The notes: generated by a model from the letters alone, not told the origin. Counted from the first letter of the stretch, positions 1 to 64,000 are shown. The stretch is 64,000 nucleotides of DNA from Methanobacteriota archaeon (GCA_963787255.1 CAWBCJ010000018.1:133025-197024), one strand, 5' to 3'. Translations and numbers: made by a program.

Positions 1-627
1 CCGGTACATCTTTTCTGGTTGTCTATCTTTAATTACTTCTCCAAAGCTTTCCATGAATTCTTCACGGTCCAATATAATATATCCGTCTTTTAAAACCAGA
101 TCTTGGATGTTAATTTTTTTTGAACTTAAAAGATCAGCAAGTTGTGTCCATTTAATCCTATCTTGAACTATAAGATCGTTCATAACCTGCTGCATTAATT
201 CTTCTTTTAATTTTATGTTAAAATTAAGCTCTTTTAGCCGATTTTCGATTATATCTCCTTGTAATTCCACTACTGCGCGGCTCTCTCTGGAATTAGGCCC
301 AAATTTCACTCCAACAGCTTGACATATTATATAAAAAGCAATGACATCAAATTTTGTAATTTTATCATCGAAAAGAAAGGCATATTTTGTTTTAATATCT
401 TTAGAACTACTTTTTCTTTCGATATACCATTCTACTCTTTGGATAACCAGATCTACATAGCTTTGAGGTATAATGGCATTCACAGATTTTTCTTGGGCAT
501 TTATAAGGTTAACAACATCTATAATCTGCTCATTTTCATCAAATATCCTTTCTAAATCTCCTCCTTCTTCTCTGACTATCTGTTTTCCTTCATCAGATAA
601 AGGATTTATAAAGGACATTGGTATCAT
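1..627 (-). CDS. priL: DNA primase large (regulatory) subunit, 5' part; runs off the window
   Basis: Manual minus-strand translation from ATG 627: MIPMSFINPLSDEGKQIVREEGGDLERIFDEN...RVEWYIE...FDVIAFYIICQAVGVKFGPNSRESR, open to the window edge. Resembles Methanobacteriales PriL and is divergent from metG. Not in the ORF track because it is truncated. Confidence 0.7.
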   Translation of the reverse strand, partial: MIPMSFINPLSDEGKQIVREEGGDLERIFDENEQIIDVVNLINAQEKSVNAIIPQSYVDLVIQRVEWYIERKSSSKDIKTKYAFLFDDKITKFDVIAFYIICQAVGVKFGPNSRESRAVVELQGDIIENRLKELNFNIKLKEELMQQVMNDLIVQDRIKWTQLADLLSSKKINIQDLVLKDGYIILDREEFMESFGEVIKDRQPEKMYR

Positions 628-881
628 ATGATCTATCCTTTCTAATTCTCCTTATTATAAAATGTTACTGAAAGACTTAATTCATGTAGTATGAATTTAC
701 TAAAATGGGTACTGTGGTATAAGAAATTTTAATAGATAGAATTCAATTAAATAAAAATTCTTTTAAGTTCTCTGAATAAAAAAGATACCAAATTTAGTAT
801 TTTTTTAAATTTATATGAAAAAAAGAAAAATAATATATATTTAAATCTAGAAATTTTATAATAGCTTCTAAATTATTACGT

Positions 882-1068
882 GCTTTTAAAGGCTATTTAT
901 ATCTCATTATAACTTAAATCATTGAATTTCATTGTTATTTGGGACTTTGTAATTTAAATAATATAAAAAATAAAAGTCAAGTATATTAAATTGGATATAG
1001 TTTAGAAACTATCCCTCGGCTTTTAAAAGCTAATTAAAGCTTATTATAACTTAAATCATGGAATTTCA
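882..1068. repeat. Imperfect 50-bp direct repeat (882-931 and 1019-1068) in the priL-metG intergenic region
   Basis: gcttttaaaggctatttatatctcattataacttaaatcattgaatttca vs gcttttaaaagctaattaaagcttattataacttaaatcatggaatttca; 44/50 identical, 137-bp spacing. Confidence 0.85.
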
Positions 1069-1111
1069 AAGTGACTTTGATAATTCATCTTTTAGTAAGG
1101 AGGAATTGAAT

Positions 1112-3097
1112 TTGAATAAAGTGTTTATTACCAGCGCATTACCCTATGCTAACGGACCCTGCCATTTAGGGCATTTAAGATCAACTTACATACCTGCAGA
1201 TATTTATGCCCGATATAACAGAATGAACGACGTTGATGTGCTCTTTGTTTGTGCAACAGATGAGCATGGTACTCCAATCGCAGTTAGGGCGGAAGAAGCT
1301 GGGAAATCCCCTAAAGAAATTGCAGATAAATTTCATAAAATGATTAAACATGATTTAGATGCATGTAACATATCTTTTGATTACTTTTCAAGGACTACTG
1401 ACCCCATTCACTATGAAATAGGTCAGAGCTTCTTTTTAAAGCTCTATGAAAATGACTATATCTATGAAAAGACAATAAAACAACCTTATTGTAATGAATG
1501 TAAGAGATTTTTACCGGATAGATATATAGAAGGAATATGTCCTCATTGTAAAGGTGAAGGGGCAAGAGGAGATCATTGTGAATCATGCGGTAGACATTTA
1601 GATCCTATCCAGCTTGAAGAACCAGCATGTCTGATTTGCAGTTCCACTCCTGAAATTAGAGAATCTACACAGTACTTCTTTAAATTAAGCAATTTTGAAG
1701 AACCTTTAAAGGAATGGATAACTGGAAATAGTGAATTACCTCCAAATGTAAAAAACTATGCTCTTCAATGGATAAAAGAAGGTTTAAAAGATTGGATACT
1801 TACAAGAGATATGGAATGGGGAATACCAGTTCCACTGGAAGGAGCTGAAGGTAAAATAATCTACGTGTGGGGAGAAGCATTCCTTGGATATATATCTTCG
1901 GCAGCACAGTGGAGTAGAAAAGAAAATAAGCCATGGGAAGATTACTGGAACGATAAAGCTATTCATTTTATTGGTAAAGACATTATATACCACCATGCAA
2001 TATTCTGGCCAGCTTTGCTCATGGCATATGGATGTAAACTCCCAACAAATGTGGTTGCAGGCGAATACCTTTCACTTGAAGGTAAAAAGATGTCAACAAG
2101 TAAAAATTGGGTTATTTGGGCATCTGAATTCCTTGAAAAGTTCGAATCAGATATTTTAAGATATTATCTTGTTGTAAATGCGCCTCTTAACCGTGACACC
2201 GACTTTTCGTGGGATGATTTCCAGCGAAGGGTTAATGATGAACTTGCTGACGTTTTGGGGAACTTTTTACACAGAACTTTCTCATTTACAAATAGATTCT
2301 TTGAAGGAAAAATTCCAGAACCCAATGAACTGGATGAATACGATGAAGAATTTAAAGAAAGAATTAAAGTTATTCCTAATGTGGTTTCAGAGCTTATTGA
2401 AAATTTTAAATTCAGAGAAGGTCTTATTGAAATAATTAGACTTGCAAAATTTGCTAACAAGTATTTTAATGACAAAGAACCCTGGAAAGCAGTAAAAGAA
2501 AATCCACAACAGGCTGCAAACTGTTTGTATCTATGCAATCAGCTTGCTAAAACTCTTGCAGTGATTTTAAATCCATACATTCCGGTAAAAGCGCCACAAA
2601 TAGCCAAAACTATGAATTTAGAAGGTTTTGAAATATCTAAATGGAAAAATGCAGCTGAATTTATTCCTTCAGGCCATAAAATTGACAAACCTGAGCCTTT
2701 ATTTAATAAAATTGACGATGATGTAATAAATAAGGAAAAAGAAGAACTTTATAAAGATTTAAAGGACGAAGAAACCATGAAAAACATTATAAGTATTGAA
2801 GATTTTGCTAAGATAGATTTAAGAATAGGTGAAATAATTGGAGCTGAACGCGTTGAAGGCTCAGAAAACTTATTAAAATTAAAAGTTGATGCTAAAGAAA
2901 AGAAATTACAGGTTGTTGCTGGCCTTGCTAAAAAATATTCTCCAGAAGAGATAATAGGACAAAAGGTAGTAGTACTTGTTAATTTAAAGCCTGCTAAACT
3001 ATTTGGAATAAAATCTGAGGGTATGATTCTTGCAACATCAGATAACTTAAGCGTTTTAACAGCTAAAAGCGCTGAAATCGGCGAAAAAATTAAATAA
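1112..3097 (+). CDS. metG: Methionine--tRNA ligase with C-terminal tRNA-binding domain
   Basis: [14 protein letters not shown] (HIGH motif), Zn-knuckle CxxC motifs, KMSTS (KMSKS motif), C-terminal Trbp111-like domain. The ORF is open from 1058, but AGGAGG at about 1098-1103 favours a TTG start at 1112 (or 1106). Confidence 0.97.
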
Positions 3098-3144
3098 ATT
3101 AATTGTTATATATTTTTTTAATTAAAAACATTAGGGAAACAAAA

Positions 3145-4713
3145 ATGAATGAATCAGTTTTAATTGCACGGGCTGAGAAGTTTCTTGACAAAATAAAGCG
3201 TCAAAGGGTCCAGGTAGATAAAATAGAAGACTTTGAAAGCTTTATTGTCATTTATCATTATCTTAAAGATAATATGAATGAATTATATGATTTTAGGGAT
3301 ACAATGGAAATGAAAGGATATAAAGCACCATATAGTTCTCTAATTCGTACTTCCCGTTCCATAACAACTGAATTAAAGGCTGATGAGGTTCATGATGTTT
3401 CTCGCCAGACCCAGTATTTCCGAATGAAGGCAGCTGCTAAGAAAAATATTCTTGATAGGGTTAAATCATCCATAGCATCCCATAAAATCGCAATAGGACA
3501 TTTGGAGGAATTTGCAACTATAAACTGTAAAACTTGCAAAAAACAGTTCAAAAGACATGAAATAGAGCTGGTTGAATCAAAAAAATGCACTTGCGGCGCC
3601 ACAGACTTGATGTTAGAGCAGAACCAAAACGGAGTATACAGGTTAGATATTGTCAGATACTTGCCTTTATCTGGTGAGTATATGCATAGAATGTCTGATT
3701 TGCCACCTCTTGGAAGGGAAGCTTTCAGAAACATTGTTAGAATTCTTAAACACAAAAAAAGAGGAATAGTAAAAACACTTTCTCTTGTTGTAAAAGTTTT
3801 TGAAGACGGTAGATGGATCAGAAAAAGAGTTAATATGGATGCAGAGGATGATAAGAATTACGAGCGGGAAATTCGGAAGGAATATGGTCCAAATGCACGG
3901 ATTGAATTTCTACAATTTCACCGTAAAAAACCTGCAATTATAAATGATAGGCATGTTCAAACAGCACTTTCAATTGCCTATGTGAAATCTGCTGCAGAAA
4001 CTGCAAATAAGATTATGGGAAGCGTTTTAGATATTGTCTTAAAAAACAAGGAAAAGGTTGAGTTATATGACAGTGCACTTAAAACTGCAAATGAATTTGC
4101 TGATTCTATAACTGGGGATATTGAAGACAAGGATATATTAAAAGAAGATAAGCTGATAGAATTATTAAGCGAAAATAATCTTTGTGATGGTGATAAACTT
4201 GATAAAGAGCTTCAAAAGGATATTGATGCTAGAAATGAAATCAAAAGAAAGCTATTTATTGAAATGCCAAGAATATTAATATTATGGGATATAGCCAAGT
4301 ATTATTTAACAACTTCATATGACAGGAGGAACAAATATTCTGGACCTTTCCCTAATCTACGTCCAAATCTCGATACAAACCAATTAAAAGTATTTAAAGA
4401 CTTTGATAAAGAAGTTGTCATTATCTTAAAGAAATATACCGAAGAAAGGATTGAATATGTTCCTAATGTTAAAGAAGTTGTGGCTAAAAAATTTGAAATT
4501 GAAAATAAGGTCAAAGGCCTTCATGTTAAGTCAAATCCACCCGCTTTAGGGGCAGCAATATTAAATACTACTGGTAATTTACCTATTGAGGAATCAGCTA
4601 ACTTATTTTCGGTTAATCCTTCAAAAGTTATAAAAGAAAAGGAAAAAATTGAAACTTTTGGAAAACCAACATCAAAAAAGGCAAAACAGTTCCTTGACAT
4701 TATAAAAAAATAA
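3145..4713 (+). CDS. DUF530-family conserved methanogen protein with Zn-ribbon
   Basis: About 520-aa ORF (MNESVLIARAEKFL...) with CxxC...CxC and a YSGPFP motif; directly downstream of metG as in other Methanobacteriales. Confidence 0.65.
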   Translation: MNESVLIARAEKFLDKIKRQRVQVDKIEDFESFIVIYHYLKDNMNELYDFRDTMEMKGYKAPYSSLIRTSRSITTELKADEVHDVSRQTQYFRMKAAAKKNILDRVKSSIASHKIAIGHLEEFATINCKTCKKQFKRHEIELVESKKCTCGATDLMLEQNQNGVYRLDIVRYLPLSGEYMHRMSDLPPLGREAFRNIVRILKHKKRGIVKTLSLVVKVFEDGRWIRKRVNMDAEDDKNYEREIRKEYGPNARIEFLQFHRKKPAIINDRHVQTALSIAYVKSAAETANKIMGSVLDIVLKNKEKVELYDSALKTANEFADSITGDIEDKDILKEDKLIELLSENNLCDGDKLDKELQKDIDARNEIKRKLFIEMPRILILWDIAKYYLTTSYDRRNKYSGPFPNLRPNLDTNQLKVFKDFDKEVVIILKKYTEERIEYVPNVKEVVAKKFEIENKVKGLHVKSNPPALGAAILNTTGNLPIEESANLFSVNPSKVIKEKEKIETFGKPTSKKAKQFLDIIKK

Positions 4714-4789
4714 TTCAACTTTCTAAAGTAATTCTTTTTTAATATTCTTTTTAGTAAATTTTAATTTGTTTGTAATAGAAATTAATGAT

Positions 4790-5260
4790 ATGGTGATATT
4801 TTTGGATCATGAGATCTATGTAACTAAGGCATTATCTTCACAGGCAATCATGGAACTTCTTGATAAGTATCCCAATATTAAGAAGATAAAATGTCCTAAC
4901 AGCCTTTATATTAGAACTTCAAAGAAGTATCTGGACGCTCTATCGGAACTTGGAATTGAAGTTGAACCAGTAATAAAAAGGGGCAGACCAAAAAAATACA
5001 GTGCTAGAGAAGCTGAATTAATCCATGACATGCTGTTAGAAGGGTCCTCCCCAAAAGAGATATCAGAAAAGATGAATATACCTCTAAAAACTGTTTATTA
5101 TCTAAAGGACACTAAATTAAAACGTGGCAGAAAACCTAAATATTCGAAAGAAACTGAAAATGAGGTTAAAAAATTACATGATGATGGGTTTTCATCAAAG
5201 GAAATATCAGAAAAGATGAATATTCCTTTAAGAACTGTTTATTGTCTCATTAAACGTTAA
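4790..5260 (+). CDS. DUF1699-like protein with two tandem KRGR-HTH units (putative DNA-binding)
   Basis: N-terminal CPNSLY..TSKKYLDAL..LGIEV, then two repeats of KRGR(P/K)xKYS...KEISEKMNIPLxTVY. Confidence 0.65.
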   Translation: MVIFLDHEIYVTKALSSQAIMELLDKYPNIKKIKCPNSLYIRTSKKYLDALSELGIEVEPVIKRGRPKKYSAREAELIHDMLLEGSSPKEISEKMNIPLKTVYYLKDTKLKRGRKPKYSKETENEVKKLHDDGFSSKEISEKMNIPLRTVYCLIKR

Positions 5261-5681
5261 TTTCTAAGTCAATTATATAAATTTTTATATCTACAGTAAA
5301 AACAATATTATTTCTTTTGTTTTTTTTCAAATTTTCTTAATTTTTTTAATTAAAATATTGTTTCATAAATAGCACTTTATCATAAACTATCTATCTGAAA
5401 AATGTTAGCAGGTAAATTTAGAGGAAATCACATGACTAGTTTCGTTATTATGGAGTTTATTAAGGGTATTTACAACTTTATTGGCTGTTATTTGGGTCTT
5501 TTTTAAGTTCTTTAGCTTTTGAAGCGGTATTTATTCTTGTGGATATTAATATGGGGGGATGCTTTGTACAATTGTGAAATGTGCACAATATATGTGGGTT
5601 TAGGTGTGAATTTTCTTTTTTTATCCATAAATTTAATATCTTTTGATTATATATATGATATTTGTATAATGTTATGGAGGT

Positions 5682-6238
5682 GTGTTTATTAAGGCATTAG
5701 ACGGCTTTAATTTACTTGTAACTGTTCAAGGTCATAAGGACTGCTCATACGGGTGAAGAATTAATTGGAATGGAGGAAATAGAGCTTGCTCTTTCAAGTT
5801 ATGAGCCGGTTCTTTATATAAAGGAATCTCAATATCCTAATGTGATTCTTGTTGAATTAACAATGGATCCAGAAGAAGCAGTGGCAATATTAAAAGATGC
5901 TCCAACAACAGTGATATCTAAAGTCATTCCTATTGATTTTGTAGTAAAAACGCAAATGGATGCTATTTTAGAGAAAACCTGGGCTCTTGCAAGGGAAAAA
6001 ATGAATCCTAATGATTTATTTGTAGTAAGGGGTAGACTTAAGAGGAAGAAGATACATAAAATCCAAAGAAGAATTAATTGAAAGGGTTTCTAATGAACTC
6101 ATTGATAAATTAGATCAATCTTTGGACCCTCAATCTTTAGATACGCAAAATCCTGATTGGATTGTCCAGATTGAAGTTGTTGGTGATGATACCGGAATTA
6201 GCATTTTGAAGCCTCATCAAATTTTGAAAAAGAAATAA
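5682..6238 (+). CDS. THUMP-domain RNA-binding protein (reconstructed across two indels)
   Basis: GGAGG RBS, then FNLLVT...; ORF 5770-6081 (ISKVIPID); continues in another frame as RGRRYIKSKEELIERV...NPDWIVQIEVVGDDTGISIL to TAA 6238. Confidence 0.7.
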
Positions 6239-6250
6239 TAGATTATTATT

Positions 6251-6742
6251 ATGTACGAAGTTTTACTTTTTAGAGGTGGGATGTACAAGTTCGACGAATT
6301 ATCAGAATTTGTAGAAGATGTAGGTGGACTGGTTTTAAACAGGGATCACTTTGAAATAATCCGTGGAGATTCATATCTATCAACAGAAATTCACGTGCTT
6401 TTAATGGTGCCTGAAGAGGAACTAGAACCTTTAAGATTGATAATCAGTGAAATAAAGGGAATGGCTGAAAATTTAGAGATTACAGATGAACAGAGAACAC
6501 AACTTTTATTATATCTTTCAGTTTACGACGCATTAAACAAAAATGACTCATGGTCTCTAAAAGAACATCTTATGGACTTAATAATTTGTCCATGTTATGC
6601 AATGCTCTGTACAAACAGCGGGAATAATGAATGTCTTTTAAACGATAAATTAGATGAAATATTAGAAGAAATGTGTTCTAATGGAATAATAGAATCCAAA
6701 ATAGAAGATGATAAAATTTTATACCGATTAAAAAAAGAGTGA
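6251..6742 (+). CDS. Conserved methanogen protein resembling the N-terminus of methanogenesis marker protein 7
   Basis: MYEVLLFRGGMYKFDELSEFVEDVGGLVL N-terminus; CPC..C...C cluster; winged-helix-like C-terminus. Confidence 0.5.
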   Translation: MYEVLLFRGGMYKFDELSEFVEDVGGLVLNRDHFEIIRGDSYLSTEIHVLLMVPEEELEPLRLIISEIKGMAENLEITDEQRTQLLLYLSVYDALNKNDSWSLKEHLMDLIICPCYAMLCTNSGNNECLLNDKLDEILEEMCSNGIIESKIEDDKILYRLKKE

Positions 6743-6804
6743 ATATATAATTTATAATTCGTTAATACTAATTTTAATTTAAAAATGTTTTTTAAGTGAA
6801 TACT

Positions 6805-7050
6805 ATGAACGCTGGCACGCTAATAATTGCAGGAATTATCGTTATATTCATTGGAATGATCCTTATTTTTGTAGGTACAGCATTACAATCAACATCAAAA
6901 ACATCTGAAGTGCATACCGGCGGTGTAATACTGATAGGGCCGATTCCAATTATATTTGGTAATGATAAAGGTCTGATTATAACTGGAATAGTTTTTGCTA
7001 TCGTAATAATGGTATTATATTACTTTCTGTTTTACAGAGGCGGCCATTAG
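6805..7050 (+). CDS. DUF131 / TIGR00304-type small membrane protein
   Basis: Two hydrophobic segments around the signature GGVILIGPIPIIFG. Confidence 0.85.
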   Translation: MNAGTLIIAGIIVIFIGMILIFVGTALQSTSKTSEVHTGGVILIGPIPIIFGNDKGLIITGIVFAIVIMVLYYFLFYRGGH

Positions 7051-7197
7051 ATAAATAAAAGGAAAAGATTTAAAAATTTTATCCTATTATGTTTTTATCT
7101 TTTTAGCCAACTCTTTTTTAGATAAAATTCTGGTAAAATCAGAGAATATTGGGGCATTGGAAATCGTATTAAATAAAAAAAATGAGACGTTATGTAA

Positions 7198-8169
7198 TCA
7201 TTTATTTATCTTTTCATGCCATTTCCATGCAGTTTCAACAATTTGGGAAATATCGTGATATTTAGGCTTCCATTTTAATATTTCCATAGCCTTTTTGGAA
7301 CTTCCAATTAAAGTTGGTGGATCTCCAGGTCTTCTTTCTACTTCAACTTCTTTAATTTGCTTTCCTGTAATTTTCCGTGCTGTTTCTATTACTTCCTTTA
7401 CAGAAAAACCACTACCATTACCTAAATTGAAAACATCACTGTTTCCACCCCTTTTTAGGTATTCAAGAGCTAGAATATGGGCATCAGCTAGATCAGTAAC
7501 ATGGATGTAATCCCTGATGCATGTTCCGTCAGGAGTATCATAATCCGTTCCAAAAATCTTTATATCTTCTCTTTTGGCGGAAGCAGCATCTAAAACCAGG
7601 GGAATTAGGTGAGTTTCAGGGTCGTGCATTTCCCCTATTTCACAGTCAGGATCTGCACCTGCAGCATTGAAATACCTTAAAGAAGCGTATTTTAAACCGT
7701 AGGCATCGCTGTAATCTTTTAATATCTGTTCAACAATTAATTTGCCCCTTCCATATGGATTTATTGGATTTTGAGGGTGAGTTTCTGTTATTGGAATTTC
7801 AACAGGGTTTCCGTAGGTTGCACAAGTTGAAGAAAATACGAAATGCTTTACATTTTCTTCAAGCATTACCTGGAGAAGATTTAAGGTATTCTTAACATTG
7901 TTAATGTAATATTTTTGAGGATCTTCAACAGACTCCCCTACATATGTGAAAGCAGCGAAATGCATCACTGCTTCGATCTTGTATTTCTTAAAAACTCTTC
8001 TTATGTCTTCAATGTTTCCAAGATCGCCCCGCTCAAAAATTCCCCATTTAACAAAATCTTTGTGTCCATAACTCAAATTATCAAAAACAACAGTTTCATA
8101 TCCTTTTTTACTGATTTCTTTGTTTAAATGAGAACCTATATAGCCTGCTCCACCTACGATAAGTATCAT
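7198..8169 (-). CDS. galE: UDP-glucose 4-epimerase
   Basis: GGAGYIGSH, HFAA, YxxxK (YGRGK), LRYFNAAGA, DGTCIRDYIHV motifs. Confidence 0.95.
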   Translation of the reverse strand: MILIVGGAGYIGSHLNKEISKKGYETVVFDNLSYGHKDFVKWGIFERGDLGNIEDIRRVFKKYKIEAVMHFAAFTYVGESVEDPQKYYINNVKNTLNLLQVMLEENVKHFVFSSTCATYGNPVEIPITETHPQNPINPYGRGKLIVEQILKDYSDAYGLKYASLRYFNAAGADPDCEIGEMHDPETHLIPLVLDAASAKREDIKIFGTDYDTPDGTCIRDYIHVTDLADAHILALEYLKRGGNSDVFNLGNGSGFSVKEVIETARKITGKQIKEVEVERRPGDPPTLIGSSKKAMEILKWKPKYHDISQIVETAWKWHEKINK

Positions 8170-8690
8170 GATTTAACTCCTTTCATTATAATTCTATAAA
8201 TTCAAATAATAATCATTTTTTTTGGCTTTCTATAATAGTTGATTTATATATTCTTTTGATAAAAATATATTTAACTTAACAGAGTATAACCTGCCTAACT
8301 CAATTATTATCTAAAAAAAAGTAATAGATTGAGTTTATAAGTCATCATATAAATTTAATAATGTTTATTTTTTTGAAGTTTATCGAATTAAAGAATATTT
8401 AATAAAATAGTATTGTTAATTCTATGTTTATTAATTCTAAGACTTTATATGGATAAATTAAATTAATTAAAGATAATATTTTTTCTAAATGATGTTTAAT
8501 ATAAGTTAATTTATTATAAATGGAAATTAAGAAATTTCATAATTAATTTAGAGCATAAATACATTTTCCTAAAGCTTAAACTATAAAAATGAGATACATA
8601 AGCTTCTTTTTTTTAAAATTAAAAGATAATATTTATATATAACATTGATATGACTAAAATATGTCCAAAATCTATTGAGCATAGTTATTT

Positions 8691-10619
8691 ATGCTGCAGG
8701 ATCAGGAGGGAATATTTATTAATCGATATTTACTGCTTATTGTATTTTTAATAGCTTTTAATGTCTTTTTAAATGTAAACAGTGCCCATGCAGAAGATAT
8801 ATGCTATGATACAAATCAATCGGATAACTGTTCAAATGTTGTTTCTGATTCTAAACCTACTAATAATGATTCGGGGTCATTTAATAATTTAACTTATAAC
8901 GATACAAATGATTTAAATTTGAATTCAATAGATACCGAAATGAGTGCTGCTGGCTCAGAAGAGATTTATAATTTTAATTTAAATCAGATTAAGGATGCTG
9001 CTTCTACACTTAGAATTTACATTGATACTAATCATAAATTACCCAATTATGTGCTAATTGGATCAAGTCAAATAAGCACACCTCAATTTTTAGAATTGTT
9101 AACAACTGCTTTACTTCAAATTAACAATGGAAATAGTAATTTAATACCCTTAAGAGAATTCAACACGCCTACAAGTCCAAGAGAAGATATACATGCGGGT
9201 AATATTCCCCGAGCAGAATTTTTAAAGATTGCGAACGACATTAAAAACTACATGGACAGTACAGGTAAAACACCAGACTTCGCATATGGTACCAGTCTGG
9301 GTACTTATCTCAGATTTGAGAACCTCGTTTATATGTACACTATGATTCTAGATTACTATAATTCGAGTGGTAAGATGGCTGACTGGGCAGGGATGGAGCC
9401 TTGGAGTGTTATAGTTTCTAAGCCTGTTTTGGATCCAAATGCACCAAAATTCACAGTAAATCAGATTAAGGACGCTGCTTCAACAGTAAGATCTATCTAT
9501 TGAAATCGATTGCAGACTACCAGATTATGTGTTAATTGGATCAAGTCATGTGACTATGTCCCAGTTCTTGGAATTACTAACCACAGCATTATTACAGATT
9601 AACAATGGAAACAATAATACAATGCCATTAAGAAACTTCACAGCACCTACTAGCCCAAAAGACAATATTCGCCCCGGCAACATTTATAAAGCAGAATACT
9701 TGAAAATTGCAAAGACATCAAAAACTACATGGATAGTAGTGGTAAAACACCAGAGTTTGCATACCAGACTAGCTTGGGAACATGTTTAGGATTTGAGAAC
9801 CTGGTTTATATGTACACTATGATTCTGGATTATCATAATTCGAGTGGTAAGATGGCTGATTGGGCAGGAATGAAACCATGGTGTGTTGTTAAGAGTCCGG
9901 TTCTTGCATATTTAACTGTTGATCAAGTTAAGGATGCTGCAAGTACTTTAAGGCAATATATTGAATCATACAATAAACTTCCCACTAATTTGAATATTGG
10001 AAATTGGGATGTGAATATGTCACAATTTCTTGAAATTTTAGTTACTGCCACCATACAAATCAACAATGGAAACAACAATCCTATACCATTAAGGGCTTTT
10101 AATGCACCTACAAGTCCAAGGGAGGATATTCATGCAGGTAATATTTATAAAGCAGAATACTTGAAAATTGCAGGAGATATTAAAAACTACATGGACAATA
10201 CAGGTAAAGCACCAGACTTCGCATACGGGACAAGCATTGGGACTTTTTTAAGGTTTGAGAATCTGGTTTACATGTACAGTATGATTATGGATTATTACAA
10301 TACCAGTGGAAATGTAGCAGTCTATGCCGCAATGAGACCCTGGTCGAAATACGATTATTATATTGAATTTGAGAAAGTATTTGCTGAAGGAAAATGCTCT
10401 TGTAGTTTATATACTGATTATAATGTCCATACTGGAACATATGTTAATTATTGTCCCTACTGCCAAAAATACGGCACTTTAACCTATACTAACCAGCAAG
10501 GATGTCCAGAGGGAATGTTTTATTGTGACATGTGTAAAGGAGGCTGTGATGCAGACTTCTGTATTGTACACGGTAAAGCACATACAAACACTAATGCAAA
10601 ATTCTTAACGCCTGCATAA
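8691..10619 (+). CDS. Secreted pseudomurein-binding-repeat protein with C-terminal Cys/His-rich domain (one gene split by indels near 9495 and 9715)
   Basis: Signal-peptide-like N-terminus. Three tandem modules (QIKDAAST.R..I...KLP.YV / YLKIA.DIKNYMD.TGK.P.FAY / FENLVYMY) are spread over ORFs 8691-9503, 9529-9789 and 9729-10619. Confidence 0.8.
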
Positions 10620-10684
10620 AAAAAAGTTTTTATTTTTTAAATATATTTTTAACTATTATTAATAAATGATATAATATAATCAAC

Positions 10685-10780
10685 ATGAATTGGAGAAAAA
10701 TTGACTGGAAAGAGATTGCTGTTGGTTTAATTGTGGGTATTGTATTAACCATACTACTTAAAATGAAGTTTAATCCCTGA
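10685..10780 (+). CDS. Putative 31-aa single-pass membrane peptide
   Basis: ATG 10685 to TGA 10780: MNWRKIDWKEIAVGLIVGIVLTILLKMKFNP. Clean hydrophobic helix flanked by basic residues; below the ORF-track cutoff. Confidence 0.55.
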   Translation: MNWRKIDWKEIAVGLIVGIVLTILLKMKFNP

Positions 10781-10833
10781 TTTTATAAATAAACAATTTT
10801 TTAATCCAATTATTAATAATTTGAGGATAATAA

Positions 10834-11322
10834 ATGAAATATAAAATACTTTTAATTGGAATTATTATTTTAGTAATTGCTTTTTCAGGCTGTATTGGAA
10901 CCGAAGAATTAAATAAGTCATCAAAAGTAAGCATTAATGATTCAAATGGTTCTAATTCTTCAACCCTAGAAAATGTCAACAAAACCAATTTTAAATATGA
11001 AGCAAGTGGTTATTGCCCCCATGTTGTTGATGGTGATACCATTGATGTAGAAGGAGTGGGAAGAATACGATTTGTAGGTGTTAACACTCCTGAAAGGGGT
11101 GAAAGAGGTTATCAGGAAGCTAAAGATTTTGTAACAGTTTCATGCCTTGGAAAAACAGTTGGTTTAGATATAGACAATGCTAAACACTATGATAAATATG
11201 GCAGAGTTCTTGCGGTAGTTTATGTTGATGGTGTTAATTTAAATGCAGAACTTTTAAAAAGGGGATATGCAGAGGTTCTTTATATCCCTCCTTCTGAATT
11301 TAATCCTTATTCATGGAAATAG
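10834..11322 (+). CDS. Thermonuclease (SNase) family lipoprotein
   Basis: Lipobox-like AFSGC; VVDGDTI, IRFVGVNTPE, DKYGRVLA motifs. Confidence 0.92.
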   Translation: MKYKILLIGIIILVIAFSGCIGTEELNKSSKVSINDSNGSNSSTLENVNKTNFKYEASGYCPHVVDGDTIDVEGVGRIRFVGVNTPERGERGYQEAKDFVTVSCLGKTVGLDIDNAKHYDKYGRVLAVVYVDGVNLNAELLKRGYAEVLYIPPSEFNPYSWK

Positions 11323-11461
11323 AATTTAATTATTACTTTTTTTATAGCTCCTATTTGGATATTTTTTATTGATTAGGATTTATTATATATAATCATTTTA
11401 AGATTGCTTGAGTATTTAAATGCTCCATTTAATCAATCATGATAAAAAAATTAAATAAAAT

Positions 11462-11764
11462 TTATTCTACTGGAACATTTTTACCTTCTTTAGTTTCTAT
11501 AATAGGTACTTTAACTGTTAAAAGGCCATTTTCAAAGGATGCATTACTTTCATCAGCATTAAATTCATGGGCAAGCACCCAACATCCCGTATATTCCATA
11601 TTTTTCCGCGGAGCACGAACACAGAAGGTATTTTCGGTTATTTTAACGTCAATATCATCCTTATTTACTCCTGGAAGTTCAATTTCTAATATATATTCAT
11701 CTTCAGTATGGTAAATGAATGCTGCAGGAGATACAGGTATCTTTTGATTTTCTTCTTCGGCCAT
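11462..11764 (-). CDS. Small heat-shock protein (Hsp20/alpha-crystallin)
   Basis: ELPGVNKDDIDV and ASFENGLLTVKVP motifs. Confidence 0.92.
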   Translation of the reverse strand: MAEEENQKIPVSPAAFIYHTEDEYILEIELPGVNKDDIDVKITENTFCVRAPRKNMEYTGCWVLAHEFNADESNASFENGLLTVKVPIIETKEGKNVPVE

Positions 11765-11949
11765 AAAAAATCACCATATAATACTTTTATTAAAATAAGT
11801 ATTTAAACATTTTTATAATCTTATTACTAGCTTAAATCATAAAATAATACTATTTATTGAATATTTTGATATCTAAGGTTATAATATAAACTTAAAAATT
11901 AGAAAAAATCCCTATTATTAATTTAAAATAAGAAAAATATAAAAATTAA

Positions 11950-12408
11950 TCACAAAGAGTAATATTCTCCATCTTTCATCTGAATCTTCTTAATTAAACC
12001 CTTATTTTCAAGCTCTACAATCAAATGGTACATCGCAATGTTACCCAGTTTCAAATCACCATAAAGCAGATTTCCCTCCAAAGCATATCTCGAAATAAGA
12101 CCATCATTTGAAATATTTTTAATTATTTCAAATGCTTTTTTTTCAGTTTGGTTTAAATCTTCTTTTACGACCTCTGCCCTGGAGTCAACGACATTTATTT
12201 TAGAATCGACGGTTTTAGTCAATATGTAATCGTCAGACAAAGAAATAAGCCTTTTAATTTCCAAATTACCAAGAATATCCCTTAATTTAGTTTCTGATAG
12301 ATCTAAATCCATTTTTAGAATATTATAAGGAACACCATCCCTATATTCTGATTGAAAATATTTAATTTGATTGAAAATGAAATTCTCTTTTTTAGTAATG
12401 GTGATCAT
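11950..12408 (-). CDS. Conserved hypothetical protein, probable tandem winged-helix
   Basis: Two wHTH-like segments (LGNLEIKRLI; ELENKGLIKK); divergent from nurA. Confidence 0.55.
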   Translation of the reverse strand: MITITKKENFIFNQIKYFQSEYRDGVPYNILKMDLDLSETKLRDILGNLEIKRLISLSDDYILTKTVDSKINVVDSRAEVVKEDLNQTEKKAFEIIKNISNDGLISRYALEGNLLYGDLKLGNIAMYHLIVELENKGLIKKIQMKDGEYYSL

Positions 12409-12637
12409 AAAGATAAGATTGGATTTAATTGAACTTATTTTTAACTGATTCAGATTTAGAATATTAAAATAAAAAACAGTTTTTAGTATTATATTTTAAT
12501 AATGAATATTTTATCCTTAAATACTAATTAAATGAGTTGAAGGAACTAAAATCGGCCATTTGGATAGATAAGGTTTTATATAAGTAATAACATTATTATA
12601 TGGTGAATATCATTTTCTACAGGTTATGGTGAACTAA

Positions 12638-13702
12638 TTGCTTGATTCTCTATATGAAAAAGCACTGGAAAAAAAGGATGAATTAAATTATAAATTAAAA
12701 AAAGATTTGGATAACATTAATATTAATCCTTACGAATTTTGGATAAATGAAACAATAAAAGAAGATGAATTAGACATTACAATATCTGGCGGAGATGGAA
12801 GCCGTTATTCAAAGGAATTTATGAGTTTTGCATTATATGCTGTTGGTGCAGAATGCTTAATATATAACACTAATGGCCTTGAAAGCGTTGAATGTTGCGA
12901 TATTGACATTCTACGCCCATATAGTTACGTTAAAAACCGACTAGATAATTATATGAGAATATTAGAAGTTAAAACTAATCTTAAAGCACTAAAACTTTTC
13001 GATATTGATCTTATTTTATTTGATGGTTCTATTTTAGGCGATATTATTAGACCCTCGCCTCTAGAAAACATGCTTCCAGACAGTACAAGAGAAGAAATAA
13101 AATCTAAATATTTAAACAAACTAGAAAGTTCGTTAGAAAGTGAAGAAACACAAATAATATCACCTAAACTATTTAATTTAATTGAAACCGATTTTAAAAA
13201 ACGTAAGATAGAAGCAATGATTTATCTTGAAAGTCTGGAAAATCTCGTATCACTTAAGACCTTCCTAGAAAAAACCAGTAATATTGTTGCTATTTCCAAG
13301 ACATCGGCAAGATCAGACTATTTTGACTCATATATTCCAGATATTGCAATATTTGATAGTTTTAATAAAAAACAAGGCTATTCTAAACCAAAATATTTTA
13401 AAATATCTGAAATTGGAAACAGAAAATTTCCAGTATACAATGAATTCTTTAAAGAGCTTACTTTCACAATTTTTTATGCAAGATTGGATAATTTTAAGAA
13501 TGTTATTAAAGTTGAATTACCCTATGAAGCCAATGAAAGTGAAATAAGAAGAATACTAAGTAAAATAAAGTGTGTATGTGCCGATGGTTACCCTCACCTA
13601 CTGAAAAAGGCCCATCACGATGTTGTAGTTAAAAAAACTGATCTTGAAAGGATCATAAAAATAATGGGATTCATAGAAAAAACTGGGAGAGAAATACTAT
13701 GA
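12638..13702 (+). CDS. nurA: NurA 5'-3' nuclease
   Basis: GGDGS, LFDGS, GYPHLLKKAH motifs; first gene of the nurA-herA-mre11-rad50 operon. Confidence 0.92.
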   Translation: MLDSLYEKALEKKDELNYKLKKDLDNININPYEFWINETIKEDELDITISGGDGSRYSKEFMSFALYAVGAECLIYNTNGLESVECCDIDILRPYSYVKNRLDNYMRILEVKTNLKALKLFDIDLILFDGSILGDIIRPSPLENMLPDSTREEIKSKYLNKLESSLESEETQIISPKLFNLIETDFKKRKIEAMIYLESLENLVSLKTFLEKTSNIVAISKTSARSDYFDSYIPDIAIFDSFNKKQGYSKPKYFKISEIGNRKFPVYNEFFKELTFTIFYARLDNFKNVIKVELPYEANESEIRRILSKIKCVCADGYPHLLKKAHHDVVVKKTDLERIIKIMGFIEKTGREIL

Positions 13703-15210
13703 CCAGAACAATTGGAAGATGTATTGGGGAAACTTCTCCAGTCGAAGTAAGTTTTATCTCAAAGAAAATGCCGAGAATTGGAGAATACGTATCAATGGAA
13801 TACGATGGCAAAAAAGTGCTAGGAATGATCGAATCATTAGTAAGAGGCAGTGTTTCTATTAACGATGATATCTATGATCCTAAAACTGTGGAGCGAATTA
13901 AAGAAATAGAAGGGGATGACCATTATATTAGAGGAAATGTCCGTATTTTAGGGGATATAGAAAAACTGAGAATTCCAAGAACTCCTCCCATGCCTGGAAC
14001 TGAAATAAAAATTGCGGATTCCAATATTCTTAAAAAGATCTTTGAAATAGAAGGCAATGGTCTAAAATTAGGCAATTTAATCAGTCAAGAAGAAGTTGAA
14101 GTTGAAGTTGATATAAATAAAATGATAACACGTCATCTAGCAATTTTGGCCATGACTGGTGCCGGAAAGTCCAATACAGTAGCAGTAATCATTAACGGAA
14201 TATTAAAAGTAAACGGCTGCGTTATAATATTTGATATGCACTCTGAATATGTAAATGCAGAATTTGAATATGGTGGAGTTAACCCTATTAAAGCTAGAAT
14301 CAATCCATTGTACCTTTCATTTTCTGAAATTAAAAAATTGGCTAATATTCCTGAAAAAGCTTACATTCAGGAAAGATACTTTAGAATGGCGCATAAAAAA
14401 GCTAAAAATGCAATTGAAAATGGTACAAGTCTGGATTATTTCACAATTATAAACGGAATACTTGAAAAATGGATAGAAATCGATGATCCTCAATTTAACG
14501 ATAAAAAATCAATTACTGCTGTTTTAAATAAAATGGATGATTTGAAAAATAAATACAGCAGCATTTTAGACTTAAATTCACCGGATATATTGGATAAAGT
14601 AAAATTAGATTCTGCAAACGTTATTGATATGGGGTCTGTTGATGAAAAGGCTGCAGAAATAATTGTAAGTCATGTGTTAAGAAATGCTTTAAATAAAAGA
14701 AAAAACCATATTCGGAAAGAAGAAAAAGACATTCTTAGTCATCCTGTTTTTTTTGTACTTGAAGAGGCACATATTTTAGCCCCTAAAAGTCGCCCAACAC
14801 GTTCAAAATACTGGATAAGTAGAATTGCAAGAGAAGGAAGAAAATTTGGGGTTGGTTTATGTCTTGTAAGTCAAAGTCCTAAATCATTAGATCCTGATTC
14901 ACTTTCTCAAGCGAATAACATGATTATTTTAAGATTAGTCGAGCCTCAAGACCAGAGACATGTTCAAACTGCCAGTGAAAGCTTAAGCGATGATCTTGTT
15001 AAACAGTTACCATCATTAAATATAGGAGAAGCCATAGTATTAGGTCTAATGAGTAAAATTCCTACGCTTGTAAAAATTGACGAATTTGCAGGTAAATTGT
15101 CTGGGGGAGATTTAGACATAGTTGCTGAATGGAATAAAGCTATAGAAGGAGAAAAACGAATTCTTCAAGAGCAGGAAGACGAATTGGATGAATTGGAGGA
15201 AGAGTACTGA
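13699..15210 (+). CDS. herA: HerA bipolar DNA helicase/translocase
   Basis: HAS barrel; RHLAILAMTGAGKSN Walker A; EEAH Walker B; REGRKFG; SQSP. Confidence 0.95.
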   Translation: MTRTIGRCIGETSPVEVSFISKKMPRIGEYVSMEYDGKKVLGMIESLVRGSVSINDDIYDPKTVERIKEIEGDDHYIRGNVRILGDIEKLRIPRTPPMPGTEIKIADSNILKKIFEIEGNGLKLGNLISQEEVEVEVDINKMITRHLAILAMTGAGKSNTVAVIINGILKVNGCVIIFDMHSEYVNAEFEYGGVNPIKARINPLYLSFSEIKKLANIPEKAYIQERYFRMAHKKAKNAIENGTSLDYFTIINGILEKWIEIDDPQFNDKKSITAVLNKMDDLKNKYSSILDLNSPDILDKVKLDSANVIDMGSVDEKAAEIIVSHVLRNALNKRKNHIRKEEKDILSHPVFFVLEEAHILAPKSRPTRSKYWISRIAREGRKFGVGLCLVSQSPKSLDPDSLSQANNMIILRLVEPQDQRHVQTASESLSDDLVKQLPSLNIGEAIVLGLMSKIPTLVKIDEFAGKLSGGDLDIVAEWNKAIEGEKRILQEQEDELDELEEEY

Positions 15211-16337
15211 TGAGATTTGCGCATATCGCAGATACACATTTAGGTTATAGGCAATACGGCCTTTTTGAAAGGGAAATGGACTTTTATAATCATTATAATC
15301 TGCTTATTGATAAAATCATTGAAGAAAGGCCTGATTTTGTTATTCATTCTGGTGATCTTTTTGAAAATTCAAGACCTCCAACAAAAGCGCTTCTAACTGC
15401 CCAGGATAACTTTTTAAAATTTAAGGAAGAAAATATTCCTGTTTATGCGATTGCAGGTAACCATGATATTGTAATGAGGAAAAATGCGCTTCCTCCACAA
15501 GTTTTATACAAAAAGTTTGGTTTGAAGTTAATTGGACCTAATAATCCGTATTATGATCATGAGGGTATTTTTATTGGGGGATCGCCTTATAGATCCAAAT
15601 ATCATTCTAAATCTCTTTTAAAAAGTATTGAATCTCTTGAAAATGAATCTCGAGGGTATAAAAAGAAGATAATTGTATTGCATCAATCTATTGACAAATA
15701 TTTACCCTTTGAATTTGAATTAAAGATAGGAGATCTACCTACTAGTTTTAATTATTATGCTTTTGGCCATCTGCATGCTAGAATATTGGAAGATTTTGGA
15801 GAAGGAAGACTTGCATATCCGGGATGTCCTGAAATATGGAGAATGGATGAGCTTGGAAACTACAAGAAAAGAGGAAAAGGATTTAACCTTGTTGATATGG
15901 AAGAAGATATTCCTGCAGTTGAAGAGATTAATGTGAAAATATCACGTAAGATTCTTCAAAGGAGAGTTAAATATTCCAATTTTGATGATGAAATCAAAGA
16001 ATTGAGAGATTTAATCATTAAAATAGATAAAAAGCCTATTGTGGAGTTAATAATTGAAGGTAAGTCATATAATCGTTCTTTAGTGCATGAAAATCTTAAT
16101 AAGTTCTTTATGGATATCACTTTACAAATTCGTCCAAAATATGAATCTGGAGCAGTTCTAGAAAATGGAATTATTGAAACTGAAACATTGAATATTCATG
16201 ATTTAATGATTGAAAGGTTAAATGAATACGATGAAGAAATCGCTGATTTTTCATTGGCTTTATTTGAAAGACTTTCAGCTGGTAATAATGAAGATGCAGC
16301 GATGATAACAAAGAAATTTTATGAGGAATTCCAGTGA
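15210..16337 (+). CDS. mre11: Mre11 nuclease
   Basis: DTHLG, GDLF, GNHD, GHLH phosphoesterase motifs. Confidence 0.95.
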   Translation: MRFAHIADTHLGYRQYGLFEREMDFYNHYNLLIDKIIEERPDFVIHSGDLFENSRPPTKALLTAQDNFLKFKEENIPVYAIAGNHDIVMRKNALPPQVLYKKFGLKLIGPNNPYYDHEGIFIGGSPYRSKYHSKSLLKSIESLENESRGYKKKIIVLHQSIDKYLPFEFELKIGDLPTSFNYYAFGHLHARILEDFGEGRLAYPGCPEIWRMDELGNYKKRGKGFNLVDMEEDIPAVEEINVKISRKILQRRVKYSNFDDEIKELRDLIIKIDKKPIVELIIEGKSYNRSLVHENLNKFFMDITLQIRPKYESGAVLENGIIETETLNIHDLMIERLNEYDEEIADFSLALFERLSAGNNEDAAMITKKFYEEFQ

Positions 16338-19032
16338 TTATTAAAACAATTGAGCTTGAAAATTTTAAATCTCATTTGAATACTCAAGTTGATTTTGATA
16401 CGGGAATTTCAATAATTATGGGGGATAATGGGGCAGGAAAATCCAGTATTCTTGAATCAATTAGTTTTGCACTTTTTAAGGAATATGCCAGCAAAAAAAT
16501 GGATAAGCTCATAAACAATGATAAAAATAAAATGCAGGTTACTGTAGAGTTTGTTGCTAACGGTAGAACATATAAAGTTGTTCGAAAAAGAAAAAGAAAT
16601 TCAAGTCCAGAATCAATGCTTTATATTGGCGATGAGGGTAGATTTTCATTAATAGAGAAGGGTGATGCGGCGGTAAGTGAAGAAATAGAGAAAATTATTG
16701 AATCTAGATAAAAATCTATTTTTAAATGCTGTATATGTTAGACAGGGAGAAATAGCAAATTTAATTACTAAAAATCCTTCAGAGAAAAAGGAAATGATGG
16801 GTAGGCTTCTAGGTGTTGATGAGCTTGAAAGTTCATGGAAAAACATGAAATTTGTAATTGATGATTATAGGAAGCAGGAAATTCGTATTAACGGGAAATT
16901 AGAGAATTTTAGCAATGCTGAAGAGGATTTAAAGAATAAAGAGAAGAAAAAAGATGAATTGGACCTTTTATTTAAAGAAAGGGAATTAGAATTAAAGAGA
17001 ACAGAAGAAAAGGTCCTTAAGTTAAAAAGAGTTAAAGAATTCTTTGACCAGAAAGAAATTGATTTTAATAAAATATCTCAAAAAATTGAACATGACAAAT
17101 TAATGCTTAATAGACTTAACAGCACTATGGATGAGCTGTCTAATCAGATTAATGAAATAAATCTTAAAGAATCCAGAATAGAAGAGATAAAGCCTGAAAT
17201 AAGTAAAATAGTAATCTTAGAAGATCTGAAGGATAAAATATTGAATTTAAGAGAATTGGAAAGGGAAGAAATACATATAGATAAGTCTCTTAAAAAAATT
17301 GAATTTTTTAAAAATATTATATCTGGAACTAAGGAGTTTCATGATAAATTTGTCACTTTAGAAGCTCAAATTATTGAATTTACCAATTCCAGGAAAGAAT
17401 TTGAGGGTAGCGACACATTGAAGAATAATTTTGAAAGTAATATTAAAAATCTTTCAATGGAACTGGAAGGATTAGAAAAATCAATTTCTATTAAACTTAA
17501 AGAATATGGAGAAATTCTTGGGGAAGAAGCAGGTTCTATAACTGAACTTGAATCCAATCTTGTAACAAAAAGGCAGGAAATCAAGGAAAACATTAAACAA
17601 AATCAGGAACATGTGAATGAATTTAATTCAAAAATTTCTGACCTTAAAGGTCAAAATAAGGAAATATTAAAAGCAGTTGAAGAATTGAAAAATGCTGAAG
17701 ATACATGTCCTGTATGTGAATCTGATCTAGAAGAAAGTAGAAGGGAAGAATTGTTAGAAAAATACAAAGCGCAAATAGAGAAAAATAATAATGAAATTAT
17801 TTCTTCTAAGAATAATTTGAGGATATGGAATTCTGAAAGGGAATTTTTAGAGGAAAAGAGCCTTAATATTGATAAAATAAATATTGATGTCCTTAAAAAA
17901 GATTCAATAGATACTGAAAAGAAAGGTAAGGAAATTAATGAACTTAAACTTCAATTAATAGAAATAGAAAAATCTCTTAAAAATTTAAGAGATATTGATT
18001 CAAAATTAGATGAAAAGAGAACATTAAAGGATGAATTAAGGGATTATCATCAAAAATATCTTGGGGCAAAAAATTCTTTAAAGGCAATGGAAAATCCTGA
18101 AGAACTTTTAAATTCTTTTAATGATATTAAAAAGGATATTGAACCTTTAAAATCTGGAATTATTAAGCTTTGCAATGAGATTAATGTTGAAGAAGAACAA
18201 GTGAGTGCTGAACTTGATAATCTCCGAATAGTGAAAGGTGATTTTGATAGACTTAATGGAGAAGTTAAGGTTAAAGAAGAAGTTTTAAAGAATTTAAGCA
18301 AGGTTAAAGATGAGATTGTGACTATTTCTAAAGAATTAGAAGCTGAAGAAGTAAAAATTAATGAAATTGGTTATGAAAGTGGAAAGCATGATATTGCAAG
18401 GGATGATTTAGAAATTTGTCAAAATGAGTTTGATAATTTGCAAAAGCAGGTTGGGAGCGTTAAAGGACAGCTTGATGGTATTGTTGAAAGGTTGGATGAA
18501 CTTAAAAAAGAAGTTGAGCTTCTAATTAATGATAAAAAAGAATTACTAAAAATTGGGCGGTTTATTGAATTATTAAATGAAATTAGGAGGGTATATGGTA
18601 AGGATGGTCTTCAAAAGGATACTGAGGAATAAATCAAGACCGTTAATTGAAAAGAATACTCTTGATTTCTTCAATAAATTTAATTTTGAATATTCTGATA
18701 TAAAACTTAATGAAGATTATGATGTTACGTTATTTGGGCCCTCTGGAGAAAATACTTTGGATATGATAAGTGGTGGGGAAATTATTGCGGCGGCAATTGC
18801 TTTAAGGTTGGGGATTGCTAAAACTTTGGTAAAAGGTAATTTGGAGCTTATGATATTAGATGAGCCAACTGTTCATCTTGACTCTTACCGCAGGCATGAG
18901 CTTATAGATGTAATTAAAAAGCTTTCAGTTATACCGCAAATGATAATTGTTACTCATGACTCTGGTTTAGAAGAGGCAGCAGATAATATTCTTAAAATAG
19001 AAAAGGAAAATGGTGTATCTAGTATAGTATAG
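16334..19032 (+). CDS. rad50: Rad50 ATPase (one gene split by indels near 16700 and 18620)
   Basis: Walker A GDNGAGKSS; long coiled coil with CPVC zinc hook; ISGGE signature and ILDEPT Walker B, across three adjacent ORFs. Confidence 0.93.
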
Positions 19033-19477
19033 ATACATTCTTTTTCATTTATTCTCTTTTTCATATGAAATTCAGTAAACAGATCTTTAAATTAAATAAA
19101 GTAAAATTACTTTTCAAAAATTAAAGAATTAAAAATTCAGAAGTTCTCCACCCGTGGGTGAACTAAAAATAGGCTTTTAACTTCACATCAACTAGGATCT
19201 GCACAATAGATACTCAATGAAATTCAGTGGTTTATCGATAATTTATTTTGTCTCATTTTTATCTTTCTCCATAAAAAGAAATAATATTACCAACATAATA
19301 TATCCTGTTATTCTAATGCAGCTAAAAAATTCTCATAATAGAGGATGAAAACATGGAAGCCTTAGATTATTAAGCGCACCTTAGAATTCTTCGGATGAAG
19401 TACTGTATATAACTCCTTGGCGAAGAAGCTATAAATAAAGCATTTTTTTGATACATTTGTTATATGAGGTTATATTG

Positions 19478-20398
19478 ATGTTATATGGAATTGTAGATAT
19501 TGGTTCAAACACAGTTAGATTAAATGTTTATCGTTGCAAAAATAAGGATGTAATAAGTGTTTTTTTTTCAAAAAAAGAAAATTTAGGTCTATTATTTTAT
19601 ATTAAGGAAAGGAATATTAACCAATGAAGGTATTAAAAAATTAGTAAGCGTTCTTAAAGAAATGAAAAGTGATTTGGACTATTTAGAAATAAAGAATTAC
19701 CACTTCTTTGCCACAGCTGGGCTCCGAAATATTGAAAACAGCGCCGAAGTTATTCAAATTATTAAAGATAAAGTCAACATTGGAATTGATGTATTATCTG
19801 GTGAGGAAGAGGGAAAACTAAGCTTTTGTGGGTCTATATCCACCATAAAAAGAGATAATGGGATTTTAATAGATGTTGGTGGGGGTAGTGTTGAAATTGT
19901 ACTCTTTAAGAACAGAAAAATACAAGAGGCCCACAGCATTCCTGCTGGTTCTTTAAAAATGTATAATGATTATGTATCTCTTATAATACCTGATGAAAAA
20001 GAGTCTAATTTAATTAAAGAAAGAATATACTCTGAATTAAATAAAATTGACTTCAATAATGAAGAAAAAATTCCTTTTATGTGTGGTATAGGTGGGAATC
20101 TTCGTGCTTAATCAAAAAATTATTATTTGATTTAAATTTTCAACAAAATAAGTGGGATTTAATAGATGTTAAATTATTAGAACGACTAAAAAGAATTGAA
20201 TTGAAGCATAATAATAAAGACACTTATAACAAAATATTACATGTTAAACCTTCCAGAATCCATACTTTGGTCCCTTCTTTGTTAACACTAGAAGCAATTA
20301 CTTCTTATTTTGGATGTAGCGAAATACAAATTAGTAAATTTAGTGTTAGAGAAGGCTATTTATATAAAAAAATATTAAACAGGTGCCAAAATGTCTAA
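19478..20398 (+). CDS. ppx: Ppx/GppA exopolyphosphatase (split by indels)
   Basis: ATG 19478 gives MLYGIVDIGSNTVRL; then ATAGLR, LSGEEE, DVGGGSVE and VREG in successive frames; overlaps the ppk1 start. Confidence 0.88.
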
Positions 20399-22517
20399 AG
20401 CGGATTATAGTTTTACCCAAAACCGCGAATTATCCTGGTTAAAATTTAATGATCGTGTTTTAGAAGAAGCAGAGGATACTTCTGTTCCTTTATTAGAACG
20501 TTTAAAATTCATATCTATTTTTACAAGTAATTTAGATGAATTTTATAGGGTTAGATGTGGAAGTTTATATGATTTATCTCTTATTGATGAAGATTATGTA
20601 GATAATAAAACTGGTTTAAATGCGCAAGATCAATTAGATGCTATATTTGATAGGACTAAATTCTTATATCAACGTAGAGATGATGTATTTAAATCTCTCA
20701 ATTTTAGTTTAAAAGAGGAAGGTATTTATGATTTAGATTTTGAAGAATTGACTAAAAATGAAAAAAAATTTATTAACAAATATTTCTTTAATTGTATTTT
20801 TCCAGTTTTATCTCCCCAAATTATTGATATTCACCATCCTTTTCCTCATTTATTAAACAAATCCCTAAATGTTATGTTAATAATAAAGGATAAAGGCGAA
20901 ATATTATATGGACTCATTCCAATCCCTTCCTCTTTACCCAGGGTAATTTATTTTCCAAATAATGAAATGAGGTTTATTCTATTAGAAAAAATAATATACG
21001 AATATGTTAATGAAATCTTTTCAAATTATAACGTAGAATTTAAAACTATAGTTTCTGTTACTAGAAATGCTGATATTACTTTATCTAATTCTCAAATTGA
21101 TGACGATGAAGATTATAGAGGGTATATAAAAAAAATTTTAAAGAAAAGAACTCGTTTAGCACCAATCAGATTAGAATTCTATAAATATTCTGACTTAATA
21201 TTAACAAAATTTTTATGTGATCAGTTAAATATCCAAAAAAGTCAAGTTCAAATCTCTAATACTCCTTTAGATATGAATTATGTATTTAAATTATATACAC
21301 ATATTGAAAAAATAAATGAATTAATTTTCCATAAATTATCATTTAATCCCTATTATCCTAAAATACCAAAAACTATAAAGGAAGGAAAGATTATTCCTCA
21401 GTTAAAAAAGAGGGATTTTTTATTATATTATCCATTTGATTCTATAGAACCTTTTTTAAGATTATTAAAAGAGGCAGCTAACGATAAAAATGTGATATCC
21501 GTTAAAATTACTATTTACAGATTAGCTAGGTCTTCATCTATAATAAAATATTTATTAGAAGCACGTGAAAATGGAAAAGAAGTAACTGTTTTAATTGAAC
21601 TTAGAGCTAGATTTGATGAAGAGAATAATATTCATTATGCTGGTTTATTAGAAGAAGCAGGTTGTAGGATTCTGTATGGTTTTGAAGAGTACAAGGTACA
21701 TTCAAAAGTTTGTTTGATTACCCGGAAAGAGAGAAATAAAATTCAATATATAACTCAATTAGGAACGGGTAATTATAATGAAAAAACCAGTAAATTATAC
21801 GCTGATTTTAGTTTTATTACAAGAAACCCTGCTATTGGAGAAGATGCAATGTTATTCTTTAAAAACATGGCAATTTCTAATTTAAATGGGGAGTATCTAA
21901 AGTTTTTAGTTGCACCTTTTGGATTAAAAACTAAATTAATCGAAAAAATCAATAAGGAAATTGACAATGCAAAGAATAATCGTCCAGCTAGTATTATCAT
22001 GAAAATGAACTCTTTAACAGATAGAGAATTAATTGACATGTTAAAAAAAGCATCTAATGCTGGTGTAAACATTAAATTAATAGTTAGAGGTATTTGTTGT
22101 TTAATTCCAGGATTACCAGGTAAGACTGAAAATATTGAAATCATTAGTATTGTAGGTAGGTTCTTAGAACATTCAAGGATTTATTGTTTTGGTACTGGAG
22201 AAGATGCTTCAATATATTTATCTAGCGGTGATTTAATGGCTAGAAATACTGAAAAAAGAGTTGAAGTTGCTTTCCCTATTGAAAACATGGTATTAAAGAA
22301 AAAAATTATGCATATGTTAGATATTATGCTTAAAGACAATGTTAAAGCAAGAAAAATTAATGATAAAGGAGACTATGAGAAAGTTATTAGAAGGGTTGAT
22401 TTAATTGATTCTCAAAACTATTTTATGCATGATGATTTCTCAGAAATTGAAGATGAAGAACAAAATGTAAAAGAATCATTTTTCTCTAAACTAAAACATT
22501 TATTTAAAAATAATTAA
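20391..22517 (+). CDS. ppk1: Polyphosphate kinase 1
   Basis: NRELSWLKFNDRVL, SNLDEF, ARFDEENNI, KVHSK, GTGNYN, RFLEHSR motifs. Confidence 0.97.
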   Translation: MSKADYSFTQNRELSWLKFNDRVLEEAEDTSVPLLERLKFISIFTSNLDEFYRVRCGSLYDLSLIDEDYVDNKTGLNAQDQLDAIFDRTKFLYQRRDDVFKSLNFSLKEEGIYDLDFEELTKNEKKFINKYFFNCIFPVLSPQIIDIHHPFPHLLNKSLNVMLIIKDKGEILYGLIPIPSSLPRVIYFPNNEMRFILLEKIIYEYVNEIFSNYNVEFKTIVSVTRNADITLSNSQIDDDEDYRGYIKKILKKRTRLAPIRLEFYKYSDLILTKFLCDQLNIQKSQVQISNTPLDMNYVFKLYTHIEKINELIFHKLSFNPYYPKIPKTIKEGKIIPQLKKRDFLLYYPFDSIEPFLRLLKEAANDKNVISVKITIYRLARSSSIIKYLLEARENGKEVTVLIELRARFDEENNIHYAGLLEEAGCRILYGFEEYKVHSKVCLITRKERNKIQYITQLGTGNYNEKTSKLYADFSFITRNPAIGEDAMLFFKNMAISNLNGEYLKFLVAPFGLKTKLIEKINKEIDNAKNNRPASIIMKMNSLTDRELIDMLKKASNAGVNIKLIVRGICCLIPGLPGKTENIEIISIVGRFLEHSRIYCFGTGEDASIYLSSGDLMARNTEKRVEVAFPIENMVLKKKIMHMLDIMLKDNVKARKINDKGDYEKVIRRVDLIDSQNYFMHDDFSEIEDEEQNVKESFFSKLKHLFKNN

Positions 22518-22547
22518 TGGAAGTTCTTGTATTACTACAAATTAAAA

Positions 22548-23933
22548 TCAGCTTGTTTTTTCTACTTTCTTACTTCTTCCTGCGATTGATACAAAAATTC
22601 CAGCAAAACAGAGCACTGTAAATATTATAAATGCTATCTGGATGCTTGAAAGTAAAGCGGGATAATTTTCAGGCATTATAATTACTCTTCCAATAAATAA
22701 TGAAAATATTAGTATGGCTATTCCCATACTTAATGTCTGTCCAATTAGCCGCATTGTGCTTACTGTTGCTGATGCTATTCCTAAAAATCTTCTTTCAACA
22801 GATCCCATTATGGAATTGGTATTGGGGGATGAAAAGAGTCCAAAACCTGCACCAAGGATTATAAGTCCAATAATAATAAACATAATATCTGTATTGGTAT
22901 TTAAAAAGCTGAAAAGGAATAAACCAAAGGTGGTTAATGCCATTCCAATAGTGGCTATTATTCGGGGTTCGTATTTATCTGAAAGTTTCCCGGCAACAGG
23001 AGCTAAAACAGCCATGACTACTGGTTGTGCTACCAGGATAATACCTGCATCTTGAGGATCGAGTCCTTTAATGTACTGTAAGTATAGACTTAGGAAAAAT
23101 ACTACTGCAAATGTGGCCATGTAATTGATTAAAGCAGCGAGGCTTGAAAATGCGAAGGTTGCATTTTTAAAGAGTTTTACATCGAAAACGGGAACTTTGA
23201 CTTTTAATTCTAGCATTACAAATGCTACAAGACCTATTGCACCTATTATTATCATTATTATTCCAATTATTCCGGGAAGTTCTGAAAATCCGATCATGAA
23301 TGTGAATAAAGCTATACTGTAAAGTATTGTGCCGGGAATGTCGAATTTTTCTCCTTGACATGCTGCCCATTCTCCTTTTAATTTCCAGAGTGTGAGAGCT
23401 ATAACTAGGATTCCAAAGGGTACCATTAAATAAAAGAGGCTTCTCCATCCTAGATATTGTGTTAATATTCCGCCAAGTGCAGGTCCAAGTGAAAGACCTA
23501 CATAAACGGCACCAATAGTAAATCCTATTGCTTTACCTCTTTCTTGTGGTGGATAAACAGATGTTATAATTGCAAGGCCTGTAACAAAAATCATGGCACT
23601 TCCAATACCTTGAATTACTCTAAATGCTATTAGTGATGTGGCAGAAAAGGCAATTGCAGAAAAAAAGGAAGCAATTGTAAAAATAATCATTCCATAGGTA
23701 AAAATCTTTTTCATACCGTAAATATCAGCAATCCGTCCAAAGGGAACTGCAAATATGGCAGCCGCTAGCAAAAAGGATGTTGGTATCCAGCTTAGTAGAA
23801 TGGCGTCGGTTAAAAATTCATTTCCTATAGCTGGAAGAGCTATATTTATGGCAGATGACATAAATGGGGTTAAAAATGATGAAATAATCGCTATAATCAA
23901 TGCAGGGGTTTTGTAATTACTATAATTTTCCAC
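22548..23933 (-). CDS. MFS transporter, DHA2 (EmrB/QacA-like)
   Basis: About 14 hydrophobic helices; GRIADIYG motif A; GPALGG. Confidence 0.92.
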   Translation of the reverse strand: MENYSNYKTPALIIAIISSFLTPFMSSAINIALPAIGNEFLTDAILLSWIPTSFLLAAAIFAVPFGRIADIYGMKKIFTYGMIIFTIASFFSAIAFSATSLIAFRVIQGIGSAMIFVTGLAIITSVYPPQERGKAIGFTIGAVYVGLSLGPALGGILTQYLGWRSLFYLMVPFGILVIALTLWKLKGEWAACQGEKFDIPGTILYSIALFTFMIGFSELPGIIGIIMIIIGAIGLVAFVMLELKVKVPVFDVKLFKNATFAFSSLAALINYMATFAVVFFLSLYLQYIKGLDPQDAGIILVAQPVVMAVLAPVAGKLSDKYEPRIIATIGMALTTFGLFLFSFLNTNTDIMFIIIGLIILGAGFGLFSSPNTNSIMGSVERRFLGIASATVSTMRLIGQTLSMGIAILIFSLFIGRVIIMPENYPALLSSIQIAFIIFTVLCFAGIFVSIAGRSKKVEKTS

Positions 23934-24071
23934 AGAATCACCAGAATAATAATCTAGATTAATTTATAGAGCTATTTTTTTTATTATTAGAATATATAAT
24001 CTTCTGATATTTTAAAAGTAGTTATTTTGACTTTTATATTTTATATAAAAGTATTTTTTTTGAATCCACAC

Positions 24072-25613
24072 TTATTTTTCTAAATCTTTGTATTCTTTTA
24101 GATCTCTTAATGCGGGAGCATGAATCACTTTTCCATCATAATTGTATCGTGAACCGTGACATGGACAGTCCCATGTTTTTTCTGCATTATTCCAGCTCAC
24201 CTGACAGCCTAGGTGTACACATACAGAAGATACAGTGTATAATTTACCATTTTTGTCTTTATAGGCTGCTACTTTTTTACCATCTATATTTAATATTCTT
24301 CCTTCTCCTTTTTCAAGATCAGAAGGTTTCATTGGTTCGGGACGTGAAATACGGCCAGATAAGAGCTCTTTAGCAACGTCAATGTTGGATCCAATAAATT
24401 CTTTAGTTGATTCCAGTGCTGGTTTAGATCTGGAAGGGTCGAAAAATGAGCTCCATGGGTTTTCTTTACCTAAGATTAGGTCAGATAGGATCATTGCTGC
24501 TAATGTTCCATTGGTCATTCCCCATTTCATAAATCCTGTTGCTACATATACTCCTTTTGATTTGGATTCTACTTTACCAATATAGGGTACTTTATCTATG
24601 GTAACGTTGTCTTGGGTTGACCAGTGATAATCAATTGATTCTACATCAAAATGGGTTCTTGCGTGTTCTTCTAACTTTTTATAACATTTTATTGTGTCAG
24701 TTATGTGGCCGGTTTTGTGATTAACTCCTCCTGCAATAATCATTTGGCCTTTATCTGTTGGTGTTGCTCTGTAAGTGCGAGTAGGGTCTATTCCAATGAA
24801 CATTGCATCAGGGAATTGTTCTTTGGTGTAGAATCCGAGGGCGTATGATTTGTTGGGGTACATTTTTGTGTATAAATGGCCGGGATCATAGATTGGGAAA
24901 TGAGTGGCTACAATTACATTTTTTGCTTGAATTGAGCCTTTATTTGTGATAACTTCGTTAATTTCTCCTTCTTTTACTTTTAAGGCTCGTGTGTTTTCAA
25001 AAATATGGCAATTATCTCCTTCTATTTCTTTAATTAGTGCTAGTAGGTATTTTCTTGGATGGAATTCTGCTTGATTTTCATATTTAATAGCACCTTCAAC
25101 ATTAAACCTGTTTAAGGGGATTGATTCTTCGTATGAGACGGGTAATCCGATTTTTCTTGCTGCACTGGCTTCTTCTTTTATTTGTTTTAGTGAGTCCTTG
25201 TTTTCGGTGTATAGGTAGCAGGGTAGTCTTCTATAATCGCAGGATATGTTGTGTTCGTTTATTATGGATTCAATTTGGGTGATGGCTGATTGGTTTGCAT
25301 TAGCGTAGATGCTGGCTTTGTTTTTTCCATATTCTGATAAGAGTTCTTTGTAAATTATATTATGTGCGGAGGTGATTTTGGCTGTTGTGTTGGCTGTTAC
25401 GTCGTTTGTTACTTTTTCTGCTTCTATTATTGCTATTGATAGTCCTGCTTTTTTTAAAAGGAGTGCTGATGTTATTCCAGCGATTCCGGCTCCTAATATT
25501 GCTACATCTACTGATAATCCTTCTTTTAAAGTTGGATAATTGGTATTGGGGGTGTTTTCTATCCAGAAGGATTCTAATTTTCCCATATTTTCAATGTTTT
25601 CTAATTTATTCAT
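24072..25613 (-). CDS. FAD-dependent oxidoreductase with C-terminal Rieske [2Fe-2S] domain (YhfW-like)
   Basis: GAGIAG dinucleotide fold; Rieske motifs CVHLGC and WDCPCHGS. Confidence 0.92.
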   Translation of the reverse strand: MNKLENIENMGKLESFWIENTPNTNYPTLKEGLSVDVAILGAGIAGITSALLLKKAGLSIAIIEAEKVTNDVTANTTAKITSAHNIIYKELLSEYGKNKASIYANANQSAITQIESIINEHNISCDYRRLPCYLYTENKDSLKQIKEEASAARKIGLPVSYEESIPLNRFNVEGAIKYENQAEFHPRKYLLALIKEIEGDNCHIFENTRALKVKEGEINEVITNKGSIQAKNVIVATHFPIYDPGHLYTKMYPNKSYALGFYTKEQFPDAMFIGIDPTRTYRATPTDKGQMIIAGGVNHKTGHITDTIKCYKKLEEHARTHFDVESIDYHWSTQDNVTIDKVPYIGKVESKSKGVYVATGFMKWGMTNGTLAAMILSDLILGKENPWSSFFDPSRSKPALESTKEFIGSNIDVAKELLSGRISRPEPMKPSDLEKGEGRILNIDGKKVAAYKDKNGKLYTVSSVCVHLGCQVSWNNAEKTWDCPCHGSRYNYDGKVIHAPALRDLKEYKDLEK

Positions 25614-26051
25614 AAGTTTCGCCCATTAAATCAGTTAATGATATTAATTATTTTGTTTTTTTTGATATAAATAGGGGATAATAAAAATTAAATAATAATA
25701 AATTAATAATAATAAGTATGATAACATATGAATTTTTAACTAACTGGTTTTTAAACATATTCTACATACTACTAATATCAACACCCCTAATTCTAATATA
25801 CAAATCACTACAAAAGATAATAAACAACATAACAGAAACATAAACAAAATTCATACCCATATAAACCATAAAAAAACAAAATAATCAAACAAAAATCAGT
25901 ATTTACACAAATTAACATATAATAAAAATTATTTATAAATTTAGATTAATTATTTTGAATTAAAAAAAATAATAATAGGATTAAAAGGCTCCATAAGGTA
26001 CCGATAAAAATTTATTAAAGTGAGGCATAAAATAAAACACGGTGGTAATCT

Positions 26052-26636
26052 ATGAAAAAAACTATGGAAAATTTGGCAAAGGCATTTATTGGTGAAAGCC
26101 AGGCAAGAAATAGGTACACACTGTACTCTAAAGTTGCAAAAAAAGAAGGATATATCCAACTCTCAGATATTTTCCTAATTACAGCTGAAAACGAAAGAGA
26201 GCACGCCAAATGGTTAATGAAAATGATCCAGGGATTAAAAGAAGAAATTGGAGAAGCTCCAGATGAAATTACAGTTGAAGCTGCAGCACCAATAATTTAT
26301 GGAACCACAGTAGATAACCTTAAATCAGCAATTGCAGGTGAACATTACGAAAATTCCGAAATGTATCCAGGATTCGCTGATGTCGCTGAAGAAGAAGGAT
26401 TACTTGATATATCTGACAGATTAAGAGCAATTGGACATGCAGAAGTTCACCACGAAGACAGATACACCCGAATATTAGAACAAATTGAAGCAGGGACTGT
26501 ATGGAATAAAGAAGAAGACGTTGAATGGAACTGCACTAAATGCGGTCACATATTTTATGGAACCGAACCTCCAGAAAAATGTCCTTCATGCGATCATCCC
26601 TCCAAATACTTTGAAATTAAATGTGAAAAATACTAA
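26052..26636 (+). CDS. rbr: Rubrerythrin
   Basis: AFIGESQARNRY, ExxH diiron ligands, C-terminal CxxCG...CPxC rubredoxin domain. Confidence 0.95.
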   Translation: MKKTMENLAKAFIGESQARNRYTLYSKVAKKEGYIQLSDIFLITAENEREHAKWLMKMIQGLKEEIGEAPDEITVEAAAPIIYGTTVDNLKSAIAGEHYENSEMYPGFADVAEEEGLLDISDRLRAIGHAEVHHEDRYTRILEQIEAGTVWNKEEDVEWNCTKCGHIFYGTEPPEKCPSCDHPSKYFEIKCEKY

Positions 26637-26651
26637 GGACACTACAAAAAA

Positions 26652-27035
26652 ATGACCGAAAAAAAACAAGTATACAGGTGTAATATCTGCGGAAACATAA
26701 TTGAAATCCTGCATCTAGGTGTGGGAAAACTAGTATGCTGCGATAACGAAATGCAACTACTTAAAGAAAAAACGGAAGGCACAGGCGCTGAAAAACACGT
26801 ACCTGTAATAGAAAAAACGGATAATGGAATAAAAGTAAAAGTAGGCTCTTTATCACATCCGATGGAAGAAAATCACTGCATTGAATGGATAGAAGTAATT
26901 GCTAACGACCAGATTTACAGAAAAGTGCTCAAACCTGGTGATAAGCCTGAAGCAGAATTCAAAATAGATGTAAATGATATCAACGAAGTAAGCGCCAGAG
27001 AATACTGCAGTATCCACAGTTTATGGATATCCTAA
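26652..27035 (+). CDS. dfx: Desulfoferrodoxin (2Fe superoxide reductase)
   Basis: YRCNICGN...LVCC desulforedoxin domain; EKHVP, HPM, CSIH ligands. Confidence 0.95.
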
Positions 27036-27315
27036 CAGCATATAAAATATTCATGACTTTAAAATAGCACTATTAATTTAGCCCTATTAGATGGGGTTAG
27101 GTTTATGAGTTTAAATGCATAAAAAGCAACATCTTACTATTTTTGGAGATCATGGACATTTAATTGAAACTTATTATATTTTTTTTTATTCTTTAGATTT
27201 CATATAAATCCTATTTTTTTGGGGTAAGGGATCTTTTTTAGTGTTTTTTTCATAAAAATTTTTAAGTAACATAAATTATATCTCATATTTAACCATAAAA
27301 TAAAGTGAAAAGATA

Positions 27316-27807
27316 ATGAAAAATAAAATTATTCCCTTAATTGTATTAATGCTTGTTGTAGCACTTTCAGGTTGTATTCAATCCGATACAGCTAATATAA
27401 ACACGCTTTCATCTAAGATAAATACTCACCTGAAAAACGGAGACAATTATTTTAATAAAGCAGCAGCAGAAATAAATAAATATTCGTTTAATAGTACAGC
27501 TACAAATTGTAATAGTGCACTATCTGACTTTAATTCAGCCAAAGGTTACGCTCAACAGGGATTAGATTATGCTCAAAAATCTAAAGATAATGTTTTAATA
27601 GAGTATATGCAACTTACAGTTTCAGAAATTGATGCAAGGGTCAATGCAACATTAGAACTTCAACAGGCACTAAACTACCTTCAAAAAAAGGATAATGTTA
27701 ATGGTAACCCTCATGTAACTTTGGCCAATCAATATATGGACGTTTCAATGGAATATAAAAAGAAGAAGGATAATTTAGTAAAGCAAAATCCTTCCAAATT
27801 TAAATAA
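27316..27807 (+). CDS. Hypothetical helical lipoprotein
   Basis: Signal peptide ending ALSGC; amphipathic helical body. Confidence 0.6.
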   Translation: MKNKIIPLIVLMLVVALSGCIQSDTANINTLSSKINTHLKNGDNYFNKAAAEINKYSFNSTATNCNSALSDFNSAKGYAQQGLDYAQKSKDNVLIEYMQLTVSEIDARVNATLELQQALNYLQKKDNVNGNPHVTLANQYMDVSMEYKKKKDNLVKQNPSKFK

Positions 27808-27885
27808 TAAAAGAAAAAATAGAGAAGTAAATGAAATTATAATTATTATAAAAGATTCTTATTTTATTTTTTTGAGGTATAATTT

Positions 27886-30069
27886 ATGAATAAAACTTGT
27901 TTAGAATGTAAAGGTAAAGGTTATAAAGTTATAAGCTACAAGATATGCGAAAGCTGTCATGGAAGCGGCTCCAAAAGCCAAGTAGACGTAAAAAAACATG
28001 TGAAAGGAATTTCAAAGGGAGCAATGGAAAGATTTGACCTAGAAGAAGAACAGGATATACCATGCGGCATATGTAAAGGTAAAGGAGAAGTAGAAGTAAC
28101 CGAAAAATGCGAAGTGTGTGATGGTAAAGGTGAAATCAATCAATGCAGAAAATGCGGAAAGGAAATAGAATCTGGAGATTACTGCAAGGATTGTGAAATT
28201 AAAAATAAGGTCTTTATCCTGCACCCCGCTTGCGATATAAATGATCTCCAAATTGGATCAGATTATAAAGGGAAAGTCACAAGAACAGAAGACTGGGGAA
28301 TATTTATAAGCCTTTCTAAGAAGGTTTTCGGATTACTTAGAGGAAGAAATCTTGGTTTTAATGTAGGTGATGATGTAATTGTAAAAGTAATTGATATCAA
28401 AAAGGGTAAAGGCGGTAAAGACGAAGTTGACCTTGCAAAATCAAATATTAAGGGAAAATATGAGGTAGTTAAGCTTAAAAAAGACATTGCAAGAACCCTA
28501 ATTGGAGATATAACTACTAATTATGTTAAAAAATCTGTTAGAATTGTAGGAGAAGTAATTCAGATTCAGCAGACCTCAGGACCAACAATATTTACAATTT
28601 CAGATGAGACATCAACAACATGGGCAGCAGCATTTGACGAACCAGGAATAAGAGTCTATCCACACATCAACATGGGAAATATAGTGGAAGTACTAGGTGA
28701 AGTAAACCTTCACGGCGGTAAAATCCAGATAGAGTCTGAATCCATTGAAAAACTCCACGGAAAAGAGTCAATTGAAGCTAGAAGACTAATTGATGAAGCA
28801 ATTGACAAAAAAGCCGAACCTGAAACCACAGATCTCATGATTGAAAGTGAAACTCTTGATAAATTAAGGGATCGGATGCGTCTTGCTGCAAAAGCCATAA
28901 GAAGAGCTATTTTTGACGGTAGATCAATTCTTGTAAGGCATCATGCAGACGCCGATGGTATATGTGCTGGAGTTGCAATGGAAAAAGCGGTAATTCCCCT
29001 TATCCGGGAAATTAACCCTGGAAGCGATGCAGAATGGCATTTCTTTAAGAGAGCCCCAAGTAAAGCTCCATTTTATGAAGTGGAAGATGTTGTAAAGGAT
29101 CTCTCATTTGCATTAGAAGATAGGGAACGTCACGGCCAGAAATTGCCTTTAATTGTTCTTCTAGATAATGGTTCCACTGAAGAAGATATATTAGCACTTA
29201 TTAAGGCTAAAATTTACGATATTGAAATTGTAGTCATAGATCATCACTATCCCGGAGAAGTGGAAAATGAAAGGGTAGCTGTAGATGATTACGTGGATGT
29301 GCATGTTAATCCTTATCTGGTAGGTGGAAACTCTGAGATTACAGCGGGAGCATTGGCTTTTGAAGTTGCTAAAATGATAAATCCTGAAGTTAGAGACCAT
29401 TTAATGCATTTACCTGGAATTGCGGCTGTAGGTGATCATGCAAGCTCAAATGAGGCTCAAAAATATATAGAGATTGCAGATTCCAAAGGTTATTCCAGAG
29501 AAGATCTAGAAAGAATTGCAACAGTAGTAGACTTTGAAGCATTTTATTTGAGATTTATGAATGGTAGGGGTATAATAGATACCATATTGGGCCTGTCAAA
29601 CAGGGATAAGCATGCTAAACTGGTGGAAGCGCTTTATAAAGAATCTAATAGGAGGGTTAAAAATCAGCTTAGAGCGGCACTTCCAAACTTAAAAACTCAA
29701 AAATTGCCTAATGGGGTAGTATTTAATGTATTGGATGTTGAAAAATATGCTTTTAAATTCACTTATCCTGCGCCGGGTAAAACAACTGGTTATGTGCATG
29801 ATACCATGGTTAAAAAGTATGGAGAAGAAACACCAATTGTTACTCTTTCTTATGGTCCTGATTTTGGGGTAATAAGGGCTACTGATGCGGTTAATGAAAT
29901 GTTTGGCTTTAATTTAAATACAATTATTGTTAAGCTTGAAAAGGAGATTCCTGAAGCTGGAATTGATGGTGGTGGGCATGAGTGTGCTGGATCTCTTAAG
30001 TTTGTTGAGGGATTATCCAAAAAGGTGCTTGGAGCATTTGCAAGAGAAATTGCAGCGCTTGGAAAATAA
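27886..30069 (+). CDS. RecJ-like DHH phosphoesterase with DnaJ-type Zn finger and S1/OB domains
   Basis: CxxCxGxG repeats; S1 and OB folds; HHADADG, IDHH, GGGH motifs. Confidence 0.92.
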   Translation: MNKTCLECKGKGYKVISYKICESCHGSGSKSQVDVKKHVKGISKGAMERFDLEEEQDIPCGICKGKGEVEVTEKCEVCDGKGEINQCRKCGKEIESGDYCKDCEIKNKVFILHPACDINDLQIGSDYKGKVTRTEDWGIFISLSKKVFGLLRGRNLGFNVGDDVIVKVIDIKKGKGGKDEVDLAKSNIKGKYEVVKLKKDIARTLIGDITTNYVKKSVRIVGEVIQIQQTSGPTIFTISDETSTTWAAAFDEPGIRVYPHINMGNIVEVLGEVNLHGGKIQIESESIEKLHGKESIEARRLIDEAIDKKAEPETTDLMIESETLDKLRDRMRLAAKAIRRAIFDGRSILVRHHADADGICAGVAMEKAVIPLIREINPGSDAEWHFFKRAPSKAPFYEVEDVVKDLSFALEDRERHGQKLPLIVLLDNGSTEEDILALIKAKIYDIEIVVIDHHYPGEVENERVAVDDYVDVHVNPYLVGGNSEITAGALAFEVAKMINPEVRDHLMHLPGIAAVGDHASSNEAQKYIEIADSKGYSREDLERIATVVDFEAFYLRFMNGRGIIDTILGLSNRDKHAKLVEALYKESNRRVKNQLRAALPNLKTQKLPNGVVFNVLDVEKYAFKFTYPAPGKTTGYVHDTMVKKYGEETPIVTLSYGPDFGVIRATDAVNEMFGFNLNTIIVKLEKEIPEAGIDGGGHECAGSLKFVEGLSKKVLGAFAREIAALGK

Positions 30070-30133
30070 TATAAAAAAAAATGTTTATTTTCATTTTATT
30101 TATTTTAACTGAGCATTAATATGTAACTTTTTT

Positions 30134-30571
30134 TTAGGTATATGTGCTTAATTCTATTTTATAGGATTCAGGGTCTACATTACCTTGATATTCAACTTCA
30201 AAATCCTTAATTTCTCCAGGCTTTAAATCATATAGCTTAGTGTAACTTGAATTTAAAAATGTTCCTTTTTTATCGAAAAAATTAACATTAATTATAGAAT
30301 AGCGATTCTGTAAAGACCCTATTTTTTCAATCTTTCCTTTAACCATCCAGTTACCAAATATTGGTTTTGTCATCTGATGATTTAAAATTTTGACACTTCC
30401 TGTAGATGAATTGGGGTCTTGAATCATTGCACGTACTTCGTTTTGGTCATTGTTTATACTATAGTCATTATTTAAGCTAATTAGTCCTAAGATGCTTATT
30501 GCAATGATCATACTTAGTCCTGCTGAACAGAGAAGTGTTATACTATTCAATGTTATCAGTTCCTCATACAC
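30134..30571 (-). CDS. Membrane-anchored FxLYD-like domain protein
   Basis: N-terminal TM; VKGKI...VNFFDKKG...LKPGEIKDFEV. Confidence 0.6.
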   Translation of the reverse strand: MYEELITLNSITLLCSAGLSMIIAISILGLISLNNDYSINNDQNEVRAMIQDPNSSTGSVKILNHQMTKPIFGNWMVKGKIEKIGSLQNRYSIINVNFFDKKGTFLNSSYTKLYDLKPGEIKDFEVEYQGNVDPESYKIELSTYT

Positions 30572-30695
30572 TTAGTATTACTTATATTAATTAAAGTATT
30601 AATAATTTAAGTATTACAGTACACACAAAAAAAATAAAAATAACAATAAAAATATACTAATTCAAACCAGAAACAGGGAATAGGATGAGTTAAGC

Positions 30696-31139
30696 ATGGA
30701 ATCTTATAAATACAATTCAAAAATTCGAATCTTACCAGACATATGCGTGCTAATATCCCACACCCTCTCAAGATTAATAGAATTAAACATTTTAGAAGCT
30801 TTTGAAATCATAATTCCAGATTCAATCGAAAACATCGTCCAAATCTTATGCGAAAGCCGCTTACAAGCAGGATTTTACAATGAAATAGATAAATTAAAAG
30901 AATTAGAAACAGAAAGAAAAATAGACATTCTCTATTGTAATTATGAAATGCCAGAAATAAAAACAAAAAAAGAATTAGTAAACATTGAAGATGATCTAAT
31001 TTTAGAAATTGCCATTATAACCAATTCTATATTATTTACATCAGATAAAGGTTTAAGGAACAAAGCATCAGCTGTTAAACAACCAGTAATATATTTTCCA
31101 GCCAAATACCAAAAAAATATTAAAGAATATCTCCAGTGA
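30696..31139 (+). CDS. PIN-domain protein
   Basis: ILPDICVLI, EDDLILEIA, LFTSDKGL give the PIN acidic-residue pattern. Confidence 0.7.
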   Translation: MESYKYNSKIRILPDICVLISHTLSRLIELNILEAFEIIIPDSIENIVQILCESRLQAGFYNEIDKLKELETERKIDILYCNYEMPEIKTKKELVNIEDDLILEIAIITNSILFTSDKGLRNKASAVKQPVIYFPAKYQKNIKEYLQ

Positions 31140-31157
31140 CTTTTAAAGTATTAAATT

Positions 31158-32460
31158 TTAGCTAGCTAAGGGTGATACTAACACTTTATCAATATGATAA
31201 CCATCCATATCTATAATTTCAAATTGTAAACCATTCCAAGTGAATCGCTCCCCAGTATCAGGTATTTTACCAAGATATGTGATTATAAAACCTGCTAACG
31301 TCTGATAATTGCTGCTTTCTTCATTTGGAAGCTCTTTAATATCAAATAGTGGTTTAAACTCATCAATATTTATTAAACCGTCAATTAACCAACTACCATC
31401 CGATCTTTTAATAGCTTTAAGCTCTTCTGTTGTAGGTAAATCCCCAACAATAGCCTCTAAAATATCATAAAGCGTTATCAAACCTTCTATATCACCATAT
31501 TCATCCACAACAATAGCTATATGAACATCCTCCGCCGTTTTCTTAAATTGTTTCAAAACATTTAAAGCATAAGAACTTTCAGGCACAATCAATGGCTCTT
31601 TAAGATGACTTTTAAGATTCAAGCCCCGAATTTAGCGAGCACGTTTTAATAATATCTTTTACTTGAACTACCCCTAAGAAATTATCCAAAAATCCCTCAC
31701 TTACCGGAAGAATAGAATGATTACTTTCAAAAATCGTTTTTAATATCATTTCTTCAGATTCATTTACATCTAACCAAACAATTTCTGTTTTAGGTGTCAT
31801 TATAGTGTTTATCCTTCTCTCATCCAGTTCAAAAACTCGATTTATCATTTCTTCTTCTGCTTCTTCAAATTCGCCTGTTTTTTTACCTTCTTCAATTAGA
31901 AGTTTAATTTGTTCTTCTGCTATTTCCTCTTCTTCAGGTTCTTTAACTCTTAATATGCGAAGAACCAACTCCATCGAGGAACTGAGGAAATAAACAACGG
32001 GTGTTACAATATTAGATAGAATTTGAACAGGCCGGGCTACTTTAACGGCAATCCTTTCTGAATAATCAATTGCAATTCTTTTAGGAACTAATTCACCAAT
32101 AATGAGAGTTAGATAAGTAATTAACAAAACAACCACTACAACACTTACAATACCACTATAGGGATTAAATACAGGAATTTGACTTAAATAAGCAGCCAGT
32201 CTTAGCGCTATAGTTGCACCACCAAAAGTACCTGCAAATATGCTTATAAGGGTTATGAAAATTTGTATAGTAGAAAGAAATCTATTTGGATTATTAATAA
32301 GGTCAAGAGCAGTTTCAGCATTCTTATTACCCTCATTAACCATTATTTGAAGCTTAATTTTTCTAGATGAAACTAATGCTGTTTCAGATAGAACAAAGAT
32401 ACCATTTATTATCACAAGGATGAATATAACTAAAATTTCTACATAAATTAGATCAGCCAT
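31158..32460 (-). CDS. HlyC/CorC-family transporter (CNNM-CBS-CorC), split by an indel near 31620
   Basis: NGIFVLSETAL, GELVPKRIA, IMTPK, VVDEYG, YQTLAGF motifs. Confidence 0.9.
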
Positions 32461-32775
32461 TTTTTTATAATTCCCCTAATAAGTAATATATTATTTATAT
32501 TTTTTATTATTAAATTATGTGGGTCAACAATATACTGATTCAATTAATAAAATCATAATCATGCCCCAAGAAACATTGGTATAAATTAAAATAAAGTATT
32601 TAAAAAATTAATTCATAAATAGAGCATAAATAAATAATTCAGGATAAATTATGCAGATTAAAGAAGACTTAAATAAAAACAAATATCCAAAATAAGTTCT
32701 AAATTTACTATGAATCTATATAAAAACTCAAAAAAAATCATTAATAAAAAACTCTAAATACATAAAAAGTAGATA

Positions 32776-33381
32776 TTATTTTTTAATTTCCTTATAAAAA
32801 TCGCAAAGATCATTAATAGGACATTCCTCATGCTTAGGCCCAATAGGACGGCAAATATCCTGACCAAAACGCACAAATTTCTCATTTAAATCAAGCCAAT
32901 AACTTTCAGGAACAATCTTTGCAAGCTCAAATTCTGTTTCATCAGGATTCTTTGTATGAACAAGACCTAAACGATTCGAAATCCGATGAACATGCACATC
33001 AACAGGAATAGCACTCTTTCTAAAACCATACACTATAACACAATTAGCAGTCTTTCTCCCAACACCAGGAAGCCCCAACAATTCTTCTATATCATCTGGA
33101 ACAACATCATCGTAATCTTCATGAATAATACGAGAAACTTCCTTCACCCGCTTTGCTTTTACTCTAAAAAAACCTGCCTTTTTAATCAAACTCTCAATTT
33201 CTTCAGTAGGTGCATTTGCAATTTCTTCAGGAGTTTTATAAACAGCAAAAAGGGCTGCTGCAGCCTGATCAGTATTTTCATCTCGTGTACGCTGTGAAAG
33301 AATGGTTGTAATAAGCACTCTAAATGGATTTGGATTTTTTACAGGTTCAGCTACATATTTAGTGAGTCTATCCATTATCAT
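32776..33381 (-). CDS. nth: Endonuclease III (HhH-GPD, 4Fe-4S); start approximate
   Basis: [14 protein letters not shown] HhH, VDVHVHR; C-terminal C-x6-H-x2-C-x5-C (second Cys replaced by His). Confidence 0.92.
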
Positions 33382-33404
33382 CTTGATTTTCTTTTGAATG
33401 ATAA

Positions 33405-34323
33405 TCACCCTTGCTTCCATTTCTTGTGAATCGCCGGACAAACAGTGTAATAACTACAAAAATCACATTTCCAGTTATTAGCATCCCCTACAGCTGATGG
33501 TCCTCTTACTCCAGACCAGTATTCCAGTGCCCATCTCATTCCACGAGAAAAAAACCTTTCATCAAATTTAAATGTTTCTCTATGCACTTCTGTAAGGCTC
33601 TTTTGATTAATATAAACAATTTCAATAGTTTTAGATAATTCGAGGTAATTCAGACATTTTTTTAAGTGTTTCTTTAATTAAATTTCCAACAGAAAGAAGT
33701 GTGCCGTGTTTTTCCCACTCATTTTCAGGGATTTCAAGGCTTTTCATATACTCTTCACTTAAAATCAATTCATTAAAGTCATTTTCAATTAAATCAACCC
33801 GGTAAGCTGACCAAAAATCACCCATTTCAATTTCCCCATTTATCATGGAGTTTAGCCCATACCAGTAAATCATACCCTGCATTCTATCTCTAATTATTTG
33901 CTGAGCTGAAGGAGGATTCAAACTTCTCCTAGTCTTCATTTCCACTATTCGCGTTTTATTGACCCTAACTTGTCTATTATCCTGAATCTCTGTCTCTTCA
34001 ATTTCTTTTATTTCGTCAATTATTCCCATTAATAGTGCAGAGTCAAATTTAGATATGATAGGGAGTTCCCTGGTTAATCCTTCTTTTTCAAATAGTTCCA
34101 AACCTACAAGGATGTTATGCAGGTTAGAATGCAGTCTATCTCCCGGCGTTTTAATTTCAACAACTATTTCTTCAAGCACTTCAAGGAAACGGTCTTTATG
34201 TATTTCGCTGCCCTTTTCCTTTTCGGGTGTAGAGACTTCACCATATTTACGCCTTAAATCCACTGCCATTTCACACCAGAATTGGCCGGCTATAGTTGAT
34301 GGTCCTAAAACAATTGTAGACAT
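33405..34323 (-). CDS. EXO5-like (exonuclease V/Dem1) PD-(D/E)XK nuclease with 4Fe-4S staple (indel near 33640)
   Basis: QFWCE, GSEIH, GIIDEI, EMKTR, QxxxY; C-terminal WSGVRGP...[12 protein letters not shown] in the adjacent frame. Confidence 0.75.
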
Positions 34324-34355
34324 AAGTTATCACTTTATATTAAAAAATATATAAT

Positions 34356-34871
34356 TTAATTTTTCATCATTTTTAGAAGTTTTTCTAATCCTTTATGGAT
34401 TCCCTCGCCGCTTACAGCTATTGTGGGAATGATTATTGTATCATCTTTGATGTGTTTAGATTCGAGATTGCCATTAGAAATATCTTGTTTGTTTGCAAAA
34501 ATCACATAGGGAATGTTTTTACTGTTTAGTTTATCCAGTATATCTGCATCAGTAGCTGTAACTCCCACTGAATTGTCAATTACAACTATAGCACCGTCTA
34601 AACCGTTTGAAAGTACTTCACGCATGAATTTGAATCTTTCCTGCCCTGGAGATGCGAATATATGTATCCTTTCGCCTTCAATTACTGTGTTTCCATAATC
34701 GAGCGCTACAGTTGTTCCTTTATGCTCAATTTTTGTTACTTTTTCATTTTTCCTGTCCAAGAGGTTTTCGATTGTTGTAGTTTTTCCAGAATCTGCTGAT
34801 CCTAAAATTACAATTTTGGCTTCTTTTTTTTGAATCATTTTCATCATTTTTTTCCCCAGCTTATAGGACAT
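34356..34871 (-). CDS. Small GTP-binding protein (MglA/Rab-like archaeal GTPase)
   Basis: GSADSGKTT, TTVALDYG, SPGQERF, ANKQD. Confidence 0.85.
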   Translation of the reverse strand: MSYKLGKKMMKMIQKKEAKIVILGSADSGKTTTIENLLDRKNEKVTKIEHKGTTVALDYGNTVIEGERIHIFASPGQERFKFMREVLSNGLDGAIVVIDNSVGVTATDADILDKLNSKNIPYVIFANKQDISNGNLESKHIKDDTIIIPTIAVSGEGIHKGLEKLLKMMKN

Positions 34872-34931
34872 ATATAAGACGTAAATAAACTTATTTTCCC
34901 ATTATATGCATTTAATTTTGATGTATATTTA

Positions 34932-36218
34932 TTATTTTTGTACTTCTATTTTGCATCCCAGTTTTTTTAGGGTCTCTGGGAAATTGGGGAAAGATACATC
35001 GTAAACTGATGCATTTTTTATTTTAACGCCGCCAACCTTTAAACCTACAAGTGAAAGTGCCATTACCAGTCGATGGTCTCCGTGTGATTTTACAGTTCCT
35101 CCTTTAGCCCCGCCCTTAATTATAAGGCCGTCTTGTTCCTCTTTTAAGGAAACTCCAAGTTTGGATAGTTCTATGGCGCAGGTATGAATCCGATCTGTTT
35201 CTTTAAACCTCGCATGTTCAACGTTTGTAATCCTTGTTTCACCTTCACCAATTGCTCCAAGAGCAGATACTGTTGGTAGAAGGTCTGGTGCATTTTCAAG
35301 GTTTACTTCGGTACCTTGAAGTTCTCCATATCCTCGTATTGTTATTTCATCTTTTTTAAATTTAACTTGTGCACCCATTTCATTAACAATATCAAGGATC
35401 TGTTTATCTCCCTGTTTTGAGTCTTTAAAAACGTTTTTAATCTTAACTTCACCTTCAAGTGCTGCTGCAGCACCTATTATGTAAGATGCAGAAGAAAAAT
35501 CACCTTCAATAGTATAATCCCTGCTTTTATAGTTTTGAGGTTCGACATGGAAAGAATTATTTTCTTTGTTGTAATCATAGTTAACCCCAAATTTTTCCAT
35601 GACATCTGTTGTCATATCTACATAAGGTTTGGAGATGAAATCTCCTTTAATATTAATATCAACGGGATTTTCAGCGTAAGGAGATGCTATAAGAATTGAG
35701 GAAATAAATTGGGAACTAACATTACCTTTTATATCTGTTTTCCCTCCTTTAAAACCGCCTTTAATACATATGGGTGCTTTACCATTATTTTTTGTTGAAA
35801 AAGTTTTTATGGACAAACCTTCAAGTGCGTCAAGTAGGTCCTGCATGGGTCGTGTCCTTAAAGAGCTATCGCCAGTTAAAACTGTGTAATTAGGAGCAAG
35901 AGATGCTACTGAAGTTATTATTCTAAGTGTTGTGCCTGAATTTTTAAGATCTAAAACATCATCAGGTGTTTTTAAATTCCCTGCAGTACCCTGAACTATG
36001 CATGAGTCTTTGTTCTGTTTTATATTAGCTCCCAATGATTTACAGGCATTTATAGAAGCTAAAGTATCTTCTGAAAAAAGAGGGTCTTTTAAAAGTGATT
36101 GGCCACGTGCAAGGGAAGAGATAATGATTGCCCGGTGTGTATAACTTTTAGAAGGAGGAGCTTTAATTACTCCTTCAACAGTTTCTGTTTTGTGAATTAT
36201 TAGTTCCATTATAATCAC
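34932..36218 (-). CDS. aroA: 3-phosphoshikimate 1-carboxyvinyltransferase (EPSP synthase)
   Basis: [32 protein letters not shown]. Confidence 0.97.
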
Positions 36219-36252
36219 ATTTGAATATATTTTATAGGGGGATGATTTTTTT

Positions 36253-38925
36253 TTAAACTATAATTTCGAGTATGGCGTTTATATTAGCGGCATGTATTAT
36301 TTCTATTTTTTCACCGGTCTCACTTACAGCTTCTTTTTTAGCTTCTATATGATCCCAAGTTATTTTATGGCCTTCAATGATGATTTCACCTTTATCATCT
36401 AGTAAAGCTACAATTTCGTCCATATTCTCTAATTGGAGATGTTTTAAAATTTTAGGGGCATCACCTTTAAATTCAGGACCTATTTTAGCCATTTGAGGAA
36501 TGATTTCAGTTACTTTCTCTTTAATATCTGGTTTTCCAGCCATTATTTCAAGATTTTCAATTCTCATTGTACCTTTAATATCATCACTTAATTCTTTAAT
36601 TTTATCCATTAAAGAAGAATCTGACACGTATATATTCAAAGTTTTTACTTTGGTGTTTAAGGACATTCCTTTTGAGGATTTAAATCTTCTTATTTCCCCT
36701 ATTAGCTCCACTCCGATTTTACCAATTTCTTCTAAGCTTTCATCAACTAGTTCGGCTTTAAATTCGGGCCAGGGAGTTTTATGGATGCTTATCTCCTCTT
36801 CATTTATGTATTGGTATATTTCGTCTACAAAGTGAGGGGTTAACGGTGCTAAAAGTTTTAGTGATGTTAATATAACTGTTTGAAGTGTGTATTGGGCTGC
36901 TTCTTTTGATTTTTTAAGTTCTAAGGTATCTCCGTAGAGTCTGTATTTTACAGCTTCTATGTATTCATCGCAGAAATCGTGCCATATAAATGCCTGAATT
37001 TTATTAACAGCGCTTGCAAAGTTGTAGGATTCTATTAATAATGTTACATCTGCTAGGGTTCTGTTTAATTTTGATAGGATCCATTTATCCATGGGATTAA
37101 GGGTTTCATGGATTTCAGTTTCACTCATACTTGCCTTGAAACCTTCTATGTGCATATTTATAAACCTGAACGCGTTCCAGAACTTTCTAATGAACTTATA
37201 TCCATATTTAACGTCTTTCCATGCAAATGGAACATCAGAACCTGGAACGCTGTTAGCAGCCCATAATCTAAGGGCATCTGCACCATAATCTTCTAAAACC
37301 GTATCAGTGGAGATAACATTTCCCCGGGATTTGCTCATTTTATGCCCGTCTTCACCAAATACCATCCCGTTAACTACTATTTCGTCAAAAGGTCTTTCAT
37401 TGGTTAATGCTTTACAGCGGAGGATGGTGTAAAATGCCCATGTTCTTATAATGTCGTGTCCTTGGGGTCTTAATGCAGTAGGATAATAATTTTTATATTT
37501 TTCGTCGGGCCAGCCGGTAATAGAAAGAGGACTAATTGAACTGTCCATCCAAGTATCTAAAACATCTGTTTCTCCAATAAATTCACCGTTACCGCATTCA
37601 CACTTTCCTTCAGGCTTATCATGTGTTGGATCAACCGGTAACATTTCAGATGTTGCTACATGGACTTTTCCGCACTGGCTACAGTACCATACGGGAACAG
37701 GAGTTGCGAATATTCTTTGACGCGAAATACACCAGTCCCAGTCCATTGAACCGGTCCAGTTTAAAAGACGTGTTTCCATGTACTTTGGAGTCCATTTAAT
37801 CTGGTCTGTAGTTTCTTTTATGTCATCAACTAGTTCTTTAACTGCTACAAACCACTGATTTTTAACCAGTATTTCTATTGGAGTTTTACATCTCCAACAT
37901 AATCCCACATTTTGATCCACATTTTCCTGTTTTTTAAGGAATCCTTCATCTTTAAGGTCTTGAATTATCCTTTCTTTGCACTCTTGTATGCTTAGACCTG
38001 CATATTGTCTGGATACGTCTTGCATTATTCCTTGTTCGTCAATTGCCTCGATAATATCTAAGTCGTATTTGTTGACCCATAATACGTCAGTTTTATCACC
38101 AAAGGTACATATCATAACTGCACCCGTACCGAATTGGGGATCGACTTCGGTATCTGTAATTACTTCTACATTTCGTCCAAATAATGGCACTTCCAAGCGT
38201 TTACCTGCAAGTTCTTTGTATCTCTCATCTTCAGGATGCACAACAACAGCTACGCATGCTGAAAGGAGTTCTGGCCTTGTTGTTGCAATTAAAACGCTGT
38301 TTTCTCCTTCTTCTGATGGGAATTCTAGATAATTTAGATAAGTTTCATTTTCATGATATTCTACTTCTGCAAAGGCTATGGCGGTTTCACATCTTGGACA
38401 CCAGTTTACGGGATGAATACCTCTGTAAATAAGTCCTTCCTCATGCATTTTTAAAAATGAGAGCTGTGTTCTCCCCATATATTCGGGGGTCATGGTTACA
38501 AATTCTCTTGACCAGTCTTGGGAAAAACCTAGAGAAATCATCTGTGCTTTCATCTGCTTGATGTTTTCTCCTGTTAGATCAACGCACATTTGCCTGAATT
38601 CTTCACGTGGAACGTCCCCTTTTTTTATTCCGTGGATTTCTTCAACTTTAACTTCGGTGGGGAGCCCGTGGCAGTCCCATCCTTGTGGGAAAAGCACATC
38701 ATAGTCATGCATTCTTTTAAATCTTGCGATTATGTCAATATAAGTCCAGTTTAGAACGTGCCCCATGTGGGTGGCGCCTGTAGGATAGGGTGGTGGAGTA
38801 TCAATTATATAGTTGGGTCGGGTTCCATCACCTATAAACTTGTAAACATTGTCTTTTTGCCATTTGTTTTGCCAATATGTTTCCTTTTTATGATCATAGT
38901 CTTTTGGAATATTGCTGCTGGTCAT
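36253..38925 (-). CDS. valS: Valine--tRNA ligase
   Basis: [29 protein letters not shown]. Confidence 0.97.
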
Positions 38926-39127
38926 CTATACTCTCCTTTTATATAAATTTAAGAATAAGTTAAGTTAATATTAATTATATGTTAAGCCAATTAACAGATA
39001 AAGTTTAAGAAAAAAATTCATAAATTATATTGATATGCAATTAATGTGATTGTTATTAATATTATTATTGATAAAAAAAAATTATTATTATAATATAGTT
39101 GTATTCCCTTTTATAACGGTGATATTG

Positions 39128-39490
39128 ATGGAACTCTTGTGGTTTTATATAGCTGTTGTTCTTGCTATCAGTGATGAAGTTCACAGTAAAATAATGTGGA
39201 GTATTTTTGCAGATTTCTATATACTACTTGCTGGAATAATTAAGAGGAATGTAGCATCTAGCATAAGGCTCTGGATTATTCATGAGGGTTTAGAAGCTAT
39301 ATTCCACTTTATCATCCTTTCAATAGTGTTTTTAAACATTGAAATTGGTATACTTGCTGCAGTAGTCCATATGGTAGTAGATATCTATCATGAACTTGCA
39401 GGTTTAAAAATGACTCATCTACAACACAGGGCACTCCATTTCACCATAGAATCCCTATTTTTCATACTGATACTTGCATCGTGGCAATAA
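39128..39490 (+). CDS. His-rich small integral membrane protein
   Basis: GGTGA RBS before ATG 39128; hydrophobic helices carrying [30 protein letters not shown]. Confidence 0.6.
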
Positions 39491-39566
39491 AATTATACAA
39501 TAAAAAAAAGAGAGATGGTTGTTTAGGATTATAAATAAAGGATAAATTGTGGCATGGAGGCTCATT

Positions 39567-39992
39567 ATGGATAATGTGATAAATATATTATTAGTAGAGG
39601 ATAATCCTGCTGACGCGAGGTTAATAGACGAAGTATTCAAAGATACTAATGTAAAGAATAAGCTACACGTCGTAAAAGATGGTGTGGAAGCTATGGATTT
39701 TTTAAATAAGATGAATGAGTATTTTGATGCTCCACAACCTGACATTATTTTGCTGGATCTAAATTTGCCCCGTAAAGACGGTCGTGAAGTTTTAAAGGAA
39801 GTTAAAAAAAATGAAGATTTAAAAAGCATTCCCATAGTAATTTTAACCACTTCAAGTGCGAAAGAGGACGTAATTAAAACTTACAACAATCATGCAAATT
39901 GTTATATAACCAAACCTGTGGATTTTGACCAGTTTCTGATGGTTATAAATGCAATTGAAGATTTCTGGCTTAAAGTTGTTAAATTACCTTAA
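39567..39992 (+). CDS. Single-domain response regulator (Rcp1-like)
   Basis: LLVEDNPAD, ILLDLNLP, LTTS, YITKP; GGAGG RBS before ATG 39567. Confidence 0.92.
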   Translation: MDNVINILLVEDNPADARLIDEVFKDTNVKNKLHVVKDGVEAMDFLNKMNEYFDAPQPDIILLDLNLPRKDGREVLKEVKKNEDLKSIPIVILTTSSAKEDVIKTYNNHANCYITKPVDFDQFLMVINAIEDFWLKVVKLP

Positions 39993-40019
39993 TTGTAAAA
40001 AAAAAGGTGGCTAGATAGT

Positions 40020-41102
40020 ATGGAAGATAAGCTTATAAAAGTTTTACTAATTGAAGATAACCCTCAAGATCTAAGATTAATAAAGGAAATGTTAAGTGAA
40101 GTTAATAACCCATCATTTGAGCTAATTGGTGCCGATAGGTTAGAAGATGGATTAAAACTTCTTTTAAATGATGATTTTGATATTTTGCTCCTTGATCTAA
40201 GCCTTCCAGATAGTACCGGGCTGGACACATTTGCAAGCGTCTATGATCAGGCACCCGAGATGCCTATAATAATATTAACTGGATTTGACGATGAAGACAC
40301 TGCAATTAAAGCAGTAAGGGAAGGGGCGCAGGATTATATGGTTAAAGGGCAGGTTAACAGTCTCCTGCTTTCAAGATCAATATCCTATGCTATTGAACGT
40401 AAGTTAATAGAAGACGAGCTAATAAGGCACAGGTACTATTTAAATGAACTTGTTGAAAAAAGAACTGAAGAACTAGAAGAAACCAATCAATGCCTTCAAG
40501 AAGAAGTAAGGGAGAAGGAAATACTAATTGAAGAAATATACAGGCGCATACAGTTCACTTTACAGATTATAACTGGAATTATTGGCATAACTCCTTCAAC
40601 ACTAAAGGATGAAGACATTAACGAGCTAAACATTAAAAGCCAGACACGAGCAAATGCAATAATGAAACTTAACGAAATTTTAGAGAAATCTGAAGACTTT
40701 GCACTGGTGAATTTTAATAAGTATACTGATGATCTTATAAAATATTTATTTGATATTTATGCGCTTGATAAAAATCATTTCCAAGTTGATGTAGATATGG
40801 AAGGAGTATTAGTTGATATAAGCACTGCAATTCCCCTTGGCTTAATTTTAAACGAGCTTTTATCAGATAAATTTAAGAATCAATTTCAAGAATGTAACAT
40901 TAAAATTAGCTTAAATTCTTCAAACGGAAATATGAAATTAAAAATAAATTATCAAGGCGACTGTAAAGAAACTGCTAATGAAGAGGAAGATAAACCTTAT
41001 TTACAGTTAATTAAAACATTATTGGGCCAATTCAATGGTTCTATAGAATTTTCTGAGAAGGGTGATGAAGTTAACATTGTTTTAAATGAAATAAAGATAT
41101 AA
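40020..41102 (+). CDS. Receiver domain fused to a degenerate HisKA_2/HATPase-like region
   Basis: N-terminal REC (LLIEDN, LLDLSLPD); EKEILIEEIYRR and PLGLILNEL resemble HisKA_2 kinases. Confidence 0.8.
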   Translation: MEDKLIKVLLIEDNPQDLRLIKEMLSEVNNPSFELIGADRLEDGLKLLLNDDFDILLLDLSLPDSTGLDTFASVYDQAPEMPIIILTGFDDEDTAIKAVREGAQDYMVKGQVNSLLLSRSISYAIERKLIEDELIRHRYYLNELVEKRTEELEETNQCLQEEVREKEILIEEIYRRIQFTLQIITGIIGITPSTLKDEDINELNIKSQTRANAIMKLNEILEKSEDFALVNFNKYTDDLIKYLFDIYALDKNHFQVDVDMEGVLVDISTAIPLGLILNELLSDKFKNQFQECNIKISLNSSNGNMKLKINYQGDCKETANEEEDKPYLQLIKTLLGQFNGSIEFSEKGDEVNIVLNEIKI

Positions 41103-41120
41103 AAAAAACAATTTATTTTT

Positions 41121-41429
41121 TTATGTTAATCCAGTTAAACCAATAATTGCAGAAACTAGATTTGCTATTAGGGAAATTAAAACTGATTTTTTATATTTTA
41201 TTTCCATTAGAAGCATTATTAATACACTTTCTACTAAAACTACTGATATTTCCACAATTAAGAAATTATTAAGAATATAAACATAGATGTAAGTTGCAAG
41301 TGGAAGGGTGAAGGAATTTATAAGCACTGAGTAAATGAGTAATTTTAAAGGAGATTTTCTTAAAAATAAATAGAAAATCAAAAATTCTACAATTATGGTA
41401 ATTAGCAGTGCCAATATTAGGTTTATCAT
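41121..41429 (-). CDS. Hypothetical 4-helix membrane protein
   Basis: 102 aa, very hydrophobic, with intramembrane E/N residues; 4-bp overlap with the upstream gene. Confidence 0.65.
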   Translation of the reverse strand: MINLILALLITIIVEFLIFYLFLRKSPLKLLIYSVLINSFTLPLATYIYVYILNNFLIVEISVVLVESVLIMLLMEIKYKKSVLISLIANLVSAIIGLTGLT

Positions 41430-42064
41430 TTTTTCAATCTTATCGCAATAATTACACCTAAAGTGAGGATTGCTATTAATGGAAGGACCATGTAAAATAA
41501 ATTATCATTACCAAATGTAGTGCTATTTTTAGAAGGTTCGGGTATTGAATTTTGATCTTTAAATGTTTCTTCTTGAACACTACCATCATTATAGGTATAT
41601 GTAACCTTAGATTTAGTAACATTCATAGTTTCATTATAAATAGAGTTTATATTAAGAGTTATAAGAATCTTTTCAAGAGGATTATTATTATTTACTGTTT
41701 TAGAAGATCCTTGAAGCGTAAGATCTGATTTTATAATGCTTGAGTCGGTTTTAAGGAAATTTTGAAGTTGTGATTCATTCATATTTTTTAATTCGTTTTC
41801 ATTAAAATTTGTTTTAGAAATTGCATAAATAGAAACTGTGCTGAATTTATAAAAAGTAAATTCATTGGAATTAATTATTTCTAAAGAAGGAGAAGGGGTT
41901 CCATGAATTAAAAAAACATAATCTGGATAATTCTCCATATTAGAAACTTGATAATAGATCTTCACCTCTTTCATGCCGGGATTGATTACATCGGCATAGG
42001 AAACTGAAGAAAATGCTAATAAAATTAATAAAGTACATAATGAAACAATTATTCTAAATTTCAT
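41426..42064 (-). CDS. Hypothetical secreted protein with C-terminal membrane anchor
   Basis: Signal peptide ending VSYA/DVINPG; C-terminal TM followed by RLKK. Confidence 0.7.
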   Translation of the reverse strand: MKFRIIVSLCTLLILLAFSSVSYADVINPGMKEVKIYYQVSNMENYPDYVFLIHGTPSPSLEIINSNEFTFYKFSTVSIYAISKTNFNENELKNMNESQLQNFLKTDSSIIKSDLTLQGSSKTVNNNNPLEKILITLNINSIYNETMNVTKSKVTYTYNDGSVQEETFKDQNSIPEPSKNSTTFGNDNLFYMVLPLIAILTLGVIIAIRLKK

Positions 42065-42275
42065 GTTTTAAAATTACATCTTCATCTTTAATAAAAGTTA
42101 TATAATCTTCATGAAAAATGGATTTCTAAAATTAAAAATTGATTGAAGGCATAAAGGAGGTGAAAGCAAGCAAAATTAAAAAAGAGAGACAATTTAAACA
42201 ATACTTTCACCTGAGACAATTAAGTCCTACTCTAACTTAAGTTTTCACATGCAAATATAATTTTGGCCATCTAAA

Positions 42276-42291
42276 TGTGAATAACTTCACA
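42276..42291. promoter_or_regulatory. Perfect palindrome TGTGAA-N4-TTCACA (TGTGA-N6-TCACA)
   Basis: tgtgaataacttcaca, intergenic. The same motif occurs at 57240-57255. It could alternatively be a hairpin after znuB. Confidence 0.4.
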
Positions 42292-42316
42292 ATATTAACG
42301 GAAAACTATAAATTTT

Positions 42317-43137
42317 TTACCAGTATTTTTTTAATAATATGGAAATAAAAAAAGCTATTCCTAAAACCAGTACTATAGTAGCTCCTGAAGCTAGATTAAA
42401 AATGTAAGAAAGCCAGAGACCTGCCAAAGTAAGTATTATTCCATAGAATCACTGAAAGGAACATGATATTTTTCATTTTATTGGTCATCTGTCTGCTTAT
42501 AGCTGCGGGAATACTTAAAAGTGCAATTACAAGTATAACTCCAACAACTTTAATTAAAACAACCACACTTAGCGCTACCAATACATAAAAGAAGAATATA
42601 CACCATTTCTGAGGGCACTCCTATTACTTTAGAAAATTCAGAGTCAAATGACACTGCAAGGAATTCCCTATAAAATAAGAGCACAGTAAAAATAATTACT
42701 GCATCTAAAATTAGCATTAAAATAAGATCAGAAGTGGGAACAGTTAATATATTCCCAAATAAGTAACTGAATAGATCTGGAGCATATCCGGGAGTGAGAC
42801 TTATAAATATTACTCCTATGGCCATTCCCACACTCCATAAAACTCCAATAGCCGTATCCTCACTTATTTCTACTTTTTCGTTAATCAATCCTATGCTCAC
42901 TGCTGAAAGTATGCTGAAAGGAATTGCCGCAATAATGGGATTAATACCAATAAAAAAACCTAAACCAATACCTCCAAAGGCAGCATGGGAAATTGCACCG
43001 CTTATAGAAACTATTTTTTTAACCACAACGTATGTACCCACAATACCGCAAGCAACACTAACTAGAACTGCTGCAATTATGGCATTTTGTATAAATCCGT
43101 ATTGAAAAAAGTCCAACATAACCAAAAACCCAATCAT
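42317..43137 (-). CDS. znuB: Zn/Mn ABC transporter permease (ZnuB-like), split by indels
   Basis: [30 protein letters not shown]; the reconstructed C-terminus ends at TAA 42317. Confidence 0.88.
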
Positions 43138-43143
43138 ATAATT

Positions 43144-43892
43144 TTAATGTTCTTTAAATACTCTATGCGGAATTCCATGCCCAATTATCTCTATCGGGAC
43201 AGTTATAAGCTGCTTCAATACCCCCTGCTGACTCTTCGGGTATTCCATGATAAAATAATTTCCGGTTAAGGCATGCAATATTATCCACATAGGAAGATGC
43301 CACTCCAACATCGTGTGTTACAAGTATTATGGTCATTCTTATTTTTAAGTGACGATAAAAGTTCGTAAAATGACTTTTGCATCTCCGGATCAATACTTGC
43401 AGTAGGTTCATCTAATAAAAGCAGCTGGGGTTCTCTTACAAGCGCACGTGCAATAAAAACTCTCTGCATCTGCCCTCCAGAAAGCTCACTTATCTGCCTA
43501 TCCCTAAATTCAAGCATTTCCACCGATTTTAAAGCATTAATAACAGCATTCCTATCTGCTTCATCATAATTTTTAAATAATCCTTGGTATCTGCCCATTA
43601 ACACCACATCAAAAACGTTTATGGGAAAAGAAAGGTCAAAATAACTCTTCTGGGGAAGGTAACCTATTTTTTTAAGGGCATCCATTTGATTTTGGCCAAG
43701 TATCTTTATTTCTCCACGTTCTGGTTTAATTAGGCCTAAAATAGTCTTTAAAAGAGTGCTTTTACCCCCGCCGTTAGGGCCTATAATTGCCACAAAATCA
43801 TTTTTATCCACAATGAGGTTAACATCTTCTAAAACAATACTATCATTTAAATTTACGGTTACATTCTTTAATTCAAGTGCTTTAACACTCAT
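43144..43892 (-). CDS. znuC: Zn/Mn ABC transporter ATPase (ZnuC-like), split by indels
   Basis: [26 protein letters not shown]; C-terminal [11 protein letters not shown]. Confidence 0.9.
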
Positions 43893-43908
43893 AAGTGGGA
43901 ACTCCCTA

Positions 43909-44813
43909 TTATTTTAGGGCATTTTTAAATGCCTCAGCCACCTTATTTAGATTTTCAATATAATTTTTATCAAGGTCATCTATCATCACTACCTGCCCCC
44001 CAATTTCAGATGCCACACTATCAGCACTTTTCCTGCTAAACTGCGGAGAAATAAAGATCACCTTAATATTTTCTTCCCTTGCCTGATCAATTAAGCTTGT
44101 CATATCCCTGTGGAGTGGGTTCTTTACCGTCTTTTTCAATTGATATTTGGGTAAGACCGTAATCTCTGCATAAATAACCCCATGCAGGATGATAAACCAA
44201 TATTTTATGATTCTTTTCACCAGATAAGTGTTTCATTAATGTTTTTATCAGAATTATCAAGTTCTTGTAGATATTTATCTTTATTTCCTTTGTAGTAATC
44301 TTTATTGGCGGGATCAACTTGTATGAGGCTTTGGTAGATGTTTTCAACCATTATTTTGGCATTTCGTGGTGAAACCCAAACATGAGTGTCGTATTGGTTT
44401 TCTTCTGCATGTTCGTCTACTTCTTGGTTGGGTATAAATGTGATTCCTTTAGAACTGTTTATAACAAGCATGTTCTTGTTTAATGCGCTTATTTTATCCA
44501 TCCAGATGGTTTCAAATTCTAGTCCGGAGCCGACTTGGATGTATAGTTGGGCATTGCTTACTTCTTTTAGTTGTTCGGGTAGTGGTTCATAGGTGTGGGG
44601 ATTGGCTCCTGTGGGGACCATTGTTGTTACTTTGACTTTATCGCCACCAATTTTTTCTACAAATTCTGCTTCGGGAGGTATGCTAACTATGACACCTATT
44701 TTGTCAGCGTTATTTATGTTTAGTTGAGTTTGTGATGCTGAATAAATAAACACTCCTGCAGTTAAGAAGCCTATAATGAGTATTGAGATGATTATTATTC
44801 TTCTTCTTTTCAT
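43909..44813 (-). CDS. znuA: Zn/Mn ABC transporter substrate-binding protein (ZnuA/TroA-like), split by indels
   Basis: [28 protein letters not shown] across three frames. Confidence 0.9.
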
Positions 44814-45032
44814 AAATATGCACCTGAGATGAATAAATAAACTCTTTTTATAAGTTATTATTAGTTGTTATTAATATTTAAACATTTTGTTAATAAAAAT
44901 TAGTAGATTATTTATAAGAAGTTATTAAATATTATATTATATAAATTGATATAAAAAAAATGGATTTTCTGGCAGGTATTGAGTAATTAAAATATTAGTT
45001 CAATAAAATTAAATGGGAGGATATTGATTCAA

Positions 45033-45416
45033 ATGCCAATTATCAGCATTTCTTTAAATAAAAAATTATTAGAAGAAATTGATAAATTAAAAGACGATAT
45101 TGGGTATTCTGGCCAATCTGATGTGATTAGATCCAGTGCAAGGATGTTAATAGCTGATAATAAAGAAAAAGAAGATTTAGATGGGAATATTAACTCCATA
45201 CTTGTTTTGATCCACAATCAGGAAGCTGAGGATAAAGTTACTGAAATCAAACATGATTTTGAGGATATTATTAATACACAGATACACAGCCATCTTAAGG
45301 AACATAAATGCATGGAAATATTTATTTTAGATGGAATGGCTGAACGAATAAAGGAATTATCAAGAATGTTCCAGGTAAACCGTAAAATTGATTATGTTAA
45401 GCTTATTGTTGTTTAA
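45033..45416 (+). CDS. NikR-family ribbon-helix-helix metalloregulator
   Basis: IISISL RHH strand; QIHSHL..HKCME metal site; divergent from the znuABC-like operon. Confidence 0.88.
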
Positions 45417-45507
45417 ATGAATATAATGATTCTAAAAGGGTACTTATAAAATATTTTTTTTATATTTTAAAAAAATAAAAGAAAAATGGGGATATTATTC
45501 CCTAATA

Positions 45508-46893
45508 TTATTTTTTCCTTCGTGGAACAATTAATCCGCCTAAAACAGCCAGTAATGCAAGTACAAGCATTCCTATTGGAGCTCCAGTATTCTGCATTCC
45601 TACTGTTGCTGCTGCTATTGTTTCTTCACCGCCAGCTGCTTGAACACACACATTTACAAACTGTACACTAGTACCAAGAGTAGGGTCATAAGTAGTTGTG
45701 CTTAAAGTCGGGTTAACCAAGAAATTACCTTCTTTTAAGACTTTAACAAATAACCACATATATGGGTCGCCTACAGGGACATTACCCAGGTTCCAGGTTA
45801 AGGTTCTTGTAGCTGCATCATAGAAAAAGGTTCCTACATCCACAGTAGCGCTTACAAATTCCATTCCTTCAGGTATAACCCATGTTACATTTGTGTAGTC
45901 TGCTGTATCTGGTCCATAGTTTCCTACTTTAAATATTATCTGAGCTATGTCGTTTATTCCAAGGCATTGTGTTGGTGCAGTTATGTTAAGGTAAAGGCTT
46001 GATTGTGCCGGAACATTTATTGTTGTGTTAGCTGTGTTGTTAGCAAGGTATGGATCAAATTCACATCCAGTTACATAAGCAGTGTTAGTAATGTTAACAT
46101 TAGACAATACTACTTTTGCTATGATGTTTAGTAATGCGCTTACTCCATTTGCAAGGTTTCCTATAGTCCATACCCCAGTTGTACTGTTGTAAGCACCACC
46201 GGAATCATCGGAGACATATTGTAATCCTGCTGGTAGTAAGTCATTTACAGTCACGCCTGTAGCGTCGTCTGGTCCGTTGTTTGTCGCGTTTATGGTGAAA
46301 TTAATGAATTCATTTAATTTCGGGTTTGTATTATTGACTACTTTGGTTATTCCAAGGTCTGCTGCACAAGCAACATAGAATATAGCTTTTGCTTTAGCTT
46401 CATAGTCCCAGTCGTAGTGCCATCCTCCATGATGACTCCAGTCACATTCTCGGATGTAGAGCTTTGCAGTGTTAGTTATAGTGGTGCAAGAATCAATTAC
46501 TTTTGCAAATATGTAAAGAGTTGCACTTTCATGAGTATGGCGGCCTCCATCTAGTTCGCCAATGTACCATATTCCAGTTGTGGAGTTGTATGTACCTTGA
46601 GTAGCTGTGTAATTAATAAATTCTAGACCTGCAGGTAATGTATCATTAACTTTAAATGTTTCATCTTGACGATGATCATTTCTTGCAGTGATTGTAAAGT
46701 TGAGTATATCACCATAATTAATAGTATCATCAGATCCGTTTACGTTAGTTACATTTTTTGTTATTTTATCGGGGTCTGTACAACTTGTTGTAACGGTTGA
46801 TTCTTCTACTGCCATTGCTGCTCCTAGTGATGTAAATACCATTAGTAGCATTAGTATAACTGATATTATTTTTCTATCTTTAGAATTCAACAT
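45508..46893 (-). CDS. DUF11-repeat adhesin-like surface protein with MQNTG-TM-basic C-terminus
   Basis: Signal peptide; repeats of NNGPD.ATGV.V.DLLPAGL.YVS; ends VGMQNTGAP-hydrophobic-RRKK. Confidence 0.88.
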   Translation of the reverse strand: MLNSKDRKIISVILMLLMVFTSLGAAMAVEESTVTTSCTDPDKITKNVTNVNGSDDTINYGDILNFTITARNDHRQDETFKVNDTLPAGLEFINYTATQGTYNSTTGIWYIGELDGGRHTHESATLYIFAKVIDSCTTITNTAKLYIRECDWSHHGGWHYDWDYEAKAKAIFYVACAADLGITKVVNNTNPKLNEFINFTINATNNGPDDATGVTVNDLLPAGLQYVSDDSGGAYNSTTGVWTIGNLANGVSALLNIIAKVVLSNVNITNTAYVTGCEFDPYLANNTANTTINVPAQSSLYLNITAPTQCLGINDIAQIIFKVGNYGPDTADYTNVTWVIPEGMEFVSATVDVGTFFYDAATRTLTWNLGNVPVGDPYMWLFVKVLKEGNFLVNPTLSTTTYDPTLGTSVQFVNVCVQAAGGEETIAAATVGMQNTGAPIGMLVLALLAVLGGLIVPRRKK

Positions 46894-47438
46894 TTATCCA
46901 CCTCCATTTTTTTATTTCTAAGATAGTTAATATTTGATAACGGGTGTTATTTCATAATAACTAATATTATTTTGATTTTGGTAATATAAAAGTTTTTTGA
47001 TGTTGTTCGTGACGTTTTTCACCTTCTTTTCAATTATTACAACTAATAATAATAATTAATACAATTTATAATTTATTATAAACAAATATTTTAAAATATA
47101 AACCATTTAAAAAACATTTAAGGCAAAAATTCCTATAAATAAGTTTACTTTATTAAAATTCAAAAAAATAAAGCTTACAAACAGTAAATATAACCTACTA
47201 CATATGTGATTATAAAAAAAATTACAAGAAAATTGAGTATTATAATTAATTAACTAAATTGAAAATTTCAAAAAATATCATCAAAAATATTTTGTGAAAT
47301 AAGCACACTATTAAAAATCATATGTTAATACAATTTAATTAAACAATAAAAAAAAATAAACAAATAAAACAAAAAATTTTTTTAATAAAATTAAATCCCC
47401 TAAAAATAAGATACTTATAAAAATCTATTAAGCCATTT

Positions 47439-48671
47439 TCAGTTTAAATTAAAACTTTGAACAGTCTTTTCAACTAAATAATCATTCTTTTCATAATAAT
47501 TCCCCTCAGCCATCAACTGCAACTCAAAAACATCCACACCATTTTTAGTTAACGTCGTCCGGTCAATATAAAAAGGAGCAGGTATATCATTAGAAAATAC
47601 AGGATTCTGCTGACATTTATACACCACCCTAATTCCCTTAACTTCCCCATAATTAATTGTTTGCTCAAAAACCTCAGTAGCACCCCACCAAGAACGCAAA
47701 TAATGATCTTGAGTATTTTTATAGTCTTCTAAAGATTTATCAAATTCTTTACCAATTTTACCATACCAAACAATACACTCCACACTATTTCCATAAGATA
47801 AATAAATCCTGGCATCCTTTCCCGCATTTTTATAGGATCTCTTCTGCCAAACATTAGGATAACTTAAAGAAAACCCTTCACTAGTGAAATTATCCATTTT
47901 GCTGGTATTTAAATTTCCTCCCATGTCAAAAATAGTGTATACTGGTGGAAAAGCTTCAAAATCACGTGTAATATTTTGAATTTGAGTCACACTTCTTTTA
48001 CCCGAAGATACCGAAGTTACATTAAAGACAGCATTAGTAGTATTTAAAGGCACATTAAATTCATGCTTGAAATATCCACTTGAATCTGCATTTATGCTTA
48101 TATTATTTATTACAGGGTCATCAAATGCAGTTTTCATGTAACTGTGAAGATTAAAGTTATTTCTCAAAGTCATATTAGAAATTATAGTAATATTCGCATT
48201 AGGATCAGTCTGTCCTTCCAATTCAACCTTTGTTTTACCATAATTAAGTTTATCCATAGGTTTAATTGAAAGAAAAGTTAAAGGACGCTGTATTTCAATA
48301 TCTTGGGAAATCTCATATTTTTTAGGGGCTTTAGAAATAATAGAAACCGTGGTTTCAGCCACCTCAACTGGAACATTCAAATTATATTCAAAACTACCGT
48401 TACTGCTTACTGCAACAGGAACTCTGTCAAGATTTAAATGAGATGAACTAATAAAGACCTTAGCATTAGGTTCAGTTTGACCTTTTACCAGTAATTGGGC
48501 GGGATTTTCATCAATTTGAAAGTTATTTCTATCTAAAGATAAAAATGTAACATCCGGAACCAGTAATCCCGTAACCAGAATGAATAAAACAGCACCAATA
48601 CACGCAGCGCTAAGTCCATAGACTGCTTTATCAGTATTTGACTGTTTTGCCCACCAATTTTTGATATCCAT
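47439..48671 (-). CDS. Membrane-anchored protein with two Ig-like repeats and a PsbP-like C-terminal domain
   Basis: N-terminal TM; two GQT(E/D)PNA repeats; FSLSYPNVW. Confidence 0.6.
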   Translation of the reverse strand: MDIKNWWAKQSNTDKAVYGLSAACIGAVLFILVTGLLVPDVTFLSLDRNNFQIDENPAQLLVKGQTEPNAKVFISSSHLNLDRVPVAVSSNGSFEYNLNVPVEVAETTVSIISKAPKKYEISQDIEIQRPLTFLSIKPMDKLNYGKTKVELEGQTDPNANITIISNMTLRNNFNLHSYMKTAFDDPVINNISINADSSGYFKHEFNVPLNTTNAVFNVTSVSSGKRSVTQIQNITRDFEAFPPVYTIFDMGGNLNTSKMDNFTSEGFSLSYPNVWQKRSYKNAGKDARIYLSYGNSVECIVWYGKIGKEFDKSLEDYKNTQDHYLRSWWGATEVFEQTINYGEVKGIRVVYKCQQNPVFSNDIPAPFYIDRTTLTKNGVDVFELQLMAEGNYYEKNDYLVEKTVQSFNLN

Positions 48672-48682
48672 TTAAACCATCA

Positions 48683-49444
48683 TTAATGTCCTTTTCGGTA
48701 CTCATGAGTAAATTCAGCATCATAAAGCTTAGAAGGAGTAATATCTCCTGGATCCAATACCTTACCAACAACAATCATTGCAGTTTTTTCAATTCCCGCT
48801 TCTCTAACTTTAGATGCAATATCTTCTAATGTTCCCCTAATTACTTCCTGGTCATTCCAAGAAGCTTTTTTAACCACCGCAACAGGAGTATCACTTGCAT
48901 AATGACTTAAAAGCTCTTTTACAACTTTTTCAATCATTTGGATGCCTAAAAAGATGCACATTGTAGCATTATGTTTAGCAAGCTCACTTATTGCTTCTTT
49001 TCGTGGTTTAGGTGTTCTACCTCCAGGGCGGGTTATAATAACAGTTTGTGAAACTTCAGGAAGTGTTAATTCCGATTCAAGCGCTGCTGCAGATGCAAAA
49101 AGAGAACTAACACCCGGAATTATTTCAAATACTATTCCTTTATCTTTTAAAGCTTCAATTTGTTCACCTATAGCCCCATATATTGACGGATCTCCAGTAT
49201 GCACCCGCGCAACAATCTTCCCATTTTCTACTCCTTTTTCCATTATATCAACTATCTCAGGGAGATTCATCATTGCACTATTGTATATCTTTGCATTTGT
49301 GGGTGCATAACCTAAAACTTCCTCATTTACAAGTGATCCCGCATAAATAATAACTTCTGATGTTTCCAGTGCATTTTTACCTTTTATTGTTAGAAGTTCA
49401 GGGTCTCCGGGCCCTGCACCAATAAAAATTACTTTTCCTTTCAT
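48683..49444 (-). CDS. cobM: Precorrin-4 C11-methyltransferase
   Basis: GAGPGDPELLT, YAGSLV, RVHTGDPSIYGA, SKLYDAEFTH. Confidence 0.95.
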   Translation of the reverse strand: MKGKVIFIGAGPGDPELLTIKGKNALETSEVIIYAGSLVNEEVLGYAPTNAKIYNSAMMNLPEIVDIMEKGVENGKIVARVHTGDPSIYGAIGEQIEALKDKGIVFEIIPGVSSLFASAAALESELTLPEVSQTVIITRPGGRTPKPRKEAISELAKHNATMCIFLGIQMIEKVVKELLSHYASDTPVAVVKKASWNDQEVIRGTLEDIASKVREAGIEKTAMIVVGKVLDPGDITPSKLYDAEFTHEYRKGH

Positions 49445-49446
49445 AA

Positions 49447-50356
49447 TTATTCACTTTTATTGTTAATTTTTATGTTATCTTCAATTTTAATAGCTTCAAA
49501 TGGACATTTTGTAACACAAATTCCGCAGCAACCACAAAAAAGGGGATTTATTTCCACTTTCCCATTTTCTTTAATATTAATAGTTTCATCGCCTATTTTT
49601 AAAGTGGGACATTCATTTTGACAAATATAATCACAATTATCCCCACCTTGACACCTATCTTCATCTACAACGGCAGATTTTGCAGCAAAACCCAACTCCT
49701 TTTTCACTGCCTCTTTTATCTTGTAACCTGCAATATGCAATAATGTATCACCAACCATGGGATCAATACTCATTGAAGCCAGACACGGATAATTATGATA
49801 TCGCCCTCCCGCTTCAAATTCTGCATCTTCTATAGGTATATTCACTAATTCTTCGAGCTACAAAACATGTAGAACCACAAGGCGCACCCCTTTTAACTTT
49901 AATACTTTTTATAAGGGTATCTGCTTCTATTTCCAGTTCAGGTTTCCCAAAGGTTTCTACAAATTCATCTATATACTTATCTCCTACAGGTTCAAGAGTA
50001 CAGAATGGTTTGGCAAAAACGATTTTCGCATCTTTTACTTCATCTTCTATTTCTTTTTGAAGTCCCAGTGGAATTTGTTTAGGATCATGAATAGAAACAA
50101 TAATTGATTTTGCACCCGTTTTTGCTGCTACCTTGGGAATTATCATATTTATGTCTCCATATAATCCTACAGAAAGAATTAAATCTGCTTCTGGAAGATT
50201 TTCTGGAACAAATTCATCCACGTTATCTAAAAATTCGGGTAAATTATCAGGAACTTCGTGTATTCCTTTTATTGCTGATGCCAGGCCCATTTGAGCAATG
50301 TTATTAATGATCCTGGAGCCATAATTTCCTGAAGTTAATATGTACATGCTTAACAT
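49447..50356 (-). CDS. DUF166-family protein with C-terminal 2x[4Fe-4S] domain (indel near 49850)
   Basis: KPFCTL, FGKPEL, RGAPCGST, HNYPCLASM (DUF166-type), followed by a ferredoxin-like Cys array. Confidence 0.75.
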
Positions 50357-50607
50357 TGTTTTTATAACCTACTATAATAATTGGAAATAAATTTAAAATA
50401 TAGATTAAAATTATTTATTATAATTTTATATATTAGTTTTCATTTCTAGAATTTAAAATTAGAGAGAAAGGCTTTTTTGATTATTATCATAGATATGAAT
50501 ATTCATTTTCTAGAATTAACTTTATCAAATATTTTAATAAGAATATTTTAAGCTATAATATAAAATCTTACCAAGGAGACAATTAAATTAAAACAGCAAT
50601 TAAATGA

Positions 50608-51459
50608 TTAATTTTCTTTCTTGTTTAATAGTTTCATATAATCCCTTAAAGCATCTTTATAACTTCTTATTTCTTTAAATCCTTCCATTTTCCAGTTATA
50701 ATTTTCAAGAACAGAATATTTAGGCCTTGGCGCCGGACGAGGGAATTCTTCAGTGGAAACAGGTTTAACTTCAACTTTGATTCCTGCTATTTCAAAAATT
50801 TCTTTTGCATATTCATACCAGGAGCAGTGATCGCTATTGGTTAGGTGGTAAATACCATAAACTGGTTTTTTTATAAGTTTTGAAATGGCTGTGGCCAGAT
50901 CAACAGTGTAAGTAGGAGAACCTATTTGATCATCAACAACAGAAATACTGTCATTAGTTTCAGCTAAATTAAGCATGGTTTTAACGAAATTAGGGCCGTG
51001 GAATCCATATAACCATGATGTTCTTATGATATAAAATTTGTTTAAGATATCACGAATATAAACTTCTCCTAGATACTTGGTTTTACCATAAACACCTAAT
51101 GGATTGGTTGTGTCATATTCATAATAAGAACTACCTTTGGTACCATCAAAAACGTAGTCTGTGCATATATAAACTAGTGCACTGTCTGCTTCCTGGCATG
51201 CAACGGCTACATTTCTTGTTCCTATGCTATTTACTTTATATGCTATATCCTCATTTGATTCGCTTCCATCTACATCTGTAAAAGCTGCAGCATGCACTAC
51301 TACGTCAGGATTAATTTTTTTCACTGTTTTAATGGTTTTTTCTATGTCGGTAATGTCTAGGGTGTCGATGGTGGTGGTGCTGATTTCGTTTTCCTTTGAT
51401 AAAATGTCTACTAGATCATGTCCTAGCATGCCTTCTGAACCAATAATTAGTATTTTCAT
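50608..51459 (-). CDS. rfbD: dTDP-4-dehydrorhamnose reductase
   Basis: [34 protein letters not shown]. Confidence 0.95.
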
Positions 51460-51760
51460 TTTTTTTCAAACCTTTTAATCATTTTTTTTTGAATATAATT
51501 TCTATTTAGTATAGCTACTATTTTTTTTTATAGATACTTATTATTTCCTTATCTTTTTTTTGTTAAGTTGAATAATAATATATATTAATTGATCCTAGTA
51601 TATAATCTTATAATTTCTATTATCTTTCTGGGGTTTGAGGAAATAATGATTAGTAATTTATTTTTTTATTCTACAAAAAAATATATTTAAACAAGTTATA
51701 ATTATTTATTTTGGGTGAATTTAAAGATAAAAAAAGGGATAAATTATTATAGAATATTTG

Positions 51761-52111
51761 TTAAGGTTCTAATGGTTGTTCTGTTGGTGGTTCTTCAGTT
51801 GATTGTCCTGTAGATGGGGTTTTAGTTTGAGAATTTGTGTTACTAGTTCTATATGATGTAGTTTGTCTGTTTGTAGTGCTCTTTTTTTGAGTGGTTAGCG
51901 TTGATGTATTGTTTACGTTTTCTTTTTTAATTTCAGTATTATTATGATGATTTTGATTTAGTGTAGTATTAGTTTCATTTAAATTAAGAGTATTATCTAG
52001 ATTTTGTTGTGGGGAGGATATGGCTGCGCCGTAAGCTCCAATTACTAAAAAATTCAACGAAATAAGGATGATTATAGCTTTTTCTTGCAGATTCAATGAA
52101 ACCATTCCCAT
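51761..52111 (-). CDS. Hypothetical membrane-anchored low-complexity (N/T-rich) protein
   Basis: N-terminal hydrophobic helix, then an Asn/Thr/Gln-rich tail. Confidence 0.55.
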   Translation of the reverse strand: MGMVSLNLQEKAIIILISLNFLVIGAYGAAISSPQQNLDNTLNLNETNTTLNQNHHNNTEIKKENVNNTSTLTTQKKSTTNRQTTSYRTSNTNSQTKTPSTGQSTEEPPTEQPLEP

Positions 52112-52650
52112 TTAATCATTAATTTATGTTATTATTTAATCATATTTTCATTATATATATTTTTTTTGTTTTTAATTAATAAAAAATCGTTAATGAGCCA
52201 AAGTGATGTTTATAAACAATTTAAAATGATAACATCATGTATCATCAAGTTATATAAAGAATTGACAACATCTTTACACGATAATATAATTATAGCGATG
52301 ATAAAAAATAAAATACCGATTTATAGTTTAATCCATAAATTGATTTTTAATTTAGTGCTCTTATTAAAATAGAATATTTATAAAAAAACTAAGTATTTAA
52401 GTAACCTAAAAAATTAATTACAAGAGGATAATGAGAAATATTTTTTTTTACATTTTAAAATAATATAGATTGTTTCGTGCAAGATCCCATCAAACCTCTA
52501 ATTGCCCATCCATTTTACTCTTTTTTTAAATGAGATACACATTAATAACTGTATTATATACCTATAAAAAAGATGATTTGGATAGCTGAACATGCTGCTT
52601 AAAGTTTATATAGGTAATTCAGTAATTAAAAAAAATATATATTAATGTTT

Positions 52651-53608
52651 TTATTTGCCAGTTTTCTGATCATAATTAGCACTAAAATTTATATCCTGAG
52701 GCTCGTTTAATTCACCGTTGTAATTATTAGTGAATCTTAAAAACATTCGAGACATTGAATCTAAAATTATTCCGGTAAGTGCTAAAAATCCACCACAACA
52801 GGTTAAAAGAATTGCTAAAATAGTAGGAGCAAGGCTGGTGGTAGTTCTTGCCAGATATTCCCCAAAGAAAGTGAGCCCTAAAACAAGGCCGATAATAGTT
52901 ATTATGATCCCAGGTAGTGTGAAATAATAGAGGGGTTTTTTAAATTCAATTTCATTTAATATTCCCATTAAAACTCCTAAACCATGACGTACAGGCCCTT
53001 TAGTAGAACCATCAACATCATAACGCACTCCAATTTCCACCTCTTTTATGCGGAGCCCTACATTTGCTGCATTTATTAACATTTCACTTTCAATTCCAAA
53101 ACCAACAGAATTAAATCTAAAAGCAGGTATTGTATGAACTGCAAATGCTCTAAATCCACTTTGACTGTCTGTAACATCTAAACCACTGCCCATATTAGTG
53201 GCTTTATCCAGTACAGTTTGCCCAACTCTTCTATAAGCTGGAGTATCATTCTTTTTACCGTTTACGTATCTGCTGCCGTTTACTATGTCTGCTTCGCCGT
53301 TTACTATAGGGTAATACTAATTTGAATTTATATCATCAGGGTTATGCTGTCCATCAGAATCCATTGTTACAATTATATCTGTATCTCTAACAGCATTAAA
53401 ACCGGTTTTAAGTGCTGCACCTTTCCCTTGATTAGAAGCGTGTTTTATCACTTCAGCACCTGCAAGTTCGGCAATTTCGGTTGTATTATCAGTACTACCA
53501 TCATCAATGACAATTACATTATCTACATATTTTTTAGCACCAATTACCATACTACCTATAGAAATTTCTTCATTATATGCAGGTAATATAAGCAGTTATT
53601 TTTGTCAT
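52651..53608 (-). CDS. Glycosyltransferase family 2 (DPM-synthase-like) with two C-terminal TMs, split by indels
   Basis: LPAYNEE, IDDGSTD, NQGKG, MDSDGQH, DSQSGFRA across adjacent frames. Confidence 0.88.
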
Positions 53609-54037
53609 TTTTCTTCCCATTATTAATAATAGCTATCATTTTTAGTATTAAAATAAAGCCATAATAACTTTTCTAAAATGTTCAATGATAGTAATTACAA
53701 TTGTTTTATATAAATACTTTATGTTAATTCTCTAAAATTTTGTGAAAATAAGTGATTTAGTATATAAATCTATATTATTAATTATGTGAAATCTATTTGT
53801 TATTATGACCCCTATAAATAAAGAATATTCTACAATAAACATAAATAAGTTTACCCAAACCGATAAAAAATCATTTTCTCATATGAAAACCTTTATGTCT
53901 AATTAACAAGTCTAATTAGTTGATATATAATACATAAATGGCTCAATTATTTTATTGGTATATTATAGATAATTTTAAATGTTCAAATATTCTAAATATC
54001 ATTATATTGTATTATTTTATAAGTATAGGTGCAATCG

Positions 54038-55362
54038 ATGGACAAAGTAGAGGCTAAACTAGCATTTGACTGTAGGAACCCAGTTTTATGGTGAGGGAAA
54101 ATTAGAAGAAGCTCTTTCCTATTACAATAAAGCACTTAAACTATTCCAAAAAATAGACGATAAACAAAAAGAAGCAGATATACTTCTTGAAATAGGAGAC
54201 ATTCAAGTAGAACTAAGTAATTTAGATGATGCTCATAAAAAATATGAAAAGTCTCTAATTTTATACAATGAAATTAATGATTACATCGGAGCTGGCTACT
54301 CTTTAGCTGGGCAAGGTATAATAATTGAAAGATACCAAAAATATGAAGAAGCACGGGATTACTACGAAAAAGCCATTAAAAAGTTTCAAAAAGCTAAAGA
54401 CTACGAAAGAGCTGGAATAATATCCAATTTAATAGCAAATACCTATGAAATGCAGGATGCACTTGAAGATGCTTTAATAGATTATAAAAGATCACTGGAA
54501 ATATTTAGAAAAGTTAAAGATCACGACAAGGGAAGCAGAAATCTATGAATCAATAGATAAAATTGAAAAGAAAAAATCCAAAAATAAAACAACCAAAAAG
54601 AATTTACTCATTCTAATAGGATATTTAATTGCAATTGGGGCTGCTGAATTAACTAACCACATATTTCAAGCGTTGAAGTAGGGCTTATAGCAGAAACTGC
54701 TATTTTATTTGCATTATTAATTCATTCTTCATTAGTTGAATCCTACAATTTTTCTAACCTTTTAAGATCAATGATGATCCTTCCTATGATACGGATTATA
54801 GGATTAACTTTACCAATTATGCAAGTACCATCATTATACTGGTTCCCCATAATAGCTATACCTTTATTTGCAGCATCATACACTTTAATGAGAAATCAAA
54901 GACTTACACGAAGAAAAGTAGGATTAATATTAGGTAATATTCCCGTACAACTACTAATTGCATTAACTGGGTTAGTTTTAGGATTTATTGAGTTTTTAAT
55001 TCTTAAACCACAACCTCTTATCTCAACATTTAGTCTGGTGCCGCTTTTAACAGCTATCATAATACTTACCATATCTACAGGTTTTGCAGAAGAGTTACTC
55101 TTCAGGGGAATACTCCAGAGAAATGCTGAAAACTTTTTTGGAAAAGCATTTGGATTACTCTATGCATCATTATTATTTACATGTCTTCACATAGGCTGGC
55201 ATTCCTTTATAGATCTTGCATTTGTTTTTGGAGTAGTCTATGTTCTATGGTTACATGTTCCAGAAAACAAGAAGTATAGTAGGAATAACACTATCTCACG
55301 GAATATCTAATTCTGTATTGTTTTTGGTAATGCCATTTGTAGTGTTTAATTTACCATTCTAA
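54038..55362 (+). CDS. TPR domain fused to a CPBP (type II CAAX/Rce1-like) intramembrane glutamic protease (reconstructed across indels)
   Basis: TPR repeats (ORF 54066-54548) connect by a continuous reading-frame patchwork with no intergenic gap to GFAEELLFRG, FTCLH and HGISN. Confidence 0.78.
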
Positions 55363-55516
55363 CAACTATAAAAAAAACATAAGACAGGACTGGATACTGT
55401 TCTAAATAAAGGGTTGGGTAGTTGTATTCTAATTTCATATTTTATCATTTAAAATAAGATTAAATTAAAAGAAATAGGCACTTAAATTGATAATAGCTTT
55501 TAAAAGTGAGGTATAA

Positions 55517-56126
55517 TTACATATAAGTAATTTTATTTACCCTTTTTGCTTTTTCTGGGGAGTTATTAGGATACCAAATATAATCTGAATGTACCTCTAT
55601 TCTGTTACCGTTAGGTTTCATAGTAAAATTACCTTCCCAATAGGTCATCTGGCCATTAATTTGGAATGTTCCTAATAAATTTTCACCATTATTAGAGAAA
55701 GTACCATTTCCAGTCCATGCAGCACAAGACATATTGTAAGTGCCATCAAATCGGGTGCTAAACATTGCTTTTAAAAGATCATTTGATATTAAGGCATTTA
55801 TAGTGTTGTAAGTTATATGTATGTTATTTATTTTACCTGTACCATCAAGCCCCTCCTTTGTATAGTCTAGGGGGCTTTCAGCTTCTTCTGCACCAGGTAG
55901 TACCATATGAAAATTAAATTCTCTACCTTGGCCGTAAATCGTGATAAAATCCACCTAAAGAACCACCATTATCAGAATTAGGCGGTATCCAAATATGTGA
56001 AGTGTAATTGTAGGGTATTTGGTCAAATAAATAGTTTTCCAGATTGCCACTTGTTATTTCAAATGCTGCAAATCCTGAAATGAGGATAAATGCTACGAAT
56101 AGGGGTAAGGTGGTTTTTAGATTCAT
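55517..56126 (-). CDS. Hypothetical secreted or membrane-anchored beta-rich protein (indel near 55940)
   Basis: Signal/TM MNLKTTLPLFVAFILISGF, continuing into ORF 55517-55954. Confidence 0.6.
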
Positions 56127-56185
56127 TTTTTATCACTAGGATAATCAATTATTATATCTCAAAAATAAAAAAAAATAAAAGAGGT

Positions 56186-56881
56186 TTATATTTTCTGCCT
56201 ACGCAAGTTTATATTTGGATGTGCTATTAGCGAACATAATTCTGGTGGAACTGTTACAGTTATTGTTACTTTTCCGTTCTGGTCAACTGTTAGTATTTCC
56301 TCTTCGTATACGTTGAGTTCTTCGTTGTAATCCCTTATAAATCCTGGCTGTTGATGTTAATCTTGCTATGTTGGTATCTGTGAATATCAAGTTGTCAGTT
56401 ACATTTTTCGGCAACAGATCAACTCTTAAACCGGAGAATCTGATATTTGTTAGGGTATCATTTACTCCGGCTGAAGTGTTCCTGACCATCCTTGCATATT
56501 AAGGTTTAACTCACCGTTAGTTGCGGTTGTGTTATTGTACAAACCTTTCCATGCTAAAATTCGCATATTTGTGCCTGGCGGTAACTTTTCTGCCCCGTAT
56601 CCTGCAAGATTGCTTAAATCCATTACTATGGTTCCATTAGGTTTGATCCACAATTCATGGTAAGATGTTTGCAAAGTACCGTTTTTTAAGGTGACATTTT
56701 CTAAAATAACGTCCATATGTAACCAAGTGGTTCCATTATTTTGAAATGCTAACTTTGTAGCTTCAGCAGATGCAGCGCTAACTGGATTTCCATTATTGTT
56801 CATTAATGTTGTTGCGGCTAATGCACCTACAACTATTACAGCTATAAGTACACCAGCTACTATTAAAGTATTGTTTGCCAT
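56186..56881 (-). CDS. Hypothetical membrane-anchored protein with many NxT/S sequons (indels near 56470 and 56335)
   Basis: N-terminal TM; NGTT, NVTL, NGTL, NGTI, NNTT; the reconstructed C-terminus ...VPPELCSLIAHPNINLRRQKI ends near 56186. Confidence 0.6.
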
Positions 56882-56893
56882 ATTAAATGCTCC

Positions 56894-57130
56894 TTAAATG
56901 ATTGTCACCACTTTATAAGCCACTATGGCTACAAATACTAGAAGTAATGGAACTATTGCAATGTTGGATCCGTTAACGAATGATTTCATTCGTTGGCTCT
57001 TATCTGCTTCTGCGCTTAAAATTTCCTTGAATGCTAAAAATGCTATCAATGCAATTACTGCTATAATACTGAAGGTCATAACTTGTGCAGTTGTCACTGT
57101 CGTTGTTGTTGTAGTTACAGTAGATATCAT
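56894..57130 (-). CDS. 78-aa poly-Thr two-helix membrane protein
   Basis: GGAGGT RBS 7 nt before ATG 57130; MISTVTTTTTTVTTAQ followed by two hydrophobic helices. Confidence 0.8.
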   Translation of the reverse strand: MISTVTTTTTTVTTAQVMTFSIIAVIALIAFLAFKEILSAEADKSQRMKSFVNGSNIAIVPLLLVFVAIVAYKVVTII

Positions 57131-57198
57131 ATTAAATACCTCCAAATTTACTTTATTATTCTAATATATATAAGCCTTACTATTTAATCCCACATTTC

Positions 57199-57255
57199 CG
57201 TGATTTATTACACATTTTAAGCATTTATCATTCAAATATTGTGAAATATATCACA
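57199..57255. promoter_or_regulatory. Paired TGTGA-N6-TCACA-type palindromes upstream of the poly-Thr operon promoter
   Basis: Perfect tgtgaaatatatcaca (57240-57255) and degenerate cgtgatttattacaca (57199-57214); TATA-like element at about 57164-57174 on the minus strand. Confidence 0.5.
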
Positions 57256-57476
57256 TACTCATGAAATTCTATATATTAATTTATTTATTATCCCTTAAAT
57301 TCTTTTTTATAATGATATATCAGCAATTAATACTAAAAATTGAAAGGATCAAATAGAAAATTTAAACTCTAATCCTACAAATTATTTTGGGGGATTTCGG
57401 CTCAATTTTCCATAAAAAATTCAAATAATATTTATTCGAATATTCTTTGTAATGCTAAAAAAAATGAGAATAATTT

Positions 57477-59303
57477 CTAACTAACATTTATCCATAAATG
57501 CAGCGAACGATACACATTATTTTCATCTGGAAGCTTATACAATAAAGAATTCCAACTTCTGCTTCTGCCCAGATCCCGCAGTGAAATTAAAAGTCTTTTC
57601 AAACTTCTCATTATTAGCCAAAGTTATATTTTCCTCATTTAAAGTCTTATTATTTAATTTTATCATTAATTTATAATTTATAGTCGCATATTCATGATTT
57701 ACAACACCAAAAATTACACTACCAGTTTCACCTGCAGTTAAATTAGTAGGATAATCACTAGCCTTACCATTAGGACCTAAAATATAAAATTCAGTGAACT
57801 TCTCACCCTCTTTAGGAGAAGCAATAACATAACCAGTCATAGAAATCGCAAGAACAATAGAAGCAACCAAAACAATTGAAAGAACCTTATCAGTTCTATT
57901 TTCACTGCTAAATGAGGATTTAACACTATTGAAAAACCCACGGAAATCAACACTAAACCTATCATCTTCAGGAATTCTTTTTCTCCTTAAAAAGGATATA
58001 ATAGAGCATTGAAATTGTAAATATTGATAATGAAACAAGAATTGGAGTTAACCTAATCCCAAATGGAGTATAATTTAATCCTAAACCAATTAAAGGTGCA
58101 ACAGCAATGCTTAAACCAAAACTTAAAGCAACACGTTCAATACCATCTAAATCATCAATTTTAGGGAATAATGCAGCTATCAAAGCGTATCCCGGTAAAA
58201 ATAGTATAAATAAAAGACCAAATATAGTTCTAACGAAACTATCGTTTAAAATAGGGGCCGCTACAGAAATAATGCTAAAAATTGTAACTAAAAATACTAA
58301 AATAAGATCCATATAAGTTGATTTACGCCCTTTTTTATATTCCTCTTTTTTAATGGAAATAAATTCATTAAAATTACTTTTAGATTTTCTAACCTCAGAC
58401 TCCTTTCTTTCTTTTATAAATTCCTGAAGTCCGGACTTTTCCTCTTCTTTCTTTATTTTTGGAGACTTAAACCTTCTAAGGAATGCAATTAAAATTAATA
58501 CAACGGTTAAAGAGGATAAAATAAAAATAAATAAGTTCGATGGAGCAGCCGGTAATGAATAAACCATCAAAAATACAGATAAAAATAAAATAACAGCACT
58601 AAAAACAATATTTAATAAAAGACGTCTTAATTTGCTTAAACTATTATAAGGATAAATAGCGGCTGTTAAAGCATAACCAGATAAAAAGAAAAGAAGAACC
58701 GGCACCAATACGATCCTAATTCCAGAATTGCTTAACTGCGGCAACGCTAAAACCGTAACAGTAACAAAAACTAATACATTAACCACTAAAACATCAGACA
58801 ATGATAAATTTAGTTTTCTTTTTTACAGGGTTATAATCTGCATATTCAAGCTCTCCCCCACAATTACACTTAGAAAAATCCTCTAAAGATTCACCTTCTT
58901 TAAGCTGATAATAACCATTACAACTCTGGCATTTAATGTATCTTTTAACATTCTTTCTTCTTCTTAAAGCAATAAATGCCACTATAATTGTGAAAACAGC
59001 TAATATAATGAATATAGTTATTGAAGGAATATTTAAAATCCCAGAAAGATTTATTAAAGTAAATAGAAGTGTTAAAGCAGCGCTTAAAACAATACCAATT
59101 AAAACACGTTTAATCAATCCCAAACTATCTTTAACAGGGTATAAAACAGCTGTTAAAGCATATCCTGGTAAAAAGAATAACAGTAATAAGCTGGGTATAA
59201 CTCTTAAAGGAAATTGACTTAAAGGATAATAAAAGAGGGACACTGCAGAAACAATTGCAAATAAAATCACTAAAAAAAGGTCTGCGTTGTAAAATCTTTT
59301 CAT
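57477..59303 (-). CDS. Multi-module DUF1616 membrane protein with internal Zn-ribbon (probably one gene split by indels)
   Basis: Three repeats of LFFL(P/S)GYAL.A..(Y/F)P; [12 protein letters not shown]; [10 protein letters not shown]; CQSC...CNCGG; the reconstructed C-terminus [11 protein letters not shown] ends at 57477. Confidence 0.75.
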
Positions 59304-59501
59304 TGGGGGATCTCCTATTGCTTTAAATGATTTCAAAGTACTTCTAATTTCAGTATTATTGTTAGTTTATGTTATTAAATTTCCATAAGTATTGATATAA
59401 ATATGAATTAATGGTATAAAACTTTATTTAAACAAAAATACATTATTAAGTTTAATAAACTAATATAAATAACTTATAAAAAAAAATTGAGGAAATTCAA
59501 T

Positions 59502-59792
59502 ATGAACAAATTATCACTTTCATCAACAATTTCAGTAACCAAAGAAGCAGTACACTGCGATGTAGAAGAAGAAGTAGTAATTTTATCCATGAAAGATGGA
59601 GTCTATTATGGGCTTAATCCAGTTGGAGCATTTATCTGGAACCAAATCCAGAAACCCAAAAAAGTAGAAGAAATTCGCGATTCGATATTGGAAGAATTCG
59701 ACGTGGAAAAAAAAGAATGCGAAGCAGATTTAATGCAACTCCTCGGGGAATTATTAGAAAAGAACCTTATTGAGGATGTAGATGATTCATAG
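59502..59792 (+). CDS. PqqD-family RiPP recognition element (lasso B1-like)
   Basis: EVVILS..DGVYYGLNPVGAFIW...I..EFDV....CEADL..LL.EL.EKNLI. Confidence 0.92.
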   Translation: MNKLSLSSTISVTKEAVHCDVEEEVVILSMKDGVYYGLNPVGAFIWNQIQKPKKVEEIRDSILEEFDVEKKECEADLMQLLGELLEKNLIEDVDDS

Positions 59793-60212
59793 CTTTTTAA
59801 AACTAGACATTTCAAGATAAAATTCTATTAATTAAAGCTCTATTTTTACTTTGGATTTAGTCAGAATAATGCTCTGGATGCTTCCTTTTTCAAGGATTCA
59901 AAGAATTATAAATGAAATTAATGTAAAATCAGATGAGAATGAAATTTCAGGAAGTATCCAGTGGAAAAACTAACTTGGGCTGTAGAAGTAATGAGCATCT
60001 ATACTCCCCGAGCCACATGCCTGACCCGTGCATTAGCTGCACAAATACTACTTGCAAGATATCATTATTCATCAAACATTAAGATAGGTGTGTCTAAAAA
60101 TGAAGGGGAATTTGAAGCACATGCATGGCTAGAAGCAAATGATAGAATAATTCTTGGTGAATCAGAAACGGAATATACTCCAATACTTAAGATGGGTGAA
60201 AAAACACAATGA
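59782..60212 (+). CDS. Lasso peptide B2 leader peptidase (transglutaminase-like), 5' part frameshifted
   Basis: ATCLTRALA (catalytic Cys), IGV, FEAHAWLE (His); overlaps the B1 stop. Confidence 0.9.
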
Positions 60213-60298
60213 GCGCAATAACAGGGATATTCTACAGAGATGGACGTAAAGTTGACCCGGAACTAATTAAAAAGATGAATGATAGGCTTTCCATATGA
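60209..60298 (+). pseudogene. Truncated 5' stub of a lasso cyclase gene
   Basis: MSAITGIFYRDGRKVDPELIKKMNDRLSI* is nearly identical to the start of the gene at 61384; AT-rich non-coding DNA follows. Confidence 0.75.
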
Positions 60299-60458
60299 TC
60301 ATGAATTTCTGTTTGAGTTAAGGCTAGCTAGTTTAGGTATCAAATGTTCTGAATTTTAAATTAAAAAATCATTTTTGAGTTAAAATAATTATTTAAAAAT
60401 TATAGAAATTTATATTTATAAAGAATTATATGAATTATGAAAAATAGAGGATGAATTA

Positions 60459-61369
60459 ATGTTTTATTATAATGCATTTGGATTAAATATTTCATCTGAA
60501 GTAGAACTTCCAGGAATGATTGAAAAAGTAGATAATGATAAATTTGATGTTAAAATATCTTTAGATGAAGTAAATCTTCCAGTAGTCTAGACAATAAAAA
60601 GGTTCTAATTACATTGTAGATTGATGAAAATGTCTATTTATGGTGGGAAGATATTGGAAAGGTGAAGATAAGTAGTGGAAATCAAATAATTGTTGATTCA
60701 TCATCTAATTTGAATAATTCTGATGAAACTAATATAATTCCTTTTTTATTGGGACCTGTAATGTCAATTTTGCTTCATCAAAGAGGCTTTTTAGTTCTCC
60801 ATGGAAGTTCTATTAAAGTTAATAAAGGAGCAATTGCTTTTTTAGGGTATAGAGGGACTTGGGAAATCAACAACTGCTATTAATTTATATAAAAAGGGTT
60901 ATCCTCTGATAACTGATGATATTCTGGCTGTTAGATTTGATGATGAAGGATTACCGATTGTATATCCAGGTTATCCTCATGTACAGATTATCAGAAGATT
61001 CTTTTGTCCATATAAAGGATGATACGAATATTTTGACACCTATCCGTACCTATGCAGGGAAAGTTTTTTGTGATGCTTCCCGAGGTTTTTCACAAGGACC
61101 AATCAAATTAAAAAAGATTTACATCCTTGAAAATGGTAAAAAAACGAGAATTTCAATTTTCAATTCTCAAGAAAATGTTATTAATCTTATTAGGCATTCA
61201 ATTGCCAATAAAATTTTCGAAGATAATAAAGATCAAGCAAAAAATTTAATTCAATGCGCCAATTTAATTAATAATACTCTTATTAGCCGTTTGGAAATAT
61301 CACATTCATTTAAAAATCTTCCTGATTTAGTTAAACCTAATTGAAGATGATTTTAAAAGTGAAAGATGA
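60459..61369 (+). CDS. HPr-kinase-like P-loop kinase (lasso peptide kinase type), split by indels
   Basis: MFYYNAFGLNISSE; LLHQRGFLVLHGSS; AFLGYRG.GKSTTA Walker A; LITDD. Confidence 0.85.
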
Positions 61370-61383
61370 ACTAGGTGATGATA

Positions 61384-63308
61384 ATGAGTGCAATAACGGG
61401 ATTTTTTACAGAGATGGGCGAAAAGTTGAACCAGAACTTAATTAAAAATGATGAATGAATAGGCTTTCACATAGAGGACCTGATGGATCTGCTAGTTTGG
61501 TGTAAGAAATGGATAGCCAGTTGCTTTAGGTCATCAGATGCTCTGGACAACCCCAGAATCCCTGCAAGAGAAACTACCCTTTCATGACGAAAAAACAGGT
61601 CTAGTTATCACTGCAGATGCCAGGATAGATAACCGAAAGGAGCTATCAGAAGAACTTGAATATTGAAGATAAAGAAGATGTATCTGACAGTTATTTTATA
61701 TTGAAAGCTTACGAAAAATGGGGTGAAAAATGTCCTGAAAAGCTTTTAGGTGATTTTGCATTTGCCATCTGGGATGAAAATGAGGAAAAATTATTTTGTG
61801 CAAGGGATCACATGGGTGTGAAGCCATTTTATTATTATTTAGATGATGAGATGTTTGTTTTTGGAACTGAGATTAAATCCTTGTTTTGTGTTCCTGGGGT
61901 TCCTTATAAGTTAAATGACTTAAAAATGGCATTTTTTATCTTAATGGACATATGACGACAAAAAATTAACCTTTTATGAAAATATTTTTCGATTACCTCC
62001 TGCACATTCATTAACAATAGATCAAAATCATTACAAATAAAGAAATATTGGAAAATGTATCCGGAATACTAAATTATAATGGATTCTGATGAGGAATATA
62101 TTAAAGCATTTCGGGAAATATTTACAGAAGCTGTTAATTGTCGTTTGAGAAGTGCATTTCCTATAGGATTTGAATTAAGTGGAGGGTTAGATTCATCATC
62201 TGTAGTATGTATGGCAAAATTCTTATAAGTAATAGTAATTCTATGATCGTAATATGAATACTTTCTCATATTCTTTTAGAGATTTTCCGAAGTTGATGAA
62301 CGACTTTATATAAATATGATTATAAATACTGGAGGAATAAACCTCATTATCATGTTTATGGGGATAATATAAGTCCAATGGAAAAAATGGAAAATATTAT
62401 TTGGCATTTAGAACAGCCACCTTATACTCCTTATTATCCGGATTATATGGAATTATACAAAAAAATGCAGGAAAATGAGATACGTATTAGTTTAAGTGGT
62501 GGTGGTGGTGATGGAACTATTTCTCATGGTGAAAGTATCTGCATTAAAGATTTGCTCTACATTCCAGTTTAAAAAGTTGATGAGGGAACTTAAGGGTCAT
62601 TCAAAGCTTGTTAATCAGAACTTTTATCATTCACTTATTAATCAAGTTATTTTTCCGTTTTTACCAATTATGATAAAGAATTTGTTGTTATCCAAATAGA
62701 ATACAAGATTGTTTAAAATGAAGGTACTTATATATTGAATAAAAATATGGGTAAGGAGATTTGGCGTGGTGAAAGATTATTTGAAAAAACTTCTTATTAT
62801 CCTGGTGAAACCTTCAATGAAGCCAAAACGGCTAGAAAATACTCATTATTTATCTGTTAGTTCTGATCTTATGATTTAGAAATGAAATGAAAATATGGCT
62901 AAAGTTGCTTTACCTTCCTATTGAACCAAGATATCCTTATTTTGATAAAAGACTAGTCGAATTTTGTTATGCTAGTACCAAGTGAAATGAAATTTAGAGT
63001 TTGGATGGGCTCGTTACTTACAACGTGTAGCCCTACAGAATATTTTACCTAGTAAAGTTCAGTGGCGTTATTCAAATGAAGTTTTCTCCAGAAGAGAAAG
63101 AAACCTTTTATTATTTGAGAAGGATCGTTTAGATAAAGTTTCTAATGTAAAAAACAATATTATAAATGATTATGTAGATTTAAATCTCATCAATGTTAAA
63201 TATCAAAAATATATCACTGGAAAAGATTATGGTCCAACTGATGTACTAATCTTATGGTTAGCAATGAGTTTAGATTTCTGGTTGCAAGAAAATAATAATA
63301 TTTTTTGA
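61384..63308 (+). CDS. AsnB-like lasso cyclase (C protein), heavily frameshifted
   Basis: MSAITG start (no Cys1), HRGPDG, DARIDNR, GDFAFAIWD, ARDHMGVKPFYY, ELSGGLDSS, RYPYFDKRLVEF. Confidence 0.85.
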
Positions 63309-63531
63309 GTTTAAAATATTAATGAATGATTTTCTTGATGAAGTTAAATTCGATTAAGTGTTAAATTTATAAAAAAATCTTAAAAATTATCAAAGTAAAA
63401 CAATGAAAAGATTTTCAAAAAAATTGATTAAATTGAAGAAAGTATATTCAGACACGAAAGACTTGAAAAAATGCTTATTCTAGAAAAAGACAGCCTAAAT
63501 AATAATCGATTAGATCTATTAGGAGAATAAG

Positions 63532-64000
63532 ATGTATTCTCATATAAAGCATTTGGATTAATTATATCATCAGAGATCAAACTTCCAGGAATGATAGAAA
63601 CAAATAGTAATAACGAATACGATGTTGAAATATCTATTGGAAAAGTTAATCTCCCCTCATCTGAACCGTTGCTAAAAGGTCCAGATTTTCTTTTAGATAA
63701 TGGAATTGTATATTTTTTATGGGATGATATAGGTAAAATAAAGATAAGCTGCAATCATATCATTATTGACTTAATATCTGAATCGATTGATAAATTTAAT
63801 ATTATACCCTCTTTATTAGGGCCTATAATGGCAATTTTACTTTATCAAAGAGGGTTATTAGTGTTACATGGAAGCTCGGTTAAAGTTAAAGGAGAAGCTA
63901 TTGCTTTTTTAGGTTATAGTGGGATTGGAAAATCCACAACTGCTATCAATTTATTTAAAAAAGGTTATCCTCTATTAACAGACGATATTCTGGCTATTAG
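63532..64000 (+). CDS. Second HPr-kinase-like kinase, 5' part; runs off the window
   Basis: AGGAG RBS; KAFGLIISSEIKLPGM, LLYQRGLLVLHGSS, GYSGIGKSTTA, LLTDD; paralog of 60459-61369. Confidence 0.85.

Follow-up and report, generated by a model that had tools for sequence, protein, structure and literature searches.

Do the lasso-type enzymes and the membrane-protein genes at the end of this archaeal contig act together on one peptide, or do they belong to different systems? The window analysed was a stretch of 64,000 nt, with the features under study at 52.6-64 kb, from the 2.47 Mb assembly of a Methanobacterium-like archaeon (G000). The first-pass annotation had read the region as a single pathway that cleaves, phosphorylates and/or glycosylates a 78-aa poly-Thr membrane protein and displays it on the cell envelope. 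Our results point instead to two gene modules, conserved separately and meeting here, both disrupted as assembled, with the poly-Thr protein not a lasso substrate; we put the probability of this reading at about 70%. Module A (59.5-64 kb) is probably a paeninodin-like lasso-peptide cluster, and module B (52.6-59.3 kb) an envelope module.

Gene content of the region

Pfam searches of the window ORFs recovered every gene family named in the first-pass annotation at about the place it gave. The rfbD gene expected about 1 kb further left is an RmlD gene about 1.2 kb left of the GT2 gene. The features are as follows.

50608..51459, minus strand: RmlD (dTDP-4-dehydrorhamnose reductase family; PF04321, 342 bits), intact; left-hand context gene
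52651..53610, minus strand: GT2 glycosyltransferase, dolichyl-phosphate hexose synthase-like (AglJ-like), with two C-terminal membrane helices; disrupted
54038..55362, plus strand: TPR-CPBP (Rce1-like glutamic intramembrane protease with N-terminal TPR domain); disrupted
55517..56136, minus strand: exported protein 2 (201-205 aa in orthologues), with a frameshift near 55940
56213..56881, minus strand: exported protein 1 (221-222 aa in orthologues), frameshifted near 56467 and 56357
56894..57130, minus strand: poly-Thr protein, 78 aa, two membrane helices; intact
57474..59336, minus strand: DUF1616 protein, built of three membrane modules and a CARDB-like beta-sandwich at the C-terminus; frameshifted near 58811, 58000 and 57546
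59487..59792, plus strand: intact lasso RRE (B1, PqqD family), oriented divergently to DUF1616
59758..60212, plus strand: lasso leader peptidase B2; first ~60 codons disrupted, C-terminal 83 codons open
60209..60292, plus strand: duplicated 5' cyclase fragment, identical over 28 codons to the beginning of the G001 cyclase
60459..61366, plus strand: HPr-kinase-like kinase 1, broken by 5 frameshifts and 1 stop
61384..63319, plus strand: Asn-synthase-like lasso cyclase (C), with 14 frameshifts plus 9 in-frame stops
63531..64000, plus strand: HPr-kinase-like kinase 2; 156 codons of open frame, truncated at the contig end

The GT2 gene matched PF00535 (67.6 bits, 53317-53550(-)) and was broken by an in-frame TAG at 53317-53319 and by a frameshift or lost start near 53593; its intact orthologues have 320-321 aa. 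The enzyme is of the dolichyl-phosphate hexose synthase kind and not the AglJ equivalog, the G019 orthologue scoring 177 bits on TIGR04182, under the cut-off of 325. In the TPR-CPBP gene a TPR match (54066-54548(+)) was followed by an Rce1-like CPBP domain (PF02517, 40.2 bits, 54771-55310(+)). About five single-base frameshifts were located near 54071, 54525, 54652, 54668 and 55236. CPBP motifs 1 and 2 lie within the ORF at 54771-55310 and motif 3 in another frame, past the frameshift near 55236, so that EExxxR, FxxxH and HxxxN/D do not share one frame in G000 although the PF02517 domain is there. Intact orthologues have 439-502 aa, and the catalytic motifs EExxxR, FxxxH and HxxxN were invariant in 48 sequences.

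The gene for the two-helix poly-Thr protein is real, and so are the two ORFs for exported proteins downstream of it; all are kept in 8 of 8 syntenic loci. Exported protein 1 consists of a membrane helix at the N-terminus and then a beta-sandwich; the orthologue model (pLDDT 84.6) had no close solved fold, the best Z being 5.1. Exported protein 2 had no family match in Pfam or NCBIfam. Three ORF pieces at 57535-59336(-) matched DUF1616 (PF07760) with 151, 159 and 54 bits (cut-off 31.6), and a module of an orthologue, modelled at pLDDT 94.7, had CARDB domain 2kl6 as its best Foldseek match.

On the lasso side, the RRE is an intact 101-aa ORF (PF05402, 73.6 bits against a cut-off of 23.4, 59487-59792), identical to the G001 protein at 75 of 100 residues with zero disruptions; an orthologue passes NF033536. 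B2 matched PF13471 (79.2 bits, cut-off 26, 59961-60212(+)) over profile positions 39-116 only, and its three frameshifts and one stop all fall inside the first ~60 codons. The cyclase fragment that follows is a relic of the rearrangement that put kinase 1 between B2 and the cyclase; comparable fragments are present in loci L010 and L013. Intact kinase 1 orthologues (298-303 aa) reached 28.9 bits on PF07475, under the curated cut-off of 33.3 (E 1e-06). Kinase 2 scored 35.7 bits against the same cut-off (63591-63998(+)) and was 59.7% identical to the G001 kinase across an alignment of 159 positions; its continuation was not found on any other G000 contig. Asn-synthase GATase pieces were detected at 61656-61955(+), with Pfam GATase_7 on one cyclase piece, and homology was full-length across the broken frame (430 of 622 residues identical to G021). 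What had been described as a Cys1-less AsnB-like ligase is simply a lasso cyclase gene, here broken; its orthologue scored 712 bits on NF033535 (cut-off 525).

Disrupted reading frames at the contig end

The gene inventory thus stood, but its breakage had been overlooked. Frameshift-aware alignment to intact orthologues showed 8 of 11 genes at 52.6-64 kb disrupted as assembled. The breaks numbered about 35 frameshifts and 12 in-frame stops, and just three genes were open: those for the poly-Thr protein, the RRE and the truncated kinase 2. Besides the cyclase, there were one frameshift and one TAG in GT2, five frameshifts in TPR-CPBP, three in DUF1616, five plus one stop in kinase 1 and two in each exported-protein gene, one of these at codon 2. 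Since TAA, TAG and TGA all occur among the cyclase stops, a single reassigned codon does not explain the breaks. Ranked by long open frames among 1109 genome windows, the last 11 kb scored 0.34-0.36 (median 0.76), which puts it in the lowest ~1%, and long ORFs were normal at 1-52 kb of the window. The disruption is local, not genome-wide. As assembled, neither module can work in G000, and nothing suggests a pathway running here; same-genus relatives hold intact syntenic copies of the region's genes.

Consensus errors at a contig end with poor coverage, such as a long-read overhang or a strain-variable metagenome island, may underlie the breaks, both modules being intact in the organism. We regard this as possible but less likely than not. 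The right edge of the window is the contig end, and the disrupted stretch is the contig's final ~11.4 kb, and 7 of the 25 most ORF-poor windows sit at contig ends, an enrichment. Single-base insertions dominate (27 against 8), and no large deletions or indels were seen in the broken genes. The broken genes, at 74-81% nucleotide identity, are on a par with the intact RmlD control (80.3% to G013, 552 nt, no gaps), and the frameshift-corrected proteins diverge no more than intact orthologues do among themselves. Split genes were also observed on the small contigs C27 and C28. A multiply frameshifted permease/ATPase pair, however, lies deep in a 1.09 Mb contig (C29:563.9-565.1 kb), and the events are very uneven, with 23 in the 1.9 kb of the cyclase against about 3-4 in the 1.8 kb of DUF1616. 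No event falls in the poly-Thr gene, the RRE or kinase 2, which add up to about 1 kb; for this, uniform errors of 0.3-0.5% would give an estimated chance of only about 1-5%. Two genomes of the same genus (G005 and G009) are without both modules, which shows that loss is tolerated and also speaks against consensus errors.

Two modules and a possible link between them

The relatives' lasso genes make up a paeninodin-like cluster that stands on its own and includes a canonical precursor gene. The precursor gene was found beside the cyclase in 19 of 28 loci; all 19 precursors have D/E at core position 7-9, the leader fits YxxPxLx3Gx5Tx, and 10 of the 19 cores end in Ser. In one relative, C, B2 and RRE scored above the lasso-specific NCBIfam cut-offs. 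No precursor was found in the G000 window or in the 2.47 Mb assembly (a motif regex gave 5 hits genome-wide, none near the cluster), and there is none between the cyclase and kinase 2 in G000 or in G021; the G000 precursor may lie beyond the contig end. The contig ends within the cluster, and no cluster-linked exporter was found in G000. A tblastn search for NTP_transf_5 with the G019 fusion protein gave only a methyltransferase-domain match elsewhere in this genome.

Gene content and precursors of module A are direct observations, and its chemistry is inferred from the enzyme families. In relatives with intact genes, the RRE would bind the leader of a 38-45-aa precursor, B2 would cut the leader after the Thr-x site, and the cyclase would link the freed N-terminus to an Asp or Glu at position 7-9 of the core. 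The HPr-kinase-like enzymes presumably phosphorylate a C-terminal Ser. Further modification may come from the NTP_transf_5 enzyme, which is fused to a methyltransferase in some cases, and an ABC pump would export the product.

Module B has a core of the 78-aa poly-Thr protein, an exported beta-sandwich protein and TPR-CPBP across the order; in five genera of G000's family it adds the second exported protein, DUF1616 and the AglJ-like GT2. The poly-Thr protein begins with an invariant MISTVT and is identical to the G013 protein at 76 of 78 residues. Of 151 genomes in the order, 76 have its gene. All 14 from families f2 and f3 are among them, and in these families the core module consists of poly-Thr, exported protein, a PF00483 transferase and TPR-CPBP, without DUF1616, GT2 or lasso genes. 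Poly-Thr and TPR-CPBP are neighbours in three families.

A complex model of the CPBP membrane domain with the poly-Thr protein, one of the checks proposed at the outset, supports predicted binding. It reached an ipSAE of 0.80 against 0.00 for the best of 3 controls, which were perhaps not membrane proteins, and generic helix packing could score too; of the 157 solved complexes, 116 attained that level, as did only 2 of the 215 mismatched pairs. Three runs shared at least 83% of contacts with a partner pLDDT of at least 77, and the predicted interface includes CPBP residues 354, 387, 423 and 427, from the three catalytic motifs, and poly-Thr residues 1-8. That poly-Thr and TPR-CPBP belong together therefore survives, on adjacency in three families and a complex model that passed its controls. 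The most likely mechanism is that CPBP would bind the poly-Thr protein in the membrane and cleave it or be regulated by it.

The proposal that all genes form one pathway, with RRE, B2, the cyclase-like ligase and the kinases acting on poly-Thr before CPBP cleavage, glycosylation and display, appears highly improbable. The genes are adjacent, with RRE and DUF1616 divergent in 13 genomes, and the Thr-rich N-terminus would supply hydroxyl groups. But the relatives' lasso clusters have canonical precursors, so the poly-Thr protein is not the lasso substrate. It has no YxxPxL leader motif, its 78 aa make up two membrane helices, and the cyclase belongs to the ordinary lasso cyclase family. The two blocks also occur independently: by hand tally, 33 of the 76 poly-Thr genomes lack a lasso-type B2, including two whole families, and B2, above cut-off in 46 of 151 genomes, was found in 0 of 14 in f2 and f3. 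Independent occurrence of the blocks and a canonical precursor were the very findings that the first-pass annotation had named as refuting a single pathway, and the relatives show both. What remains of the first interpretation is the pairing of poly-Thr with TPR-CPBP and the habitual place of lasso clusters amid envelope and glycan genes.

The two modules could be biochemically distinct yet coupled, a phosphorylated lasso peptide acting at or attached to the envelope and the CPBP module, DUF1616, glycosyltransferases and DUF11 proteins giving display, receptor or self-immunity; we consider this unlikely. Among 44 genomes with lasso-type B2 (hand tally), the poly-Thr gene lies on the same contig in 32, within 33 kb in 30 of these (within 4 kb in 13) and over 100 kb away in 2; it is on another contig in 11 and absent in 1. 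Rearrangements of the lasso cluster have left the junction of the two modules in place, which together with the striking adjacency keeps some functional tie conceivable. Joint disruption of both modules in G000 would also be expected under shared function. Lasso loci in 8 genera lie in envelope/glycan neighbourhoods, the 28 loci having DUF11-type giant surface proteins (20), sugar epimerase/dehydratases (12) and GT1 genes (11). CPBP/Abi-type proteins are linked to bacteriocin immunity, which likewise counts for coupling. So does the location inside capsular polysaccharide loci that is reported for paeninodin-like clusters of Bacilli (PMC13381572). However, related genomes are not independent, and the adjacency is accounted for just as well by conserved synteny of one chromosomal region at family level. 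In G042 and G049 a distance of more than 100 kb separates the lasso cluster from the poly-Thr gene, the 33 poly-Thr genomes noted above have no lasso cluster, and envelope genes and DUF11 proteins are numerous in such genomes, where chance neighbours are likely.

Comparison with known systems

Two separately conserved modules can each be set beside described systems. DUF1616 in Haloferax volcanii (HVO_2173) is reported as an AglB-dependent N-glycoprotein, listed beside the secreted glycoprotein HVO_2172 (PMC8241124). The present protein shares PF07760, a polytopic membrane part with an outer beta-sandwich and an exported protein encoded nearby, and differs in its three membrane modules and a Zn-ribbon-like CxxC...CxC insert. 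A limited literature search gave no reported function for any DUF1616 member.

The Mth60 fimbria operon of Methanothermobacter is described as containing small exported glycoprotein genes of Methanobacteriales with a surface-related role (PMC10370314), which resembles module B. It is a different locus: the published mth61 start in G037 maps to C1:38.5 kb and the poly-Thr gene to 567 kb, and the exported proteins had no tblastn match in the mth58-61 operon region at E<=1e-3.

Like other CPBP/Rce1-like proteases (myxosortase-type MrtS/MrtJ, Abi-type immunity), TPR-CPBP combines PF02517 and the three invariant motifs with a small membrane protein as its likely, predicted client; matches to the myxosortase-family NCBIfam models were weak (27-35 bits, under cut-offs). 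It differs in its N-terminal cytoplasmic TPR domain and in the broken G000 copy, and its predicted partner is a two-helix protein with MISTVT and a poly-Thr N-terminus, with no C-terminal sorting signal or CAAX box.

Paeninodin/pseudomycoidin-type clusters of Bacillota consist of split B1/B2, an HPr-kinase-like kinase, a nucleotidyltransferase and an ABC exporter. G000 differs from them in that no precursor, NTP_transf_5 or exporter was found and B2, kinase 1 and the cyclase are broken. Other differences are the archaeal host, the often two or three kinase genes per locus, the fusion of NTP_transf_5 to a methyltransferase in G019, and a HEPN/nucleotidyltransferase pair inserted in some relatives. 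Shared with these clusters are the RRE, B2, cyclase and HPr-kinase-like genes, in relatives also NTP_transf_5 and an ABC transporter, and precursors of the same leader pattern, the terminal Ser of 10 of 19 being the residue that the kinases phosphorylate in paeninodin according to PMC7533575. The setting among polysaccharide and envelope genes is likewise that reported for the Bacilli clusters (PMC13381572).

Disrupted genes at the contig end

The region studied comprises a disrupted lasso cluster of a known kind adjoining a disrupted, conserved and uncharacterised envelope module. It occupies the final 11.4 kb of a contig that is 197 kb long, and the right edge of the window is the contig end. 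The genome (G000) is assembled into 29 contigs totalling 2.47 Mb, has a G+C content of about 32% and encodes proteins whose nearest named homologues belong to Methanobacterium. All families named in the first-pass annotation were recovered by Pfam close to where it had placed them: GT2, TPR, Rce1-like CPBP and DUF1616 (three ORFs), together with PqqD/RRE, transglutaminase-like B2, pieces of the Asn-synthase GATase domain and an HPr-kinase-like ORF. RmlD was located about 1.2 kb to the left of the GT2 gene, and two exported ORFs lay downstream of the 78-aa poly-Thr protein, as described there. The ORF list added what that description lacked, namely that the genes are in pieces; a neat list of gene families can mask fragmented genes. 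Disruptions were counted with a frameshift-aware dynamic programme, in which intact orthologues from the closest relatives (G013, G021 and G001) were compared with the window DNA.

Table. Disruptions of the genes in the terminal region
Envelope module, 52.6-59.3 kb
GT2: 1 frameshift and an in-frame TAG
TPR-CPBP: 5 frameshifts
Two exported genes: 2 frameshifts apiece, one of them at codon 2
Poly-Thr gene: undisrupted, 76/78 identical to that of G013
DUF1616: 3 frameshifts
Lasso cluster, 59.5-64 kb
RRE (B1): undisrupted
B2: 3 frameshifts and 1 stop, all within the first 60 codons
Kinase 1: 5 frameshifts and 1 stop
Cyclase: 14 frameshifts and 9 stops
Kinase 2: 156 open codons, undisrupted

The remainder of the window contained long ORFs and appeared normal. 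The share of long open frames in the terminal 11 kb was 0.34-0.36 against a median of 0.76, which is among the lowest 1% or so of 1109 windows of the genome. TAA, TAG and TGA were all found as in-frame stops, so codon reassignment does not explain the breaks, which are mostly frame changes, and an alternative genetic code was rejected.

We regard the breaks as real decay with a probability of roughly 0.6-0.65. Possibly they are instead consensus errors of the assembly: the broken stretch is a contig end, contig ends hold 7 of the 25 most ORF-poor 11 kb windows of this genome, single-base insertions make up 27 of the 35 frame changes, and large deletions are absent. At the nucleotide level the broken genes were 74-81% identical to their orthologues, matching the intact RmlD gene used as a control (80.3%, gap-free), and the corrected proteins had diverged no further than intact orthologues have among themselves; the excess divergence that might have served as proof of decay was not observed. 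However, the events were unevenly distributed, with 23 in the cyclase against 4 in DUF1616, which has the same length, and about 1 kb of small genes had none. A multiply frameshifted permease/ABC-ATPase pair was found deep within a 1.09 Mb contig, the other GT2 and ABC genes were mostly whole with a few broken on contigs C25, C27 and C28, and both modules were wholly missing from two genomes of the same genus. These points argue for real decay. A search of sequencing runs returned four soil-metagenome runs of a single study with small shares (0.10-0.12), from which no habitat is claimed, and two exact-pattern scans of metagenome contigs gave no match to a stretch of the poly-Thr gene.

Further features were recorded outside and beside the region:
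G000:C29:563900-565100, outside the window: the frameshifted pair mentioned above, an iron/cobalamin-type ABC permease and its ATPase, each split across several frames
C27:1193-1931, C28:8703-9103, C28:11919-12044, C25:366518-366928 and C25:221242-221652: split or truncated ABC, GT2 and DUF1616 genes
Window 51761-52111 (-), between RmlD and GT2: ORF of 116 aa, signal-like at its start and ending in a low-complexity tail rich in Asn, Thr and Ser

The spacing between RmlD and GT2 is only 130 nt in G013, and an IS-type HTH transposase ORF is present between them in G019, a complete genome.

Intact lasso clusters in related genomes

When 41 related genomes were searched at the DNA level, the same gene order was identified in many genomes of the same genus, and the genes in the loci taken from relatives were intact. 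The order in G019 was as follows.

Strand one: ABC permease, ABC ATPase, NTP_transf_5-methyltransferase fusion, HPr-kinase-like kinase, small ORF, cyclase (638 aa), B2, RRE
Divergent side: DUF1616 (600 aa), poly-Thr protein (78 aa), exported protein (222 aa), exported protein (201 aa), CPBP (303 aa), TPR-CPBP (450 aa), GT2 (320 aa), RmlD

The G019 cyclase, B2 and RRE scored 712, 82.5 and 83.5 bits against lasso-specific NCBIfam cut-offs of 525, 33 and 80 bits, respectively, and the small ORF encodes a textbook lasso precursor. With the leader motif [YFW]xxPx[LIVM]x3Gx5Tx as a regular expression, a precursor ORF adjoining the cyclase was detected in 19 of 28 loci, representing 8 genera. The cores were 13-21 residues long; all 19 had Asp or Glu at position 7-9 and 10 ended in Ser. 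Since the cyclase is accompanied by its own precursor and the enzymes match the NCBIfam models, the lasso genes are a self-contained, kinase-bearing cluster of the paeninodin-like kind. In the genome under study the same expression gave 5 unconvincing matches genome-wide, none of them close to the cluster. Motif search and inspection of the gap revealed no precursor between cyclase and kinase 2 in either this genome or its relative G021; the two have the arrangement B1-B2-C'-K1-C-K2 in common (K1 and K2, kinases; C, cyclase), at which both contigs stop.

Among 151 genomes of the order sampled for co-occurrence, B2 exceeded the Pfam cut-off in 46, as a small lasso-type ORF in 44 and inside ORFs of 982-1198 aa in 2. 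Judged by these 44 of the 151 sampled genomes, Methanobacteriaceae commonly carry intact, canonical, kinase-bearing lasso clusters whose core peptides can be read; cultured relatives would therefore be the place to isolate a first archaeal lasso peptide, for which the genome under study is unsuitable. Our literature search found no publication on an archaeal lasso peptide, and two papers list Euryarchaeota only as predicted lasso sources (PMC7533575, PMC12214591).

Several features of the lasso loci vary:
L009:6383-7355 (the G001 locus), and also L010 and L013: HEPN/nucleotidyltransferase (MNT-like) pair between kinase and cyclase, which the window lacks
Window 60209-60292, L010:10489-10611 and L013:5527-5649: duplicated cyclase 5' fragment in the gap between B2 and kinase 1
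Window 60459-61366 and 63531-64000: HPr-kinase-like genes

The cyclase fragment marks an old rearrangement common to a subgroup of the genus. Many archaeal lasso loci have two or three HPr-kinase-like genes (L018, L020, L025/L044, L013), and in multi-kinase loci one kinase gene is often paired with the precursor gene on its own strand.

An independent envelope module

The poly-Thr protein was present in 76 of the 151 genomes, including 9/9 and 5/5 in two further families of the order (f2 and f3), in which no B2 reached the Pfam cut-off (0/9 and 0/5). It was missing from three large genera (0/35, 0/12 and 0/9). A hand tally of both tables gave 33 genomes with the poly-Thr protein and no lasso-type B2. 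The f2 and f3 loci (G037 and G028) carry the poly-Thr gene, an exported protein of 207-209 aa, a PF00483 sugar-phosphate nucleotidyltransferase and TPR-CPBP, with no DUF1616, GT2 or lasso genes in the vicinity. This distribution indicates that the poly-Thr module is older and independent. DUF1616 and an AglJ-like GT2 are linked to it solely in five genera of family f1. The distance from lasso cluster to poly-Thr gene was 103 kb in G042 and about 179 kb in G049, and no DUF1616 was found within 10 kb of the lasso cluster in three genera (g9, g13 and g20).

The first-pass annotation had suggested a possible single pathway acting on the poly-Thr peptide. Both observations that it named as refuting this pathway are made in relatives: the two blocks are separable and canonical precursors lie beside the cyclase. 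The single-pathway interpretation is therefore not supported, and the leads worth pursuing lie in relatives with intact loci.

The poly-Thr protein contains two membrane helices and begins with an invariant MISTVT, to which the Thr run is joined. It matched no significant family in Pfam or NCBIfam, and one source labels a homologue DUF350. In TPR-CPBP the three catalytic motifs were invariant across 48 sequences. We predicted a complex of the TPR-CPBP membrane domain (G019 residues 185-450) with the poly-Thr protein from unpaired alignments. The pair gave an ipSAE of 0.80 against 0.00 for the best of three controls, which were perhaps not membrane proteins; among reference cases, 116 of the 157 solved complexes attain 0.80, as do 2 of the 215 mismatched pairs. 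Contact agreement between runs was at least 83% and partner pLDDT at least 77, and the predicted interface included CPBP residues 354, 387, 423 and 427 as well as residues 1-8 of the poly-Thr protein. These values support a predicted binding of the poly-Thr protein to the CPBP membrane domain. Within the mechanism proposed earlier, the step with the best support, as a predicted contact, is thus action of CPBP on its poly-Thr partner; this step would be unrelated to the lasso enzymes. The two proteins may form an undescribed pair of intramembrane protease and client (or regulator) conserved across three Methanobacteriales families.

This sets apart a small conserved envelope module of the poly-Thr protein, an exported beta-sandwich protein and TPR-CPBP. 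The predicted protease-partner contact is directly testable; genetic tools with allelic exchange are described for Methanothermobacter (PMC10370314). The Mth60 fimbria operon lies at another locus and was rejected as the envelope module.

Exported protein 1 was modelled as an N-terminal helix and a confident beta-sandwich (pLDDT 84.6). Foldseek gave no match at E<=0.001, and the best hit of a wide structure search had a Z of 5.1 (rmsd 3.0, 81 aligned) among generic beta-sandwiches, so the modelled fold has no close solved relative. One DUF1616 module was modelled as a helical membrane bundle with a beta-sandwich (pLDDT 94.7), the top match of the sandwich being the CARDB domain of PF1109 (E 5.7e-6, TM 0.72 by target length, 113 columns). 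The reading of DUF1616 as a GT-C type glycosyltransferase found no support, the C-terminal CARDB-like sandwich being the sole part with a Foldseek match and the helical part having none. The family has 7288 representatives at E<=0.001. Apart from a listing of HVO_2173 (DUF1616) as an N-glycoprotein (PMC8241124), our search found no DUF1616 literature. A Zn-ribbon-like CxxC...CxC occurs in the linker of membrane modules 1-2 (window 58794-59336 (-); L011:8299-10101).

Envelope and glycan neighbours of lasso clusters

In the 44 lasso genomes the poly-Thr gene lay within 4 kb of the cluster in 13, at 4-20 kb in 16, at 32.5 kb in 1 and beyond 100 kb in 2; it was on a different contig in 11 and missing in 1. 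Close neighbourhood of the two is thus frequent despite their separability. The gene facing DUF1616 varied, being RRE in some and a kinase in others. When the ORFs from all 28 lasso loci were clustered, DUF11-type giant surface proteins were shared by 20 loci (8 genera), NAD-dependent sugar epimerase/dehydratases by 12 (6 genera) and GT1 genes by 11 (4 genera). Examples of the flanking giant DUF11-repeat proteins (1300-1500 aa) are L009:12-4184, L014:1461-5996, L016:660-4562 and L048:1-4472.

A functional coupling of kinase-bearing lasso clusters to envelope/glycan neighbourhoods, beyond descent, seems unlikely to us, because kin are non-independent and these genomes are rich in envelope genes. 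We judge it similarly improbable that both linked leads hold together, that is, a novel poly-Thr/TPR-CPBP pair and a functional lasso-envelope tie. If coupling were true, lasso peptides of this class would be directed or attached to the envelope and would not be diffusible antibiotics. Paeninodin-like clusters of Bacilli were reported in 2026 inside capsular polysaccharide loci, their role being given there as unknown (PMC13381572), and these surroundings recall the envelope/glycan neighbours of the archaeal lasso loci.
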